Of a stretch of DNA of 64,000 nucleotides, positions 1 through 64,000 are shown in pieces. Under the pieces are notes generated by a model that saw nothing but the letters and a program-made list of their open reading frames with translations, searched no databases and was not told the DNA's origin. The position numbers and the translations under genes are program-made. The stretch spans positions 1,664,001-1,728,000 of the forward strand of contig CAWGHO010000003.1 of the NCBI GenBank assembly GCA_963822445.1, given 5' to 3'. Each line of letters begins with the position of its first letter. Position 1 is the stretch's first letter. The DNA is from an uncultured Acidobacteriota bacterium (GTDB lineage Bacteria; Acidobacteriota; Thermoanaerobaculia; Gp7-AA8).

Positions 1-81
1 AACATCGCACGTCGCACCGTGGCGAAGTACCGCGACGAGCTGAACATCCCTTCATCCACGGACCGCAAACAGGTCTTTTAG
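1..81 (+). CDS. rpoN: RNA polymerase sigma-54 factor, 3' end (partial)
   Basis: Frame 1 reads NIARRTVAKYRDELNIPSSTDRKQVF*, containing the RpoN box ARRTVAKYR; followed by hpf. Confidence 0.95.
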   Translation, partial: NIARRTVAKYRDELNIPSSTDRKQVF

Positions 82-96
82 TTTCGAGGTACGACA

Positions 97-657
97 ATGG
101 CGACTGAGATTTCAGGACGGAACTACGAGATTCCCCCCGACGTACGCGAACTGGTCGAGAAGAAGCTGGCCAAGATCACGGAGAAGCTGTTCGACGACGT
201 GATCGACGTGCGCGTCGTGCTGCAGGTCGAGAAGTACCGCAACATCTGCGAGATCCTCATCGTCGGCAAAGAGCACGACGTGAAGTCGGTCCAGGAGTCG
301 GACGAGTCGATGCAGGACGCCGTCAATTCCGCCCTCGACCACCTCAAGCGGCAGGCCCAGAAGAACCGCAAGAAGATTCGCGATCACCACCGCGGCAACA
401 AGGGCAAGAGCGTCGTCACCGAGTGGAACATCAACGTCCTCGAGCCCACCCAGCTGCGCACCACCGGCAACAACAGCCCGCGGATCGTGAAGACGAACAA
501 CATCGCCATCCGGCCGATGTCGATCGAGGAAGCCGCGCTGCGGCTCGATGACTCCAAGAACGAGTTCATCGTCTTCCGCGACATCGACACCGACAAGGTC
601 TCGGTCATCTACAAACGCCGCGACAGCAACCTGGGGCTGATCTCACCGGAGTTCTGA
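97..657 (+). CDS. hpf: Ribosome hibernation promoting factor (long HPF)
   Basis: N-terminal ISGRNYEI..VEKKLAK; C-terminal PMSIEEAALRL..FIVFRD..VSVIYKRRD; downstream of rpoN. Confidence 0.93.
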   Translation: MATEISGRNYEIPPDVRELVEKKLAKITEKLFDDVIDVRVVLQVEKYRNICEILIVGKEHDVKSVQESDESMQDAVNSALDHLKRQAQKNRKKIRDHHRGNKGKSVVTEWNINVLEPTQLRTTGNNSPRIVKTNNIAIRPMSIEEAALRLDDSKNEFIVFRDIDTDKVSVIYKRRDSNLGLISPEF

Positions 658-662
658 GGCGC

Positions 663-1253
663 ATGGGCCGGCTTCCGCTCGCCTTCCTCCTCCTGGCGGC
701 CTGCACCTTTTCGGTCTCCGCGCAGACGTTCTCGAAATACAGAGGATGGGGTGAGACGCCCGAGGCCTATTTCATGACGGCGGCTGAGCGCGAGCAGTGG
801 CGCGGGATCGTCAACGACGAGAAGGCGGAGCCGTTCGTCAACGACTTCCGCGCAAAGCGTGGCGGCGAGGACTTCGTCCACGAGGTCAGGAAGCGGATCG
901 AGAACGCAGACAAGCACCTCTCGATCGGCAGGATCAAAGGGTCGAAAACCCTCGGTGGGAAAGCGGTGGTCCTCTTCGGCGCACCGATCAAGCTCGCGGT
1001 CAAGAATCGTGTAGAGAAGCGCCCTTACCCGACCCCCAAGATGACGGCGGTTCATCTTCCGCCACTCCGGCTCCGCGACTTCACCTTTACCTTCTCCGGA
1101 AGAGACACGCCGGCGTTGAACGGCGAGGATTTCGTGGTGGTCATCGAAGCAGACCTGGGAACCGGCATGACCAGAACCGGCAAAGGCATGAGCCAGAAGG
1201 ACCTCGACGCGCTGTTCGAGGCTGCGGCCGCGGCCTCGATTACAAAACGGTAG
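663..1253 (+). CDS. Secreted GWxTD-domain-like protein, paralog 1
   Basis: Signal peptide; KY..W..TPEAYFMT..EREQW and R..NADK..GSKTLGGKAVVLFGAP resemble the GWxTD domain with a degenerate motif. Confidence 0.6.
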   Translation: MGRLPLAFLLLAACTFSVSAQTFSKYRGWGETPEAYFMTAAEREQWRGIVNDEKAEPFVNDFRAKRGGEDFVHEVRKRIENADKHLSIGRIKGSKTLGGKAVVLFGAPIKLAVKNRVEKRPYPTPKMTAVHLPPLRLRDFTFTFSGRDTPALNGEDFVVVIEADLGTGMTRTGKGMSQKDLDALFEAAAAASITKR

Positions 1254-1322
1254 CGGCAAGATGATCCGGCGAGCGGTTCAGGTTATCCTGACCGTTCCAG
1301 ATCGACCATCCAGGAGAGCTCC

Positions 1323-1982
1323 GTGTACCGTTCCTTTGCGATTGCCGTCATGCTGCTGCTGTGCGTTGTCTCCGCCTCCGCGGAGACGCTCACCAAATAC
1401 AAGGATTGGGCTGATTCGCCCGAGGCTTACTTCATGACCGGCGTCGAGCGGGAGCAGTGGCGCGCCGTCGCCGACGACACGGCCGCGGAGACTTTCGTCA
1501 ACGAATTTCGCGCCCGCCGCGGTGGCGATGCCTTCGTGAAAGAAGTGACGACGCGCATCGAGAACGCCGACAAGTACCTCTCCATCGGAAAGGTCAAAGG
1601 CTCGGCCACGCTTCGCGGGAAGGCCGTGATTCTGTTCGGCGCGCCTGCCAACATCGGCGTGAACGACCGAGTGGTCAAAGGCGGCTACACCCCTGGTGCT
1701 TCCTCCGCGGCCGTCACCGACCTCGGCGTCGGTGCCAGCACCCGCGACGCCGAAGGCAACAAGCAGCAGATGGGCACCGGCCAGCCCGGCCGGAGCTTCC
1801 GCGACTTCACCTTCACCTTTCCCGCGAAGAACACGCCGGCATTCAACGGCAAGGACTACGTCGTCGTCATCGAAGCCGACACCGCGACCGGCAAGGACCG
1901 GGCCGGTAAAGGCGTGAAGCAGAAAGATCTCGACGACATGTTCGAAGCCGCGGCCGAGGCGTCGATCAAGAACAAGTCATAA
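1323..1982 (+). CDS. Secreted GWxTD-domain-like protein, paralog 2
   Basis: Signal peptide; SD AGGAG; clear tandem paralog of 663..1253. Confidence 0.65.
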   Translation: MYRSFAIAVMLLLCVVSASAETLTKYKDWADSPEAYFMTGVEREQWRAVADDTAAETFVNEFRARRGGDAFVKEVTTRIENADKYLSIGKVKGSATLRGKAVILFGAPANIGVNDRVVKGGYTPGASSAAVTDLGVGASTRDAEGNKQQMGTGQPGRSFRDFTFTFPAKNTPAFNGKDYVVVIEADTATGKDRAGKGVKQKDLDDMFEAAAEASIKNKS

Positions 1983-1989
1983 TGCCCTC

Positions 1990-3060
1990 GTGCGCGACGA
2001 GGACTACATCGAGACCACCGTCGAGTCCCTTCGCTCGGGTGAGCTCGATGATCTGCAGCTGAAGCTCGTCACCGGCGACGACGGCATGGGCCGGGTGATC
2101 GCCAGGCCGCGCGTGCAGAAGCCCGGCCTGGCCTTCGCCGGCTACTACGAATACATCAAGCCCTGGCGCGTGCAGATCATCGGCGCGTCGGAGACCAAAT
2201 ACCTGCAGAGCCTTCCGCCGCGCCTGCGGGAGAAGCGCATCCGCGACGTGGCCGGTCTCGACGTTTCCACGTTCATCGTCACCAAAGGGATCACGCCGCT
2301 CGACGAGTTCCGCACCGAATGCGAGAAGCGCTCGGTGCCGCTGTTTTCGACGCCGGCGATGTCCTCGACCACCATCACCCGGACCACGTACTTCCTAGAA
2401 GAGACGATGGCGCCGCGGCTGACCATGCACTCGGGACTGCTCGACGTCTACGGCATCGGCGTGCTGCTCCTCGGCGACAGCGGCATCGGCAAGAGCGAGT
2501 GCGCGCTGGACCTCGTGTCGAACGGACATCGCCTCATCGCCGACGACCTGGTCGTCATCAAACGCCATCCGAACGACGTCCTCCTCGGATATTCGAACGA
2601 TCTCCTGCGCCATCACATGGAGCTGCGCGGCATCGGCATCATCGACATCAAGGATCTCTTCGGCGTCGCCTCGACGCGCGACGTGAAACCGATCGACCTC
2701 GTGGTGCGCCTGGAAAAGTGGGCGGAAGGGGCGGAGTACGACCGGCTCGGCGTGAGCGGCGAGACTTACGAGCTCCTCGGCGTCGCCAAACCGTACGTGC
2801 GGCTGCCCGTCGCGTCGGGCCGCAACCTTGCTCTGCTCGTGGAGATTGCGGCGCGGAACCATCTGATGAAGCTCCAGGGCTACGACTCGGCGCGTGAATT
2901 CACGCGGCGCATCGACGAGCAGATCGCGCGACAGGGGACGATCTCCGATGCCCTTCCGGCGACGAATCGCGAGGAGATGACCAGCTCGGAGATGCGGAGC
3001 GTGAACTCGCGCAACCGTTTCGCGCCCGATGTCATCGATCGGACCCGGAGGCAGCGCTAG
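1990..3060 (+). CDS. hprK: HPr(Ser) kinase/phosphorylase
   Basis: Walker A GDSGIGKSE; HRLIADD; MELRGIGIID signature; GRNLA. Confidence 0.96.
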   Translation: MRDEDYIETTVESLRSGELDDLQLKLVTGDDGMGRVIARPRVQKPGLAFAGYYEYIKPWRVQIIGASETKYLQSLPPRLREKRIRDVAGLDVSTFIVTKGITPLDEFRTECEKRSVPLFSTPAMSSTTITRTTYFLEETMAPRLTMHSGLLDVYGIGVLLLGDSGIGKSECALDLVSNGHRLIADDLVVIKRHPNDVLLGYSNDLLRHHMELRGIGIIDIKDLFGVASTRDVKPIDLVVRLEKWAEGAEYDRLGVSGETYELLGVAKPYVRLPVASGRNLALLVEIAARNHLMKLQGYDSAREFTRRIDEQIARQGTISDALPATNREEMTSSEMRSVNSRNRFAPDVIDRTRRQR

Positions 3061-3061
3061 C

Positions 3062-3931
3062 TTGAACGCGTTGCCCGACCACCTGGTCGTCATCACCGGT
3101 CTGTCCGGCTCCGGCAAGAGCTACGTGCAGTCGACACTCGAAGACCTCGGCTTCTACTGCACCGACAACCTGCCCATCGAGCTGATCGAGCCGTATCTCG
3201 ACGAGGTCGTGACTCATGAGAAAGCCACGCGCGTCGGCATCGTCGTCGACGTCCGCACGCATGACTTCGCGACCATCTTCCCGTCGTTCTACCGCGAGCG
3301 GCTGAAGAAGCGCGTCCCGAACGCGCACCTGATCTTTCTCGAGGCCTCGGAGGAAGTGCTCGCGCGACGGTATTCAGAAACGCGCCGCCCGCATCCGCTC
3401 GCCAAAGATCGCCCCGTGCTCGAAGCGATTCACGAAGAGCGCGAAGCCCTGACGGAAGTGAAGTCGCTGGCGGACATGGTCCTGGACACGTCCGCGTTTT
3501 CGGTCCACGAGCTCAAGGCCGAGGTCATGCGGCGTTTTTCGTTGCCGGGCGAGCAGCCGACCATGCTCGTCACGGTGATCTCCTTCGGCTTCAAGCACAG
3601 CATGCCGTACAACCTCGACCTGCTCTTCGACGTGCGATTCCTGCCGAATCCTCACTTTGTCGCGGAGCTGCGGCCGAAGACGGGGCTCGATCCGGAAGTG
3701 CTCGAGTACCTCGCCGCGCAGCCTGACTACGAGGAGTTCTACAAACGGCTGTACGACTTCGTGGCCTACGTGCTGCCCGGCTATCAGAAAGAGATGAAGA
3801 GCTATCTGACCATCGGGATCGGCTGCACGGGCGGGAAGCACCGGAGCGTGGCCATTGCCCAGCGGCTCGCGGACGATCTCGACCGCGCGGGGTACGCGAT
3901 CGAGATCGTGCATCGGGATTTCAAGAGGTAG
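3062..3931 (+). CDS. rapZ: RNase adapter RapZ (start codon uncertain)
   Basis: ITGLSGSGKS, DNLP, RRYSETRRPHPL, SFGFKH, DVRFLPNP, GCTGGKHRSV. Confidence 0.95.
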   Translation: MNALPDHLVVITGLSGSGKSYVQSTLEDLGFYCTDNLPIELIEPYLDEVVTHEKATRVGIVVDVRTHDFATIFPSFYRERLKKRVPNAHLIFLEASEEVLARRYSETRRPHPLAKDRPVLEAIHEEREALTEVKSLADMVLDTSAFSVHELKAEVMRRFSLPGEQPTMLVTVISFGFKHSMPYNLDLLFDVRFLPNPHFVAELRPKTGLDPEVLEYLAAQPDYEEFYKRLYDFVAYVLPGYQKEMKSYLTIGIGCTGGKHRSVAIAQRLADDLDRAGYAIEIVHRDFKR

Positions 3932-3947
3932 GTGTTTCTCTCTCTCC

Positions 3948-4098
3948 AGTTTATCCCCGCGCGAAGACGCGGGGATCTCCGGTTACACCGCGGCAGCCGA
4001 AGCCCATCAACGATGATCGTAGCCCCGCCTGCCTGACCGCTTGCGAGATTTCCGTTCGTGCACGGAGAGATCCCCGCGTCTTCGCGCGGGGATAGACT
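3948..4098. repeat. REP/MITE-like palindromic element
   Basis: 28-bp perfect inverted repeat 3952-3979 / 4067-4094; each arm is itself a hairpin; lies between convergent rapZ and hsp20. Confidence 0.85.
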
Positions 4099-4535
4099 CA
4101 AGAAACCGCAATCTTGATGTGCTTCGGCTTCGCCTCTTCGCGCTTCGGCACCTCGACCTCGAGAATCCCCTCGCGGTAACTGGCCGAGATCCTCTCCGGA
4201 TCGACAGAGCGGGGCAGGGTGAACGAGCGGCTGAAGTTTCCGTAGATCCGTTCCACGCGATGCCAGGTCACCCCTTCCGACTTCTCGAGCTTCCGCTCAC
4301 CGCGCAGGGTCAAAAGGCCGTTCTCGAACTCGATGGAGATGTCCTCCTGCCGGATCCCCGGCACCTCGGCGCGGACCAGGATCCTGTCCTGCGTCTCGGC
4401 GACATCGACCGGCGGCACCCACGTGCCGCTCACCAGATCCTCGTCACCGGTGGCGAACCGGGCGAAGGGCTCGAACAGCCGGTTGAGTTGCGCCTGGAGA
4501 TTCTTCACGTCGCGATCATTCGTGTAGTGGGTCAT
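4098..4535 (-). CDS. Small heat shock protein (Hsp20/alpha-crystallin)
   Basis: WVPPVDVAET, AEVPG, LTLRGERK, ER.YGNFSRSFTLP, GILEV.VPK, C-terminal IxI; SD AAGGAG before ATG 4535. Confidence 0.95.
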   Translation of the reverse strand: MTHYTNDRDVKNLQAQLNRLFEPFARFATGDEDLVSGTWVPPVDVAETQDRILVRAEVPGIRQEDISIEFENGLLTLRGERKLEKSEGVTWHRVERIYGNFSRSFTLPRSVDPERISASYREGILEVEVPKREEAKPKHIKIAVS

Positions 4536-4544
4536 GGGCTTGCT

Positions 4545-4565
4545 CCTTAGTGGATAAGACTCAAG
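4545..4565 (-). promoter_or_regulatory. HAIR-like (HspR) operator overlapping the hsp20 RBS
   Basis: Minus strand CTTGAGT-N7-ACTAAGG versus HAIR consensus CTTGAGT-N7-ACTCAAG; upstream TTGACA and TGcTAGAAT promoter elements. Confidence 0.6.
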
Positions 4566-4681
4566 TTTCAATCTCATGACGGCGATTCTAGCAGAAATAG
4601 ATGAGTGTCAAGCAATCACATCATGTGCGACCGGAGGGGATGGACGGATCGGGTATCATGCCCTGTCCTTGGGGAGGTAGC

Positions 4682-5101
4682 TTGATCGGGGCCTTAATCG
4701 TTACTCATGGAAACCTGGCGCACGAGCTATTGAACGCCGCCCGCCAGATAGAAGCCGATGTATCCGCAATCGAAGCCGTTCCTCTCGAATGGAGCGACAC
4801 CGTCGAAGACGCCCGGGCCAAGATCGCCGCGGCCTTCGAGCGCATCGGGCCCGAGCGGGGAGTGATCATCTTCACCGACATGTTCGGCGGCACCCCCAGC
4901 AACATCAGCCTCTCGTTTCTCGAGCCCGGCCGGGTCGAGATCGTGACCGGCGTGAACCTGCCCATGGTCGTCAAGTTCGCCATGGTCAAGGAAGAGGCGA
5001 AGGACGTCTCCACGCTCGCTCACCTGATCAGCGAGAAGGGCTCGAAAGCCATCCGCGTCGCCTCGGATCTGCTCACCGCTGAAAAACGGGCTACTGCTTG
5101 A
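4682..5101 (+). CDS. PTS EIIA component, mannose/fructose family
   Basis: LIVTHG (phospho-His), TDMFGGTPSN, TGVNLPM; SD GGAGG before TTG 4682. Confidence 0.92.
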   Translation: MIGALIVTHGNLAHELLNAARQIEADVSAIEAVPLEWSDTVEDARAKIAAAFERIGPERGVIIFTDMFGGTPSNISLSFLEPGRVEIVTGVNLPMVVKFAMVKEEAKDVSTLAHLISEKGSKAIRVASDLLTAEKRATA

Positions 5102-5370
5102 TGACCGAGCGCGACGTCGAGATCAAGAACAAGCTGGGGCTTCACGCGCGCGCGGCGGCGAAACTGGTCCATGTCGCGGCGAAGTTCAAATGCGACATCA
5201 AGATTCGCAAGGGCGACGAAGAAGTCGACGGCAAATCGATCCTGGGCATCCTTCTTCTCGCCGCCGGCCGCGGCTCGACCATCAAGCTGCGCGCTGATGG
5301 TCCCGACGAGCGCGAGGCCCTCGATGCGATCGAGAACCTCATCGACGCGAAATTCGACGAAGTAGAATGA
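5101..5370 (+). CDS. ptsH: Phosphocarrier protein HPr
   Basis: NKLGLHARAAAK (His15), DGKSILG (Ser46). Confidence 0.96.
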   Translation: MTERDVEIKNKLGLHARAAAKLVHVAAKFKCDIKIRKGDEEVDGKSILGILLLAAGRGSTIKLRADGPDEREALDAIENLIDAKFDEVE

Positions 5371-5374
5371 CCTG

Positions 5375-7159
5375 ATGCCTGCTGCCCAGACGCGTTCCGA
5401 TATCCGGACTTACAAGGGAATCGGTGTGTCGCCCGGCATCGCCATCGGCCGCGCGGTGATCGTCGAAAAGCGCGTCGCCACGGTCTACCGCATCCCCATC
5501 CGCGACGAGGAAGTCCCCTCGGAGATCACCCGGTTCCACGAATCGCTCGAGAAAACGCGCGATGAGCTCCTCGAGCTGAAGCACAAAGTCAGCCGCTCGA
5601 TGGGCGACGAGTACGCCTCCATCTTCGAGGCCCACGCCATGATCGTCAGCGACGCCTCGTTCGCCGACAAGGTCGTGCAGAAGATCGAAAACGAGCAGGT
5701 CAATGCGGAGTGGGCGCTGGCCGAGGTTCAGGAAGAGCTGCAGGCGCGCTTCGAGAGCTTCGACGATGAGTACCTGCGCGAGCGCACCGCCGACGTGAAA
5801 GACGTCGCCGAACGCGTCCTCGTCAACCTGCAGGGCGTCGCCCATCACGAGATCTCCGAGATCGAGCACGACGTGATCATCCTCGCGGACGACCTCACGC
5901 CCTCCGACACGATTCACTTCAACCGCAGGCCGATCGTCGGCTTCGCGACCGAGGCCGGTGGACGGACGTCGCATACGTCGATCATTGCCAAGTCGCTGTT
6001 CATGCCGGCGATCATCGGCGTCCCGCGCCTCACCAAGATCGTCGACAACGACGAGCTGGTCATCGTCGACGGCTACGAAGGCGCGCTGATCGTCAACCCG
6101 ACGCCGGCGATGATCGCCGAGTACCTCAGCCGCGTTTCCCGTCACGAGGAAGCCGAGCAGAAACTGCTCGAGAATCGCAGCCTGCCGGCGGTTACGAAAG
6201 ATCACCACCAGATCGAGCTGCTGGCGAACATCGAGCTCGTCGAAGAGCTGCAGGACGCGGTGAAGTTCGGATCCGAGGGGATCGGGCTGTATCGCTCGGA
6301 GTTCCTGTACATCTCCAAGAGCCCCGATCTCCCGAACGAGGAAGAGCACTTCGAGATTTACAAGACGCTGATCGAGGCCACGAATCCCAACCGCTGCGTC
6401 ATTCGCACCTTCGACCTCGGCGGCAAGAAACTCGCCCGGGCCATCACCGGCTCGAAAGAAGACAACCCTGTCCTTGGCCTCCGCGCGCTGCGCCTGTGCA
6501 TGCAGCATCGGGACATGTTCCGCACCCAGCTTCGCGCGCTGCTGCGCGCGTCGGTTTACGGCAATCTCCAGATCATGTTCCCGCTCGTTTCCGGCGTGCA
6601 GGAGCTGCGGCAGGTGAAGACGCTCATCCGCGAGATCCGACTCGAGCTCGATGCCGAGGGCGTTGCGCACAACCCGGACATGAAGATCGGAATCATGATC
6701 GAGGTGCCGTCCGCGGCAGTGATCGCGGACCTGCTCGCGACCGAGTCCGACTTCTTCGCCATCGGCACGAACGACCTCATTCAGTACTCACTGGCCATCG
6801 ACCGCGGCAACGAGAACGTCAGTTACCTGTACGAGCCGCTACATCCAGCGATTCTGAGGCTCGTAAAAGGCGTGATCGACGCCGGCAAACGCGCAGGGAT
6901 CCCCGTGGAAATGTGCGGCGAGATGGCTTCCGATCCGATCTACGCGATCGTGCTACTCGGCCTCGGACTCGAGCAGTTCTCCATGAACCCCTCGTCGATT
7001 CCGATCATCAAGAACGTCGTCCGCTCCGTCCGTTACAAAGACTGCCGCCGTATCGCCGAAGCGGCGCTGCAGAAGAAGACCGCTCAGGAGATCGAGGAGT
7101 TCATCATCGAGAGCGTGGCCATGCGCTTTCCCGAGGGGCTCGTCAGCCAGAACATATGA
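5375..7159 (+). CDS. ptsI: PEP-protein phosphotransferase (Enzyme I)
   Basis: GGRTSHTSI, GIGLYRSEF, RTFDLGGKK, NPVLGLRA, IGTNDLIQY, CGEMA. Confidence 0.97.
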   Translation: MPAAQTRSDIRTYKGIGVSPGIAIGRAVIVEKRVATVYRIPIRDEEVPSEITRFHESLEKTRDELLELKHKVSRSMGDEYASIFEAHAMIVSDASFADKVVQKIENEQVNAEWALAEVQEELQARFESFDDEYLRERTADVKDVAERVLVNLQGVAHHEISEIEHDVIILADDLTPSDTIHFNRRPIVGFATEAGGRTSHTSIIAKSLFMPAIIGVPRLTKIVDNDELVIVDGYEGALIVNPTPAMIAEYLSRVSRHEEAEQKLLENRSLPAVTKDHHQIELLANIELVEELQDAVKFGSEGIGLYRSEFLYISKSPDLPNEEEHFEIYKTLIEATNPNRCVIRTFDLGGKKLARAITGSKEDNPVLGLRALRLCMQHRDMFRTQLRALLRASVYGNLQIMFPLVSGVQELRQVKTLIREIRLELDAEGVAHNPDMKIGIMIEVPSAAVIADLLATESDFFAIGTNDLIQYSLAIDRGNENVSYLYEPLHPAILRLVKGVIDAGKRAGIPVEMCGEMASDPIYAIVLLGLGLEQFSMNPSSIPIIKNVVRSVRYKDCRRIAEAALQKKTAQEIEEFIIESVAMRFPEGLVSQNI

Positions 7160-7521
7160 CCGATTTGTTTACTCATCGTGAAATCAGGCGGGTCTCGAAG
7201 CCCTGGGGATACGAGCTGATCTTCGCGCACACCGACCGTTACGTCGGGAAGATCCTGCACATCAACGAAGGCGAGTCGCTGAGCCTGCAGTACCACGAAA
7301 TGAAAGAAGAGACGCTGTACGTTGTCGAAGGCGAACTGAAGCTGACGATCGAGCACGACGGCGATCGCCGCGAGCTCACCCTGAAAAAAGGCGAGGCCTT
7401 TCACATCCCGCCGCGGTTGATTCACCGGATGGAAGCGATCGCCGATACGGATGTCGCGGAGGTGTCGACGACCGAGCTCGACGACGTCGTCCGCCTCGAA
7501 GACAGATACGGCCGCACATGA
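7156..7521 (+). CDS. Cupin-domain protein (mannose-6-phosphate isomerase-like)
   Basis: KPWGYE, LSLQYH..KEETLYV, HIPP..IHRM, EVST..LDDVVRLEDRYGR; ATGA overlap with ptsI stop. Confidence 0.85.
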   Translation: MTDLFTHREIRRVSKPWGYELIFAHTDRYVGKILHINEGESLSLQYHEMKEETLYVVEGELKLTIEHDGDRRELTLKKGEAFHIPPRLIHRMEAIADTDVAEVSTTELDDVVRLEDRYGRT

Positions 7522-7973
7522 ACATTCCGGTCATCGCGCTGTTGGTCCTCGCGCTCGCGCAGAGCGATACGACGGCGCTCGTCGAGGCGGCGAAAGACGC
7601 CAAGGCCAAACGCAAGACGACGGGCACGCGCAAAGTCATCACCAACGCCGATCTCGCCAAGTCGAAGGGCAAGGTCATCCAGCGCAAGCCGGAAGACCTC
7701 GCGCCGCTGCCGCCCGTCGAGTCGCTCGTCGAAAAATACGAGGCCGAGCGGAAGGCCAAAGCGATCCTCGACGAGAAGCTGCTCGCGCTCGATGCGACGA
7801 TCGCAGGTCTCGAGAACGAGCTCGCGTCCATCGAGCAGCGCTACTACGAGGCGAGCGACTTCGAATTCCGCGACACCCACCTCGTAGCGAAGTTCAACGA
7901 GGCGAAGGTGAAGCTGGATAAGGCACGCACGGAGCGCGACGCGTTGGTTCCAAAACCAAAAGCGGATGAGTAA
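7518..7973 (+). CDS. Hypothetical exported coiled-coil protein
   Basis: Signal peptide, KVITNADL motif, helical C-terminus; overlaps both neighbours. Confidence 0.7.
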   Translation: MNIPVIALLVLALAQSDTTALVEAAKDAKAKRKTTGTRKVITNADLAKSKGKVIQRKPEDLAPLPPVESLVEKYEAERKAKAILDEKLLALDATIAGLENELASIEQRYYEASDFEFRDTHLVAKFNEAKVKLDKARTERDALVPKPKADE

Positions 7974-9264
7974 GACCTTCTACATCGAAACCTGGGGCTG
8001 CCAGATGAACGAGCTCGACACGCAGCGCCTGTCGGGCAATCTGAAGCTGCGCGGGTATCGGCGCGTGGAGAGCGACACCCAGGCGGATCTCGTCCTCCTG
8101 AACACCTGCTCGATCCGCGACAAGTCCGAGCAGAAGGTCTACTCCCACCTCGGCCGCCTGCGCGAGCTCAAGAAAGTACGCGACATCAAGATCGGCGTGT
8201 GCGGTTGCGTCGCGCAGCAGGAAGGGCAGCAGATTCTCGACCGCGCGCCGTGGGTCGACTTCGTTATGGGTCCGGGCAACGTCGGCCATCTCGATGACGT
8301 CCTCGAGAACGGCAAACGCCTCGCGCTCGAGTTCCATGAAGACCGCAACTACGACTACGTCAACATCGATCGCACGTCCGCGACGAAGGCCTGGATCACG
8401 ATCATCGAGGGCTGCAACAAGAACTGCACCTTCTGCATCGTGCCGACCACGCGCGGCCGCGAGGTTTCCCGGCCGTTCGACGACGTCGTCGCGGAGGCTC
8501 GCGCGGCCGTGGCGAGCGGTCGCGTGGAGATCGAGCTCCTCGGACAAACGGTGAACGCGTATCTCTGTCCTGTCACCGGTAAGGACTTCGGCGCGTTGCT
8601 GCGCGCGATCGCGGAGATCGAAAGCGTCGTTCGTTTGCGGTTCATGACTTCGCATCCGGCCGAAGTCAGCGATTCGATGATCGAGGCCATGCGCGACCAC
8701 GCGAACATCTCGCGCTTCCTCCACCTGCCGGTGCAGTCGGGCTCCTCGCGAATCCTGAGGCGCATGAAGCGGCTGTACACGCGCGAGAAGTACATCGAGA
8801 CCATCGCCCGCATCCGCGCGGCCGTTCCGGACATCCACTTCTCGACCGACATCATCGTCGGCTTCCCGGGGGAGACCGAGGAGGACTTTCGGGAGACGCT
8901 GAGCCTGATTGAGGAAGTGCGGTACGGATCGCTGTTCGCCTTCAAGTACTCGCCGCGACCGGGGACGCCGGCGCTGAAGATCGGCGAAGCAGTCGATGAT
9001 GCCGTCGCGTCGGAGCGTCTGCAGCGCCTGTTCGACCTCCACGAGCGCCACAAACGCGAGCGGCTGGAGTCCTATCGCGGCAGGGTCATGTCGATTCTCG
9101 TGGAAGGGCCGAGCAAGCACGATCCGGTGATGCTGGCCGGCCGGACGGACGATTACTGGGTCGTGAATTTCACCGGCGATCCGGCGACGCCCGTCGGGAG
9201 TATTCTTGACGTCCGCATCGAGTCGGCAGGGCACCACACGCTCCGCGGGGAGGCCGTCGCATGA
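7966..9264 (+). CDS. miaB: tRNA-2-methylthio-N6-dimethylallyladenosine synthase
   Basis: TWGCQMN, NTCSIRDK, radical SAM CNKNCTFC, LPVQSGS, TDIIVGFPGET, C-terminal TRAM domain. Confidence 0.96.
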   Translation: MSKTFYIETWGCQMNELDTQRLSGNLKLRGYRRVESDTQADLVLLNTCSIRDKSEQKVYSHLGRLRELKKVRDIKIGVCGCVAQQEGQQILDRAPWVDFVMGPGNVGHLDDVLENGKRLALEFHEDRNYDYVNIDRTSATKAWITIIEGCNKNCTFCIVPTTRGREVSRPFDDVVAEARAAVASGRVEIELLGQTVNAYLCPVTGKDFGALLRAIAEIESVVRLRFMTSHPAEVSDSMIEAMRDHANISRFLHLPVQSGSSRILRRMKRLYTREKYIETIARIRAAVPDIHFSTDIIVGFPGETEEDFRETLSLIEEVRYGSLFAFKYSPRPGTPALKIGEAVDDAVASERLQRLFDLHERHKRERLESYRGRVMSILVEGPSKHDPVMLAGRTDDYWVVNFTGDPATPVGSILDVRIESAGHHTLRGEAVA

Positions 9265-9758
9265 GCAGCTTGTCACCACTGGTTCCGATGTCCATCAAGG
9301 GTCTGATGCTCGACCCGGTCTCGAATTCTCCGATCGTGGTGCTCAAGGACGACGACGAGAAGTTCTTCCTGCCGATCTGGGTCGGCATCTTCGAAGCCAA
9401 CGCCATCGCCTTGCAGCTCGAGAACGTCACTACGCCGCGGCCGATGACCCACGACCTCCTGCGCAACATGATCTCCGAGCTCGACGGGCACGTGACCCGC
9501 GTGGTGATCAACGACCTCCGCGACTCCACCTTCTTCGCCCAGATCCGGCTGAATGTCGGCGCGAAGACCCTCGAAGTCGACGCCCGCCCCAGCGACGCCA
9601 TCGCCCTCGCCCTTCGCACCGAAGCGCCGATTTACGTGGCGCAGTCCGTCCTCGATCAGGCCCAGACCATCACTCCCGAAGGCGAGGACCAGGACGAGAA
9701 GATGAAGAAGTGGTTCGAGAACCTCGGACCCGACGATCTGGGCAAGTACAAGATGTGA
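9261..9758 (+). CDS. Bifunctional nuclease family protein (DUF151)
   Basis: LPIWVG.FEA.AIA, RPMTHDLL, DARPSDAIALALR. Confidence 0.92.
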   Translation: MSSLSPLVPMSIKGLMLDPVSNSPIVVLKDDDEKFFLPIWVGIFEANAIALQLENVTTPRPMTHDLLRNMISELDGHVTRVVINDLRDSTFFAQIRLNVGAKTLEVDARPSDAIALALRTEAPIYVAQSVLDQAQTITPEGEDQDEKMKKWFENLGPDDLGKYKM

Positions 9759-9839
9759 GTCTCAGAGTCGCAGAGTCGCAGAGTCGCAAAGTTGGAGCGA
9801 AGCACTTTGAGACTCTGCGACTTTGAGACTCTGAGACTT
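9757..9839. repeat. Tandem 8-mer inverted-repeat hairpin (unit GAGTCGCA)
   Basis: Four GAGTC(T/G)CA units + AAGT, 11-nt loop, ACTT + four TG(A/C)GACT(C/T) units. Confidence 0.9.
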
Positions 9840-9864
9840 CCCGACTAGAATCCGCTCCGGCCCA

Positions 9865-10620
9865 ATGATCATCACTGTCGCGAACCAAAAAGGCGGCGTT
9901 GGCAAGACAACGACGGCGATCAACCTCTCTGCCGCGGTCGCCAACAAAGGCTTCAAGACCCTCCTGATCGACCTCGATCCGCAGGCCAACTCGACGATGA
10001 GTTACGTCGACGCGCGCGCGGTCACGAAGTCGATGTACGACGTTCTGGTCAGCGAGGAGCTCGAGTTTCCGGAGGTCATCGTCCAGACGCCGCTGCCGAA
10101 TCTCTGGCTGGCACCGTCGCGGATCGCGCTGGCCAAGCTCGAATCGAAGCTGATCGGCGATCTCGACGGCCCCTTCCGGTTGAAAGACCGGATGAAGGAA
10201 ACGGCCAGCGAGTACGACTACATCTTCATCGACACGCCGCCGACGTTGGGCATGATCACCGTCAACGCGCTGGTCGCCTCGACGCACGTGCTCGTGCCGA
10301 TCCAGTCCTCGTACTTCGCGCTGGAAGGCACCGACGACCTGCTGGAGACGATCGAGAAGATCAAGGCCCGCCCCAATCCCAACCTGCAGCTGCTGGGTGT
10401 GGTCATCACCATGCACGACAAGCGCACGACCCTTTCGAAAGACATTCACGAAGCCATCGGCAACGTCTTCGGCGATCGCGTTTTCAACACCGTGATCACC
10501 AAATCGATCCGGCTCGAGGAGAGCCCGGCGTACAAGGAATCGATCTTTACCTTCGCCCCGCGATCGAGCGGGGCCATGGAGTACTACTCGCTGTCCGAAG
10601 AGCTGCTGGCCCGGGTGTGA
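9865..10620 (+). CDS. parA: ParA/Soj family ATPase
   Basis: NQKGGVGKTTT, DLDPQAN, IDTPP, LEESP; adjacent parB. Confidence 0.92.
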   Translation: MIITVANQKGGVGKTTTAINLSAAVANKGFKTLLIDLDPQANSTMSYVDARAVTKSMYDVLVSEELEFPEVIVQTPLPNLWLAPSRIALAKLESKLIGDLDGPFRLKDRMKETASEYDYIFIDTPPTLGMITVNALVASTHVLVPIQSSYFALEGTDDLLETIEKIKARPNPNLQLLGVVITMHDKRTTLSKDIHEAIGNVFGDRVFNTVITKSIRLEESPAYKESIFTFAPRSSGAMEYYSLSEELLARV

Positions 10621-10631
10621 GGAACGAATCG

Positions 10632-11465
10632 ATGGCAAAACGCGGACTCCCCGAACGCTCCGTCATGCGACACGACTCGCATTACGTCGAGGAGTTGACC
10701 AAGCGCTCCGGCCGGCACATCGGCTCGATGTTGCCGCTCGCGTTCGTGGAACCGAACTCCGAGCAGCCCCGCACGCAGCTCGGCAACATCGAAGAGCTTG
10801 CGGCCAGCGTTCGCGAAAAAGGCGTGCTCGAGCCGATTCTGGTCCGGCTCATCGGACCGAATCGCTACCAGATCATCGCCGGCGAGCGCCGGTTCCGCGC
10901 CGCGACGATGGCCGGACTCGATGAGATTCCCGCGATCGAGCTCGACGTGGACGAGCGCGAGCAGCTCGAGATCGCCCTCATCGAGAACATCCAGCGCAAG
11001 GATCTGACGCCGTTCGAAGAAGCGGAAGGGCTGGCCGTGCTGCAGGAGAAGTTCGACTACACGCACGAGAAGATCTCCCAGGTCATCGGGAAATCGCGCT
11101 CGACCGTCACCGAAACCCTGCTCATCAACGAGATCCCCGACCGGATTCGGGTGATGTGCCGCGAGGCCGGAATCTCGAACAAGAGCGTGCTCGTGCAGGT
11201 CGCGCGCGCGGGCTCGGAAGAGGCGATGGAGCAGGTGGTGCGCGCGTTCGCGGCAGGGGAGTTGTCCCGCGACGATCTCCGCCGGCAGACCGCGTCGAAG
11301 CCCGAGCCGAAGAAGGCCGGCCGGCCGAAGAACTACGTGTTCCAGGTCAAGGACAAGTCCCTGCCGTTCTCGTTGAATCTCTCGTTCAAGAAGCCGAACG
11401 TGGAGAAGAGCGAGGTCATCGACGCCGTGCGCGAGCTCCTTCGCCGGCTCGAAGACGAGCCGTGA
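10632..11465 (+). CDS. parB: ParB/Spo0J family protein
   Basis: PN.EQPR, GVLEPILVR, IIAGERRFRAA, ALIENIQRKDL, HTH GKSRSTV. Confidence 0.92.
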   Translation: MAKRGLPERSVMRHDSHYVEELTKRSGRHIGSMLPLAFVEPNSEQPRTQLGNIEELAASVREKGVLEPILVRLIGPNRYQIIAGERRFRAATMAGLDEIPAIELDVDEREQLEIALIENIQRKDLTPFEEAEGLAVLQEKFDYTHEKISQVIGKSRSTVTETLLINEIPDRIRVMCREAGISNKSVLVQVARAGSEEAMEQVVRAFAAGELSRDDLRRQTASKPEPKKAGRPKNYVFQVKDKSLPFSLNLSFKKPNVEKSEVIDAVRELLRRLEDEP

Positions 11466-12406
11466 CGCCCGACGTCAGCATCATCGTTCCGGTCTACAAC
11501 CGGGTCTCGCTGATCGGCGAGGCGCTGGCCTCCGCGCTCGCTGAAGATTCCGTCGAAGTGATCGTGGTCGATGACGCTTCGACGGATGGAACGTGGGAAG
11601 TCATCTCGCGTCTCGCCGATCCGCGCGTTCGCGCGATCCGGATGGAGCAGAACAGCGGCCAGTCTGTGGCGCGCAATCGCGGTCTGGATGCCGCCCGCGG
11701 CAAGTACATCAAGTTTCTCGATTCCGACGATCTACTCGTGCCCGGTCATCTCGGCCGTGAAGTTCAGGCGATCGGCGATGCGGACATCGCGGTCTCAGGC
11801 TGGATCAATGTCGATGAGGCCGGGAACGAGCGCGAATGGCCTGCGCCGCACTTCGACTCGATCGTCGACGATGTGCTGGCAGGGCAGGGCGTTCCCACCT
11901 CGGCCGCGCTGTACCGCCGGCGTGAGGACTGGCGCTGGGATCCCACGCTCCGCAAGCTCGATGACTGGGACTACTTCGCCCAGGCCGCGCTGAGCGCGAA
12001 GAGAATCGTCACAGTCGAAGGTTCCGCGTACCGCTGGCGCGATCACAGCGGCCCGCGAGAGACGAACGTGACCATGGTCGTGAACGCGCGCGCATTCGTT
12101 CGGATCCTCGGAAAAATCGAGGCGCGCATTTCCGCAAACGGCGATCTCACCGAACCGCGCCGGAGACGCCTCGCGCAGTATTTCTACAAAGAGCTGCGCG
12201 TGCTCAGCCTGCACGACCGCGCCGAGTTCGAGCGGGTCCTCGCGCACATCCACGAGCTCGACCCGAAGTTCGCGCCGCGCGACGAAGAGAGCCAGTGGTG
12301 GATGCGCGCGGCGGCGCGCGTCCTCGGTACGCGCCGCGCGGTGCTCGCGCACACGGCGATCAAGCGCCTGGTGATGCGTCAGGGCTTCCAGTCGAAAACG
12401 CCGTAG
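11462..12406 (+). CDS. Glycosyltransferase family 2
   Basis: VSIIVPVYN, VVDDASTD, ARNRG, FLDSDD; GTGA overlap with parB stop. Confidence 0.9.
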   Translation: MTPDVSIIVPVYNRVSLIGEALASALAEDSVEVIVVDDASTDGTWEVISRLADPRVRAIRMEQNSGQSVARNRGLDAARGKYIKFLDSDDLLVPGHLGREVQAIGDADIAVSGWINVDEAGNEREWPAPHFDSIVDDVLAGQGVPTSAALYRRREDWRWDPTLRKLDDWDYFAQAALSAKRIVTVEGSAYRWRDHSGPRETNVTMVVNARAFVRILGKIEARISANGDLTEPRRRRLAQYFYKELRVLSLHDRAEFERVLAHIHELDPKFAPRDEESQWWMRAAARVLGTRRAVLAHTAIKRLVMRQGFQSKTP

Positions 12407-12987
12407 AAGTGATCGACGAACGACTGCTTTTCCGACGCGACCAGCGGCTTGCCGGGCGTGCGCCACAACACCGGACGCATGTAGGTCGTCATCTGCAGCG
12501 ACACGAAGAAAAACAACACCAGCCATAGTCCGACGGCGCCGCGAGCGGCCTTCGTGCTGAGCACGAGGAACCGGCGCCCGAAGGCGAGGGCCGTGACCCA
12601 GACGAAGGCGTGCAGCCAGACCAGAAACCCCAGCGAGATCGTGCTGACAGAGAACAGCCAGATCACCGGCACGAGCGCGAGCAGGATCAGGCCGGTGATC
12701 CCGGCGAATCCCGCGACGGCCGACGAGAACGTCCGCGCCGAAAAATCGACGCCGCTAAGGCCCATGAACACGTACAGGCTCGGCAGACAGAGCACCGTCG
12801 ACGCGAGGATGATCAGCGGCACCTTCGTCGCCGCCAGAGCCACCGACCAGCCGCCCTGGAAAAAGCCGGTGCCCAGCCCGTAGAGCACGTAGCAGCAGAA
12901 CGCGCCGGTGAGCAGAGCGAATGGATGCGCGGTCAGCGCGGACTCAGGCTTCTTGAGCAGGTCGTCCATCGATCGAAGAACGTTCAT
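12379..12987 (-). CDS. Hypothetical multi-pass membrane protein (paralog of upstream gene)
   Basis: Several hydrophobic helices; KVPL..LCLPSLY and QMTTYMRP motifs. Confidence 0.7.
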   Translation of the reverse strand: MNVLRSMDDLLKKPESALTAHPFALLTGAFCCYVLYGLGTGFFQGGWSVALAATKVPLIILASTVLCLPSLYVFMGLSGVDFSARTFSSAVAGFAGITGLILLALVPVIWLFSVSTISLGFLVWLHAFVWVTALAFGRRFLVLSTKAARGAVGLWLVLFFFVSLQMTTYMRPVLWRTPGKPLVASEKQSFVDHFYGVFDWKP

Positions 12988-13676
12988 AACTGTCTCCAGA
13001 GGTGAGGAAGGATCTCGGTGAGGATGAATTCGTACACATTGCCGCGCAGGGCGTCATCGCGCAGGAAAACGACGGGGAGATAGACGCTGCCGACGAAGGG
13101 CCTGAGCGCCCAGGCCAGTTCGCCGCCGACGAACGCGTACGCGGCGAGCCAGCCGATCCGGATGCGATGCGCGCGTTGCGTGTCGCCATTGCAGATGGCC
13201 AGCAATGCGCGATGCAGCGTGACCGTGCCGGCAACACCGGCCGACGCGATCAGCGAGAGGTGGGTGAGATAGAGCATGTTGTGCAGCGTGCGCTGTGAAG
13301 GCGACGGCGGCGGCAGCGAGGTCGTGAACAGCCACGCCACCGGCGCGAGCGAGGCGGCGACGATTGCGACGATGGCCAGAGGCAGCAGGGTCAGCGCGAA
13401 AATCTGCCGGAAGCGAAGGGGCAGACCGAGAAGCGCGGCCACGACCCAGTTGAACAGGCCCGTGAGCGCGGCCGTGGACAGGAGCAACAGCGGCACTTTG
13501 ATCGCGACGTACGCCGCGAGCCGCGGCCCGTGCCATGCCCCGAGAACGGCGCCGTAGGTTGCGCCAAAGAGCGTGATCGTCGCGAGCAGCGTTCCCAGAT
13601 GATGGGGAACATCGCGATCGAGTTGCAGCTCATCGAGCAGAAGCCGGCGTCCGCGCGGAAGCACGATGGACCGCAT
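12984..13676 (-). CDS. Hypothetical multi-pass membrane protein
   Basis: Hydrophobic helices; KVPL and ELAWALRPF motifs; ATGA overlap with downstream paralog. Confidence 0.7.
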   Translation of the reverse strand: MRSIVLPRGRRLLLDELQLDRDVPHHLGTLLATITLFGATYGAVLGAWHGPRLAAYVAIKVPLLLLSTAALTGLFNWVVAALLGLPLRFRQIFALTLLPLAIVAIVAASLAPVAWLFTTSLPPPSPSQRTLHNMLYLTHLSLIASAGVAGTVTLHRALLAICNGDTQRAHRIRIGWLAAYAFVGGELAWALRPFVGSVYLPVVFLRDDALRGNVYEFILTEILPHLWRQL

Positions 13677-13703
13677 GAATGCCAGTGATACGGAGTCGCC
13701 GCG

Positions 13704-15296
13704 CTAAGCGTCCTGCAATGGCTCCGCGGTCGCCCGCAACGCCTTCTTGTCGAATTTCCCCACCGACGTTTTCGGCACGGCCTCGATGAAGCGGATCTCG
13801 TCCGGAAGCCACCACTTCACGAACTTCTGCGAAAGGTGCTCGAGGATCTCCTCGGAGGAAACCGATTCGCCGGCGCGAGGGACGACGTAGCCCACCGGCC
13901 GCTCCTGCCATTTCGGATGGGGGACGCCGATCACGGCGGCTTCGAGCACTTTCGGGTGGGCCATGATCGCGTTCTCGAGCTCGACCGACGACACCCATTC
14001 GCCGCCCGACTTGATCACGTCCTTGGCCCGGTCGACGATGGTGATGTAGCCGTCGGGCGTGATCGCCGCGACGTCACCGGTCCGGAACCAGCCATCGGCG
14101 GTCATGCGATCCGTGGCCGTGTCGTTGTGATAGCCGTTCGTCACCCAGGGGCCGCGCACCTCCAACTCGCCGAACGCCTCGCCATCCCACGGCAGCTCGC
14201 TGTTCGTCGCGAGATCGGTGATGCGGATCTCCAGGCAGGGGACGGGCGGACCGGCCGTCGCGCGTGCATCCATCGCGTCGCCTTCATGCCAGCTGCGCGG
14301 GCGGGCGATCGAGCCCATCGGCGACGTCTCGGTCATGCCCCAGGCCTGAATGAGATTCAGCCCGCGCGCTTCGTAGGCGGCGATCAGCGAGCGCGGAACC
14401 GCGGAGCCGCCGCAGATGATCTGCCGGATGTTGCCGAGCTTCCGATCGCCCATCTTCGCCAATGCGCCGACCCAGATCGTCGGCACGCCGCTCAGACAGG
14501 TGACCTTCTCCGATTCCGCCAGCGCCAGCACCGCTTCCGGATCACCCATCCAGCGGTCGGGAAAAACGAACGTCGCGCCGGCCATCCCGGCGGCGTACGG
14601 CTGGCCCCAGGCATTCGCGTGAAACATCGGCACGAGCGGCAGGATCACGTCGCTCTCGACCATGCCGATGGTGTCGGTCTGGAGAACGGTCAGCGTGTGC
14701 AGAAAGTTGGAGCGGTGGGTGTAGACCACGCCTTTGGGATGGCCGGTCGTGCCCGACGTGTAGCACATGGCCGCGGGCGCACGCTCATCGAGCTCCGGCC
14801 ACTGATACTGATCGGATTCGTTCGCGATCAGAGTCTCGTAATCGAGATACTTCCCGGCGACGGAAGGATCGTCGCTCATGACGATCACGTGCTTCACGGT
14901 TTCGCAACGGTGGATGAACTTCACCAGCAGCGGCAGCAGAGTGTCGTCCACGATGATCACGGAGTCCGCGGCATCGTTGGCGATGAACGCGAGCTGGTCC
15001 GGCGAGAGCCGCAGATTCAACGTGTGCAGCACGGCGCCCATCAAGGGCACGGAGTAATACAGCTCGAGGTGGCGGTAGTTGTTCCAGGCCAGTGTGGCCA
15101 CGCGATCGCCCTCGCGCACGCCGAGCTTCGCCAGCGCGTTGGCGACTTTCCGCACGCGCCTGGCCATGTCGGCGTAGGTGTAGCGATGAACGCCGCTGGC
15201 CCGCTTGGTGATGACTTCCTTCCGCGAGAACAGCTTCTCCATGCGCCAGAGCACGTGATGAAGCGTGAGCGGGTAGTCCTGCATCGATCCCTGCAT
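13704..15296 (-). CDS. Fatty-acid--CoA ligase (AlkK/DmdB-like acyl-CoA synthetase)
   Basis: YTSGTTGHPKGV, WGMTETSP, GWFRTGD, DRAKDVIKSGGEW, PKTSVGKFDK; SD GGAGG before ATG 15296. Confidence 0.93.
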   Translation of the reverse strand: MQGSMQDYPLTLHHVLWRMEKLFSRKEVITKRASGVHRYTYADMARRVRKVANALAKLGVREGDRVATLAWNNYRHLELYYSVPLMGAVLHTLNLRLSPDQLAFIANDAADSVIIVDDTLLPLLVKFIHRCETVKHVIVMSDDPSVAGKYLDYETLIANESDQYQWPELDERAPAAMCYTSGTTGHPKGVVYTHRSNFLHTLTVLQTDTIGMVESDVILPLVPMFHANAWGQPYAAGMAGATFVFPDRWMGDPEAVLALAESEKVTCLSGVPTIWVGALAKMGDRKLGNIRQIICGGSAVPRSLIAAYEARGLNLIQAWGMTETSPMGSIARPRSWHEGDAMDARATAGPPVPCLEIRITDLATNSELPWDGEAFGELEVRGPWVTNGYHNDTATDRMTADGWFRTGDVAAITPDGYITIVDRAKDVIKSGGEWVSSVELENAIMAHPKVLEAAVIGVPHPKWQERPVGYVVPRAGESVSSEEILEHLSQKFVKWWLPDEIRFIEAVPKTSVGKFDKKALRATAEPLQDA

Positions 15297-15330
15297 GGCG
15301 AGCGACCTCCGGCTGAATTTTGCGAACGGG

Positions 15331-15359
15331 TTGACAGGATAACAAAGGGCGCGTATCGT
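15331..15359 (+). promoter_or_regulatory. Sigma-70-type promoter of the met leader / metB-hom operon
   Basis: TTGACA (15331-36), 17-bp spacer, TATCGT (15354-59). Confidence 0.75.
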
Positions 15360-15371
15360 CCGCGGCCAACC

Positions 15372-15434
15372 ATGAGTCATTCATCGCATGCCGCGGTTCG
15401 AATGATGATGCGTCGCCCGGACGCGATCGCGTAG
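15372..15434 (+). CDS. Putative Met-rich attenuator leader peptide MSHSSHAAVRMMMRRPDAIA
   Basis: 20-codon ORF with ATGATGATG at 15402-10, between a promoter and a methionine-biosynthesis operon; followed by hairpins and anti-SD sequences. Confidence 0.65.
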   Translation: MSHSSHAAVRMMMRRPDAIA

Positions 15435-15514
15435 CTACGCGTTTGTAGATCCGGGTCCTCCGCGCTTTTCCCTCCACACAACCTGTAACGCATCGAACTT
15501 TCTGGAGGAAAGTC

Positions 15515-16693
15515 ATGGCCTACCGTTTCGATACCCGTGCAATCCACGCCGGTCAGCACAACGACGTCGCCACCGGCTCCGTCACCACACCGATCCATCA
15601 GACCTCGACCTTCGGGCAGACCGAGCCCGGGCTGAACAAAGGCTTCTGCTACGCGCGCACCGGCAATCCCACGCGCACCGCCCTCGAAGAAAACCTGGCC
15701 GCGCTCGAGAACGCGCGGCACGGGCTCGCATTCGCCAGCGGCATGGCCGCCATTCAGGCGGTGCTGTCCACGCTGAGCAAAGGCGACCACGTCGTCTCGA
15801 CGCAGGACCTGTATGGCGGCGCGTGGCGCATCTTCACCAAAGTCTTCAGCCGCTTCGGCATCGACTTCACCTTCGTCGACACATCCAATCCCGCGGCCAT
15901 CGAAAACGCCATTCGGCCGGAGACGAAACTGCTCTGGCTGGAGACGCCATCCAATCCACTCCTGCGCATCACCGACATCGCCCGCTGCGCCGCGATCGCG
16001 CGCGGCAACGGCATCACCACCGTCGTCGACAACACCTTCGCCACACCTGTGTTGCAACAACCGCTGTCCCTCGGCGCCGACATCGTCGTGCACTCCACCA
16101 CGAAGTACATCAACGGCCATTCCGATGTGATCGGCGGGGGAGTGCTCACCAACGATGACGGCCTGTTCGAAGAGCTGAAGTTCCTGCAGAACGCGATCGG
16201 CGCCGTGCCCGCCCCGCAGGACTGTTTCCTCATCCTCCGCGGCATCAAGACCCTCGGCCTGCGCATGGAGCGGCATTGCTCCAGCGCCGAGCTCCTCACG
16301 CGCTGGCTGCTGGCGAACGATCGCGTGCGGCGCGTCTACTATCCCGGCCTCGTCGATCAACCCGATCACGCCGTGGCCCGCCGGCAGATGAACCGGTTCG
16401 GTGCGATCGTTTCCTTCGAGCTCGATGCCGGACTCGAGGAGACCAGGGCCTTCACGCGCCGTCTGCACCTCTGGACGCTCGCGGAAAGCCTGGGCGGCGT
16501 GAAGAGCCTTTTCTGTCATCCGGCGACGATGACTCACGCGTCGGTCGAGGCCGACGTTCGGCGGAGTGTGGGGATCGGGGACGGTCTGATCCGGCTGTCG
16601 GTGGGGCTCGAAGACGTTCGGGACCTCATCGACGATCTCGAACAGGCCTTTGCCAGGACGGCGCGGTCGAATGCCGAGGAGCGTGTCGCGTGA
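15515..16693 (+). CDS. metB: Cystathionine gamma-synthase/lyase (Cys/Met metabolism PLP enzyme)
   Basis: TRAIHAGQ, YARTGNPT, FASGMAA, ETPSNP, VDNTF, HSTTKYINGHSDV, AESLGGV, IRLSVGLE; next to hom. Confidence 0.85.
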   Translation: MAYRFDTRAIHAGQHNDVATGSVTTPIHQTSTFGQTEPGLNKGFCYARTGNPTRTALEENLAALENARHGLAFASGMAAIQAVLSTLSKGDHVVSTQDLYGGAWRIFTKVFSRFGIDFTFVDTSNPAAIENAIRPETKLLWLETPSNPLLRITDIARCAAIARGNGITTVVDNTFATPVLQQPLSLGADIVVHSTTKYINGHSDVIGGGVLTNDDGLFEELKFLQNAIGAVPAPQDCFLILRGIKTLGLRMERHCSSAELLTRWLLANDRVRRVYYPGLVDQPDHAVARRQMNRFGAIVSFELDAGLEETRAFTRRLHLWTLAESLGGVKSLFCHPATMTHASVEADVRRSVGIGDGLIRLSVGLEDVRDLIDDLEQAFARTARSNAEERVA

Positions 16694-17613
16694 GGCGGGT
16701 TCGGATCGGGTTACTGGGTTGCGGAACGGTCGGCGGCGGGTTGGTGAGGCTGGTCGCGCACGAGCGCGACCGCGTCCGCGCGCGATTCGGCGTCGACCTC
16801 GAGATCGGCCGCATTCTGATCCGCGACCCGAAAAAGCCGCGCGCGAACGTCGATCGGAAACTGTTGACGACGAACGCGCTGGACGTCATCGACAGCGACT
16901 GCGATCTGGTCGTCGAGGCCGTGGGCGGCGTTCACGCAGCCGGAACGTTCGTACGGCGCGCCATCCAGCGCGGCCGCCACGTCGTTACCGCCAACAAAGC
17001 CTTGCTGGCGGCCACGGGCGGTGAATTGTTCGCCGCCGCCGCCCGGCAAGGCGTGACCATCGGATTCGAGGCCAGCGTCTGCGGCGGTGTGCCGGTCGTC
17101 GGCGCGCTGCGTCGCGGGCTGGCCGGCGACACCATCGAGAGCATTCGCGGAATCCTGAACGGGACCTCGAATTACGTCCTGTGTCGCATGGACGAGGGTC
17201 TGACGCTCGAACAGGCCGTGGCGCTCGCGCAGCAGAAAGGGTTTGCCGAGGCCGATGCCTCGCTGGACATCGGCGGCCACGATGCGATGCAGAAGTTGAA
17301 GATCCTGGCCGGGCTGGCGTTCAACGAGCCGGTGCGGAGGACGACGGTCGTGGGAATCGAGAGCGCGTCGCGTGCGGGCACTGGCTATGTAGTCCGCCAG
17401 GTCGCCGAGGCGCGGCGCGTTGCCGGCGGCGTGGAGCTGGTGGTCGAGAATCGACGGCTGCCGGCCTCCGATCCGCTGGCCGGCGTGCGGGACGAGCAGA
17501 ATGCAGTCGCCATACGAGGGCGGGCGGTAGGCGAGATCTGGCTGAGCGGACGAGGAGCTGGATCGCTGCCGACAGCCGCAGCCCTGCTTGGCGATATCCT
17601 CAATTTAACATAA
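16690..17613 (+). CDS. hom: Homoserine dehydrogenase (short form, no ACT domain)
   Basis: GLLGCGTVG, VVTANK, FEASVCGGVP, GILNGTSNY, GFAEAD, G.GAG.LPTA. Confidence 0.92.
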   Translation: MRRVRIGLLGCGTVGGGLVRLVAHERDRVRARFGVDLEIGRILIRDPKKPRANVDRKLLTTNALDVIDSDCDLVVEAVGGVHAAGTFVRRAIQRGRHVVTANKALLAATGGELFAAAARQGVTIGFEASVCGGVPVVGALRRGLAGDTIESIRGILNGTSNYVLCRMDEGLTLEQAVALAQQKGFAEADASLDIGGHDAMQKLKILAGLAFNEPVRRTTVVGIESASRAGTGYVVRQVAEARRVAGGVELVVENRRLPASDPLAGVRDEQNAVAIRGRAVGEIWLSGRGAGSLPTAAALLGDILNLT

Positions 17614-17686
17614 TCCATCTTATGAGACTCTGTGGAAAGGTAGTTTCGGGCCTGATTCTCGCGATAATCGCGCCCCGGCAGTCTTG

Positions 17687-20119
17687 ATGAACATCCTTAC
17701 CCGCTACATTCTCAAAGAGATGATCGGCCCGACCTTCCTCGGGTTCCTCTTCTACACATCGATCATCGTCATGCAGCGGCTCTTCGACATGGCCGCCATG
17801 ATCATCCGCCGGTCGCTGTCGGCCGACGCCGTCGGCCGCCTGCTCATGTACTCGCTGCCGAACATCGTCGTGCTGACCGTCCCCATGTCGATCCTCTTCG
17901 GGATCCTCATCGCCGTCGGCCGGCTCTCCTCGGATTCCGAAATCGTGGCCATGCGCGCCCTGGGCCTCTCCACGCGCACGATTTACCGGCCAGTCTTCTT
18001 CTTCAGCTTCGTGGCGTTCCTGCTGAACCTCTACCTGATCAACAACGTCCTGCCCCAGGGCAACCGCCAGTTCGTGGCGTTGCGCGCGGAGCTGATGACG
18101 TCCTCGGCCGAGAAAGCGATCAAGCCGCGGGTCTTCTACGACGAGTACCAGAACCTGATGATCTACGTGAACGACGTCGATCCGGCCACAGGGCTCTGGA
18201 AAGGCGTCTTCATCGCCGACAACCGGTCCGACGAGTCGCGCGACGCCACGAGCGCCTCTGCTGCCGCGGAAAATGTCACCGGCCCCCAGGACGATCCCGA
18301 GCTGGCCGCCCTCGGCCGCGACACGTCCGGCCAGCGCATGATCGTGGCCCGCAGCGGCACGCTGACCGTCAGCGAGCCGAGCAAAGACATCTGGATGAAT
18401 CTCACCGGCGCGGAGACCCACATCTGGAATCCCGCCAGGCCCGACCGTTACGACCACACCCGCAACAAGAGCCAGCGGCTGCTCCTGCCGTCACCGGCCG
18501 GCGAATTCGACGCGAGCACTCTGGTCCGGTCGCTTCGGGAGATGAACCTCCGGGAGCTGGTCGAACAGGAACGCCAGCTTCAGCGCGCGGACCGCGAGGA
18601 AGACCGCGTCACGCGCAACCTGGCCCGGGTCGAGATCCACAAGAAGTTCGCCATTCCATTTGCCTGCATCGCCTTTGGAATCCTGGGTTTACCGCTGGGC
18701 ATCACCAACCGGCGCGGCGGCAAAAGCTCAGGTTTTTCTTTAAGTATCCTGATCATCCTTTTCTACTACGTGATGATCAACAACGGCGAGCAGCTCGCCG
18801 CCCGCGGCCGCGTTCCGCCCGCCGTCGGGATGTGGGCCGCGAACCTGATGCTCCTCGCGCTGGGCATCTATCTTCTCGCCCGCGCCAACCGCGACGCCGG
18901 CGCGCGCCAGGCCGGCGGCGGCATCTTCGCCGTGGTCATCCGCACGATTCGTCGCCTCATCGTCCGCAAGCGGCCCGGTCCGGTCGTGGCCATCGAGGAC
19001 GAGCCGTCGCTCCTCAACCGCCTGGACATCACCTTCCCGAACATCCTCGATCGTTACGTGCTCCGCGAGTTCCTGAAGATCCTGGCCATGGTGCTGATCT
19101 CGGTCATCGCTTTGTTCGTGATCGTCGATTACAACGAGATCGCCAAGGACATCCGCGAGAACCGCATCGGTCTGTCGGTGCTGGCGACCTACTACCGCTT
19201 CCAGATCTTCCAGGTCATCGACTGGACGCTGCCGATCTCCGTGCTCGTCGCGACGCTCGTGACGTTCGGCATGCTCTCGAAGAACAACGAGGTCACGGCG
19301 ATGAAGGCGAACGGCGTCTCGCTGTACCGCGTCTCGCTGCCGATCGTGGCCGTCGCCGCGCTCGTTGGCGTGCTCGCCTACTTCGTTCGCGATTTCGTCC
19401 TGCCGTACTCGACCCGCCGCGTGCAGGAGGTGCGGCGCAGGATCGAAGGCAAGGAAACGCGCAGCGCCGCCACGCAACAGAAGCTCTGGTACCTCGGCGC
19501 AGGCCGCTACGTCATCAACTTCCTCTCGTACGACCGCACCCTGCGCCAGCTGTCACAGGTGCAGGTCTTCGAGTTTCATCCGACCGAGTTCCGCCTGGTT
19601 CGCCGCGTTTACGCCCGCACCGCCACATGGACCGGACTGGCGTGGCGCTTCGAGGACGGCTGGATCCGTTCGTTCCAGGACGACGGAAATTCGACGTTCA
19701 CGCCGATGACCCGGCCGGTCACGTTGTACTACCGCGAGACACCGGAAGACTTTGCGACCGAGGTGAAGGCGCCGGATCAGATGTCGTACGCGGAGCTGCG
19801 GACATACATCGAAGCCATTCGCGCCTCGGGATACGGCGCGGACGAGCTGGAAGTCGAGCTCTGGGAGAAAACCTCATGGCCGGCCATCAGCGTGGTCATG
19901 GCTCTGATCGCGTTGCCGTTTGCGTTTCGAATGGGCAAGCGCGGCGCGTTGTACGGCATCGGCCTCGCGCTCGTGCTGGGGATCGTCTATTGGATGGTCT
20001 TCGCCGTCTTCACCAAATTTGGCGAGGTCGGAAATCTCCCGCCGCTGTTATCGGCGTGGGCCGGAAACATCCTGTTCGCGATCGCGGCGGTTTACGGGTT
20101 TTTGCACGTGGAAACGTGA
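17687..20119 (+). CDS. Fused LptF/LptG LPS-export ABC permease
   Basis: Two tandem YjgP/YjgQ units: ILTRYI..GRLSSDSEIVAMRA.G and ILDRYV..SKNNEVTAMKA.GVS. Confidence 0.9.
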   Translation: MNILTRYILKEMIGPTFLGFLFYTSIIVMQRLFDMAAMIIRRSLSADAVGRLLMYSLPNIVVLTVPMSILFGILIAVGRLSSDSEIVAMRALGLSTRTIYRPVFFFSFVAFLLNLYLINNVLPQGNRQFVALRAELMTSSAEKAIKPRVFYDEYQNLMIYVNDVDPATGLWKGVFIADNRSDESRDATSASAAAENVTGPQDDPELAALGRDTSGQRMIVARSGTLTVSEPSKDIWMNLTGAETHIWNPARPDRYDHTRNKSQRLLLPSPAGEFDASTLVRSLREMNLRELVEQERQLQRADREEDRVTRNLARVEIHKKFAIPFACIAFGILGLPLGITNRRGGKSSGFSLSILIILFYYVMINNGEQLAARGRVPPAVGMWAANLMLLALGIYLLARANRDAGARQAGGGIFAVVIRTIRRLIVRKRPGPVVAIEDEPSLLNRLDITFPNILDRYVLREFLKILAMVLISVIALFVIVDYNEIAKDIRENRIGLSVLATYYRFQIFQVIDWTLPISVLVATLVTFGMLSKNNEVTAMKANGVSLYRVSLPIVAVAALVGVLAYFVRDFVLPYSTRRVQEVRRRIEGKETRSAATQQKLWYLGAGRYVINFLSYDRTLRQLSQVQVFEFHPTEFRLVRRVYARTATWTGLAWRFEDGWIRSFQDDGNSTFTPMTRPVTLYYRETPEDFATEVKAPDQMSYAELRTYIEAIRASGYGADELEVELWEKTSWPAISVVMALIALPFAFRMGKRGALYGIGLALVLGIVYWMVFAVFTKFGEVGNLPPLLSAWAGNILFAIAAVYGFLHVET

Positions 20120-22024
20120 TTACTTCACGGACAGCCGGTGCACGCCGCCGCCGCTGAATCCCACCAGCAGCGTCTTTCCTCCTGACTCGAGCGCGAGGTC
20201 GATCACGTCCTCATGCGGCGGCTCGCCGCCGACGCGCGACCAGGTCTTGCCGTCGTCGGTCGAGCGGAAGATGCCCTCCCTCAGCGCCCCTGCCCAGATC
20301 GTTTCCGCCGCTGCATCGAACAGAAGTACGGTCACGTTGAGGTCCTTGACGCTCCCGCCCACCGCGGTCCAGGTCTTTCCGGCGTCGGCAGAGCGGTAGA
20401 TGCCCTGATGCGTTCCCGCGAAAAGATCCTGGGGCGTCCTGGCGGCGATGATCGTCTGAATGCGCGACGTCGGCGGGATGCCCGTGCCATTCGTCCAGTT
20501 CGTGCCGCCGTCCGTGGAGAGGTAGAGATTGCGGTCCGTGTTGAACGCGATCCTGTCCGGCTCCGTGGCGTCCACGTAAAACGCGAACCGGCCGAGCATC
20601 GAGCTGTCCGGACGCGGCGTCTTCACCTCTTTCCAGGTCACTCCGGCGTCGTCGCTGCGCATGACCTGGCAGAAGTCCCTTCCGCTGTGCGCGTACACCC
20701 GCTTGGGATTCGAGGGCGCGAAACGGAGGTGCTGGACCACCGGATCGCAACCGCCTTTCAGCGTGTGCGTCCACGACGCGCCGCTGTCCGTCGATCGAAA
20801 GGCGCCTTCGGTCGTGCCGACCATGAACGTTCCCTTCGCGGTCGGATGCGCGGCCAGCGAATGCACGGAGCGGTCGGTCATCTCTTCATTCGAAAGCACC
20901 CACGTCGCGCCACCATCGTCCGAGCGGTGCACGCCGGCCTGCGTAGAACCGACGAAGATCCGTTTCGGCGACGCGGGATCGATCAGCACCGAGGTGACCT
21001 GCAGTGAGAGGAAGCCGGCGCCGGTCGTCCAGGTCGCACCGCCGTCCGTCGACTTGACCACGCCGTCGCGGCCCGTGCCGCCCCAGATCGTTCCCGATTT
21101 CTCGTCGATCGCGACCGAGCGGAAGTTGATCCAGTTGAAGCCTTTCGTGATCGTCTTCCAGCTTTCGCCGCCGTCGGTGGATCGCAGGATTCGGTTAGGA
21201 ATCCCCGCGTAAAGAAGACCGGGCGTCGCCGTCGAGCTGACCAGTGAGTAGACGCGGTTGCCGCTCATCCTCGCGTCGGTCGTGGCCACGGTCCAGGTCG
21301 TCCCTCCATCGACGGTGCGCCAGATCCCATCGCCCTGCGTTCCGGCCACGACGAGCCCCTCGGGACCAGTGGCGACGCTGTGGACCGCTTTTCCGGACAA
21401 CGTCAGCTTCCAGGTCGCACCGCCGTCATCCGACTGATAAACGCCGTCGGAGGATGCAGCGAACACCGACGCGCTGTCGCGCGCGACGGCGACGTTGTAA
21501 ACGCGTGAGTTCTGATGAATGCCGCCGTTCGCGGCCTTCCAGGTCGCGCCGGAATCGGTGGACTTGAACACACCGTGCGGATTCCCATCGGAATCCGAGC
21601 TCGCGTACACAGTGGTGGGTTTGCCGGGATCGAAGGCAAAGCCGGTCATCTCCGGCTGGCTGATTTTCTGGTCCAGCACTCTCTTCCAGGTCGCTCCAGC
21701 GTCGGTGGACCTGTAGAGAGCGAGCGGGCTGGCGGCGAGGATGATTCGCGAGTCGACCGGACTCACCGCGACTCCGTTGAAGGTCTCGCCGATGGGTGCG
21801 CCCGCGAGCCGCGTCCAGGTCGCGCCGCCATCCTTCGACTTCCACACGCCGCCGCCCCACGTCCCCGCGTAGAGCACGTTCGCGTCCTTCGGATCAATCG
21901 TCAGCCCGTAAACGGCGCCTCCCGGCGGGCCGACCGGCGTCCAGGGCGATGCGGCGAAGAGAGTGCCGGCGATGCAGAGCAGCGCCAACGCGAAGAGCGT
22001 GCGAAGCAGAGCGCGTGTTGTCAT
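20120..22024 (-). CDS. Secreted BNR/Asp-box repeat beta-propeller (VPS10/xyloglucanase-like)
   Basis: Signal peptide; many S.D.G.TW Asp-box repeats. Confidence 0.88.
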   Translation of the reverse strand: MTTRALLRTLFALALLCIAGTLFAASPWTPVGPPGGAVYGLTIDPKDANVLYAGTWGGGVWKSKDGGATWTRLAGAPIGETFNGVAVSPVDSRIILAASPLALYRSTDAGATWKRVLDQKISQPEMTGFAFDPGKPTTVYASSDSDGNPHGVFKSTDSGATWKAANGGIHQNSRVYNVAVARDSASVFAASSDGVYQSDDGGATWKLTLSGKAVHSVATGPEGLVVAGTQGDGIWRTVDGGTTWTVATTDARMSGNRVYSLVSSTATPGLLYAGIPNRILRSTDGGESWKTITKGFNWINFRSVAIDEKSGTIWGGTGRDGVVKSTDGGATWTTGAGFLSLQVTSVLIDPASPKRIFVGSTQAGVHRSDDGGATWVLSNEEMTDRSVHSLAAHPTAKGTFMVGTTEGAFRSTDSGASWTHTLKGGCDPVVQHLRFAPSNPKRVYAHSGRDFCQVMRSDDAGVTWKEVKTPRPDSSMLGRFAFYVDATEPDRIAFNTDRNLYLSTDGGTNWTNGTGIPPTSRIQTIIAARTPQDLFAGTHQGIYRSADAGKTWTAVGGSVKDLNVTVLLFDAAAETIWAGALREGIFRSTDDGKTWSRVGGEPPHEDVIDLALESGGKTLLVGFSGGGVHRLSVK

Positions 22025-22077
22025 GGCGACGGAAAACGTACCACGGGCGCCAACACCCCCGCTGCTATCCTCTGCGA

Positions 22078-24549
22078 GTGCTGGCGGCCGGCGAACGCAT
22101 CGAGCATTACGAGATCATCGCGCTCATCGGTGCGGGCGGCATGGGCGAGGTCTATCGCGCGCACGACACGCGCATCCGCCGCGATGTTGCGTTGAAAGTG
22201 CTGCCGATGCTCCGCCGCGACGCCGACTCCCTGCGGCGTTTCGAGCAGGAAGCGCGGGCCGCGGGGATGCTCAACCACCCGAACATCCTCACCGTTTTCG
22301 ACGTCGGGATGCACGACGACGCACCGTTCATCGTGTCCGAATTGCTCGAAGGGAGCTCGCTGCGGGACGAGCTCACTCGTGCGCGGCTCCCACTCCGCCG
22401 AGCGCTCGACTACGCGTCGCAGATCGGCCAGGGCCTGGCCGCGGCACACGACAAAGGCATCGTCCATCGCGATCTGAAGCCGGAGAACGTCTTCGTGCTC
22501 GACGACGGCCGGGTGAAACTGCTCGACTTCGGCCTGGTCAAGCTGCTGCGACCCGACTCGATCTCTCCGAGTGAGGAGACGCAGCGCCAGCCGACGAACC
22601 CCGGCGTGGTCCTCGGCACCGTCGGATACATGTCCCCGGAGCAGGTCCGCGGCGGGCCCGTCGATCATCGCTCGGACATCTTCTCCCTCGGCGTCCTGCT
22701 CTTCGAGATGGTCAGCGGCCGGCAACCATTCCATCGCGACAGCGCGGTGGAGACGATGAACGCGATCCTGCACGACGACCTGCCTGCGACCACGGTCGTG
22801 CCGGCCGGACTGGCGCGGATCATCGGGCACGCCGTCGAGAAGAAGGCCGGCAATCGCTTCCAGTCGTCGCGGGACATCGCCTTCGCCCTCGAAGCGATCA
22901 GCGACAGCGAGACCAGCGCGACACCGGCGATCAAGCCTTCGCGCCGCAAGAGCGAGAAACCGGCGCCGGTTCACTATCACCGCGTCACGTTCCGGCCCGG
23001 ATTCGTCATGAGCGCACGGTTCGCACCGGACGGGTCGGTGGTGTACGGCGCGGCATGGCAGGAGGACGACGTCGAGGTTTTCTCGTCGATCCTCTCCACG
23101 CCCGAATCGCGATCGATCCTCGCGGGCGCCGACGTGCATTCCGTGGCGCCGTCCGGCGAGCTGGCGGTCTCCCTCGGGCGGCATTTCCTTGGCGGGTACG
23201 TCATGAATGGGACGCTGGCGCGTGCCCCCCTCGCCGGAGGTCCTCCCCGGCTCATCTGCGAGAGCGTGCAGGATGCGCAGTGGACGCGCGACGGCCGGGA
23301 CTTCCTCATCGTCCGGCACGTCGAAGGCGTCTACCGCATCGAGTCGCCGATCGACAACGTGCTCTATGAGACGCCCACCTGGATCAGCCACGCGCTGTTC
23401 TCGCCGAACGAACAGGCCATCGCATTCCTCGAGCATCGCGTGTGGGGCGACGATGGTGGAACGCTCGTCGTGATCGACCGCGAAGGGCGGGAGATCGTCC
23501 GCGGTACCACTACCTGGAACAGCACCGCGGGCCTGGCCTGGACGCCGAAGGGAGACGAGATCTGGGTCGCCGCGGAGACGACCGGTGACGGCCGCGCCCT
23601 CGTGGCCACGACGCTCGCGGGACGACAGCGCACCGTTCAATCGTTTCCCGGACGTGTGTCCGTGCACGACATCGCGCCGGACGGACGCGTGCTCATCGCC
23701 CTCGAGAGCGGCCGCCGGGAGATCATGGCCGGCCGTCGCGGAACGAACGAAGAGCGAAACCTCTCCTGGTTCGACTGGTCCTGGCTGTCCGCGCTGAGCC
23801 GCAACGGGACGTTCGTGCTGATCGAAGAGCAGGCCGCCGCGGCGCGCGGAAAACATCTGCTCTACATCCGCGGCACCGACGGTTCACCCGCTGTCCGCAT
23901 CGGCGAGGGACGTGCGCGCGGAATGGCCATTTCACCCGATGAGCGCTGGGTCGCCGTGCTCTCAGATGAAAGCCAGGAACTGCAACTGCTCCCCCTCGGC
24001 GTGGGCCAGCCGCGGCGGATCGCCTGCAATGGCCTCAACCACTCGATGTGGTGGCAGTTCACGCCGGACGGCCGCCGGCTGATCATTCTCGCCTTTCGAA
24101 CGAATGAGCCGATGCGCCTGTTCGAGGTGGCCATCGACGGCGACGGCACTCCGCGGCCATTGACGAACGAGCCGGTCGGCTGGCCGTGCGTGCTCTCGAC
24201 GGATGGGAAGTGGGTCGCCGCGACTGGTACCAATCAACGCATCGTGCTCTTCTCGACGGAGGCGTTCGAGTCGCGAACCGCTCCCGGATGCACGGAGTCG
24301 GACGTTGCGATCGGATGGACGGAAGACAGCCGGTGTTTGTACGTGTATACGAGAGGTCGCACGACCGTCCCCGTGTATCGCGTCGATGTGACCACCGGAG
24401 AGCGCGAAGAGTGGCTGACGCTCGAGCCGCCCGATCCCGCGGGCGTGCTCGACATCATGCCGGTCACCATCACCGCCGACGGCGAGGCGTATGCGTACGG
24501 ATACCGCCGCCTGCTCGCCGATCTGTACATCGTCACGGGGTTACTCTGA
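22078..24549 (+). CDS. Ser/Thr protein kinase with C-terminal TolB-like beta-propeller
   Basis: GAGGMGEVY, VALK, HRDLKPEN, DFGL, GTVGYMSPEQ; repeated SPDG-type blades; GTG start 22078. Confidence 0.93.
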   Translation: MLAAGERIEHYEIIALIGAGGMGEVYRAHDTRIRRDVALKVLPMLRRDADSLRRFEQEARAAGMLNHPNILTVFDVGMHDDAPFIVSELLEGSSLRDELTRARLPLRRALDYASQIGQGLAAAHDKGIVHRDLKPENVFVLDDGRVKLLDFGLVKLLRPDSISPSEETQRQPTNPGVVLGTVGYMSPEQVRGGPVDHRSDIFSLGVLLFEMVSGRQPFHRDSAVETMNAILHDDLPATTVVPAGLARIIGHAVEKKAGNRFQSSRDIAFALEAISDSETSATPAIKPSRRKSEKPAPVHYHRVTFRPGFVMSARFAPDGSVVYGAAWQEDDVEVFSSILSTPESRSILAGADVHSVAPSGELAVSLGRHFLGGYVMNGTLARAPLAGGPPRLICESVQDAQWTRDGRDFLIVRHVEGVYRIESPIDNVLYETPTWISHALFSPNEQAIAFLEHRVWGDDGGTLVVIDREGREIVRGTTTWNSTAGLAWTPKGDEIWVAAETTGDGRALVATTLAGRQRTVQSFPGRVSVHDIAPDGRVLIALESGRREIMAGRRGTNEERNLSWFDWSWLSALSRNGTFVLIEEQAAAARGKHLLYIRGTDGSPAVRIGEGRARGMAISPDERWVAVLSDESQELQLLPLGVGQPRRIACNGLNHSMWWQFTPDGRRLIILAFRTNEPMRLFEVAIDGDGTPRPLTNEPVGWPCVLSTDGKWVAATGTNQRIVLFSTEAFESRTAPGCTESDVAIGWTEDSRCLYVYTRGRTTVPVYRVDVTTGEREEWLTLEPPDPAGVLDIMPVTITADGEAYAYGYRRLLADLYIVTGLL

Positions 24550-24565
24550 TAAGTGAGGCAGAAGA

Positions 24566-25291
24566 ATGAGAAAGACCGCAGTCGCCCTGTTTACGATCGT
24601 ATTGATGACCGGCTGCGTAACCAGCCGCCAGGCCAGAACCATCGAGCCCAGCGCATTCCTCGGCGAATCCGCCGCGCTCCTCGAGAAGGGTGACAAACAG
24701 GAGTCGCTGCTCGTCTACCGCAACGGGCGCGCGGACTGGCGTTCGTTCGACAAGATCCTGCTCGACCCGGTGCAGGTCTGGAGCGCGAAGCCGTCGACGC
24801 TTCCGTCCGACCAGGCCGCCGACTATCAGAAGATGGTCGACAGCTTTCATCTGACGCTTCACGAAAAGCTGGCGCGCAGCTACGAGATGGTGGACGTTCC
24901 TGCTGCGAATGCGTTCCGCATCCAGATGGCTCTCGTCAACGGATCGCAGGCCAACCAGACCCTGAAAGTGGCGAAGCTGATTGCGCCCTACGCCGGCGTC
25001 GCCGATTTCCTCTGGACCTTCGCGACGGGCAAGCCGGCGTTCGCCGGAGAAGTGTCGCTCGAATACATGATCAGGGATGCGCAGACCGGCGAGCTTCTCG
25101 CCGCCGGCGCTGACCGCCGCGTCGGCGGCAACCAGGTCGGCAAAGCCACATTCACCAGCTGGGGCGACGTGAAGAACATCCTCACCTACTGGTCGGACCT
25201 GACCGTCTATCGTCTGTGTGTCGATCGCGGTGACACCGGCTGTCAACGGCCCGGCGCGGGATTGACGCAGCCGGCCGCGCCTGGGAGATGA
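24566..25291 (+). CDS. DUF3313-like lipoprotein
   Basis: Lipobox LMTGC; SAFLG..LL, LLDPV, D..TGELLAA..DRR. Confidence 0.75.
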   Translation: MRKTAVALFTIVLMTGCVTSRQARTIEPSAFLGESAALLEKGDKQESLLVYRNGRADWRSFDKILLDPVQVWSAKPSTLPSDQAADYQKMVDSFHLTLHEKLARSYEMVDVPAANAFRIQMALVNGSQANQTLKVAKLIAPYAGVADFLWTFATGKPAFAGEVSLEYMIRDAQTGELLAAGADRRVGGNQVGKATFTSWGDVKNILTYWSDLTVYRLCVDRGDTGCQRPGAGLTQPAAPGR

Positions 25292-25295
25292 AACG

Positions 25296-25889
25296 ATGCC
25301 GAAGAAACTCACCGACGAAGACAGCCGCTTCTACGCGCTGCTCGAGCGTCTCTTCAAGGAGATCGATCAGGAGTCGATTCAGGCCGAGGTCGAGGCGCTG
25401 AAGAAGGCGAAGCCGGAGATGTCTCGCGAGAAGCTCGCGGATCACCTCACGAAGAAGGCGTCCGTGCGCGTCGCGAGCGTCGGTGCGGCCGCGGGGATTC
25501 CCGGAGGACCGCTGGCGGTTCTGGCCATGGCCCCCGACATCTTCAATCTCGTCATGCAGCAGAGCCGTCTCATTCTCTCGATCGCATTTCTGTACGATCG
25601 CAAAGCCAATCTGAAGCAGCGCTTCAATGAAGTCCTGGCGACGCTGGCCGTTGCCACGGGCGCGTCGGCCGGGCGTCTCGGCGTCCGCGTCCTGCTCGCG
25701 AAAGGTCTCGAGCAAACGGTGGCGAAGAAGCTGGCCAGGAAGATCTTCGGCCGCTTTCTCGCGCGGAAGGTGCCGATGATCGCGCCGGCGCTCGGGACCG
25801 TCGCCGGCGCGTCGATCAACTACTTCTCCATGCGTGCGGTCGGAAAAGCGGCGGTGGCCTTTTACAGCAGAGCAGAGGAAAAATCCTGA
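25296..25889 (+). CDS. EcsC-like protein
   Basis: GAAAGIPGG..PD..Q..L..IA..Y; C-terminal GA.INY..R.VG..A..FY. Confidence 0.65.
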   Translation: MPKKLTDEDSRFYALLERLFKEIDQESIQAEVEALKKAKPEMSREKLADHLTKKASVRVASVGAAAGIPGGPLAVLAMAPDIFNLVMQQSRLILSIAFLYDRKANLKQRFNEVLATLAVATGASAGRLGVRVLLAKGLEQTVAKKLARKIFGRFLARKVPMIAPALGTVAGASINYFSMRAVGKAAVAFYSRAEEKS

Positions 25890-26317
25890 TGAAACGATTC
25901 ACAGTCGCAGTGCTCGCTCTTGCCGTAATCGCAGCCGTGCCGATGCAGGCCGGAACAGTCTGCGAGATGACCTTCACGATGAGCGGCTGGTCCGCGTTCT
26001 ACAAAGCGTCGTCGGGCACGGGCACGATCAAGTGCGACAACGGCGAGAGAGCGAAAGTGAAGCTGTCTGCAAAGGGCGGTGGGATTACCTTCGGACGCTC
26101 GAAGATCAAGGACGCCATCGGCAAGTTCACCGAAGTCGACTCGATCTCCGACCTGTTCGGCTCTTATGCTCAGGGTGAAGCCCATGCCGGGGCCGGCAAG
26201 TCCGCGAAGGCATCGGTCGTCACGAAGGGCGACATCTCGCTCGCCATCGCCGGCAAGGGCACGGGCGTCGACGTCGGGATCGCCTTCGGCAAGTTCACGA
26301 TCGAAAAGGCGAAGTGA
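25889..26317 (+). CDS. Hypothetical secreted beta-rich protein
   Basis: Signal peptide, two Cys, Gly-rich strands; TGATG overlap with upstream stop. Confidence 0.75.
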   Translation: MKRFTVAVLALAVIAAVPMQAGTVCEMTFTMSGWSAFYKASSGTGTIKCDNGERAKVKLSAKGGGITFGRSKIKDAIGKFTEVDSISDLFGSYAQGEAHAGAGKSAKASVVTKGDISLAIAGKGTGVDVGIAFGKFTIEKAK

Positions 26318-26494
26318 TTACTTGATCTGCTCCGGCCTGTTGTCGGCCAGACCTTCGCCGAGGCCGTCCTTCTCGCGCGGGGATTCCTGGCCGGAGTGCT
26401 CGCCGTGGGCAGGTCCGTCGTAGCCGAGAGCCTCATCGCCGACGATCGCGTCGATCTTCGTGTTCTGCTCTTCGGTTGATTTTTCGTCGCTCAT
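26318..26494 (-). CDS. Small acidic hydrophilic protein (58 aa)
   Basis: MSDEKSTEEQNTK...RPEQIK with GC-typical codons; fills the gap between two + strand genes. Confidence 0.5.
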   Translation of the reverse strand: MSDEKSTEEQNTKIDAIVGDEALGYDGPAHGEHSGQESPREKDGLGEGLADNRPEQIK

Positions 26495-26571
26495 GACCGG
26501 TTCAAAGAGCAAGGACCGCTCCACTTGTGACCGCTGTTCCAAGTCTCGGGGTATGAAGGAGTAAGCAGGAC

Positions 26572-27399
26572 ATGGACGTTCAACGGATTGCTGCATTCTC
26601 GGATGGCGATGCCGGCGGAAACCCCGCCGGCGTCGTGATCGCCGATGCGTTTCCCGCGGAAGCGGAGATGCGGCGGATCGCGGCGGACGTCGGCTTTTCC
26701 GAAACCGCCTTCGCGGTTTCGATCGCCGATGGCTGGCGGGTGCGTTACTTCTCGCCCGAATCGGAAGTGCCGTTCTGCGGCCACGCCACGATCGCGCTCG
26801 GCGCTGCATTGGCCCTGCGGTTCGGTGACGGCGTGTACACGCTGACGCTGAACGAAGCCCGCATCACCGTCGAAGGACGTGCGAGCGGAGGCCTGGTCGA
26901 AGCGGCGCTGCAGTCCCCGCCGACGCGCGGCGTTCCCGCGCAGCCGTGGCTCATCGAAGACGCGCTGGAGCTCTTCGGGTTATCGGAAGACGATCTCGAT
27001 CCGCGCATTCCGCCGGCGATCGTGCATGGCGGGGCGGATCATCTGCTTCTCGCCCTCCGCGACCGCGCCACTCTGGCATCGATGCGTTATGACCTCGACG
27101 CCGGCCGCATCCTGATGAACCGCGATGGGCTGGTCACGATCGTTCTTGCGTACGCCGAAACGCCGCAACTCTTTCACACGCGCAATGCCTTCGCGTCCGG
27201 CGGCGTCTACGAAGATCCCGCGACAGGCGCCGCCACGGCCGCTCTGGCCGGCTACCTCCGCGACATCGGCTGGCCGCACGGCGGCCACATCGACGTCGTG
27301 CAGGGCGAAGACATGGGCATGCGCTCGCGGTTGCGCGCGGAGATTCCGGCCGAAAAGGGCAGCTCGATCAGGGTCTCGGGCACGGCGCGGCGCATGTGA
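26572..27399 (+). CDS. PhzF family isomerase/epimerase
   Basis: AAF..GGNPAGV, SETAF, RYFSP..EVPFCGHAT, EDPATGAA, QGEDMG. Confidence 0.93.
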   Translation: MDVQRIAAFSDGDAGGNPAGVVIADAFPAEAEMRRIAADVGFSETAFAVSIADGWRVRYFSPESEVPFCGHATIALGAALALRFGDGVYTLTLNEARITVEGRASGGLVEAALQSPPTRGVPAQPWLIEDALELFGLSEDDLDPRIPPAIVHGGADHLLLALRDRATLASMRYDLDAGRILMNRDGLVTIVLAYAETPQLFHTRNAFASGGVYEDPATGAATAALAGYLRDIGWPHGGHIDVVQGEDMGMRSRLRAEIPAEKGSSIRVSGTARRM

Positions 27400-27465
27400 C
27401 GCGGATCGCGTTCGCGGCAGCCGTACGCGCATCAGCGCAGCAACCAGCGCCGCCGGCCGTGCCGG

Positions 27466-29082
27466 CTAGATCGCGTTGACGATCTCCTCGTCCAGCCCCT
27501 TCCACTTGCGCAGGTACTCGCGGCGGTCGGTGTTGTACTTGGCGACGAGTTGCTTGTACTCGTCGAGCCTCCCCTGCCGCTCGTACATCGCTTTCGGCTG
27601 CAGGTAGTCCATGTCCTCGATGCCCGGTACTTCCGTGGCCACGAGGTAACCGAAGTCCGGATCGACGGCCCACTTGATCATCCCCTCGGCGATCGCCTTG
27701 ACCACCGCCGACGAGTGCTGGATCTTCACCTTCTTCGACCCTTCCGCCTTCCCGTCTCCGCCGATCGCGCCGGTGTTCATCAGGTAGACGTCCATCGGGC
27801 TTTCCTTCATCAGCTCGTTCATCCGGTTGCCCTGCAGCGCGTGCAGCAGCGGGAAGAACGGGTTCGTGCCCGGCACGCGCAGCGACTTGCCCGCTTCCGC
27901 GGCGCCGCCGGCGCTGGTGCCCTTGGTCTCGCCGAGCATGAAGTACGCGGCTGCCAGCGGCCCTTCCAGCTTCACCACCGCGGGGATGATGTTCTCGTTG
28001 CGATTGAGGATCAGCAGGAAGTCGACCTTCGTCACCTCACGCGCGTCCGCGGCACCGGCGATGTCCTCCATCCGGATGACGGCGCGCCCATTCGGCGTGT
28101 AGGACGTGTCGAAGTAATCGATCTTGCCGTCGTCGCTCTGGGAGACGTTCTCGAGATACGCGTGCTTCGACGCGCAGGCGTGGTAGATCGTCGGCTCATC
28201 GTTCGGATTCAGGCCGAAAGTCTTCGCGAAGCAGCCGTTCTCCGTCGCGTACACCTTGCCGCCGGGCATCAGCGCGCAGAAGTCGTCCTGCACCGGCTGC
28301 GATTCGTTCTGCTTGGTGAACGTCGTCGTGGTCTTGCCCGTGCCGGAGAGGCCGACGATCAACCCGACGCGCTTGGCGCCGTTTTCGGCAGGGCCGACGG
28401 GAATCACCTTGCAGCCCGCGTGCAGCGCCAGACCACCGCGCTCGTACACGAGCTTGTTCCACATCCGCAGCCCGCCCTTCTTCGACTCGCCGAAGTAATC
28501 GGAGTTGAAGACGCGGGTGATGTAGCTCTCGAGGTCCACCGCGATCAAACGCTCGTCCGGATATCCCTCGGCCTTCAGATTCGGCGTGTAGATGACCGTC
28601 AGCGCCGGCTCGAAGCTCTCCAGCTCCTCGGGCGTGGCCGGGTAATAGAGGATGTGCTGCATCGCGGCGATGTTGGCGTTCGCCTTCTCGATGATCAGGC
28701 GCGTCGGAACGCGGAAGGCCGGATCGTTTCCGATGAAGCCCTCGATGGCGAGCATGTCCTGCTGCCGGATGTAGTCATCCTGAATTTTCGCGATGCGCGC
28801 GTACTCGGCGCGGCTGATGGTCTGGTCGGAATGATGCTCCGGAGTATCGGTGGCGATGAACGTCGACATCTTCGAGCGCGACACCACGCGGGTGGCCACA
28901 TTGAGGTTGCCGAACTCCGTCGCGCGCGCATTGGGCATCTGCTCCGCGAACGACCTGAGCTGCTCGGGCGTCGGGTTCCAGACGATCGATTTCGGCTCGA
29001 CCGGAAGCGTCTTCTGCTGCTTCTCAGAACGGGCGGCAGGCCGCACGGAAGGCGTTGGCGTGGCGGTCACCAGGTCAGTCAT
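27466..29082 (-). CDS. pckA: Phosphoenolpyruvate carboxykinase (ATP)
   Basis: YFGESKKG, LHAG, GLSGTGKTT, QDD, ENGCFAKT, LENV, T.NGR, YLMNTG. Confidence 0.9.
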   Translation of the reverse strand: MTDLVTATPTPSVRPAARSEKQQKTLPVEPKSIVWNPTPEQLRSFAEQMPNARATEFGNLNVATRVVSRSKMSTFIATDTPEHHSDQTISRAEYARIAKIQDDYIRQQDMLAIEGFIGNDPAFRVPTRLIIEKANANIAAMQHILYYPATPEELESFEPALTVIYTPNLKAEGYPDERLIAVDLESYITRVFNSDYFGESKKGGLRMWNKLVYERGGLALHAGCKVIPVGPAENGAKRVGLIVGLSGTGKTTTTFTKQNESQPVQDDFCALMPGGKVYATENGCFAKTFGLNPNDEPTIYHACASKHAYLENVSQSDDGKIDYFDTSYTPNGRAVIRMEDIAGAADAREVTKVDFLLILNRNENIIPAVVKLEGPLAAAYFMLGETKGTSAGGAAEAGKSLRVPGTNPFFPLLHALQGNRMNELMKESPMDVYLMNTGAIGGDGKAEGSKKVKIQHSSAVVKAIAEGMIKWAVDPDFGYLVATEVPGIEDMDYLQPKAMYERQGRLDEYKQLVAKYNTDRREYLRKWKGLDEEIVNAI

Positions 29083-29179
29083 GAGAGATCCTCTTTCGGG
29101 TGGTTTTAAATCTGGATTTTCGACGCAAGGATCGCGCCGTCTTGCCGGAGGCGGCGGATTTTACAGCAAAATGGCGGCG

Positions 29180-30193
29180 ATGCCGAAGCGCCACCTGCAC
29201 CGCGCCGCACACCTGCTCGAGAGAGGGATCGACCGCCGTTTCCGAGGCCGGCCCGGCAAGCTCGTGATCAGTGCCTATCGAGGTTTCGGACGTTCCGACG
29301 AGATGCTCCTTCGAGGACGCATGCTCATGGAAAGGCCCGTGACGCGGGCCCGCGAGGCGGAGTCGCTCTGGCGCAACCTCCTCAACACCTACCACCGCTT
29401 TCAAAGCGATGAAGTCGCGGGCGCGAAGGTGCGTGCGTCCTACCGCGACGCCGTCGTGGAAACCGTCAGCGACGACGAGGGGCACTTCCAGGTCCGCCTG
29501 CAGCCGCGCGAGATGGCCGAGCACACGCTGTGGCATCAGGCGGCGATCGAGCTTCCGGACGGCGGCGTTTCCGCGATCGCCGAGGTGATGATTCCGTCGG
29601 ACGCGGCGAAGTTCGGCATCATCAGCGACATCGACGACACCATCGTCCAGACCAACGCCACGAGTCTGCTTCGAATGGTGAAGTCGATCGTCAACAACGC
29701 CGCGGCAAGGCTCCCATTCGAAGGAGTGTCCGAGCTCTATCAGGCCCTGCACGCCGGTCACAATCCGATCTTTTACGTCTCCAGCAGTCCGTGGAACCTG
29801 TACGAGTTGCTCAGCGACTACATGGACATCAACCGGATCCCGCACGGACCGATGTTCCTGCAGGACTGGGGCATCGACGAAAAGACGCTGATCCTCGCCT
29901 CGCACACGGAGCACAAGCTCGCGCAGATTCAGGCGGTCGTCGATTACTACCCGAAGCTGCGGTTCGTGCTCATCGGCGACAGCGGCCAGCACGATCCGGA
30001 GATCTACCTCCAGGTCATCCGCGCGCATCCTGGCCGCGTCATCGCCGTCTTCATCCGCGACGTCACGCCGGACGTGCGCGACAAGGGCGTGGCCCAGATC
30101 GCGAACGAGATGAAGGACCTTGGTGTTGAGATGATTTATGTGAAGGACTCGCACGAGGCCCTCACGCACGCCCGACGATTGGAGCTGGTATGA
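29180..30193 (+). CDS. App1/DUF2183 phosphatidate-phosphatase-like protein
   Basis: ISDIDDT, FYVSSSPWNLY, LIGDSGQHDPEIY, IRDV. Confidence 0.88.
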   Translation: MPKRHLHRAAHLLERGIDRRFRGRPGKLVISAYRGFGRSDEMLLRGRMLMERPVTRAREAESLWRNLLNTYHRFQSDEVAGAKVRASYRDAVVETVSDDEGHFQVRLQPREMAEHTLWHQAAIELPDGGVSAIAEVMIPSDAAKFGIISDIDDTIVQTNATSLLRMVKSIVNNAAARLPFEGVSELYQALHAGHNPIFYVSSSPWNLYELLSDYMDINRIPHGPMFLQDWGIDEKTLILASHTEHKLAQIQAVVDYYPKLRFVLIGDSGQHDPEIYLQVIRAHPGRVIAVFIRDVTPDVRDKGVAQIANEMKDLGVEMIYVKDSHEALTHARRLELV

Positions 30194-30699
30194 ACGACCT
30201 GATTCTCGAGGCGCTCCGCCTCCGCATCACCCGCGTTTTCCCCGCACAGATCCGCGCCGCGATCGCGCCGCTCACCGAGGAACAGATGTGGTGGCGGCCG
30301 AACGAGTCCTCGAACTCGATCGCGAACCTCGTCATCCACCTCACCGGCTCGCTCAATCACTTCCTGAACCGCAACCTCGGCGGCGTCGACTTCACCCGCG
30401 ATCGCCCCGCTGAATTCAGCGAGCGCAGCGAGCGGCCGAAGTCCGAAGTCCTGGCCGCGTTCGACGCCATGATCGCCACCGCCGAAGAAACGTTCTCGAA
30501 GCTGACGGCCGCGCAACTCGCCGATCCCTCACCCGAGCCGAAGCTGAACGCGAACATCTTCGAAGATCTCCTCGGCATCGCCGTCCACATCTCCAATCAC
30601 GCCGGCCAGATCGTCTGGATCGCGAAGATGCTGCAGGAAGGCTCCGTCGACGAGGTCTGGATCAAGACCCATCGCTCGGAAGGAGCCTGGAAGCGATGA
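30190..30699 (+). CDS. DinB/DUF1572 family protein
   Basis: WWRPNE.SNSIANLV.HL.G, RDR.AEF, H...HAGQI..IAK. Confidence 0.85.
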   Translation: MNDLILEALRLRITRVFPAQIRAAIAPLTEEQMWWRPNESSNSIANLVIHLTGSLNHFLNRNLGGVDFTRDRPAEFSERSERPKSEVLAAFDAMIATAEETFSKLTAAQLADPSPEPKLNANIFEDLLGIAVHISNHAGQIVWIAKMLQEGSVDEVWIKTHRSEGAWKR

Positions 30700-31625
30700 C
30701 GCGGATCGCCGTGGTCGGCGCGGGCGGCGTCGGAGGCTACTTCGGCGGCCGTTTGGCGAAGGCCGGCCTCGACGTCACGTTCATCGCCCGCGGCGCGACG
30801 CTCGAGGCGCTGCGGACGAAGGGCCTGCGCGTCGAGAGCATCAACGGCGATTTCACGATCGAATCCGTGAAAGCGACGGACGATTGCGAGACGGCGGGGC
30901 AGTTCGACGCGATTCTGATGACGGTGAAGTCGTGGCAGATTTACGACGCCGCGGTGCGCCTCGTGCCGATGGTCGGTCCGGACACAGTGGTGATTCCGCT
31001 GGAAAACGGCGTCGACGCTCCCGACGTCCTCGCCACGATCCTCGGCGCCCCACACGTCCTCGGCGGTCTCTGCGGCATCGTCAGTTTCGTCGTGGAGCCG
31101 GGGCACATTCGCCACGCGGCATCCGAGCCGTTCGTGATGTTCGGGGAACTCGACAACCGTCGCACCGCGCGCGTGGAGCGTCTCCGCGAGCTGTTCGTGA
31201 GCGCCGGAGTAAAAGCGGACATCCCGCAGGACATCCACCGCTCGATGTGGAGCAAGTTCCTGTTCATCGCCTCGCTGAGCGGCATCGGCGCATTGACGCG
31301 TGTGCCGATCGGCGAATGGCGAACCGTGCCCGAAGTGCGCCTGATCGTCGATCGCTCGCTGCGCGAAGTGGTTGCGGTCGCCGAGGCACGAGGAATCGAC
31401 CTCGGCACGGACGCTCTCGAACGAACCTGGCAGCACTACGACGCACTCGCCGCCGCGTCGACATCGTCGCTGCAGCGGGACATGATGGAGGGCAAGCCGT
31501 CCGAGCTCGACGCGCAACTCGGCGCGGTGGTGCGGTTCGCGCGGGAGAGCGGCGTCGCGACGCCCGTGACCGAGGTGCTCTACCACCTGCTTCTGCCGCA
31601 AGAGCGTCGCGCTCGCGGGGGGTAG
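30696..31625 (+). CDS. panE: 2-dehydropantoate 2-reductase
   Basis: GAGGVGGYFG, VKS, ENG, WSKF, SSLQRD..GKPSELD. Confidence 0.92.
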   Translation: MTRIAVVGAGGVGGYFGGRLAKAGLDVTFIARGATLEALRTKGLRVESINGDFTIESVKATDDCETAGQFDAILMTVKSWQIYDAAVRLVPMVGPDTVVIPLENGVDAPDVLATILGAPHVLGGLCGIVSFVVEPGHIRHAASEPFVMFGELDNRRTARVERLRELFVSAGVKADIPQDIHRSMWSKFLFIASLSGIGALTRVPIGEWRTVPEVRLIVDRSLREVVAVAEARGIDLGTDALERTWQHYDALAAASTSSLQRDMMEGKPSELDAQLGAVVRFARESGVATPVTEVLYHLLLPQERRARGG

Positions 31626-31632
31626 GGCTCAA

Positions 31633-31779
31633 AGTCTATCCTTCGGCCCGCAGGGCCGGAGGATCTCCGGTTACACCGGGTCCATGTGGCCTAACGTGTA
31701 GCGTCTTTGGGTCCGGCCGTCGCGGTGTAACCGTTGATCCTCCGCGCCCCCCACCCACCGCCCGCGCGAAGGATAGACT
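31633..31779. repeat. REP/MITE-like element related to 3948-4098
   Basis: Terminal AGTCTATCC / GGATAGACT; internal CGGTTACACCG / CGGTGTAACCG; 18-nt GGATCTCCGGTTACACCG identical to 3973-3990. Confidence 0.8.
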
Positions 31780-31804
31780 CGAGAATGTCATACCATCCGC
31801 GCGC

Positions 31805-32770
31805 GTGAATCACCCGGCAATAGAAGAAGCCAAGCGAGTCCTCGAGGTTGAAGCGGCGGCCATCCTCGGCCTCGTCGAGCATCTCGATCAGCACTTCGTC
31901 GATGCCGTCGAGCTCATTGCCACCTGCAACGGGCGGGTCGTGACGATGGGCGTCGGCAAGTCCGGGATCATCTGCAAGAAGATCAGCGCGACCCTCGCTT
32001 CGACCGGCACTCCCTCCTTCTTCATGCATCCCACCGAGGCCATTCATGGCGATCTGGGGATGCTGGTGACGGGCGACGTCGTCCTGGCCATTTCCAATTC
32101 GGGCGAGACCGAAGAGCTGATCAAGCTGCTGCCGAGCATCAAGCGCGTCGGCGCGGAGATGATCGCCATCACCGGGAACGCTGCGTCGACCCTGGCAAAA
32201 GGCGCGGATCATCATCTTTCCGCGGCCATTTCCCAGGAAGCGTGTCCGCTTGGACTCGCACCGACCGCGTCGACCACGGCGACGCTGGCGCTGGGCGACG
32301 CGCTGGCCATGGCCCTGCTCGTGCGGCGCGGCTTCAAAGAAGAAGACTTCGCCTTCCTCCATCCCGGCGGAAAGCTGGGCAAGCGCTTCCTGCGCGTTCG
32401 CGATCTCATGCACTCCGGCGATGACGTTCCGACCGTCGCTGAGTCGGCGGAAATGCACGACGTCATCTACGAGATGTCGAAAAAAGGCTTCGGAATCGCG
32501 GCGGTGATCGATGGAGAACGGCGTTTGCAGGGAGTGGTCTCGGACGGCGATCTCCGCCGGCTCCTTCAGCACGATGAACAGGTCATGAAGAAAACCGCGC
32601 GCGACTCCATGAAGCGCGATCCCGTGACGATCGCTTCGAACGAGCTCGCTTCGGCGGCGCTGCAGATCATGGAGCAGCGAAAAATTACGTCACTTTTCAT
32701 CGTCGATGACACGCGGCGAGTCGAAGGTATCATTCACATCCACGATCTCTGGGGCCTGGAACTCTTTTGA
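31805..32770 (+). CDS. kdsD: Arabinose-5-phosphate isomerase (KpsF/GutQ; SIS + 2 CBS)
   Basis: GVGKSG, STGTP, HP.EAIHGDLG, SNSGET, EACPLGLAPTAST, HPGGKLG. Confidence 0.93.
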   Translation: MNHPAIEEAKRVLEVEAAAILGLVEHLDQHFVDAVELIATCNGRVVTMGVGKSGIICKKISATLASTGTPSFFMHPTEAIHGDLGMLVTGDVVLAISNSGETEELIKLLPSIKRVGAEMIAITGNAASTLAKGADHHLSAAISQEACPLGLAPTASTTATLALGDALAMALLVRRGFKEEDFAFLHPGGKLGKRFLRVRDLMHSGDDVPTVAESAEMHDVIYEMSKKGFGIAAVIDGERRLQGVVSDGDLRRLLQHDEQVMKKTARDSMKRDPVTIASNELASAALQIMEQRKITSLFIVDDTRRVEGIIHIHDLWGLELF

Positions 32771-33123
32771 CGGACGGAAAAGCAGTTCTTCGATTTCGCG
32801 ACGGCCGCACCGAGCGCGCGACGCTGGAGCCGATCGACGCCTCGCGCGAGGTGGTCGTCGTTCAGCGCGATGACGGACCGGCTGAAGTCCCCTTTTCCGA
32901 GCTCAAGGCCGTGTTCTTCCCGCAAGAGAGCGCCGACGCGCTCGAGCCCGCCACGGGCATGCAGATCTCCGTCGAATTCAACGATGGCGAGGTCATCCGC
33001 GGGACGGCGCACTACAACCCCGAACGGAACGGCTTCTTCCTTTTCCCCGCCGACCGGAGCAAGAACGACCGGATCTTTGTTGTGAACTCGGCGATCGTCT
33101 CGATCGAAGTCGAGAAGCTGTAA
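32767..33123 (+). CDS. Hypothetical protein (DUF6982-like)
   Basis: LKAVFF, V.F.DGE.I.G, GFFLFPAD..N.RIFV; coupled to kdsD. Confidence 0.7.
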   Translation: MTDGKAVLRFRDGRTERATLEPIDASREVVVVQRDDGPAEVPFSELKAVFFPQESADALEPATGMQISVEFNDGEVIRGTAHYNPERNGFFLFPADRSKNDRIFVVNSAIVSIEVEKL

Positions 33124-33163
33124 GGCCGCTGATCCGGCCCGGTCATTGCTGAGGACTCCCATC

Positions 33164-33775
33164 ATGAAAACCACTGTCTTTCTATTGATTTGCGCCCTGT
33201 CCCTGCCCGCCTTCGGCGCGCCGATCGAGCTCGATCGCGCGGCCGCGGCGATGTCCGGGATGGAGGCCAGTTTCACCCATCGCTTCACCGCGAAAGGCTT
33301 CAAAACCAGCCAGGTCGAGAACGGCTCGGTCGTGTTCGGGGCGCTCCCCAAGATGCGCTGGAGCTACAACTCCCCCGAAAAGAAGATCTTCGTCTTCGAC
33401 GGCACGAGCTCCTGGTTCTATGTCCCCGCCGACAAGCAGGTCACCCTCGGCCGCGTCAGCGACGCCCGCAAGCGCGAGCTCCCCTTCCTCCTCCTCGGCG
33501 ACCCCGCGGCGCGCAACAAGTACTTCGTCGTGAAACAGCAAACCCGCAACGGTGCGGTCGTGACCACGCTCAATCCCCGCGACAGCAAAGCCGTCGTGCG
33601 CGCGGTCAGCGTGACCATCAACCCGTCGACGCACCTCATCTCCCGCATCGAATACACCGACCGCGAGGGCAACCGCACGTCCTTCGACTTCTCCGGTTAT
33701 CATCGCCGCGCCGCGTCGGCAGAGACGTTCCGATTCGATCCGCCGGCGGGAGTACAAGTGGTTCGCGCCGACTGA
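33164..33775 (+). CDS. lolA: Outer-membrane lipoprotein carrier LolA
   Basis: Signal peptide; A.F...G......P.MRW.Y..P....FDG..W.Y.P..KQV; F.F.PP.GV.V. Confidence 0.82.
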   Translation: MKTTVFLLICALSLPAFGAPIELDRAAAAMSGMEASFTHRFTAKGFKTSQVENGSVVFGALPKMRWSYNSPEKKIFVFDGTSSWFYVPADKQVTLGRVSDARKRELPFLLLGDPAARNKYFVVKQQTRNGAVVTTLNPRDSKAVVRAVSVTINPSTHLISRIEYTDREGNRTSFDFSGYHRRAASAETFRFDPPAGVQVVRAD

Positions 33776-33778
33776 AAA

Positions 33779-33840
33779 CAGTAGGCGGTAGGCGGTAGGC
33801 AGTGGAAACGGTTTTCCTGCCCACTGCCCACTGCCCACTG
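33779..33840. repeat. Tandem 7-mer inverted-repeat hairpin (C(A/G)GTAGG / CTGCCCA)
   Basis: CAGTAGG CGGTAGG CGGTAGG CAGTGG, loop, CTGCCCA x3 CTG. Confidence 0.85.
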
Positions 33841-33869
33841 CGAGCGCGACGCAAGGAGCGCGTACTGCC

Positions 33870-34364
33870 ATGCCCCAGGACTTTTCATTCGACATCGTCT
33901 CCAAAACCGAGATGCAGGAAGTCGCCAACGCCGTCCAGCAGGCTCAGAAGGAGCTCGCTCAGCGGTTCGATTTCAAGGGCAGCAAGAGCTCGATCGAGCT
34001 GACCGCCGAGGAGATCGTGCTGACCAGCGACGACGAGGGGAAGCTTCGCAGCGTGAAGGACATCCTCGAGTCGAAGCTGGTCAAGCGCCACGTCGCGCTC
34101 AAGGCCATCGACTACCAGAAGCTCGAGGACGCGACCATGGGCACCGTCCGGCAGAAGGCCAAGATCGTCCAGGGCATCGAGAGCGATAAGGCCAAGGCCA
34201 TCGTCAAGGCCATCAAGGACGCCAAGGTCAAGGTCCAGGCGTCGATTCAGTCCGACCAGGTGCGCGTCGTCGGGCGCAGCAAGGACGATCTGCAGAAGGC
34301 CATCGCCGTGGTGAAGGAAAACGACTTCGGAATTCCCCTCCAGTTCACGAACTACCGCGGTTGA
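33870..34364 (+). CDS. yajQ: YajQ family cyclic di-GMP/nucleotide-binding protein
   Basis: SFDIVS, EV.NAV.Q..KE...RFDFKGS, KVQASIQ.DQVRV, KDDLQ, LQFTNYR. Confidence 0.95.
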   Translation: MPQDFSFDIVSKTEMQEVANAVQQAQKELAQRFDFKGSKSSIELTAEEIVLTSDDEGKLRSVKDILESKLVKRHVALKAIDYQKLEDATMGTVRQKAKIVQGIESDKAKAIVKAIKDAKVKVQASIQSDQVRVVGRSKDDLQKAIAVVKENDFGIPLQFTNYRG

Positions 34365-34398
34365 GCGCCAAAGCCGCTATCGACTATCCTTGCGGCTC

Positions 34399-35406
34399 GT
34401 GACAGCTCCCCGCACCCTCAACGGTCACACGGCTTATGCGGACCGGCTCCTCGACCTGATCGCTCCGAAACTCGAGCTCGTCGAGGAAGAGCTGCAGCGG
34501 CATTTCCGCTCGCAGATCAGGACCATCGCCGACGTCGGGGAGCACATCCTGGCCGGCGGCGGAAAACGGCTCCGCCCCGCCCTGCTCCTCCTGGTCTCGC
34601 AGATGGTCCGTTACGACGGCTACCGCGACGTGACCTACGGCGCAGTCGTGGAGTTCATTCACACGGCGACGCTCGTCCACGACGACATCATCGATGAGGC
34701 AGACGTGCGCCGCGGCCGCACCTCGATCAACTATCGCTGGGGCAACAACCTCACCGTCCTGGTCGGCGACTACATCTTCATGCACTCGATGCACATCGCC
34801 CTCGGCGAAGGCAATCTCGACGTGCTCCGGCTCCTGTCGAACGTGACCATCCGCATGATCGAAGGCGAGATCCTGGGCCTCGAGCAAAGCGGACGCGCGG
34901 ACCTGTCGAGCGAGGATTACTTCGACGTGGTCGGCCGCAAGACCGCGGCACTGTTCGGCGCCTGCTGCCGCATCCCGGCTTACCTCGTGGACATGCCCGA
35001 GGCGCAGGCGCAGGCGCTGTTCAACTACGGATTCAACCTCGGCATCTGCTTCCAGCTCATCGACGACCTGCTCGACTTCACCTCCAGCACCGAGGTCCTC
35101 GGCAAGCCGGTGTTATCGGATCTGAAGGAAGGCAAGGTCACCCTGCCGCTGATCCTCGCCCTGCCGCGCGCAACTCCGCGCGAGCGCGAGATCGTCGCGC
35201 GCGTGGCCTCGATGAAGTCGTTCGACGGGATCGAGCCGCAGGAGATCCTGAACATCGTCAACCGCTACGACGCGCTGGAGCAGACTCGCGGAATCGCTCG
35301 CGATTACGCGAATCGCGCCCGCCGCGCGCTGGAGCCGTTCCCGGCCTCACCGGCGAAAGAGACGCTGGAGATGGCGCTCGATTTCGTGCTGGAGCGGGAC
35401 CGGTAG
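34399..35406 (+). CDS. ispB: Polyprenyl diphosphate synthase (IspB/HepT-like)
   Basis: GGKRLRP, first Asp-rich motif HDDIID..RRG, KTA, second motif FQLIDDLLD, DLKEGK.TLP. Confidence 0.88.
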   Translation: MTAPRTLNGHTAYADRLLDLIAPKLELVEEELQRHFRSQIRTIADVGEHILAGGGKRLRPALLLLVSQMVRYDGYRDVTYGAVVEFIHTATLVHDDIIDEADVRRGRTSINYRWGNNLTVLVGDYIFMHSMHIALGEGNLDVLRLLSNVTIRMIEGEILGLEQSGRADLSSEDYFDVVGRKTAALFGACCRIPAYLVDMPEAQAQALFNYGFNLGICFQLIDDLLDFTSSTEVLGKPVLSDLKEGKVTLPLILALPRATPREREIVARVASMKSFDGIEPQEILNIVNRYDALEQTRGIARDYANRARRALEPFPASPAKETLEMALDFVLERDR

Positions 35407-35414
35407 TACTGCGG

Positions 35415-35810
35415 TTAGCTCAACATCTCCATGATCTCCGACATCGCCGCGCGGGCACGCGCGTGAACGGTGTCGTTCGCGCCATCCGCTGACAGGCGGA
35501 TCACCTTGTTGTACTGCTCGATGGCCCGGTCGTACTCGCCGAGGCAGCGGTGGTAGATGTCGCCCTTGCAGAGCTTGGCCTCGAGGTTCAGCGGGTCGAG
35601 CTCGAGGATCTTGTTGAGGAAGATCATCGCCGTGTCGTACTTCTCCTCCTCCATGGCCATGCGGTAACGGAGGCGGTAGAGCGTGATCAGCTCGTTGTTC
35701 TTCGGATCGATCCACGCGCCGGGAAGGTAGGTCAGGAGCGTGGAGAGGAGGCGGCTCTTGGGAGCCACCGTGGCATTCGAGCGCTTCACCTGAATCATCT
35801 GCCGCATCAC
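35415..35810 (-). CDS. Small TPR protein
   Basis: Two TPR-like repeats (YDTAMIFLNKILELDP..AKLCKGDIY; YDRAIEQYNKVIRL); SD GGGAGG. Confidence 0.8.
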   Translation of the reverse strand: MMRQMIQVKRSNATVAPKSRLLSTLLTYLPGAWIDPKNNELITLYRLRYRMAMEEEKYDTAMIFLNKILELDPLNLEAKLCKGDIYHRCLGEYDRAIEQYNKVIRLSADGANDTVHARARAAMSEIMEMLS

Positions 35811-35836
35811 ACCCTCCCAACGTCGAATTGCTACTC

Positions 35837-35878
35837 AGTGTAGAGCGATGCGGCTTGATCGTCAAGAGGTTGACGATC

Positions 35879-35879
<1 letters not shown>
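35837..35879 (-). promoter_or_regulatory. Sigma-70 promoter of the TPR gene with an overlapping palindromic operator
   Basis: Minus strand TTGACG-17-TACACT; -35 lies inside perfect TGATCGTCAA-gagg-TTGACGATCA (35856-35879). Confidence 0.6.
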
Positions 35880-36474
<595 letters not shown>

Positions 36475-36484
36475 CCGCTCGCGC

Positions 36485-36558
36485 GAAATGCAGAATGCAG
36501 AATGCAAAATGCAGAAGGGATCATCTTTCTGCATTCTGCATTTTGCATTCTGCATTTC
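36485..36558. repeat. Tandem 7-mer inverted-repeat hairpin (GAATGCA / TGCATTC); possible bidirectional terminator
   Basis: Four (G/A)AATGCA units, loop, four TGCATT(C/T) units, between convergent coaD and oppC. Confidence 0.9.
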
Positions 36559-36568
36559 CGCGTTCGGC

Positions 36569-37549
36569 CTAAGCCGAACGCGGATCGAGCGCATCACGAA
36601 ACCGCTCGCCGATGATGTTGAACGCCGCGACCGTCGTGAAGATCGCCACGCCCGGGAAGAGCACCAGCCACCACGCATACTCGATGTGCTCGCGCGCGGC
36701 GGAGAGCATGCTTCCCCACGACGACGTCGGCAGCGGCACGCCGAGCCCGAGGAAAGAGAGTGCTGATTCGGTGAGGATGGCGACCGCCACGCCGAAGCTC
36801 GCTGACACGAGCACCGGTGCAATCGCGTTCGGCAGAAGGTGGTGGACGATGATCCGCGCGTCGCGCGCGCCGCTTGCCCGCGCGGCCTGCGCGTATTCGA
36901 TCTCGCGGATGCGCAGAAACTCACCGCGGACGTAGCGTGCCTCGTTTGTCCAGGATGTAAGGCCGAGGGCGATCATGATCGTGTACATCGACGGGCGGAA
37001 CAGCGCGACGATGCCGAGAACGAGGAAGAGGAACGGAAAGCAGAGCACGACCTCGATCAGGCGCGAGACGACCCAGTCCACGCCGCGGCCGTAGTAGCCG
37101 GCCAGTGCGCCGAGGAACGAGCCGACGACCACCGAGATCGCCGTGGCCAGAAATCCGACGGTCAGCGAAACCCGCGCGCCGTGAATGAGCCGCGCCAGGA
37201 CATCGCGCCCCAGATCATCCGTGCCCAGAAGATGTGCACCTTTCGGCGGGGCGAGGCGGCTGCCCAGTTCGATCGCGTTCGGGGAAAACGAGACCGGCGC
37301 GGGCAGCACGACCCTGGTTTTGCCGCCGGGCGCATCGATGTCCGGATCGTCACTCCAGTAGTCCGCGAACGCCGGGAAGCTCAGTCCCGTCTCATCTCTG
37401 GCGATCAGCGGCTTCCGATTCGCGAGCAACGGCGCGAGCAACGCGACGAGGCTCATCACGATCACGTAGACCAGCGCGACCGTGGCCAGCTTGCTGCGGC
37501 GGAAGCGCTTCCAGGTCTCATTCGTGGCCGATGGGTCGCGTCGCATCAC
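36569..37549 (-). CDS. Peptide ABC transporter permease (OppC/DppC)
   Basis: HLLGTDDLGRDV, GARVSL, EAA loop EYAQAARASGA, HLLPN, ESALSFLGLG. Confidence 0.92.
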   Translation of the reverse strand: MMRRDPSATNETWKRFRRSKLATVALVYVIVMSLVALLAPLLANRKPLIARDETGLSFPAFADYWSDDPDIDAPGGKTRVVLPAPVSFSPNAIELGSRLAPPKGAHLLGTDDLGRDVLARLIHGARVSLTVGFLATAISVVVGSFLGALAGYYGRGVDWVVSRLIEVVLCFPFLFLVLGIVALFRPSMYTIMIALGLTSWTNEARYVRGEFLRIREIEYAQAARASGARDARIIVHHLLPNAIAPVLVSASFGVAVAILTESALSFLGLGVPLPTSSWGSMLSAAREHIEYAWWLVLFPGVAIFTTVAAFNIIGERFRDALDPRSA

Positions 37550-38532
37550 GCTCCCTCGCCCAGCCGCACGCGCGGATCAGCCAGCGCGTAAAGAATGTCC
37601 GCGAGCACGCTGGCCAGCAGCGTGACGATCGCCGTAGCCACGGTCAGCCCCATCACCACGGGATAGTCGCGCGTGAGGATCGCGTCGTAGTACAGCAGGC
37701 CCACGCCGTCCCACTGGAAGATCTGCTCGACAATCACGCTGCCCGAAATGAGGTAGGGAATGGTCAGGCCGAGGAGGGTGATCAGCGGGATGAGGGCGTT
37801 GCGAAAGGCGTGGCGCCACATCACCGCCGCCTCCCCCGCCCCCCGCGCCCGCGCCGCCGTAATGAAATCCGCGCGGATCACCTCGGACAGCGCAGACTTC
37901 GAAAATCGCGCGAAGATCGCCAGTTGCGCGTAGGTCAGCGTGAGCACCGGCAGCACCATGTGCTGCATCCGATCGGCGATGCGCGCGGCCGTTCCGAGCT
38001 CGTAGTAGTCGTCCGAGGTCATCCCGAAGAGCGGGAAGACGTCCATGCGGACGGAGAAGAACTGCATGAGCAGCAGCGCCACCCAGAAACTCGGGAGTGA
38101 GTAGAGAAGAAAGAAGAGGACCGCCGAGGCGCGCTCGATCGGGCGGCCGGATCTCGCGGCGCTCCAGAGACCGATCGGGATTCCCACGACCGCCGCGAGC
38201 AGGAATGCGGCAACATTCAGTTGCAGCGTGTTCGGGAGCTTCTCGAAGATCAGTTCGCGGACGTCGCGGCGCTCGACGATCGAGCGTCCGAAATCGAGTG
38301 AGACCACCCGCCGCACCCAGTGCAGGTACTGGATCGGCAGCGGCTGGTCGAGGTGGTGCTCGCGGCGAATCGCGTCCAGGATCTCAGGCGGAATGGTGTG
38401 GGTACCGGCACGGGCGATGTAGAAGGTGATCGGATCGCCGGGCACGCTGTGGACCAGCGTGAAGGTCGCGATGGTGATGCCGAAGAAAGTCAGGATCGCG
38501 TAGACGAGCCGCCGGATGAGGTAGCGGCCCAT
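37546..38532 (-). CDS. Peptide ABC transporter permease (OppB/DppB)
   Basis: PGDP, LDQPL..QY..W, DFGRS, DFITAARARG, HAFRNAL, RDYPVV, ADPRVR. Confidence 0.93.
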   Translation of the reverse strand: MGRYLIRRLVYAILTFFGITIATFTLVHSVPGDPITFYIARAGTHTIPPEILDAIRREHHLDQPLPIQYLHWVRRVVSLDFGRSIVERRDVRELIFEKLPNTLQLNVAAFLLAAVVGIPIGLWSAARSGRPIERASAVLFFLLYSLPSFWVALLLMQFFSVRMDVFPLFGMTSDDYYELGTAARIADRMQHMVLPVLTLTYAQLAIFARFSKSALSEVIRADFITAARARGAGEAAVMWRHAFRNALIPLITLLGLTIPYLISGSVIVEQIFQWDGVGLLYYDAILTRDYPVVMGLTVATAIVTLLASVLADILYALADPRVRLGEGA

Positions 38533-38533
38533 A

Positions 38534-40168
38534 TCACCGCGGACCGCGGTCCTGCGCGAGCCACCACCCGTGCTCGCCCGGATCCCAGAGGAAGAAGCCG
38601 AAGCCGCGGCTGTTCTGCACGTTCCGCAGCCGCTTGGCCAGCACCCACTTGGCCGAGGATTGAATCATCCACGTGTAGGGCTGATCCTCGGAGAGCACCG
38701 CGTGGAGCTGGTTGTAGATCTCTTTGCGCTTCGATTGATCCAGCTCGCGCCGCCCCGCCTCGATCAGGCGATCGGCCTCGGGATTCGAATAGAACACGAC
38801 GTTCTGACCGCGCGGCGGGATCTGCGACGAGTGGAAGAGCGCGAACGGATCGGGATCGGGATCGAGATCCCATCCGCCGTACATCGCCTCGAAGTTTCCG
38901 GCGAGCAGACGCTGGATGGCGGTGGCGCCGTCGAGAACGACCAGCTCCGCATCCACGCCGACCCGTTTGAGCTCGGCCTGCACCATCTGGGCGAGCTGCT
39001 TGGTCACAGCGTTGCCGGCCATGATGATCAGATCGAACCGGAACGGCTTGCCGCCGCGATCGAGGATGCCGTCCTTGTCGCTGTCGGTCCATCCCGCTTC
39101 CGCGAGCAGCCGGCCGGCCCCATCGGGATCGTAGCGGATCACCGGAACCTCGGGGTTGTACGCCCAGTTGTCCGGCACGAAGTGGCCGCTCATCGCCCGC
39201 GCGGTGCCGTGGTAGAGATCCTTGACGATCGCCTCGATGGGCATGCACATGCTCAGCGCGCGGCGGACCCGCTTGTCTTTGAAGAGCGGGTTGCGGTTGT
39301 TCCAGGCGACGTAGTTGTAATTCAGGCTGTAGAAGCGCTCGAAGTTGAGGGCGTTCTTGTGCGAGGGATTGTTCTGCTCGCGCATCCAGGTGTCGGACGT
39401 GACCAGGGTCTCGTCGATGTCGCCGCGCTTGATCGCGTTCCAGGCCGTGCCGTGATCGATGATGATCTTGAAGATGACGGTCTTGATCCGCGGCCTGGTG
39501 CCCCAGTAGTCGTCGCGGCGCTCCATCACGATCTCGCGGCCCGGATCGCGGCGCACGAGCTTGTACGCGCCGGTGCCGACGGCGATGTTGTTGTAGTCCT
39601 GGCGGAAATTGCCCTTGCCGTAAACGCGCTCGGAAATCGGCAGGACGTCGTTGAAGCGAAGCAGCTGCGAGGCCAGGGCCTGCTTGAAGGCGACCTGCAG
39701 GGTGTGATCGTCGATGGCGCGCGTCTTCGAGAGATCCATCGCCTCGAACGAACCGGCGATCTGCACCGCCTCCGATGCGGGGTCGGCGATCTTGCGGAGC
39801 GTGAACACGACGTCGCTCGCGCGCACGGGCGTGCCGTCTGAGAACGTGGCCTTCTCGTTCAGTTTGAAGGTGTAGAGCAGGCCGTCCTTGGAGATCTCCC
39901 ACTCTTTCGCGAGGCCCGGCGCGGGCCTGAGGTCCTCGTCGATGTGGATCAGCGGCGTGTGGAGGTAGGAGCCGACGTAACGGTCGTACCGGCTGCTGGC
40001 GATGACGGGATTGAGGCCGACGACGTCGGTTTCGAGCCGGCGGTACAGCGTCCCGCCGTCGCGGGGCGTGTCGTCATCGACGGGAACGGCCTGCTGCGTG
40101 ACCTTCTGTTCCGGCGCGCAAGACACCACGAGCACGAGAACGGCGAGCAGCGCGAAGGACCGGCGCAC
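38534..40168 (-). CDS. Peptide ABC transporter substrate-binding lipoprotein (OppA/DppA family)
   Basis: Lipobox VVSC; LAKEWEIS.DG..YTFKL, FSDG.P..A.DV.FT, GTGAYK, DKRVRRA, LL.EAGW.D.D.DG. Confidence 0.92.
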   Translation of the reverse strand: MRRSFALLAVLVLVVSCAPEQKVTQQAVPVDDDTPRDGGTLYRRLETDVVGLNPVIASSRYDRYVGSYLHTPLIHIDEDLRPAPGLAKEWEISKDGLLYTFKLNEKATFSDGTPVRASDVVFTLRKIADPASEAVQIAGSFEAMDLSKTRAIDDHTLQVAFKQALASQLLRFNDVLPISERVYGKGNFRQDYNNIAVGTGAYKLVRRDPGREIVMERRDDYWGTRPRIKTVIFKIIIDHGTAWNAIKRGDIDETLVTSDTWMREQNNPSHKNALNFERFYSLNYNYVAWNNRNPLFKDKRVRRALSMCMPIEAIVKDLYHGTARAMSGHFVPDNWAYNPEVPVIRYDPDGAGRLLAEAGWTDSDKDGILDRGGKPFRFDLIIMAGNAVTKQLAQMVQAELKRVGVDAELVVLDGATAIQRLLAGNFEAMYGGWDLDPDPDPFALFHSSQIPPRGQNVVFYSNPEADRLIEAGRRELDQSKRKEIYNQLHAVLSEDQPYTWMIQSSAKWVLAKRLRNVQNSRGFGFFLWDPGEHGWWLAQDRGPR

Positions 40169-40196
40169 TCCGCGATTATAGCCACGCCCGCGTCCG

Positions 40197-42371
40197 TTAC
40201 CGCAGTGTGATCGACTCCGTGCTCACGTTGAAGAAGCCATCCACCGCCCGGACGATGACGAACTTGCCGTCGACGTCGTTCTTCGGCAGGCGGAACGTCT
40301 CGTCGCGCGAGTCGGCGATTCCGTCGACCGGAATGAGGCGGATCCACTTCTCCGCGTCGGCCGAATACTCGACCTTCCCCACCGGCGAGAGCTCGTCGGT
40401 GATGCGGACCACGACCTCGCTGCCGCTCGAGGAGACGGCGATGGCCGGGGCCTTGTTGTCGATCTGGAACTCGACCCCTTCCTTCGTGTCGGTGAGCGGC
40501 TGCTCGGGATTGTCGGTGGCGTCGCTGGCGACGAGGCGCAGCTCATAACGGCCATCCGGCAACTGGGAGGTGTCGAAGTTGAGCTGCGTCTCTTCCATGT
40601 TCTCGCGCAGGCGGAGCCACTTCTCCTCGCCTTTGCGGCGGAACGAGAGCGTGTAGCGCAGCGCGTCACCGTTCTCGTCTTCGGCGCGCCAGCTCACGGT
40701 GCGGAAGCCCTTGCGGAACATCCGCTTGCCCTGATCGCCCTGGGCGCGCTCGCGGGGGTTGTCGAGACTGGTGAAGATGCCGTACTCGTCGGGATTCGTG
40801 GCCTCGACGACCTGCGGTGCGCTCGGATACGCGGCGCTGATGAAGACCACCGCGGGATCCTGCACGGCGATCGCGGAGATCTCGGGGGCGACGTTGCGAT
40901 TGATGAAAGCCACGGTCACGCCGTCGATGGCCGCATCGGCCGCCGGCTTGGGCATGGTCAGCTTCCACTGGACGTACCGCGCCGCGGGAACGTCGATCTT
41001 TCCCTCGAGGGTGTTCTGGGCGAGCGTCCAGGCGCTCCAGGTCGAATCGGGCGTACGGGTGTTGCCGGAGCGGAAGGCGATGGCCACGTTTCCCGCCGCG
41101 AGATTGCGGCCTTCGATGCGGTAGTTGCCGAAGCGCGAGAAGCGCTCCGCGTCTTTGGCAGCCGAGCGGAACTCCGCGTTCTGCGCGGTGCCGCCTTCCA
41201 TCCGGTAGACCGCACCGCTGTTGGTCGTCGTGATCACCGTCGCGTTTCCGGACGCGTTGATCGAGACGATCTGCTTTTCGGGAACGGCGCCCGCGAGCGC
41301 GATCTCGCCGTCGCGCAGTTCGTAGATCCGGCCGTTCGGGCCGGTGGCGATGAGCACTCCCCCATCGCGGGCGGCGCTGAGCGCGTAGACCATCTCCCGC
41401 TCGAATTTCTGCACGGTCTCGACGAAACCGTCGGGGTTGATGCGGTAGATTTCGGCGCTGCCGCTCTGCGATGCGGCGGATGCACTTTCGTCGAAGGAGA
41501 ATGTCACCTCGACGGCCGTTGCCTCCCCTTCCTTCTTCGCTTCGCCGGAGCCCGACGTCGATTGCTGCTGTTGCTGCTGGCCCGAGCCTTTGGCCGGCTG
41601 GGTCGACTTGGCGGGCGCGCTGCTCGGCAGCACGTTGCTGGCCGCGGAGACCCAGCCGATGCCGTTCGCGTCGACGAAGATCGAGGAGATCTCGTTCAAA
41701 GGAGAGTCGAAGAGCGCATGGGCGGAACCCGTCGCGGAGATTTCGTAGATGCGGCCTTTGCCCGATGCGCCGGCGAGCAGCGTTCCGTTGCCTCGCTCGG
41801 CGAGGGAGCGGATGTGCGTGTCCGGCGCGTCGTACAGCACTTTGCCTTCGCCCTTGGAGTTGACGCGGAAAAGCTGTCCTTCGACGCCGGTCGCCACGGC
41901 GAGATCGCCGCCTTCCAGCGGCTCGAGTGCCCAGATGTAAGCCTGTTTCGGATCGAAGAAGGTCGTGTTCGCGCCGCTTTCGGGATCGACGCGATAGACC
42001 TTGCCGTTCGGCGATGTCCCCGCGAAAACCGCCCCATCCTTGAAAGCCACCGCATAGACCTCGGGCTCGGGAGCGGTGAAGAGCAGTTTCAGATCGCTGC
42101 CGCGGAGACGATAGACCTTCCCGTCGTTGCCCGTGCCGAAGAAGCGATCGCCATTCGGTGCGGAGGTCTGCGAGAGGACGAACGGATCGGTGAACGAGGC
42201 GATCTTGCGAACGCCCGGCGCGAGCCGCAGCTCGCCGCGGGTGTTGACGGCGAAGCCTTCGATCTCACCGGCGAGAAAGTCTTCCGCGGTGGTGACCCGC
42301 CAGAACTGGGGCTGGACCGCGAAAAGGTTGGTTGCTGCGAGGAACACCAGTGCAACAGGGAGAAAACGCAT
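40197..42371 (-). CDS. Secreted beta-propeller + Ig/FN3-like protein (neighbour of S55 peptidase)
   Basis: Signal peptide; repeated GT...GKVYR blades; RSGNT..PD.TWS.W; DG.Y..R..ASD; SD AAGGA before ATG 42371. Confidence 0.75.
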   Translation of the reverse strand: MRFLPVALVFLAATNLFAVQPQFWRVTTAEDFLAGEIEGFAVNTRGELRLAPGVRKIASFTDPFVLSQTSAPNGDRFFGTGNDGKVYRLRGSDLKLLFTAPEPEVYAVAFKDGAVFAGTSPNGKVYRVDPESGANTTFFDPKQAYIWALEPLEGGDLAVATGVEGQLFRVNSKGEGKVLYDAPDTHIRSLAERGNGTLLAGASGKGRIYEISATGSAHALFDSPLNEISSIFVDANGIGWVSAASNVLPSSAPAKSTQPAKGSGQQQQQQSTSGSGEAKKEGEATAVEVTFSFDESASAASQSGSAEIYRINPDGFVETVQKFEREMVYALSAARDGGVLIATGPNGRIYELRDGEIALAGAVPEKQIVSINASGNATVITTTNSGAVYRMEGGTAQNAEFRSAAKDAERFSRFGNYRIEGRNLAAGNVAIAFRSGNTRTPDSTWSAWTLAQNTLEGKIDVPAARYVQWKLTMPKPAADAAIDGVTVAFINRNVAPEISAIAVQDPAVVFISAAYPSAPQVVEATNPDEYGIFTSLDNPRERAQGDQGKRMFRKGFRTVSWRAEDENGDALRYTLSFRRKGEEKWLRLRENMEETQLNFDTSQLPDGRYELRLVASDATDNPEQPLTDTKEGVEFQIDNKAPAIAVSSSGSEVVVRITDELSPVGKVEYSADAEKWIRLIPVDGIADSRDETFRLPKNDVDGKFVIVRAVDGFFNVSTESITLR

Positions 42372-42385
42372 TGGTTCCTTTCGGT

Positions 42386-42454
42386 CGTGTAGTGTGGGCC
42401 TCCGGCCTACCTCTGGGCGGGGCGCGAAGGTAGGCCGGAGGCCCACACTACACG
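42386..42454. repeat. GTAG-type REP doublet (27-bp perfect inverted repeat)
   Basis: CGTGTAGTGTGGGCCTCCGGCCTACCT (42386-42412) and its reverse complement (42428-42454), 15-nt spacer. Confidence 0.88.
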
Positions 42455-44310
42455 TCAGATTGCGGGGCGGACGTCGATGTTGATCTTCAGCGCGCCGTCG
42501 ACGATGTATCCGAGGGGGCGGGCCTGATGACCGGTGGCATGGTACTTCACCGGAGCCTGCGCTCCGTTCGAGGTATCCGCGCTGACCACCGCGCGCATCG
42601 ACGGCGGCAGATTCGGCAGATACACGCCCGAGGTCACCGCACCTTCGCCATTCGAATAGAGGCCGACGGTGAGGTCGGTCGAAGGACGCAGACGCTGCAA
42701 CACGGCCAGCACCTGCTCGAGCGTTCGCGGATCGGGCGGAACGAGCGTGAAGTCGACGGCGTTCATCACCGAGCCGCTGCCGATGAGCAGATACGCCTCG
42801 CCCGCGGGCTGGTCATCGGGGATGCGCACGTCGAACGTTTCGACGAACGACTCGCCGCGATAAGGCTTGAGCACCGTCCGCACTTTGACCGTGTCGCCCG
42901 CTTTGATGCGGCCGTTGTCCGTGCGCACCAGCGCGGCTTCCATCAGTTTCGCGGTGCGGAGCTCGTCGTCGTGGCGCAGGTTCACCTTCACCGACTCGAT
43001 GTCCGCAGCGCGGAACTCATTCGACATCAGGTAACCGGAAACGACGGCGAGATACGCGGGGATGGACTGGCGGGCCTGCTGGCCTGCCCAGCCTTCGCGA
43101 AGGCGGATCGGCTCGAAGCCCTTGATCCGGATCTCGGAGTCGAGCATCACCGTGCGCTCGCCGGCCGCGCGCTGCGCGTTGGCGATCACCGTGTCGGTGG
43201 CCATGGCCAGGATCAACGGCGAGAGATGCGAATGCCGGACGATGTTGACGTTGTAGGTCTGCTCGCCGTTCATGGGTCAGCTCGACCGGAATGAGATCCG
43301 CGGTCTCGCCGAGAACGCCCATGATGCCGGCCGAGCGGTCCTGCCGCAGCGCGCCGACGACGTTGCCGGTGTTCGAGAACTTGAACGAGCGTGGCCATGC
43401 TGGGCAGCACGGTCACGACTTCCGACGTCGCCATCGGGAAGCTGATCTCGCCCATGTCCAGGAAGGGATGGCCGAAGGCGTAAACCTTGTCGCCGTCGAC
43501 GTAAGTCACCGTTCCGCTGGCCGCGACGTTGAAGTCGCCGTTCAGGAGCACCGCGCCGACCGGATCGCCGGGCGCGAAGGTCTTCTTGTTGTTCGACGCA
43601 TTCTTCGCGGACGAGGTCGCGCCCGCGGGCACGGCCACGAATCCGAGGTTGTCGAGATGCGGGGCGAAGCGGGAAATGGTCTCCGGCGCGAAGCTGGAGA
43701 GCGACATCGGCATGGCGATGCGCTTCGCTCCGCTCATCGCGTTCACGGGACGCGACGCGGAGAAGGCGCTCATCAGCTTGTCGAACGCCGCGTCGGTTTT
43801 CTTGTCGGCAAGCGCCTGCAGCAATTCCGCGCCGGTCATCCGCGGGGCGGCGTCCGCGAGCGTGGCGCCGGCCGGCCGCGTGCGGCTGGAGATCTTCAGC
43901 ATCTCGTCGATCGGCGTGATGCCGGCGACGGGCTCTTTCGAGAACTGCCAGGCGTACGCGAGTGCGCCGATGACTTTTCCGTCGACGATGACCGGCGAGC
44001 CGGACATGCCGGCGATGATGCCCGCGCGGCGAACGACCGGTGAGTCGACGCGCGCCAGGATCAGATTCTGCTCGGGGCCGATGTTCTCCAGCACCCCCAG
44101 GATCTCCACCTCGAACCGCTCGACCTCGGTGCCCTCGAAGACGGTCAGGCCGTAGCCCTTCATCCCCTTCTTCACTTCCGAGAGCGGCATCTTTTCAGCG
44201 GTCGCTGCGGGCTGCGCAACCGCGGCAGACGCAAGCGTGACGGAAAACGCCATAGCGAGGACGGTGACCAGAAGCATCAATTTTCGGGTGAGCACGGTCG
44301 AAGTAACCAC
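42455..44310 (-). pseudogene. SpoIVB peptidase S55 domain protein interrupted by two +1 frameshifts (pseudogene or sequencing error)
   Basis: GMKGYGLTVF.G, GIIAGMSGSPV..DGKVIGA, GTVT, AFGHPF; removing one base near 43391 and one near 43274 restores LPSMASSFKFSNTG...QDR.AGI.G..IPVELTMNG. Confidence 0.75.
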
Positions 44311-44346
44311 CTTCCGAGAGGGTTCATTTCGAGGGATGTGCCAGGG

Positions 44347-45561
44347 CTATTCCCAGCGCAGCGCCTCGATCGGGTCGAGCTTCGAAGCCTTGGCCGCGGG
44401 GTAGATTCCGAAGACGATGCCCAGGAGTGCGCAGAAGCTGAACGCGCCGAGGACCGCCCAGAGCGGCGTGTGCACGGCCGGGAACTCGACCCAGCGGCTG
44501 ATGATCAGGCGGGCGATGTTGGCCATCACGAATCCGCCGGCGATTCCCACCAGCCCGCCGAAGCCGGAAAGGACGATGGCCTCGATGAGGAACTGCACGA
44601 GGACGTCCATCCGCCGCGCGCCGATGGATTTGCGGATGCCGATCTCGCGGGTCCGCTCGGTCACGGAGACGAGCATGATGTTCATGATCCCGATACCGCC
44701 GACGAGCAGGGCGATGGCCACGACGCCGCCGAGAATCAGGGTGATCGAGCCGAGGACGCTGGAGAAGATCTTCATCAGCTCTTCCTGGGCCAGGATGCGG
44801 AAGTCGTCCGGTTCCCCTTTCGGGATCCGGTGCCGCGCCCGCAACACCTCCGTGACCTGTTCCTTGGCGAGCTCGAGGTCCGCGCCGTCTTCCATCTGAA
44901 AGGCGAGCACGAGCGTGCGCATGTTCTCGCTGCCGAAGATGACCACGGCCGTGGCGAAGGGGATGAGGATGACGTCGTCCTGGTTGCCGCCGAGGGTCCC
45001 GCCTTTTTTCTCGAGCACGCCGACGACGGTGAAGGTGTCGGTGTTGACCTGAATCAGCTTGCCGATGGGATTGCTGCCCAGCTCGAGCCGCTCGATGACC
45101 TCCACTCCGACGACGCAGACGCGCTTCTTCTGCTCTTCATCGACGGGAGTGAAGAAACGGCCGCGATCGACCCAGTGATTGAGGATGTCCGGATACGACC
45201 GCGCGACCGCGTAGAGCTGCACCGAATGCCGCGCGTCCGCATGCTTGAGCTGCACGCTGGAGATGAAGATCGGCGAGAAATCGCGAATGGCCGTCGTCTG
45301 CCGCCGCACCGCCAGCGCGTCGTCGATGGTGAGCTCCGGCGTCTTGAACGGATTGCGCCGATCGCCCTGCGGAAAGACCTCGATGAACCCCCCGCCGATG
45401 GAGTTGAGATCCCCGGAGATCTTCTTCTGAAACCCCTGAACGATCGACACCACGGCGATGACCGCGGCCACGCCGATCATGACACCCAGGACCGTCAATA
45501 CGCTCCGCATTTTGTTCGCGCGGATGGCGGATAAGGCGATTTTTAGGTTTTCTAGCAACAT
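44347..45561 (-). CDS. MacB/FtsX-like ABC transporter permease
   Basis: NKMRSVLTVLGVMIGV, GGIGIMNIMLVSVTERTREIGIRK, YPA.KA.KLDPIEALR. Confidence 0.95.
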   Translation of the reverse strand: MLLENLKIALSAIRANKMRSVLTVLGVMIGVAAVIAVVSIVQGFQKKISGDLNSIGGGFIEVFPQGDRRNPFKTPELTIDDALAVRRQTTAIRDFSPIFISSVQLKHADARHSVQLYAVARSYPDILNHWVDRGRFFTPVDEEQKKRVCVVGVEVIERLELGSNPIGKLIQVNTDTFTVVGVLEKKGGTLGGNQDDVILIPFATAVVIFGSENMRTLVLAFQMEDGADLELAKEQVTEVLRARHRIPKGEPDDFRILAQEELMKIFSSVLGSITLILGGVVAIALLVGGIGIMNIMLVSVTERTREIGIRKSIGARRMDVLVQFLIEAIVLSGFGGLVGIAGGFVMANIARLIISRWVEFPAVHTPLWAVLGAFSFCALLGIVFGIYPAAKASKLDPIEALRWE

Positions 45562-45591
45562 AGGGACGAGGTTCGAGGGACGAGGTACGAG
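45562..45591. repeat. 7-mer tandem repeat arm (AGGGACG-like x4) downstream of the four-helix-bundle gene
   Basis: AGGGACG AGGTTCG AGGGACG AGGTACG AG; complementary to 45977-46000. Confidence 0.88.
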
Positions 45592-45594
45592 TGG

Positions 45595-45975
45595 TCAGCG
45601 TTTGGACGGTGGACGCTGCGTTGCGACTTTTGCGCGGAGGCCGCCGATTACCCGGCCCACTTCCTCGGAATTCGAGAGCATCGTTTTGTAGACCGCGTCG
45701 TCGATGTATTCGAGGCGATGCGCGAGGTGAACGTACGTCGCCAACTCCGCGCACGAGCCTTTCGCGATCGAGAGGAACCGATGGAACTCCGCGCGACTCC
45801 CGCGATCGAAGCCTTCGGCGATGTTGGCGGGCATCGAGATCGCGGCGCTGTGCACCTGGTTGCTCAGCGCGAAGTCGCGGCTGAGCGGTCGCTTTCTGGT
45901 CATCCGGTACGCGTCAACAGCGAGATCCATTGCCTTTTGCCACGCGATCAGTTCCTCGAATCGCTGGATCTTCAT
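45595..45975 (-). CDS. Four-helix-bundle protein (23S rRNA IVP / TIGR02436 / Avd-like family)
   Basis: FEELIAWQKA, L..Q...AA.S...NIAEG..R....EF..FL.IAKGS..EL, L.YI. Confidence 0.93.
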   Translation of the reverse strand: MKIQRFEELIAWQKAMDLAVDAYRMTRKRPLSRDFALSNQVHSAAISMPANIAEGFDRGSRAEFHRFLSIAKGSCAELATYVHLAHRLEYIDDAVYKTMLSNSEEVGRVIGGLRAKVATQRPPSKR

Positions 45976-45976
45976 A

Positions 45977-46000
45977 CTCGTCCCTCGTCCCTCGTACCTC
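45977..46000. repeat. 7-mer tandem repeat arm (CTCGTCC-like x3) upstream of the four-helix-bundle gene
   Basis: CTCGTCC CTCGTCC CTCGTAC CTC; on the minus strand reads GAGGTACGAGGGACGAGGGACGAG just before the ATG. Confidence 0.88.
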
Positions 46001-46004
46001 TTAC

Positions 46005-46697
46005 CTAAACCACCTTGCCATCCCGTAACCGAATGACCCTCGCCGCTTCCTTAGCCACATCATCTTCATGCGTGACCATGATGATCGAGTTGCCGCGGGT
46101 GTGGAGCTCGTGGAAGAGGTCGAGGATTTCGCGGCCGGTCTGGGAGTCGAGGTTGCCGGTCGGTTCGTCGGCGAGGAGGAGGGAGGGCTTGTTCACGAGG
46201 GCGCGGGCGATGGCGACGCGCTGGCGTTGGCCGCCGGAGAGCTCGTTCGGCTGGTGGGACATGCGGTCTTTCAGGCCGACGGCGGTCAGCGCTTCTTCAG
46301 CGAGCTGGCGGCGTTCCACGCGCGGGATCTTCGCGTAGACCAGGGGCAGCTCGACGTTCTGCAGCGCCGTCGTGCGCGCGAGCAAGTTGAAGGTCTGGAA
46401 GACGAAGCCGATCTTCTTGTTGCGGATCGCCGCCAGCTCGTCGTCGTTCAGCGTCTCGACCGGCACTCCGTCGAGCAGGTACTGGCCGGACGACGGCGTG
46501 TCGAGGCAGCCGACCACGTTCATCAGCGTCGACTTGCCCGAGCCCGACGGGCCCATGATCGCGACGTACTCGCCGGGATCGATGGTCAGGTTGATTCCGC
46601 GCAGGGCGAAGATCTGCTGCGGACCGAGGTCGTAGACCCGGGTCAGCTCTTTCATCTCGATCAGGTGGTGGTGCTCGGGCTCAGGAAGCGCGCTCAT
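46005..46697 (-). CDS. ABC transporter ATP-binding protein (MacB/LolD-like)
   Basis: [45 protein letters not shown]. Confidence 0.96.
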
Positions 46698-47941
46698 TTG
46701 TCATCCTCGTCTTTGTCGTCTTTGTCTTTCTTCTTCGACGACTTCTTCGTTTCTTTCGTCACTACGATCTTCTCTTCGTCATCCAGCTCGCGGAGCGTGC
46801 GGAACGGCCCGGTGATGACCGGATCGCCGGGCTTCACGCCCGACAGCACCACCACGTGGGTGGCGTCGCTGATCCCGGTCATCACTTCGACCTGCCTGAC
46901 CTTCTCTTTGCCGGCCAGCAGGACGTACTTCTTTTTCGGCTTGTCGTCATCGTCATCGTCGCCCGCTTTCGCACCCGGCACGCGCTCCACGACGGCCTGG
47001 ATCGGGACGACCGTCGCGTTCGGCGCGGTGCTGGTCACGATCGAGACCTGCGAGGTCATGCCCGGGCGCAGACGGTCATCGGCGTTGTCGATGGCCACCT
47101 TCACCTTGAAGTAGCGGATGCCCGAGCCGGCGCCCTGACGGACCGCGGCGGAGCTGCCGATCTCCACGACCCGGCCGCGGTAGTCGCGGTCCGGAATCGC
47201 GTCGACCTTGATCTTCGCCTGCTGATTGATTCGGACGCCGACGACTTCGGTTTCGCCGACCTCGGCCTCGACCAGGATCTGTGACAGGTCGGCGATCACG
47301 GCGATGACCGAGCCAGGGTTGTTCATCGTCCCGGTCACGACCACTTCCCCTTCGTGCGCGTTGAGCTGCACGACTTTGCCGTCGATCGGAGAAACGATGG
47401 TCGTCCGCGAGAGGTCTTCCGCCGCCTGACGCAACCCCGCCTCGGCCTGCGTGACGCCGAGGCGTGCCGCGTCCAGCGCGGCGGTGGCGTTGTCGTGGGC
47501 CATGCGGGCCTGGTCGAACAGCTCCTGGGCCTGAATCCCCTGCTTGCTCAGATTCTGTGCGCGCTGATAGGCGGCGTTCGCGGTTGCCAGCGCGGCCTGC
47601 GCGCGCCGGACTTCCACGCGGCGGCTGGACAACTCCGCACTGAGGCGGTCGCGCTGGCCGACGTAAATGAACTTCTCCAGATCGACCAGCCGCTGGCCGC
47701 GCTTCACCGTGTCGCCTTCGAGGAAATACAGCTTCTCGATCTTGCCGACGATGTGGGCGCTGATGTTGACCTTCACCTTCGGATCGATCTGCCCCGGCGC
47801 GTTGACGACGGCCTCGATGGTTTTCGTGGCGGCGGGCTCGACGTAGACCTTTTCGCCTTTCGGCCCGCCGCCTTTGATGCTCGCCAGGACGATGGCCGCG
47901 ATGACGACCACGGCCCCGGCGATGATCAACCCACGTTTCAC
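46694..47941 (-). CDS. Efflux periplasmic adaptor (MacA-like MFP)
   Basis: N-terminal TM helix; G.I.KL...EGD.VK.GQ.L, SPIDG.V, LRPGMT. Confidence 0.92.
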
Positions 47942-48702
47942 GTCGCCTTCGCCCGCGCTGCGCCCATTGCGGCGAATCCGAGTTTGACGACCACGGTCAC
48001 GAGCCAGAGCGATACGACGATCACCGCGGACTTCATGCGCGACAGCTTCGAGAGCGTGGAGAACCCGATGACCAGCAGGATGATCGTCCAGATCGTGAAG
48101 ATGTCGAGCGACGTCAGCGCGGCGAACAGAATCGGCTGTTCCTTCATGTCGACGAGGAAGGCCGGATTCGACTTCACGAGCGTCTGCATCGTGGTCGGAT
48201 CGATCTCGCCGCGCGCCAGGGCGACGATGCCGGTGACGATCCCGCCGATCGTGAGCGGGATCCAGGAGTACAGCACCGTGGAGAAGGCCTGCTTGAAGTT
48301 GCCCTCACCTCCGAAGAGGCGATGCGCGAGGAGCAGCACGCCGGCGATGATGGCCCAGATCAGGATTCCCCAGATCGGACCGGTCCAGGCCATGACCTTG
48401 CCGAACGCGCTGCCCATCTTCGCCGCGCGATCGAGATCGGCGTCGGACATCTTGCTGTTCTGCGCGGCCATCTGCTCGCGGAAGGCCGACTCGAAATCCA
48501 TCCGCGGCACGATGAGCGCGGTCACGATGAAGCCGATCACCACGAGGATGATCAGCGGCGTCACGATGTCCGGCCGCCGGGCGATGTCCCTGAAAGTCTC
48601 CGCGGGGGCAAACAGCACCCCCGCGATCCGCTGAAACGTGTTTTTGGCTGGTGTCTCCGCCACTGGTGGCGGGGCTATGTATCCCGGGCTGTCTGTCGTC
48701 AT
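47938..48702 (-). CDS. Yip1 family membrane protein (YknW-like)
   Basis: AP.ETF..I..RP; about five TM helices; D.F.IW...L...G; ATGA overlap with TolC stop. Confidence 0.82.
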   Translation of the reverse strand: MTTDSPGYIAPPPVAETPAKNTFQRIAGVLFAPAETFRDIARRPDIVTPLIILVVIGFIVTALIVPRMDFESAFREQMAAQNSKMSDADLDRAAKMGSAFGKVMAWTGPIWGILIWAIIAGVLLLAHRLFGGEGNFKQAFSTVLYSWIPLTIGGIVTGIVALARGEIDPTTMQTLVKSNPAFLVDMKEQPILFAALTSLDIFTIWTIILLVIGFSTLSKLSRMKSAVIVVSLWLVTVVVKLGFAAMGAARAKAT

Positions 48703-50366
48703 TTCGGCTGTTCCTCCGTTCGGACTCTGCTCCCGTAGTTCAGCCAATTTACACGATCGAAGAACGTGTCGGGCGGGATGTCGACCTTCTCATCCTCGGC
48801 CAGACGGATGTCGTGCACTTCGAGGATGTCGCCGACCGCGCGGTGGTACGCGGCGACGGCTTTGCGGTAGCCGACGAGAGCGAGCAATTCGCGAACGCGG
48901 GCGTCCGCAAGCTGCTGCTGGACCTGGAGGACTTCGAAGTTCGTGGCCATGCCGTTTTCGTAGCGGCGGCGGGCCGCGTCGACGTTGCGCTCGGCGGCAT
49001 CGCGCGCCGCGCGGGACGCTTCGATGGTCCGCGCGAATTCATCGATCGCGCGCGCCGAGGAACGCACTTCGATGGCGATGTTCTGCCGGGTCTGCGACTC
49101 GAACGTGCGGGACTGCTGCAGGTCGAGCTGCGCGGCGCGGGCATTGGCGCGCGCCCGGATGTTGAGAAGCGGCAGTCCGAAATTGACGCCGATGTCCCAG
49201 CTCGGGAAATCGAGGCCGAGGATCTGTTCGAGTGTGTTGGCGTAGTTGGTGGACTCGATGAGCTCACCCTGTTGATTGAGTCTGCGTCCGGCGACGCCGC
49301 CGAGGTCGTAGCCGAGGGAGAGATCGACGGTGGGAAGCGTCTGATTGCGGAGGTACAGCGCCTGGACGCGCGCGTTTTCCGTCAGAAGGCTCTGCTGCAC
49401 GATCTCCGGCCGATTCGCGATCGCCTGGGCTACAGCGGTCTTCACGTCGACCGTCATCGGCTGGTAGGTGACGTCGTCCTCCGTCGGGATGATCGGCCGA
49501 TCCCACTCGGATTCGGGCAGGTTCAGCAGCCGGCGAAGCTGGTCCTCTGCATCACGAACCGTGGCAATCGCCGAAACCAGCGACTCCTCGGTCGTCGAGA
49601 CCTGCACGCGCGGCTGGAGAATGTCCAGCGGAGCAGCGGCGCCGACGTCGATGCGGATCTGGGTGATGCGCGACTGGTCGCGGGCCAGGAACAGCGATTC
49701 CTTCACCACTTCGACATTGCGGCGGGCGTAGATCAGATCGAGATAGGCCTGCTCGACGCTGTGGACGGTGTTCATCACCACGTTCTGGAACTCGCCGCGG
49801 GTGAAGCCGAGGTTGTTCCGGGCGATGGTGATCGCACGGCGGGTGATGTCCACGCCGAAGTCGCGCATCAGGGGCTGGGTGAAGCCGAAATTCAGTCCGG
49901 TGTCGTAGGACGGGTTGACGAACGTTCCGCCGCCGATGATGTTCTGGCGTGAGTTGGCGAATTCGACCGTGTACTGGCCGCCCGTCGGGATGATCTGGCT
50001 GATGCTGGCGTTCGCGACGATCCCACGCCGGCCGCTGGCCTCGAACGTGGAGGTGGTCGGCGTGCGATTGCTCGACATCAGCAGGTTCGCTGCGGAGACG
50101 AAGTCGAAGACGCCGTACTCGGCGCGGTGGTTCTGGCCCGAGATCTGGCGCTCGGCTGACTGAATCTGGACGCCCAGATTCTGATTCACGGCGGTGTTCA
50201 CCGCGTCGCTGAGCGAGAGGCGAAGGGCGCGCGGATCCGTGGCGTCGCGGTCGGTGTCGGCGACGACCTTTTCGGTCGTCCGCTGGACCGGCGCGTCCTG
50301 CGCGAGCATCGTCGCCGCGATCAGCGACAACAGACAGGTGGTAAGCAACCGTCGAACTGCGGTCAT
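48699..50366 (-). CDS. TolC family outer-membrane efflux protein
   Basis: Signal peptide; LSLSDAV..AV..N, TQPL, VEQAY.DL, RYENG.AT..EVL..Q; SD GGAGG before ATG 50366. Confidence 0.92.
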   Translation of the reverse strand: MTAVRRLLTTCLLSLIAATMLAQDAPVQRTTEKVVADTDRDATDPRALRLSLSDAVNTAVNQNLGVQIQSAERQISGQNHRAEYGVFDFVSAANLLMSSNRTPTTSTFEASGRRGIVANASISQIIPTGGQYTVEFANSRQNIIGGGTFVNPSYDTGLNFGFTQPLMRDFGVDITRRAITIARNNLGFTRGEFQNVVMNTVHSVEQAYLDLIYARRNVEVVKESLFLARDQSRITQIRIDVGAAAPLDILQPRVQVSTTEESLVSAIATVRDAEDQLRRLLNLPESEWDRPIIPTEDDVTYQPMTVDVKTAVAQAIANRPEIVQQSLLTENARVQALYLRNQTLPTVDLSLGYDLGGVAGRRLNQQGELIESTNYANTLEQILGLDFPSWDIGVNFGLPLLNIRARANARAAQLDLQQSRTFESQTRQNIAIEVRSSARAIDEFARTIEASRAARDAAERNVDAARRRYENGMATNFEVLQVQQQLADARVRELLALVGYRKAVAAYHRAVGDILEVHDIRLAEDEKVDIPPDTFFDRVNWLNYGSRVRTEEQPK

Positions 50367-50505
50367 GTAATAGATCCTCCCAAACACGGCTCTTGTACGA
50401 ATTGCCGCGGTGATGGTTTCTTGCTAAGTACGGCGGGCCGATGAAGACGACGGCATTCTAATGGATGGATTGCCCTCGCCGGCCGTACCTGAGGACGACC
50501 AGACC

Positions 50506-51513
50506 ATGCGTCATTTCCTCGGCCTTTTCGTCCTCCTCCTCCTCACCTTCTCAGCCTCCGCCGAAGTGGTAGCCGGCCGTCGGTTCATCCTCGTCCACGA
50601 CCAGTGGGCTCCCGCCGGCGGCGGAGCGGTCATGCCGCTCGGGGTTCCCGCCGAATCCGCAGCATTCGACGGCGAGCGGTTCCTCGTGGTTTGGCGGGAA
50701 GGAACCACGATGCGGATCGCGCTTTTCGATGAAGGCGCGAGCACGGCGATCGCCGAGTCCTCGGTCGCCGTGCCTCCGTTCGCGCCTCTGTTCGTCCGAT
50801 GGGAGGGATCGCGGTATGTCGTGGCCGCCGGTGGCGATCCGGGCGTGGTCGCCGTCGTCTCACCGCAGGGAGTGCTCGAGTCGGTCAGACCCGTGAGCGG
50901 TGCGCGCAGCCTGGTCGACGTGGCCGCGAGCGCGTCCGGCGTCGCGCTGCTCCTCCACTACTCGACCGAAACGCACTCCGGCGTGGTCGACGTGATGCTT
51001 CTCGACAGCGAACACCTCGCTGCCCGGCGCACGACCGTCGGAGCGGTGCAAGCAAGCACGGGGTTCGGCGCGACCTGGATCGGCACGCCTAGGATCGTCC
51101 CGTTTGGATCGGTGTTTTACGTCGTCTGGCGTGAGGCCCGCGCGGGACGCTACGACCGATTGCTCGGCACACAAATGAACCTCGACGGATCAGCGGTCGC
51201 CGGGACACTTCTCGAGACCGCGTATGCCTACCCGTCGCCGTACGCCGTCTTCGTTCATCCGTACGGGACGCGGCTGGCGGTGAATGCGGTGCGCGAGTGG
51301 GGCAGCGGCATCACGACCACGCTCGTCGAACAGGATGGCACCGCGCGGCAACTCACCGATTACTTCGGCACCGCCAATCTGCCGAAACTGGCCACGGTAC
51401 GCCTGCCCGACGGATCGATCTTCGCGATCTACGTCGTCGATGGCGTGGCGAAGATCAAGCCGGTGCTGAACCCGCCGGCGGCACCGCCGCGGCGGCGTTC
51501 CGCGCGACATTGA
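50506..51513 (+). CDS. Hypothetical secreted protein with C-terminal PPRRRSARH tail
   Basis: Signal peptide; [11 protein letters not shown]-type beta repeats; Pro linker and basic tail. Confidence 0.7.
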
Positions 51514-52687
51514 GCCCTTCCGGATCGCTCTGAGCCGGGAGCGGGTCGCCCGCGAAATGGCACGCCGCGAAGTGTCCCGGCTTGTGCTCGATCAGCGGCG
51601 GAACCTCGGTCTTGCAGATCGGGAACTGCGCGATCGGACAGCGCGTGTGGAAGACGCAGCCGCTCGGCGGATTGAGCGGCGTGGGGATGTCGCCCTTCAG
51701 CAGGATGCGGGTCTTCTTCAGCGTCGGATCGGGAATCGGCACCGCGGAAAGCAGGGCCTTTGTGTACGGATGGAGCGGATCCTCGTACAGCGCGCGGCGC
51801 GGCGAGAGCTCCATGATCTTGCCGAGGTACATGACCGCGACGCGCGTGGAGATGTGCTCGACGACGGAGAGGTCGTGGGCGATGAAGAGGTAGGTCAGTC
51901 CGAGCTCGTCCTGCAGATCCATCAGCAGATTGACGACCTGGGCCTGAACGGAAACGTCGAGCGCGGAGACCGGCTCGTCGAGGACGAGGAACTTCGGATT
52001 CGTCGCCAGCGCGCGCGCAACACCGATGCGCTGCCGCTGCCCGCCGGAGAACTCGTGCGGATAGCGTTTCCGGTAGTCGGGGCTCAGGCCAACGCGTTCG
52101 AGAAGCTGCGCGACGCGATCGCCGCGCTCCGAGCCGCCCATGTCGCCGTGGATGATCAGCGGCTCGGCGACGATCGACCCGACGGTCATCCGCGGGTTGA
52201 GCGACGCGTATGGATCCTGAAACACGATCTGCATGTGACGGCGCATGCGGCGCATGTCCCCGCTGTCGAGGCCGAGGACGTCCGTGCCTTCGAACTCGAC
52301 CGAGCCGGAGGTCGGTTCGATGAGCCGGAGGATGCAGCGGCCGACCGTGGTCTTGCCCGATCCCGATTCGCCGACCAGGCCCAAGGTTTCCCCTTTTGCG
52401 AGACCGAAGCTCAGACCGTCGACGGCTTTGACCTGCGCGACCACGCGCGCGAGCACGCCGCGTTTCACCGGAAAGTACTTCTGCAGATCCTTGACGACGA
52501 GCAGCGGCTCGCCGAGCCCGATCGGAATCTTCGGCGTCGTCTGCGGCGCGGATTTCTCTCTCGGATCATGCGTCGGCTTCGCATCGCGATCGACCTGACG
52601 CGCGGTCTGATCGGCGGGCGTTTGCAGCCCGCCCGTGATCGCGGGGGCCACGCCGTCGTCGCCGGGGATGAAGGGCTTGTCGCTCAT
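51455..52687 (-). CDS. Peptide ABC transporter ATP-binding protein (OppF/DppF)
   Basis: [56 protein letters not shown]. Confidence 0.94.
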
Positions 52688-52712
52688 CGCTCGACTCCGT
52701 CTCGCGACGAGC

Positions 52713-52806
52713 GGATTGAGGATTGAGAATTGAGGATTGAGGATGCGCGTGCTCGCGACTGTCGTTTGGTGTTCATCCTCAATCCTCAATCCTCAATTCT
52801 CAATCC
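52713..52806. repeat. Tandem 7-mer inverted-repeat hairpin (GGATTGA / TCAATCC)
   Basis: Four G(G/A)ATTGA units + GGATG, 28-nt loop, CATCC + four TCAAT(C/T)C units; supplies the oppD stop codon. Confidence 0.9.
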
Positions 52807-53917
52807 CTTCAAGCCTCTCCGGATCGGCCTCATCCCCATGCAGGTAGCACCGCGCAGCCTGTCCCGGATCGACCGGCATCAGCGCCGGTTCGTTGCCGAG
52901 GCAGATGTCCATGACGTCCGGACAGCGCGGGTTGAACTTGCAACCCTGCGGCAGATTGCTGATCGGCGGGACCATGCCTTTGATCGTTGCCAGGCGGTTC
53001 GGCGGCGGGTTGTACGAGTCAGGTGGCGCAGACACTCCTGTCTGCGCAGGCGCTACGACATCCTTGTCGACGATGCTCGGCAGCGATTTCAAAAGTCCGC
53101 GCGTGTACGGGTGCGAGGGATTCGAGAAGAGCTTCGTCACCGGCGCTTCTTCGACCACCCGGCCGGTGTACATGACGATGATCCGCTCGCAGAACTCGGC
53201 GACGACGCCGAGGTCGTGGGTGATGAGCAGGATCGCCAGTCCGAGTCGCTTCTGCAGCGACTCGAGCAGCTCCATGATCTGCGCCTGGATCGTGACGTCG
53301 AGCGCGGTCGTCGGCTCGTCGGCGATCAACAGCTCGGGATCACACGAAAGCGCGATGGAGATCATCACCCGCTGGCGCATGCCGCCGGAGAGTTGATGCG
53401 GATAGTCATGCAGACGCTTGTGCGGATCGGGAATCGACACCAGCTCGAGCATGTCCCCGGCCTGCTTCCACGCTTCTTTCTTCCCGACTTTGCGATGGAT
53501 GCGGATCGCTTCCGCGACCTGCTCACCGATCTTGAAGACCGGGTTGAGCGACGTCATCGGCTCCTGGAAGACCATGGCGATGTCGTTGCCGCGCACGGCC
53601 CGCATCTCCCGTTCCGGGATCTTGACGAGGTCGCGGCCTTTGAAGCGGATCTCGCCGCCGCTGATCTTTCCCGGCGACGCGACCAGCCGCATGATCGACA
53701 TCGCGGTCACGCTCTTGCCGCAGCCCGACTCGCCGACCAGCGCCACGGCCTCGCCCCTGCGCACGTTGAAAGAGATGTTGTCGACCGCGTGCACTTTGCC
53801 GCCGTCGCTCCCGTAAAACGTCGTGCGCAGGTTCTTGACCTCGAGCAGCGCCTCGGCCGGGTTCACGTCCACATCCGCGACAGCGGCACCGCTCATCCCA
53901 ACAGGCTGTTCCGTCAC
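52793..53917 (-). CDS. Peptide ABC transporter ATP-binding protein (OppD/DppD); start GTG 53917 or ATG 53896
   Basis: [54 protein letters not shown]. Confidence 0.94.
53023..53047. repeat. REP-like palindrome inside the oppD coding sequence
   Basis: GTG-GCGCAGACA-CTCC-TGTCTGCGC (9-bp perfect stem); encodes AQTGVSAP in an unusually long loop. Confidence 0.6.
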
Positions 53918-53940
53918 GCGCGGGGATGGTAGCAAGAACG

Positions 53941-55590
53941 TTACCGCCTCACGAACCGGCTCAAGGTCGAGCGCACTTCCGGTACGCCCAGAGCGAAGGC
54001 AACGCCGAAGTAGATGACGCCGAACACGCCGCAGGCGAGGATGGCCTCGGAGTACTGCTGCAGCGGCAACCGCAGGTCGAGCAGGTCGATCGCCAGTGCG
54101 GCAAAACCGGCCAGGAATGCCGAGATCCAGAGCTTCGCGTAGAACCCCCACTTCGGCTGTCCCTCGCCCACCCGCTTTCGAACGGCGGCGCGAAGAAGGA
54201 TGAATTCGATCCAGGCTGCGAACGCCGAGGCCGTGCTGATGCCGACCACGCCGAGGGCGGTGAATCCGCCGAGTCGCTGCGGCACGGGCAAGCCGAGGCC
54301 GGCGACGATTGCGGCGAACATCGGCCGCAGCGGAAAGGCAAAAAGGAGGGCGAGCGCAGCGCCGCCGATCACGCGCGCGACGGCGATGCGAAACGGCGTC
54401 TTGGTGTCATGCAGCGCATAGAGAGTGGATGAGTAAAGACGGCCGAGGGTCGCGGCGAGGAGTCCGAGCGATGCGCCGACGAGGACGTACCAGACCAGCG
54501 ACGTCGTGTCTGGAATGAACTCTCCCCTCTCGTACAACGCGCGAATCAGAAGCCGGCCGATGAGGATGAACGCGACCACGGTCGGAATCACGAAGAACGC
54601 GACCTGCCGCAGGCTCCGATCGAGGCGCTTGCGGATCGCGGTATGGATCTCTTCCTCCGAACCGGTCTCGCTGGCCATCTGCGGCAGCTCGGCGTTGGCG
54701 ATGGCCATTCCGAACACCGAGATCGGCAGCATGTAAATCGCCTGCGCGTACAGAAGACTGGAGACCGCGCCGCTGGCGATGTGCGTCGCGAGCAGGACGT
54801 CGACGTATCCGCTGATCTGCACCACGCCGCGGCCGCCGATGACCGGAACGATGTTCCGAAAGATCGTGCGAACCGGCTCGAGCGCGCGATCGAAGCCGAA
54901 GGAAAGATGCTTCGAGTGTTTCAGTACGAACGGGATCTCGATCGCGAACTGCAGCGCGCAGCCGATCAGCGTCCCCCAGGCCAGCGCCACCGCGAGCGGC
55001 GCGCCCCGCATGCGCATCCCGAAGATCACCATCGTCGCGATCATGGCCGCGCTCCACAGCACGGGCGCGACGTAACCTATGAAGAACTGGCGATGGGAGT
55101 TGAGGATGCCGAGGGCCCAGGCGTAGAGGACGAGCAGGCCGACGCCGGGAAAGATGATCCGCGTCAATTTCACGGCGAGGGCCATCACGTCCGGCTCCAG
55201 ACCGCCGGCGGTGATCTGCAGAATGACCGGCGTGGCGATCACGCCGATGATCACGATCACCGTGACGCCGAGGGCGAGGAAGGAGGCGAAAACTCCGGCG
55301 ACGCGGCCGGCCAGACGCTCCTCCCCTTTCGCAAGCAGTCGCGAATAAACGGGGATGAACGCCGCGGACAGCACGCCTTCACCGAACATGTTCTGGAGGA
55401 AGTTCGGGACCTTCAGCGCGACGTTGAACGCGTCCGCGGCGGACGACGCGCCGAAGTAGCGGGCGAAGACGACCGTGCGGATCAGGCCGGCGACACGACT
55501 GAGAAGAATGCCCGCCGCAACGAGGATCGCGTAACCGCCGAAACGGGCCGCGCGCGGCTGCGGTGGTGGTACTGGAAGGGCCTCCGACAC
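53941..55590 (-). CDS. murJ: Lipid II flippase MurJ (MviN)
   Basis: [32 protein letters not shown]...Y.LP...FG, YAL.DTKTP. Confidence 0.92.
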
Positions 55591-55615
55591 GGCGGGATAA
55601 GATACTTTGCTTTCG

Positions 55616-56761
55616 ATGTCAGACACCCGACCCATCCTCATTGCAGGCGCGGGACCATCCGGTCTCGCCGCGGCAATCTCCCTCGCTCGCGCCGGGCGTG
55701 CCGTGGAAGTGCATGAAGCGAAGAAGGATGTAGGCACGCGCTTCATCGGCGACATCCAGATCATCGAGGGGTCGTCGGAGACCGAGCCGGTGCCCGATTT
55801 TCTCGATCGCATCGGCATCGAGCGCAACTTCTATTTCCGACCCGCGACCTGGGCCACGTTCTTCGACCACCGCAACAACGCCCGCACCATCAAGAGCCGC
55901 GATCCGTACGGCTACTTCATCCGCCGCGGCGCGGAAGAAACGACCCTCGATCGCGGACTGCTCGCCCAGGCCCGTGAACACGGCGCGAAGGTGATCTTCA
56001 ACAGCAGACTCGCGCCAGAGCAGGCGGATGTCGTGGCCACCGGTCCCGCCGCTCCGGACGGACTGGCGCGGGAGATGACCTGGAAGACCGACGAGCCGGA
56101 ACGGGTCGACGTCTACTTCAATCATCTGCTCGCGCCGGGCGGCTACGCGTACCTGTTCATCCTCGACGGCATCGCCACGTTCGGCTGCGCAATCGTCGCG
56201 GACTTCAAGAAGATCGACGACTACTTCGATCACTCCCTCGCCGCCGCGCAGAAGCTGCATCGATTCGAGATCCCCGCCGAGACCCGCACCGGCTACTCGT
56301 ACATGAACTTTCATCTGAAGCAGAGCGCGACCCGCGGCGAAGCGCGTTACGTCGGCGAGGCGGCCGGCTTTCAGGACTACCTGTTCGGACTCGGCATCCG
56401 CTACGCGCTCACCAGCGGCTGGCTCGCGGCGCGAAGCATTCTCGAGGAGCGCAGCTTCGACGAGCTCTGGACGCGCGAGCTCGGCGCGAAGCAGGAAACG
56501 AGTCTCGTCAATCGCTTTCTGTACGAGGCCGGCGGCAACAACGGCCTGTCGATGTTCGTCTGGCAGGCCTCGCGCGCGAAGGACTTCAACGGCTACCTGC
56601 GCGGCTGGCACAAGCGGACCTGGTGGAAGACGCTGCTCTCGCCGGTGGTGCGTCGGTTCTGGCGCCATCGCGGCCGCTGCCTGCACAAACCGCACGAGCA
56701 CTGGTGCCGCTCCCGCGACACCGAGATCAAAGTCCCGCCCCTCGGCCCGCTCACGCAATGA
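55616..56761 (+). CDS. FAD-dependent oxidoreductase (geranylgeranyl-reductase-like)
   Basis: IAGAGPSGLAAA..LA..G..V.V.E, PGGYAYLF, VGEAAGFQD.LFG.GIRYA..SG..AA. Confidence 0.85.
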   Translation: MSDTRPILIAGAGPSGLAAAISLARAGRAVEVHEAKKDVGTRFIGDIQIIEGSSETEPVPDFLDRIGIERNFYFRPATWATFFDHRNNARTIKSRDPYGYFIRRGAEETTLDRGLLAQAREHGAKVIFNSRLAPEQADVVATGPAAPDGLAREMTWKTDEPERVDVYFNHLLAPGGYAYLFILDGIATFGCAIVADFKKIDDYFDHSLAAAQKLHRFEIPAETRTGYSYMNFHLKQSATRGEARYVGEAAGFQDYLFGLGIRYALTSGWLAARSILEERSFDELWTRELGAKQETSLVNRFLYEAGGNNGLSMFVWQASRAKDFNGYLRGWHKRTWWKTLLSPVVRRFWRHRGRCLHKPHEHWCRSRDTEIKVPPLGPLTQ

Positions 56762-57606
56762 CGACAGTCGACGAGGCTTACCGCTACTGCCGCGCGATCG
56801 CGCACAAGCACGGAGCGAACTTTTCCGTCGGCTTCCGCTTCCTGCCGCCGGCGAAGCGGCGCGCGGTGTATGCGGCGTATGCGTTTTGCCGGGTTGCGGA
56901 TGACATTGCGGATGAGCCGGGCGAACGAATCACCGAACGCCTCGACGCCTGGCAATCCGAGCTCGAAGCCTGCTACGCCGGCCATCCTTCGCATCCCATC
57001 ACCATCGCTCTCGCCGACGCCCTCACCCGCTACGACATCCCTAAAAACGCGTTCATCGCGTTGATCGACGGCTGCCGCCAGGACATGGTCAAGACGCGCT
57101 ACGAGACGTTCGAGGAGTTGCTCCAGTACTGCGATCTCGTCGCGACTTCCATCTCCGACATCTCCCTCTCGATTTACGGCTATCGCACCGCGGCCGCGCC
57201 GGAGTACGGGCGCAATCTCGCCACTGCGCTGCAGCTCACCAACGTGACCCGCGACATCGGCGACGACCTTCCTCGCGATCGCATCTACATCCCCCGCGAA
57301 GAGCTCCGCCGCTTCAACGTCACCGAGCAGGAGCTGTTCGCGCGAGCGGAAAACGATCGGGTCCGCGCCCTCATCGAATTCCAGATCGAGCGGGCCGAGG
57401 GGTACTTCCGGGCCGCGGAGCCGCTCCTGGGGGAGCTGTCCTTCGACGCCAGGTTTCCGACCCTGCTCATGGGTGGAATCTACGCAACCGTCCTCGGCAA
57501 ACTGCGCAAGGACCCGCTGATCGCCATCCGCCGGAGGCTCTCGCTTTCGAAGCTGCAGAAGGTGCTGGTCGTGGGCAGCCGCGTGCTCCGTCCACACTTT
57601 ATTTGA
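56758..57606 (+). CDS. Phytoene/squalene synthase family protein (HpnD/CrtB-like)
   Basis: YAFCR.ADDIADE, Y.TFEEL..YC..VA, ALQLTN..RD.G.D, RIYIP; ATGA overlap with upstream gene. Confidence 0.9.
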   Translation: MTTVDEAYRYCRAIAHKHGANFSVGFRFLPPAKRRAVYAAYAFCRVADDIADEPGERITERLDAWQSELEACYAGHPSHPITIALADALTRYDIPKNAFIALIDGCRQDMVKTRYETFEELLQYCDLVATSISDISLSIYGYRTAAAPEYGRNLATALQLTNVTRDIGDDLPRDRIYIPREELRRFNVTEQELFARAENDRVRALIEFQIERAEGYFRAAEPLLGELSFDARFPTLLMGGIYATVLGKLRKDPLIAIRRRLSLSKLQKVLVVGSRVLRPHFI

Positions 57607-57641
57607 AACTCACAGATAATCAGGATCGTCTGACTGACGCG

Positions 57642-58379
57642 ATGAGGTGGGTGTTTTCGATCCTGGTGCTGTTTGGGGCGGCTGCGAACACCGCCGCGCA
57701 GCAGGACGTGACCTCGACGGCGGTCGTGCCCGTGGTCGGAAGCGTCTTCGGCGCGACCAACGTCCTCTGGAAAACGGACGTCGAGATCATCAACGAGACC
57801 GGCGGCGCGACCACAGTTGCGCTCGAACTGACGTCGGTTCCCGGCACGGCGCTCATCCTCGACCTTGCCCCGGGAGCCTCGCAGCGATTCAGCGACGTCG
57901 TGGGCCAGGCCTTCGGAGTCGATCTGGCGCTCTCCCCACTCCGCGTGACGACGATGGGCAGGCGATCGGTGACGGTGAAAGCGACCGCGTATGCCATCCG
58001 CGAAGGGACGATCTCGAAAACGCAATCGCTGGGGACGACCTACGGAACGGAGTACGCGCCGTTCCGGGCACTCGACGGACTCGCGTTCAGCGACGAAATG
58101 CGGACGAACATCGGTCTGGTGAACTTCAGCGACCGGCCGACAGACTTTCTGCTGGCCCTGCAACGTCTGCCCGGCCGCGACATGGCCGTCACCCGCGTCA
58201 ATGTGCCGGCGGAGTCGCTGCTGCACATCTCCATTCAGTCGCTTTTCCCTCTGATCACGAAAGGTGAGCATTTCCGCGTGGTCGTGGAGACGGTCGTGCG
58301 CGACACCTACGTCTACGCCTCGGTGATCGACAACGAGCACACGGGCACGTTCATCCAGCCGCGGGCCTCGTCGCGTTAG
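57642..58379 (+). CDS. Hypothetical secreted protein
   Basis: Signal peptide; VVPVVGS..GA....WKTDV.I.N, RTNIGLVN, YASVIDN motifs. Confidence 0.72.
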   Translation: MRWVFSILVLFGAAANTAAQQDVTSTAVVPVVGSVFGATNVLWKTDVEIINETGGATTVALELTSVPGTALILDLAPGASQRFSDVVGQAFGVDLALSPLRVTTMGRRSVTVKATAYAIREGTISKTQSLGTTYGTEYAPFRALDGLAFSDEMRTNIGLVNFSDRPTDFLLALQRLPGRDMAVTRVNVPAESLLHISIQSLFPLITKGEHFRVVVETVVRDTYVYASVIDNEHTGTFIQPRASSR

Positions 58380-58485
58380 GTGGACACATCGTCGTCGGCC
58401 GGTGACACGATGCCTCGCAAATCGCTGATTTCAGGCGGTAAATGACGGCACGAGAGCGGCTACGAAGCGGCGGCGAGGTGATCGC

Positions 58486-59880
58486 TTGAAACATCGTTCG
58501 CAGCTCCTCTCCCTCCTCCTCCTTCTTCTTCTCACCGTTCCCCTCGCCGCTCAATCCGTCCAGGACGCGCTGACCATCGAAGTGGTCGACGTGCCGGTTT
58601 TCGTGACGCGCGGCGATCAACCGGTCGCGGGACTCAGCGCGGACGACTTCGAGCTGTTCGTGAACGGCAAACCGCAGGCGATCGACTACTTCGATGTGTC
58701 TGGATCGAGTGACGCGTCGTCACTCCGCGAGCGGCGGATGTTCGTGATCGTGCTCGATCTCGCGTTCTCGTCGCCGCACTCGGTCCGCCGCGCGCAGGAA
58801 GCAGCCGCGGAGATGATCGCCAAGGCCCCGGCCGGCGATCTGTTCGCGATCGCAACGTTCTCGTCGCGCCGCGCGGTGTGGTTCGCGACTCCTTTCACCT
58901 CCGATCGCGTTGCCCTGGCCCGCGGAATCGGAAGCCTGACGTCGTCGAAGTCCGGCGATCCGCTGGCAATTGTCCTCACCGCTTCGGAGCGTGCAGCGAT
59001 CGAGCCCCAGACTGGCGTGGTCGATCGCATCTCCGGCGATGCGATGCGCGACATCTGGCACACGCAGTTCGCGCGCGCCGCCGAGCATCAGATTCTGAGC
59101 TTCAAGGACCTCGCCGACCGGCTGGCGGCGCTGCAGGGTCAGAAGCACGTGGTCGTGCTGTCCGACGGCTACGCCGCTCAGCATCCGCGATTCGAGAGCT
59201 TTGGCGTTCCGTATCACGTGCTGCAGGAGATGTACGAGGCCTTTCAAAGCGGCGACATCCTCCTGCACACGGTCGACCTGAACGGCGTGCAGCAGATGCG
59301 CGGCAGCGACTCGTTGCGGATCCTCTCGAACGGCACCGGCGGCCAGACCGTGAGCAACCGCAACGATCTCGGCGAAGGTCTCGTCGAGCTCGCGAGCACC
59401 TACCGCAACGGCTATCTCCTCGGATTCAAGCCCGGCGCGGTGAAGGCCGGTCACAACAGGATCGAAGTGAAGGTGAAGGATCTTCCGCGCGGCACCACGG
59501 TGCAGTACCGCAAAGGCTTCTCCGGCACGCCACGGCAATTCGACGTGAACGAAGGCCTGTATCTCGCCGACGTCGTGCTGAATGACGTACCGCAGACCGG
59601 CACCGCGGCCGCGCTGAATCTCACCGGAGACAAGCTGGAAGTGCGCGTGCCGATGCGACCGCTGGCCGCGCAGCTCGGAATGGGCGGCAAGGCGGAGCTG
59701 ATGATCTACATCTTCGGCGCCGACGGCGTGGCCCTCGGCTTCCATCGTCAGACGATCGACGTGCCCTCCGACGCAACGGGCGAAAAAACGTTCTCGATCG
59801 AGATGCCCGCCGGCGCCAGGGTCGCGAAAGCGCTGCTGCGCGTCGATGACTCGCTCGGCTTCAGTCGAACGGGCGCGTAA
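58486..59880 (+). CDS. VWFA-related (Acidobacterial-type) secreted protein
   Basis: VVDVPVFVT...PV.GL..DDF.L..NGKPQ.I..F, K..VV.SDG, L..L...TGG....ND, Y.LGF, I.VKV. Confidence 0.82.
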   Translation: MKHRSQLLSLLLLLLLTVPLAAQSVQDALTIEVVDVPVFVTRGDQPVAGLSADDFELFVNGKPQAIDYFDVSGSSDASSLRERRMFVIVLDLAFSSPHSVRRAQEAAAEMIAKAPAGDLFAIATFSSRRAVWFATPFTSDRVALARGIGSLTSSKSGDPLAIVLTASERAAIEPQTGVVDRISGDAMRDIWHTQFARAAEHQILSFKDLADRLAALQGQKHVVVLSDGYAAQHPRFESFGVPYHVLQEMYEAFQSGDILLHTVDLNGVQQMRGSDSLRILSNGTGGQTVSNRNDLGEGLVELASTYRNGYLLGFKPGAVKAGHNRIEVKVKDLPRGTTVQYRKGFSGTPRQFDVNEGLYLADVVLNDVPQTGTAAALNLTGDKLEVRVPMRPLAAQLGMGGKAELMIYIFGADGVALGFHRQTIDVPSDATGEKTFSIEMPAGARVAKALLRVDDSLGFSRTGA

Positions 59881-59888
59881 CCGCTCTT

Positions 59889-59974
59889 TGTCATCCCGAG
59901 CGAAGTCGAGGGACCTGGGCGCGAGCCGCGCGCCACCCTTCCACCGGGTCCCTCGACTCACGCTCGGGATGACA
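59889..59974. repeat. REP-like inverted repeat (GTCATCCCGAGC family)
   Basis: TGTCATCCCGAGCGAAGTCGAGGGACC ... GGTCCCTCGACTCACGCTCGGGATGACA. Confidence 0.88.
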
Positions 59975-59999
59975 GCCGTTCGCGTTATCCTTCGCCTTC

Positions 60000-60158
60000 A
60001 TGGATGAGCCCGAGTATCTGATCTGTCTGCAGTGCGAAACGCCGACCTATCAGTTCGAGTACGTGAACGGAAAACTGGCCACGATCGTCTGCACGACCTG
60101 CGGCAACGATGACGTGTCCGAGTTCATGACCGAAGCCGAGCTGGAGGAAATGAGCTAG
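60000..60158 (+). CDS. Small Zn-ribbon protein (52 aa), absent from the ORF track
   Basis: MDEPEYLICLQCETPTYQFEYVNGKLATIVCTTCGNDDVSEFMTEAELEEMS*; two CxxC; TAG overlaps the udk GTG. Confidence 0.8.
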   Translation: MDEPEYLICLQCETPTYQFEYVNGKLATIVCTTCGNDDVSEFMTEAELEEMS

Positions 60159-60772
60159 TGCGGCCGGTCATCATCGGCATCGCCGGCGGCACGGGCTCAG
60201 GCAAGACCACCGTTGCACGCGCGATCTACGACCGCGTCGGCAAAGACAAGATCGAGTGGATCTCGCACGACTCCTACTACCGCGACTTCGACGGGCTCTC
60301 CGTCGAAGAGCGCCATCACATCAACTTCGATCATCCCGACTCGCTCGAGACGGAGCTGCTGGCGCGCCATCTCGACGTGCTGGTCAAAGGCTCGTCGGTC
60401 GAGATTCCGATCTACGACTTCACCACTCACGCGAGAAAGATCGAGACGCACCGGGTCGAATCGCGGAAGGTGATCATCGTCGAAGGCATCCTGGTGATGT
60501 ACGAGCCGGAGCTGCGCAAGCGGATCGACATCAAGCTGTACGTCGACACGCCGGCCGACATCCGCTTCGTCCGCCGACTGATGCGCGACATCAAAACGCG
60601 CGGACGGACCGTGGAGTCGGTGATCGAGCAATACGTGACGACCGTGCGCCCGATGCACGAGGAGTTCGTGGAGCCATCAAAGCGCTACGCCGATCTGATC
60701 ATCCCCGAGGGGGGTGAGAATCTCGTGGCCATCGACGCGATCATCGCCCGGGTGGAAGGGTTGTTGGCCTGA
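60158..60772 (+). CDS. udk: Uridine kinase
   Basis: IGIAGGTGSGKTT, DSYY, NFDHP, IVEGIL, RR..RD...RGR, VRPMH.EFVEPSK.YAD.IIP. Confidence 0.96.
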   Translation: MRPVIIGIAGGTGSGKTTVARAIYDRVGKDKIEWISHDSYYRDFDGLSVEERHHINFDHPDSLETELLARHLDVLVKGSSVEIPIYDFTTHARKIETHRVESRKVIIVEGILVMYEPELRKRIDIKLYVDTPADIRFVRRLMRDIKTRGRTVESVIEQYVTTVRPMHEEFVEPSKRYADLIIPEGGENLVAIDAIIARVEGLLA

Positions 60773-60773
60773 C

Positions 60774-60849
60774 TGTCATCCTGAGCCCCGCAGAGGGAGA
60801 AGGACCTCCTGCCGAAGCACGGGATCCCTCGACTTCGCTCGGGACGACA
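60774..60849. repeat. REP-like inverted repeat (GTCATCCTGAGC variant)
   Basis: TGTCATCCTGAGC ... TCCCTCGACTTCGCTCGGGACGACA; related to 59889-59974. Confidence 0.82.
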
Positions 60850-60854
60850 CGCCG

Positions 60855-62969
60855 CTAATCGCCGCGTGTCGTCTGCCACCACATGAACCCCATCTCCTCG
60901 GCCAGGTTCTTCACCTGAACCGGCAGCGGCTCGCCGCCCGAGTGTCCCCCGGCCACGTGGTACCGCAGCAGAATCGGATCGCTGTCCCCGTCGATCGCCT
61001 GCATCAGTGCGGTCATCTTCCGCGCGTGCAACGGCGCGACGCGCGTGTCCGCATCGCCGGTGATGAAGAGCGTGGCCGGGTAGTTGACGCCCTGTTTCAC
61101 GCGGTGATACGGCGAGTAGCTGTACACCCACGCGAACTCGTCGGCCTTGTCCGGATCGCCGTACTCCGGCGTCCAGTAACCGCCGACCAGGAACTTGTGA
61201 TAGCGGACCATGTCGATCAATGGATAGCGGCAGACCACCGCTTCGACGAGCTCGGGACGCTGCGTAGCGACAGCCATCACCAGAAGTCCTCCGTTGCTCC
61301 CGCCGGCGATGCCGAGGTGCTCGGATGATGTGTAGCGCTCGCGGATCAGGTATTCACCGGCGGCGATGAAATCGTCGAACGTGTTCTGCTTGACCTCGCG
61401 CATCCCCGCCTTGTGCCAGGCCTCGCCGAACTCGCCGCCGCCGCGCAGATTCGGTACCGCGTACACGCCACCCTGCTCCGCCCACGCGATCGCGCGCGGC
61501 GAGAACGAAGGCAGTGAGCTCGATGTGAACCCGCCGTAGCCCGTGAGCCAGGTCGGGTTCTTTCCGTTGCGCTGCAGACCTTTCTTGTAGAGCACGAACA
61601 TCGGAATGCGCGTGCCGTCCTTCGACGCGTACCAGACCTGCTCGACGACGTAGTCCTCCGAGCGTACCGGCGCGTCGGTTCGGGCGAACACGGCGCGCGT
61701 CCCGGTGGCGACGTCGTATTGGTAAATGGTGGCCGGCACGTGGAAGGAGCTGAAGCTGAAGAACGCGACCGGTGTGTCCCACGTCCCGCTCACCGACGCG
61801 AGATTGCCGAGCGTCTCGAAGGAGATCTCCTCCTTCTTCGCGCCGCTGATGTCGTAACCGACGATTCGTGGCTTCACGTCTTCCAGATAGCTGACGTAGA
61901 CGCGATGTCCGGCGTTCGACGTTCCCTGGATGGCCGCCTTCGGGTTCTCCGGAACGATCTCCTTCCAGTTTTCAGGGCCGGGGTTCGCGGCGCTCACCAC
62001 CATGACCCGGTCGTTCGGCGCGTCCCAGTTGGTCTGAATGACGAGCGAGTCGCCGGCCATCTCCGCGGATGAACGGAAGTCGAGGTCATTGACCACGGTC
62101 TTGATCGGCGCGGCGTCGGTCAGATCGTCGACGTAGATCTCGGTCTTCTTCGGCGCGGAGCCATGAAAGACATGAATCAGGTGATACCGCCCGTCCTCGG
62201 ACAGGCTGTTGAACAGGATCTTGCTGCGGTTGTAGCCCTCGCCGAAGAGCTGCGTCTCCTCGCCACCGCTAAGCGCGCGGCGAAAGACGCGCGGGCCGTC
62301 CGGCATCATTCGAGTGAAGTAGATCGTCTGCCGGTCGGGCGCGATCGACGTTCCGTAGTAGCGCGCGATGGTCAAAGGCGCGCCGATGTCGCGCCGTGCG
62401 TCGACGTCGAAGAAACGGATCTCCACTTCGTCGGCGCCGCCCTTCCGCACGTAGTACGCGAGCGTCTTCCCGTCCGGTGCGACGTCGGAGATGCCGACGC
62501 TGGTCGTGTGATCGGCGCTCATCGGCGCGGGATCGATCAGGAGCTGGTCCGCGCCGTTCGCACCCTCGCGCATGTAAATCGAATACAGGTCCTCGCCCAC
62601 TTTCCGGCGCATGAAGAAGTAGCGTCCGCCGCGAGCCTGGGGCGTCGAGTACTGGTCTGTGCTCATGAGCTGGGTGAGCCTCGGGACAAACATCGACGGT
62701 TCCGGGCGGCTGCCGAGAACGGCGTCCGTGTAGTCGTTCTGGCGGGCGATCCAGGCGCGGGTCTCAGGGGATTCCTGATCCTCGAGCCAGCGGTAGGGGT
62801 CGGTGAGGCTGACGCCGTGGACCGTTTCCGAGACGGGTCGGGCTTCCGTCGCCGGAATCGCCGTTCTACTGGTTGTGGAAGGAGCCGTCGTTGGCGCATC
62901 CGTGACACTCGGGGTGGCACAGGCAGCCAGGAGCAGGAGAATCGCCGAAGTTATTCGCAGTCTCTGCAT
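60855..62969 (-). CDS. Prolyl oligopeptidase (S9A), lipoprotein
   Basis: Lipobox LAAC; DPYRWLED, SKDGT.IPM, GYGGF, NLRGGGEFG, catalytic GGSNGGLL, D.RV, GH. Confidence 0.94.
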   Translation of the reverse strand: MQRLRITSAILLLLAACATPSVTDAPTTAPSTTSRTAIPATEARPVSETVHGVSLTDPYRWLEDQESPETRAWIARQNDYTDAVLGSRPEPSMFVPRLTQLMSTDQYSTPQARGGRYFFMRRKVGEDLYSIYMREGANGADQLLIDPAPMSADHTTSVGISDVAPDGKTLAYYVRKGGADEVEIRFFDVDARRDIGAPLTIARYYGTSIAPDRQTIYFTRMMPDGPRVFRRALSGGEETQLFGEGYNRSKILFNSLSEDGRYHLIHVFHGSAPKKTEIYVDDLTDAAPIKTVVNDLDFRSSAEMAGDSLVIQTNWDAPNDRVMVVSAANPGPENWKEIVPENPKAAIQGTSNAGHRVYVSYLEDVKPRIVGYDISGAKKEEISFETLGNLASVSGTWDTPVAFFSFSSFHVPATIYQYDVATGTRAVFARTDAPVRSEDYVVEQVWYASKDGTRIPMFVLYKKGLQRNGKNPTWLTGYGGFTSSSLPSFSPRAIAWAEQGGVYAVPNLRGGGEFGEAWHKAGMREVKQNTFDDFIAAGEYLIRERYTSSEHLGIAGGSNGGLLVMAVATQRPELVEAVVCRYPLIDMVRYHKFLVGGYWTPEYGDPDKADEFAWVYSYSPYHRVKQGVNYPATLFITGDADTRVAPLHARKMTALMQAIDGDSDPILLRYHVAGGHSGGEPLPVQVKNLAEEMGFMWWQTTRGD

Positions 62970-63083
62970 GTCCAGATTTCCTTTATAGCCGTGTAACTTA
63001 CAACAATTAACAGGAACTGCGGAATCGGCCGGGGTCGGGCCCGGTTGAACGCCCCACGGAACGAGGCAGGCCCTTCCAGCCGA

Positions 63084-63112
63084 TTGACCGGCCGGATGGG
63101 CGACCTTAAAAT
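63084..63112 (+). promoter_or_regulatory. Sigma-70 promoter of rpsU
   Basis: TTGACC-17 bp-TAAAAT. Confidence 0.7.
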
Positions 63113-63174
63113 AGTCGAGCCCACAGCAACTGCCCGCGTTTCTACAGCTCAAGCCGAAGGGGGGGAATCGGGGA

Positions 63175-63381
63175 ATGCCTCTCGTACACGTCAAAGAAGA
63201 CGAGACTTTCGAGAATGCGCTTCGCCGCTTCAAGCGGAAATGTGAGAAGTCGGGGATTCTCTCTGAGCTGAAGAAGCGTCAGCACTTTGAGAAGCCGAGC
63301 ACCAAGCGGAAGCGCAAAGCCATCGCCGCTCGCAAGAAAGTGTTGCGCAAGCTGGCCGAAGAACGTCGTACCGGTTACTAA
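63175..63381 (+). CDS. rpsU: 30S ribosomal protein S21
   Basis: V.V...E.FE.ALRRFKR.CEK.GIL.E..KR.HFEKPS. Confidence 0.96.
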
Positions 63382-63405
63382 ATCTCGAGACCCATCGAAT
63401 TCACG

Positions 63406-63442
63406 AACGGCCCGCGAGGAAACTCGCGGGCCGTTTTCGTTT
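63406..63442. terminator. Rho-independent terminator (probably bidirectional)
   Basis: AACGGCCCGCGAG-GAAA-CTCGCGGGCCGTT, then TTCGTTT, between convergent genes. Confidence 0.85.
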
Positions 63443-64000
63443 CAATGGTGCTTGATGGTCGTGCCCCCGTCGATCACCCGCACGAGCTGCATCATCCCGC
63501 GGTCCTCGTGAGCCAGGATGTGGCAGTGCAGCACGAAGTTGCCGGTGAAGTCGGCGAAGCGGCTGCGGATGCGCACGAAGCCGGGCGTCTTCGCGAAGCC
63601 GTCCTTGCCGAGCACCACGTTCCCTTTCTCCTCGCCCGCGTCGTCACCGTACTTGAGCGCCGAAGGAACGTTCACCACGTCCTGCCACACACCGTGTTCC
63701 TCATTGATGTAGTTCGTGCCGGGCGAATTGGGATCGAAGACCTCCACGACCTGGAAGGGATTGACGTGGATGTGGAACGGATGCGGAACGTTCGTGTTGT
63801 TGGTGATCGTCCACTCCTCGATGTCGCTGAGGATCATGGTCTGGTAGAACTTCGCATCGCTGAACTGCTCGTTGTCGATCATGAAGTACGGCGCGCGGTC
63901 CTTGTTCACCTTGATCTTCCCCGCGGGGCCGCCCGTGTCGGCGAGGAACGGGAACGTGTCCGGCGGCTCGGTGCAGCCCTTGACCTCATCGGCCCTCAGG
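63442..64000 (-). CDS. Multicopper oxidase, C-terminal part (runs off the window)
   Basis: HPFHIHVNPF and HCHILAHEDRGMM copper-binding motifs. Confidence 0.92.
   Translation of the reverse strand, partial: LRADEVKGCTEPPDTFPFLADTGGPAGKIKVNKDRAPYFMIDNEQFSDAKFYQTMILSDIEEWTITNNTNVPHPFHIHVNPFQVVEVFDPNSPGTNYINEEHGVWQDVVNVPSALKYGDDAGEEKGNVVLGKDGFAKTPGFVRIRSRFADFTGNFVLHCHILAHEDRGMMQLVRVIDGGTTIKHH

Follow-up and report, generated by a model that had tools for sequence, protein, structure and literature searches.

The likely metB-hom operon in the DNA analyzed here (a 64,000-nt stretch, hereafter the window) is preceded by a short open reading frame (ORF) with clustered methionine codons, and comparison of orthologous loci confirms, at the level of sequence, that this Met-codon leader is a genuine and family-wide element. 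Across the aligned leaders, comparison shows a fixed register of the last Met codon, the pairing of a hairpin that follows it, and a conserved CCUCC tract complementary to the Shine-Dalgarno sequence (SD) of metB. We think it probable, with some reserve, that a near-leaderless leader peptide senses Met-tRNA and thereby controls metB translation; the stall, the opening of the ribosome-binding site (RBS), and the sign of the response are parts of this reading that we infer.

The leader, its operon, and its genome

A first-pass annotation had described a poly-Met leader peptide as a candidate methionine-sensing attenuator, and its coordinates for the promoter, ORF, three ATG codons, hairpin arms, anti-SD tracts, SD, and metB start all match the sequence (Table 1). 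The promoter is the sole sigma-70-like site in 1.2 kb (0.2 expected from shuffled sequences), and the window leader's ATG lies 12 nt downstream of the −10 box. Across 65 leaders this distance is 8–12 nt, which suggests a 5′ untranslated region of 2–6 nt, and on the same measure that of the window leader is predicted to be ~2–6 nt. Taken singly, the window leader folds only modestly better than shuffled sequences (z −1.6), and the case therefore rests on comparison. A Met run occurs in only 1 of the 34 promoter-plus-short-ORF sites of its own genome, namely the window leader itself, and neither a motif search nor a profile search found a second copy of the leader there.

Table 1. Features of the leader and the operon that it precedes, in window coordinates.
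Feature	Position	Strand	Basis
Sigma-70-type promoter (predicted), TTGACA-17-TATCGT	15331-15359	+	Sequence match
Leader ORF, 20 codons, SD-less, MSHSSHAAVRMMMRRPDAIA	15372-15434	+	Frame conservation
Met codons, ATG x3 (likely sensor)	15402-15410	+	Codon conservation
Last Met codon, fixed register	15408-15410	+	Constant distance to hairpin
Hairpin 5′ arm CCCGGA (family consensus CCCGGG)	15416-15421	+	Complementary arm, compensatory variants
Hairpin inner stem and loop, including stop codon (15432-15434)	15422-15449	+	Predicted folds
Hairpin 3′ arm TCCGGG	15450-15455	+	Pairs with 5′ arm
Conserved anti-SD tract (U)CCUCC, TCCTCC in the window	15456-15461	+	Near-invariant alignment columns
C-rich, G-poor spacer, possible Rho loading site	15462-15502	+	Base composition
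Non-conserved second anti-SD tract CTTTTCCCTCCA	15465-15476	+	Inside spacer
SD of metB-like gene, GGAGGA	15504-15509	+	Sequence; SD region 15503-15512
Cystathionine gamma-synthase-like gene (metB, likely)	15515-16693	+	Best NCBIfam match PRK07811
Homoserine dehydrogenase gene (hom), overlaps metB stop	16690-17613	+	PRK06349

The view that neither a SAM riboswitch nor a T-box covers the leader was borne out by Rfam: the entire window gave no matches in gathering mode (SAM riboswitch and T-box models included), and in E-value mode the 1201 nt around the leader gave only two chance matches, outside it or on the wrong strand. No intrinsic terminator-like site (stem plus U tract) was found on the + strand between 14800 and 16000, and none is evident in the aligned family leaders.

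The metB-like protein scores just below the cut-off of its best model (508.2 against 513 bits), and hom scores well above its own (327.6 against 205 bits). At 307 a.a., hom covers only positions 2–318 of the 430-position PRK06349 model. The part missing at the C-terminus is likely the ACT domain, and such a truncated hom would fit a feedback-insensitive, Met-dedicated copy. Upstream, a divergent acyl-CoA ligase gene (13704-15296, − strand) matches PRK06187 above the cut-off, with 3-methylthiopropionyl-CoA ligase as the next match, below cut-off; given that the upstream neighbor varies among relatives, we place this gene outside the element. A metB paralogue (~52–55% identity) follows a cysteine-synthase-like gene (L017-L026; G000:C2:1143729-1144856). 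It is likely a reverse trans-sulfuration lyase, and the leader is absent before it in the relatives inspected.

Neither a SAM-I riboswitch nor a member of the MetJ family was found in the window's own genome (94.7% complete), which does encode rho, above its cut-off. Two SAM-II/SAM_alpha-like elements are present (G000:C2:959019-959093, +, and C2:1057926-1057999, −), scoring 28.6 and 32.5 bits, below the Rfam cut-off of 36. Each is followed by a terminator-like hairpin, and the genes downstream are metH and a yitJ-like gene. The SAM-II class is known mainly from Proteobacteria and Bacteroidota. We also noted a near-leaderless 17-codon ORF at G000:C1:1109534 (minus strand), rich in Tyr/Phe codons and starting 9 nt past a −10 box, which is followed by a hairpin and U tract. 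Upstream of this ORF are trpBA-like genes, and downstream is a DAHP-synthase-like gene, assigned by inspecting its translation by eye. This is likely, judging from the layout, an aromatic amino-acid attenuator. It shares the near-leaderless arrangement of the Met leader, and it has a classical terminator.

Distribution and conservation of the element

Orthologous loci were collected via a protein-based search to avoid selecting on the motif. A metB orthologue at E < 1e-145 was present in 79 of 124 family genomes (80 hits), and the set compared comprises the window, 14 loci, and 60 of 64 further loci from the protein search. The four omitted loci (one at a contig start, one unpublished, one second copy, and one other) lie in genomes or copies in which the leader profile matches in every case. 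Two unpublished sources, L014 (genome G002) and G076, contribute one count each, and no claim hangs on either alone. Conservation in orthologues had been set beforehand as a check on the leader, and the leader ORF with its hairpin precedes 74 of the 75 metB-like genes, the remaining one having a SAM-I/IV-like riboswitch instead.

An exact 20-nt pattern retrieved 27 stretches from the genome collection, all Thermoanaerobaculia or Acidobacteriota by title; 13 duplicate loci already sampled, and all 14 new ones precede a metB orthologue. Of 117 family genomes, 80 gave a match to the leader sequence profile, as against none of three other genomes in the order. Likewise, among 301 class genomes no other family yielded a metB orthologue at E < 1e-140, and a search of 151 phylum genomes turned up the element only within the family, whose members gave the only strong profile matches. 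Upon inspection, two weak profile matches in that set, and a weak second match in G104, lacked the element. In metagenomes searched with a degenerate pattern, 91 of at least 120 matches were the element and 29 were chance (among the matches listed), with metB visible downstream in 88 of these 91. One intact leader (L160, G114:C10) precedes a metB-like ORF that ends early, at ~186 codons, which may reflect a frameshift or an assembly error.

A promoter (TTG..-17/18-TA...T) is recognizable in 65 of the 74 leaders. In every one of these 65, the ATG nearest downstream of the −10 box shares its frame with the Met codons, although the spacing between them takes 13 different values from 24 to 78 nt. 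That 12 length changes should all keep frame has a chance of ~2 in a million, a figure to be read with the reservation that kin are not independent. All 80 metagenome leaders with a promoter are also in frame (among the matches listed). Five of the nine leaders without the promoter pattern have an in-frame ATG behind a variant promoter; three of the other four are second units of a cascade described below, and one lies near a contig start. The stop falls at codon +8 after the last Met in 71 of 74 leaders (TAG 45, TAA 21, TGA 5), and each of the four third bases occurs among the Ala codons at +5 and +7 (74 leaders). Selection for translation of the leader frame is, in our reading of the alignments, shown by this comparison. 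The SD-less translated ORF proposed at first pass is upheld by the frame conserved in orthologues, and the covarying stem and the anti-SD are upheld with it.

Counting codons from the last Met (position 0), ATG occupies −5 in 48, −2 in 71, −1 in 35, and 0 in all 74 leaders; position 0 belonged to the search anchor, which was matched by 74 of the 75 loci. At −1, GTG (30 leaders) is nearly as frequent as ATG, with other codons in nine. The conserved unit of the aligned leaders is thus M-x-M, not MMM: of the poly-Met description, what survives is a cluster of Met codons, conserved as M-x-M with extra Met codons nearby, and the MMM run (middle Met in 35/74) is lineage-specific. In 65 peptides, Met makes up 52% of residues at −5 to 0, 9.8% at −8 to −6, 0.6% in the variable N-terminal part, and 0% after the last Met, compared with 2.0% in eight window genes. 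These peptides have 2–5 internal Met each, one leader has four in succession, and no Cys occurs at −5 to 0.

Other positions are fixed as well. The codon at −3 is CGA in 70 of 74 leaders, a codon that eight window genes use for only 13 of their 280 Arg residues, and the third position of −5 is G in all 74. The residues R-P-G-A after the last Met are also conserved: Pro, which belonged to the search anchor, is kept, another residue stands in for Gly in 4 of 74 leaders, and Arg is lost in some natural variants. Given that ATG has no synonymous codon and that CGA and R-P-G-A are conserved too, Met-codon sensing is not cleanly separable from a constraint on RNA or peptide.

Measured from its first base, the last Met codon lies 8 nt ahead of the hairpin's 5′ arm, and this distance is constant while the stop moves (+6, +7, +8, +11). 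A complementary 3′ arm is present in 72 of 74 leaders, and compensatory changes of four kinds affect three of the base pairs (CCCCGG/CCGGGG, CCCTGG/CCAGGG, CCCGAG/CTCGGG, and CCCGGA/TCCGGG), the last being the window leader's own. The inner stem and loop differ in length and sequence among genera. The covarying arms bear out the CCCGGA/TCCGGG pairing seen at first pass, and the overlapping palindromes noted with it are local inner-stem variants. RNAalifold on the full-leader alignment recovered the anti-SD:SD pairing and missed the main hairpin, the 3′ arm being aligned out of register, so arms were counted per sequence.

The anti-SD directly follows the 3′ arm in 88 of 91 metagenome elements (among the matches listed). 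Its duplex with the SD beats shuffled SDs in 19 of 19 genera but other genera's SDs in only 11 of 19, that is, without covariation; the row for genus g37, whose anti-SD was mis-located by the pattern, is uninformative in this comparison. The 30 nt after the 3′ arm contain C 939, T 551, A 352, and G 228 (C 45%, G 11%), and a median of 53 nt separates the 3′ arm from the SD. Of the two anti-SD tracts originally marked, the first (CCUCC) is the conserved one, and the second is a local variant of the pyrimidine-rich spacer.

Three natural variants of the locus stand out. The sole orthologue without the Met leader (L111, G128) carries the SAM-I/IV-like riboswitch (RF01725) at 2271-2405 on the minus strand, at 40.9 bits (cut-off 41.1, E 0.0013). 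Its last stem covers the SD region, from which we take the operon to be likely repressed by Met/SAM at the translation level. In three genomes of one genus (L151, L152, and L153; G082, G083, and G084), two leaders form a tandem cascade. The first unit has a promoter, an ORF with 3–4 Met in a row, a hairpin, and an anti-SD, then an SD and ATG; the second ORF (56, 99, and 103 a.a.) stays in frame through a variable, low-complexity, stop-free repeat into a second hairpin and anti-SD before metB, and this second unit has only two Met codons. Finally, L154 (G081:C102) is a decayed leader remnant between parB-like and lptF-like genes, with no promoter, start codon, or frame, where metB-hom is missing.

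Proposed control of metB translation and competing readings

In the mechanism that we favor, the leader without a ribosome, or after the ribosome has left, would form the hairpin; CCUCC would pair with the SD and metB would be translated poorly, and Rho may then terminate the untranslated metB-hom transcript. A shortage of charged elongator Met-tRNA would leave a ribosome waiting with its A site on the last Met codon. Stalled in this way, it would cover ~12 nt from the first base of that codon, a stretch that takes in the CCC of the 5′ arm, and the hairpin would open. Refolding of the leader downstream would then reduce the anti-SD:SD pairing and allow metB-hom to be expressed.

Folding points weakly in this direction. 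In 47 leaders from 17 genera, the predicted cost of opening the RBS is 10.0–10.4 kcal/mol under five of the six masks that spare the hairpin and 9.7 under the sixth, and across the 47 leaders it is 9.1 kcal/mol at the last-Met stall footprint, 9.2–9.9 further on, and 10.2 at the stop. The anti-SD:SD probability is 0.58–0.65 with the hairpin intact, 0.44 at the last-Met stall, and 0.57 at the stop (47 leaders, 17 genera). For 71 leaders, the value at the stop minus that at the last-Met stall is +1.28 kcal/mol with a 15-nt footprint (42 up, 10 down) and −0.67 kcal/mol with an 11-nt footprint (13 up, 39 down). The 71 leave out three long-spacer leaders; g37 and L064 were partly excluded from the folding samples, and leaders per genus were held to at most 4–8 in the mask scan and 6 in the alternative-partner folds. 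An earlier test on 29 leaders gave no clear switch. In every folded state the SD is partly paired, and the folds do not converge on any one alternative partner of the anti-SD. Modeling therefore lends weak support to a stall-induced RBS opening of ~1 kcal/mol whose sign is set by the assumed footprint. The first-pass annotation had offered two outcomes of a stall at the Met codons: the freeing of the metB RBS is the one that folding weakly favors, and the prevention of termination, with no intrinsic terminator on the + strand, could only be Rho-dependent.

Two candidate pairings were rejected: a helix, picked out by eye in some genera, joining the loop after the stop to a segment further downstream, which beat other genera in 9 of 19 cases and shuffles in 9 of 19, and pairing of the Met codons with that downstream segment (9 and 10 of 19 genera in the two controls). 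A model with the intact hairpin as the on state, on which folding alone was undecided, was set aside as well, for in the cascade it would invert the response. There, high Met shutting the first unit would leave no ribosome at the second, and repression by Met then needs, as we infer, the ribosome-free state to be off. Broader than Met-tRNA control of metB, and held only tentatively, is the proposal of a terminator-free, family-wide Met attenuator that is interchangeable with a SAM riboswitch and has, in one genus, become a cascade in which the first leader gates translation of the second.

Several other readings account for part of these data. The same Met-codon sensor might act chiefly through Rho, with the position of the ribosome exposing the C-rich spacer and the anti-SD secondary. 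The composition of the 30 nt after the hairpin, the presence of rho, the absence of an intrinsic terminator from the + strand, and the weakness of the predicted RBS switch would all suit this output, which we nevertheless regard as unlikely: conservation is higher at the anti-SD, which is complementary to the SD in 19 of 19 genera, than elsewhere in the spacer, the spacer is short, the riboswitch that substitutes for the leader covers the SD, and the first unit of the cascade runs straight into an SD and ATG. A little less likely again is that Met serves as an arrest motif, not as hungry codons, with the nascent peptide R-M-x-M-R-R-P-G-A arresting the ribosome on a ligand such as SAM or free Met. 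Such arrest is familiar from plant CGS1 in response to SAM and from TnaC in response to Trp, and the element replacing the leader in G128 is predicted to sense SAM. Within the conserved R-P-G-A-x-A-stop, the Ala and Pro codons vary synonymously, and R-x-P-G resembles the RAPP/RAGP class of arrest-peptide motifs. Against arrest, R to P, R to C/S/L/G, and G to D/S are all tolerated, the variants MVMPCPG and MLMPGPG have no Arg there, the window peptide has D for G via a compensatory base change, and a Met number of 2–5 suits the counting of codons, not contact with the tunnel.

Should the ORF be translated merely to melt the hairpin, metB would be coupled to general translation and Met would not be sensed. 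Any ribosome over +12 to +30 does reduce the predicted RBS pairing, and the rare CGA at −3 could pause ribosomes without starvation. However, simple coupling leaves unexplained the enrichment of Met just before the hairpin, the swap with a SAM riboswitch, and the restriction to the metB-hom operon, and we judge it improbable. Least probable of all, to the point of being hard to credit, is that the leader is a riboswitch aptamer of an undescribed kind (for SAM or similar), its fixed bases reading as an ORF by chance. Positions fixed at the level of the base, such as the G at −5 and CGA, are what an aptamer would show; a frame kept over so many spacings, swaps of stop codon, and synonymous changes are not, and Rfam gave no match.

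If Met-tRNA sensing is correct, the ribosome can report elongator Met-tRNA even though Met is also needed for initiation, and one organism would read SAM (through the SAM-II-like elements at the metH/yitJ-like genes) and Met-tRNA at different steps of the pathway. The ribosome-to-ribosome relay in the cascade would, if real, sharpen the response to methionine starvation. The reach of the element is limited: among the genomes searched, the family occurs in a single uncultured lineage. Short (under 190 nt) and well aligned, it can serve as a test case for which nature supplies the controls, namely the compensatory mutants, the exchange for a riboswitch, the cascade of two leaders, and the decayed remnant.

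Comparison with known systems

Methionine genes are usually controlled by repressors, SAM riboswitches, or T-boxes. The SAM-I/IV riboswitch of G128 takes the same position before the orthologous operon and appears to act on the SD; it differs from the Met leader, with which it has no match, in binding SAM directly and without translation. The classical leader-peptide transcription attenuators are trpL, hisL, leuL, thrL, pheL, and ilvL, and Met is not known among their classical specificities. Several general features of an attenuator are present in the Met leader: a short ORF translated by comparative evidence, enrichment for codons of the end product, and a conserved structure that overlaps the ORF. 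As in the classical systems, the cognate codons lie where a stalled ribosome would occlude one strand of the leader hairpin, whereas the Met leader has neither a U-tailed terminator nor a terminator/antiterminator pair, and its ORF is SD-less.

Full-text literature yielded no tested Met leader-peptide attenuator, with the proviso that supplementary lists of leader ORFs or RNA motifs and subscription journals could hold one; the accessible portions of PMC4833913, PMC2965389, and PMC9373788 contain no Met leader peptide. The Met-codon leader peptide family is, as a set of sequences, real and, in the literature covered, previously unlisted. The first-pass remark that no Met equivalent was known is correct for characterized systems, but a leaderless short ORF with Met codons, metL, has been proposed upstream of metNIQ in Streptomyces lividans TK24 (PMC8079986). 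According to the accessible text of that paper, metL resembles the Met leader in preceding a Met-related operon with no typical intrinsic terminator. It differs in being proposed from a single genome, neither tested functionally nor analyzed for conservation in that text, in serving a transporter operon, and in mixing Met with Cys and Thr (PMC8079986). It has no motif in common with the Met leader family.

A close parallel is Ms5788A, a mycobacterial attenuator in which a polycysteine leaderless sORF senses Cys and the Cys-codon tract pairs with the SD region (bioRxiv 10.1101/834739). As far as the accessible part of that report goes, the two share an SD-less ORF at the 5′ end, cognate codons near its end, and an amino-acid operon downstream, as well as control at translation initiation with the ribosome-free state off, which for the Met leader is our model's prediction. 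Unlike Ms5788A, the Met leader uses Met codons, and its anti-SD lies past the stop behind a separate covarying hairpin; the poly-Cys sORFs described there are leaderless, whereas the Met leader starts a few nt inside its predicted transcript. Judged by its sequence features, the Met leader would work like the poly-Cys attenuators but is not a member of their group, having another amino acid and a separate anti-SD, and a relation in sequence between the two is not to be expected.
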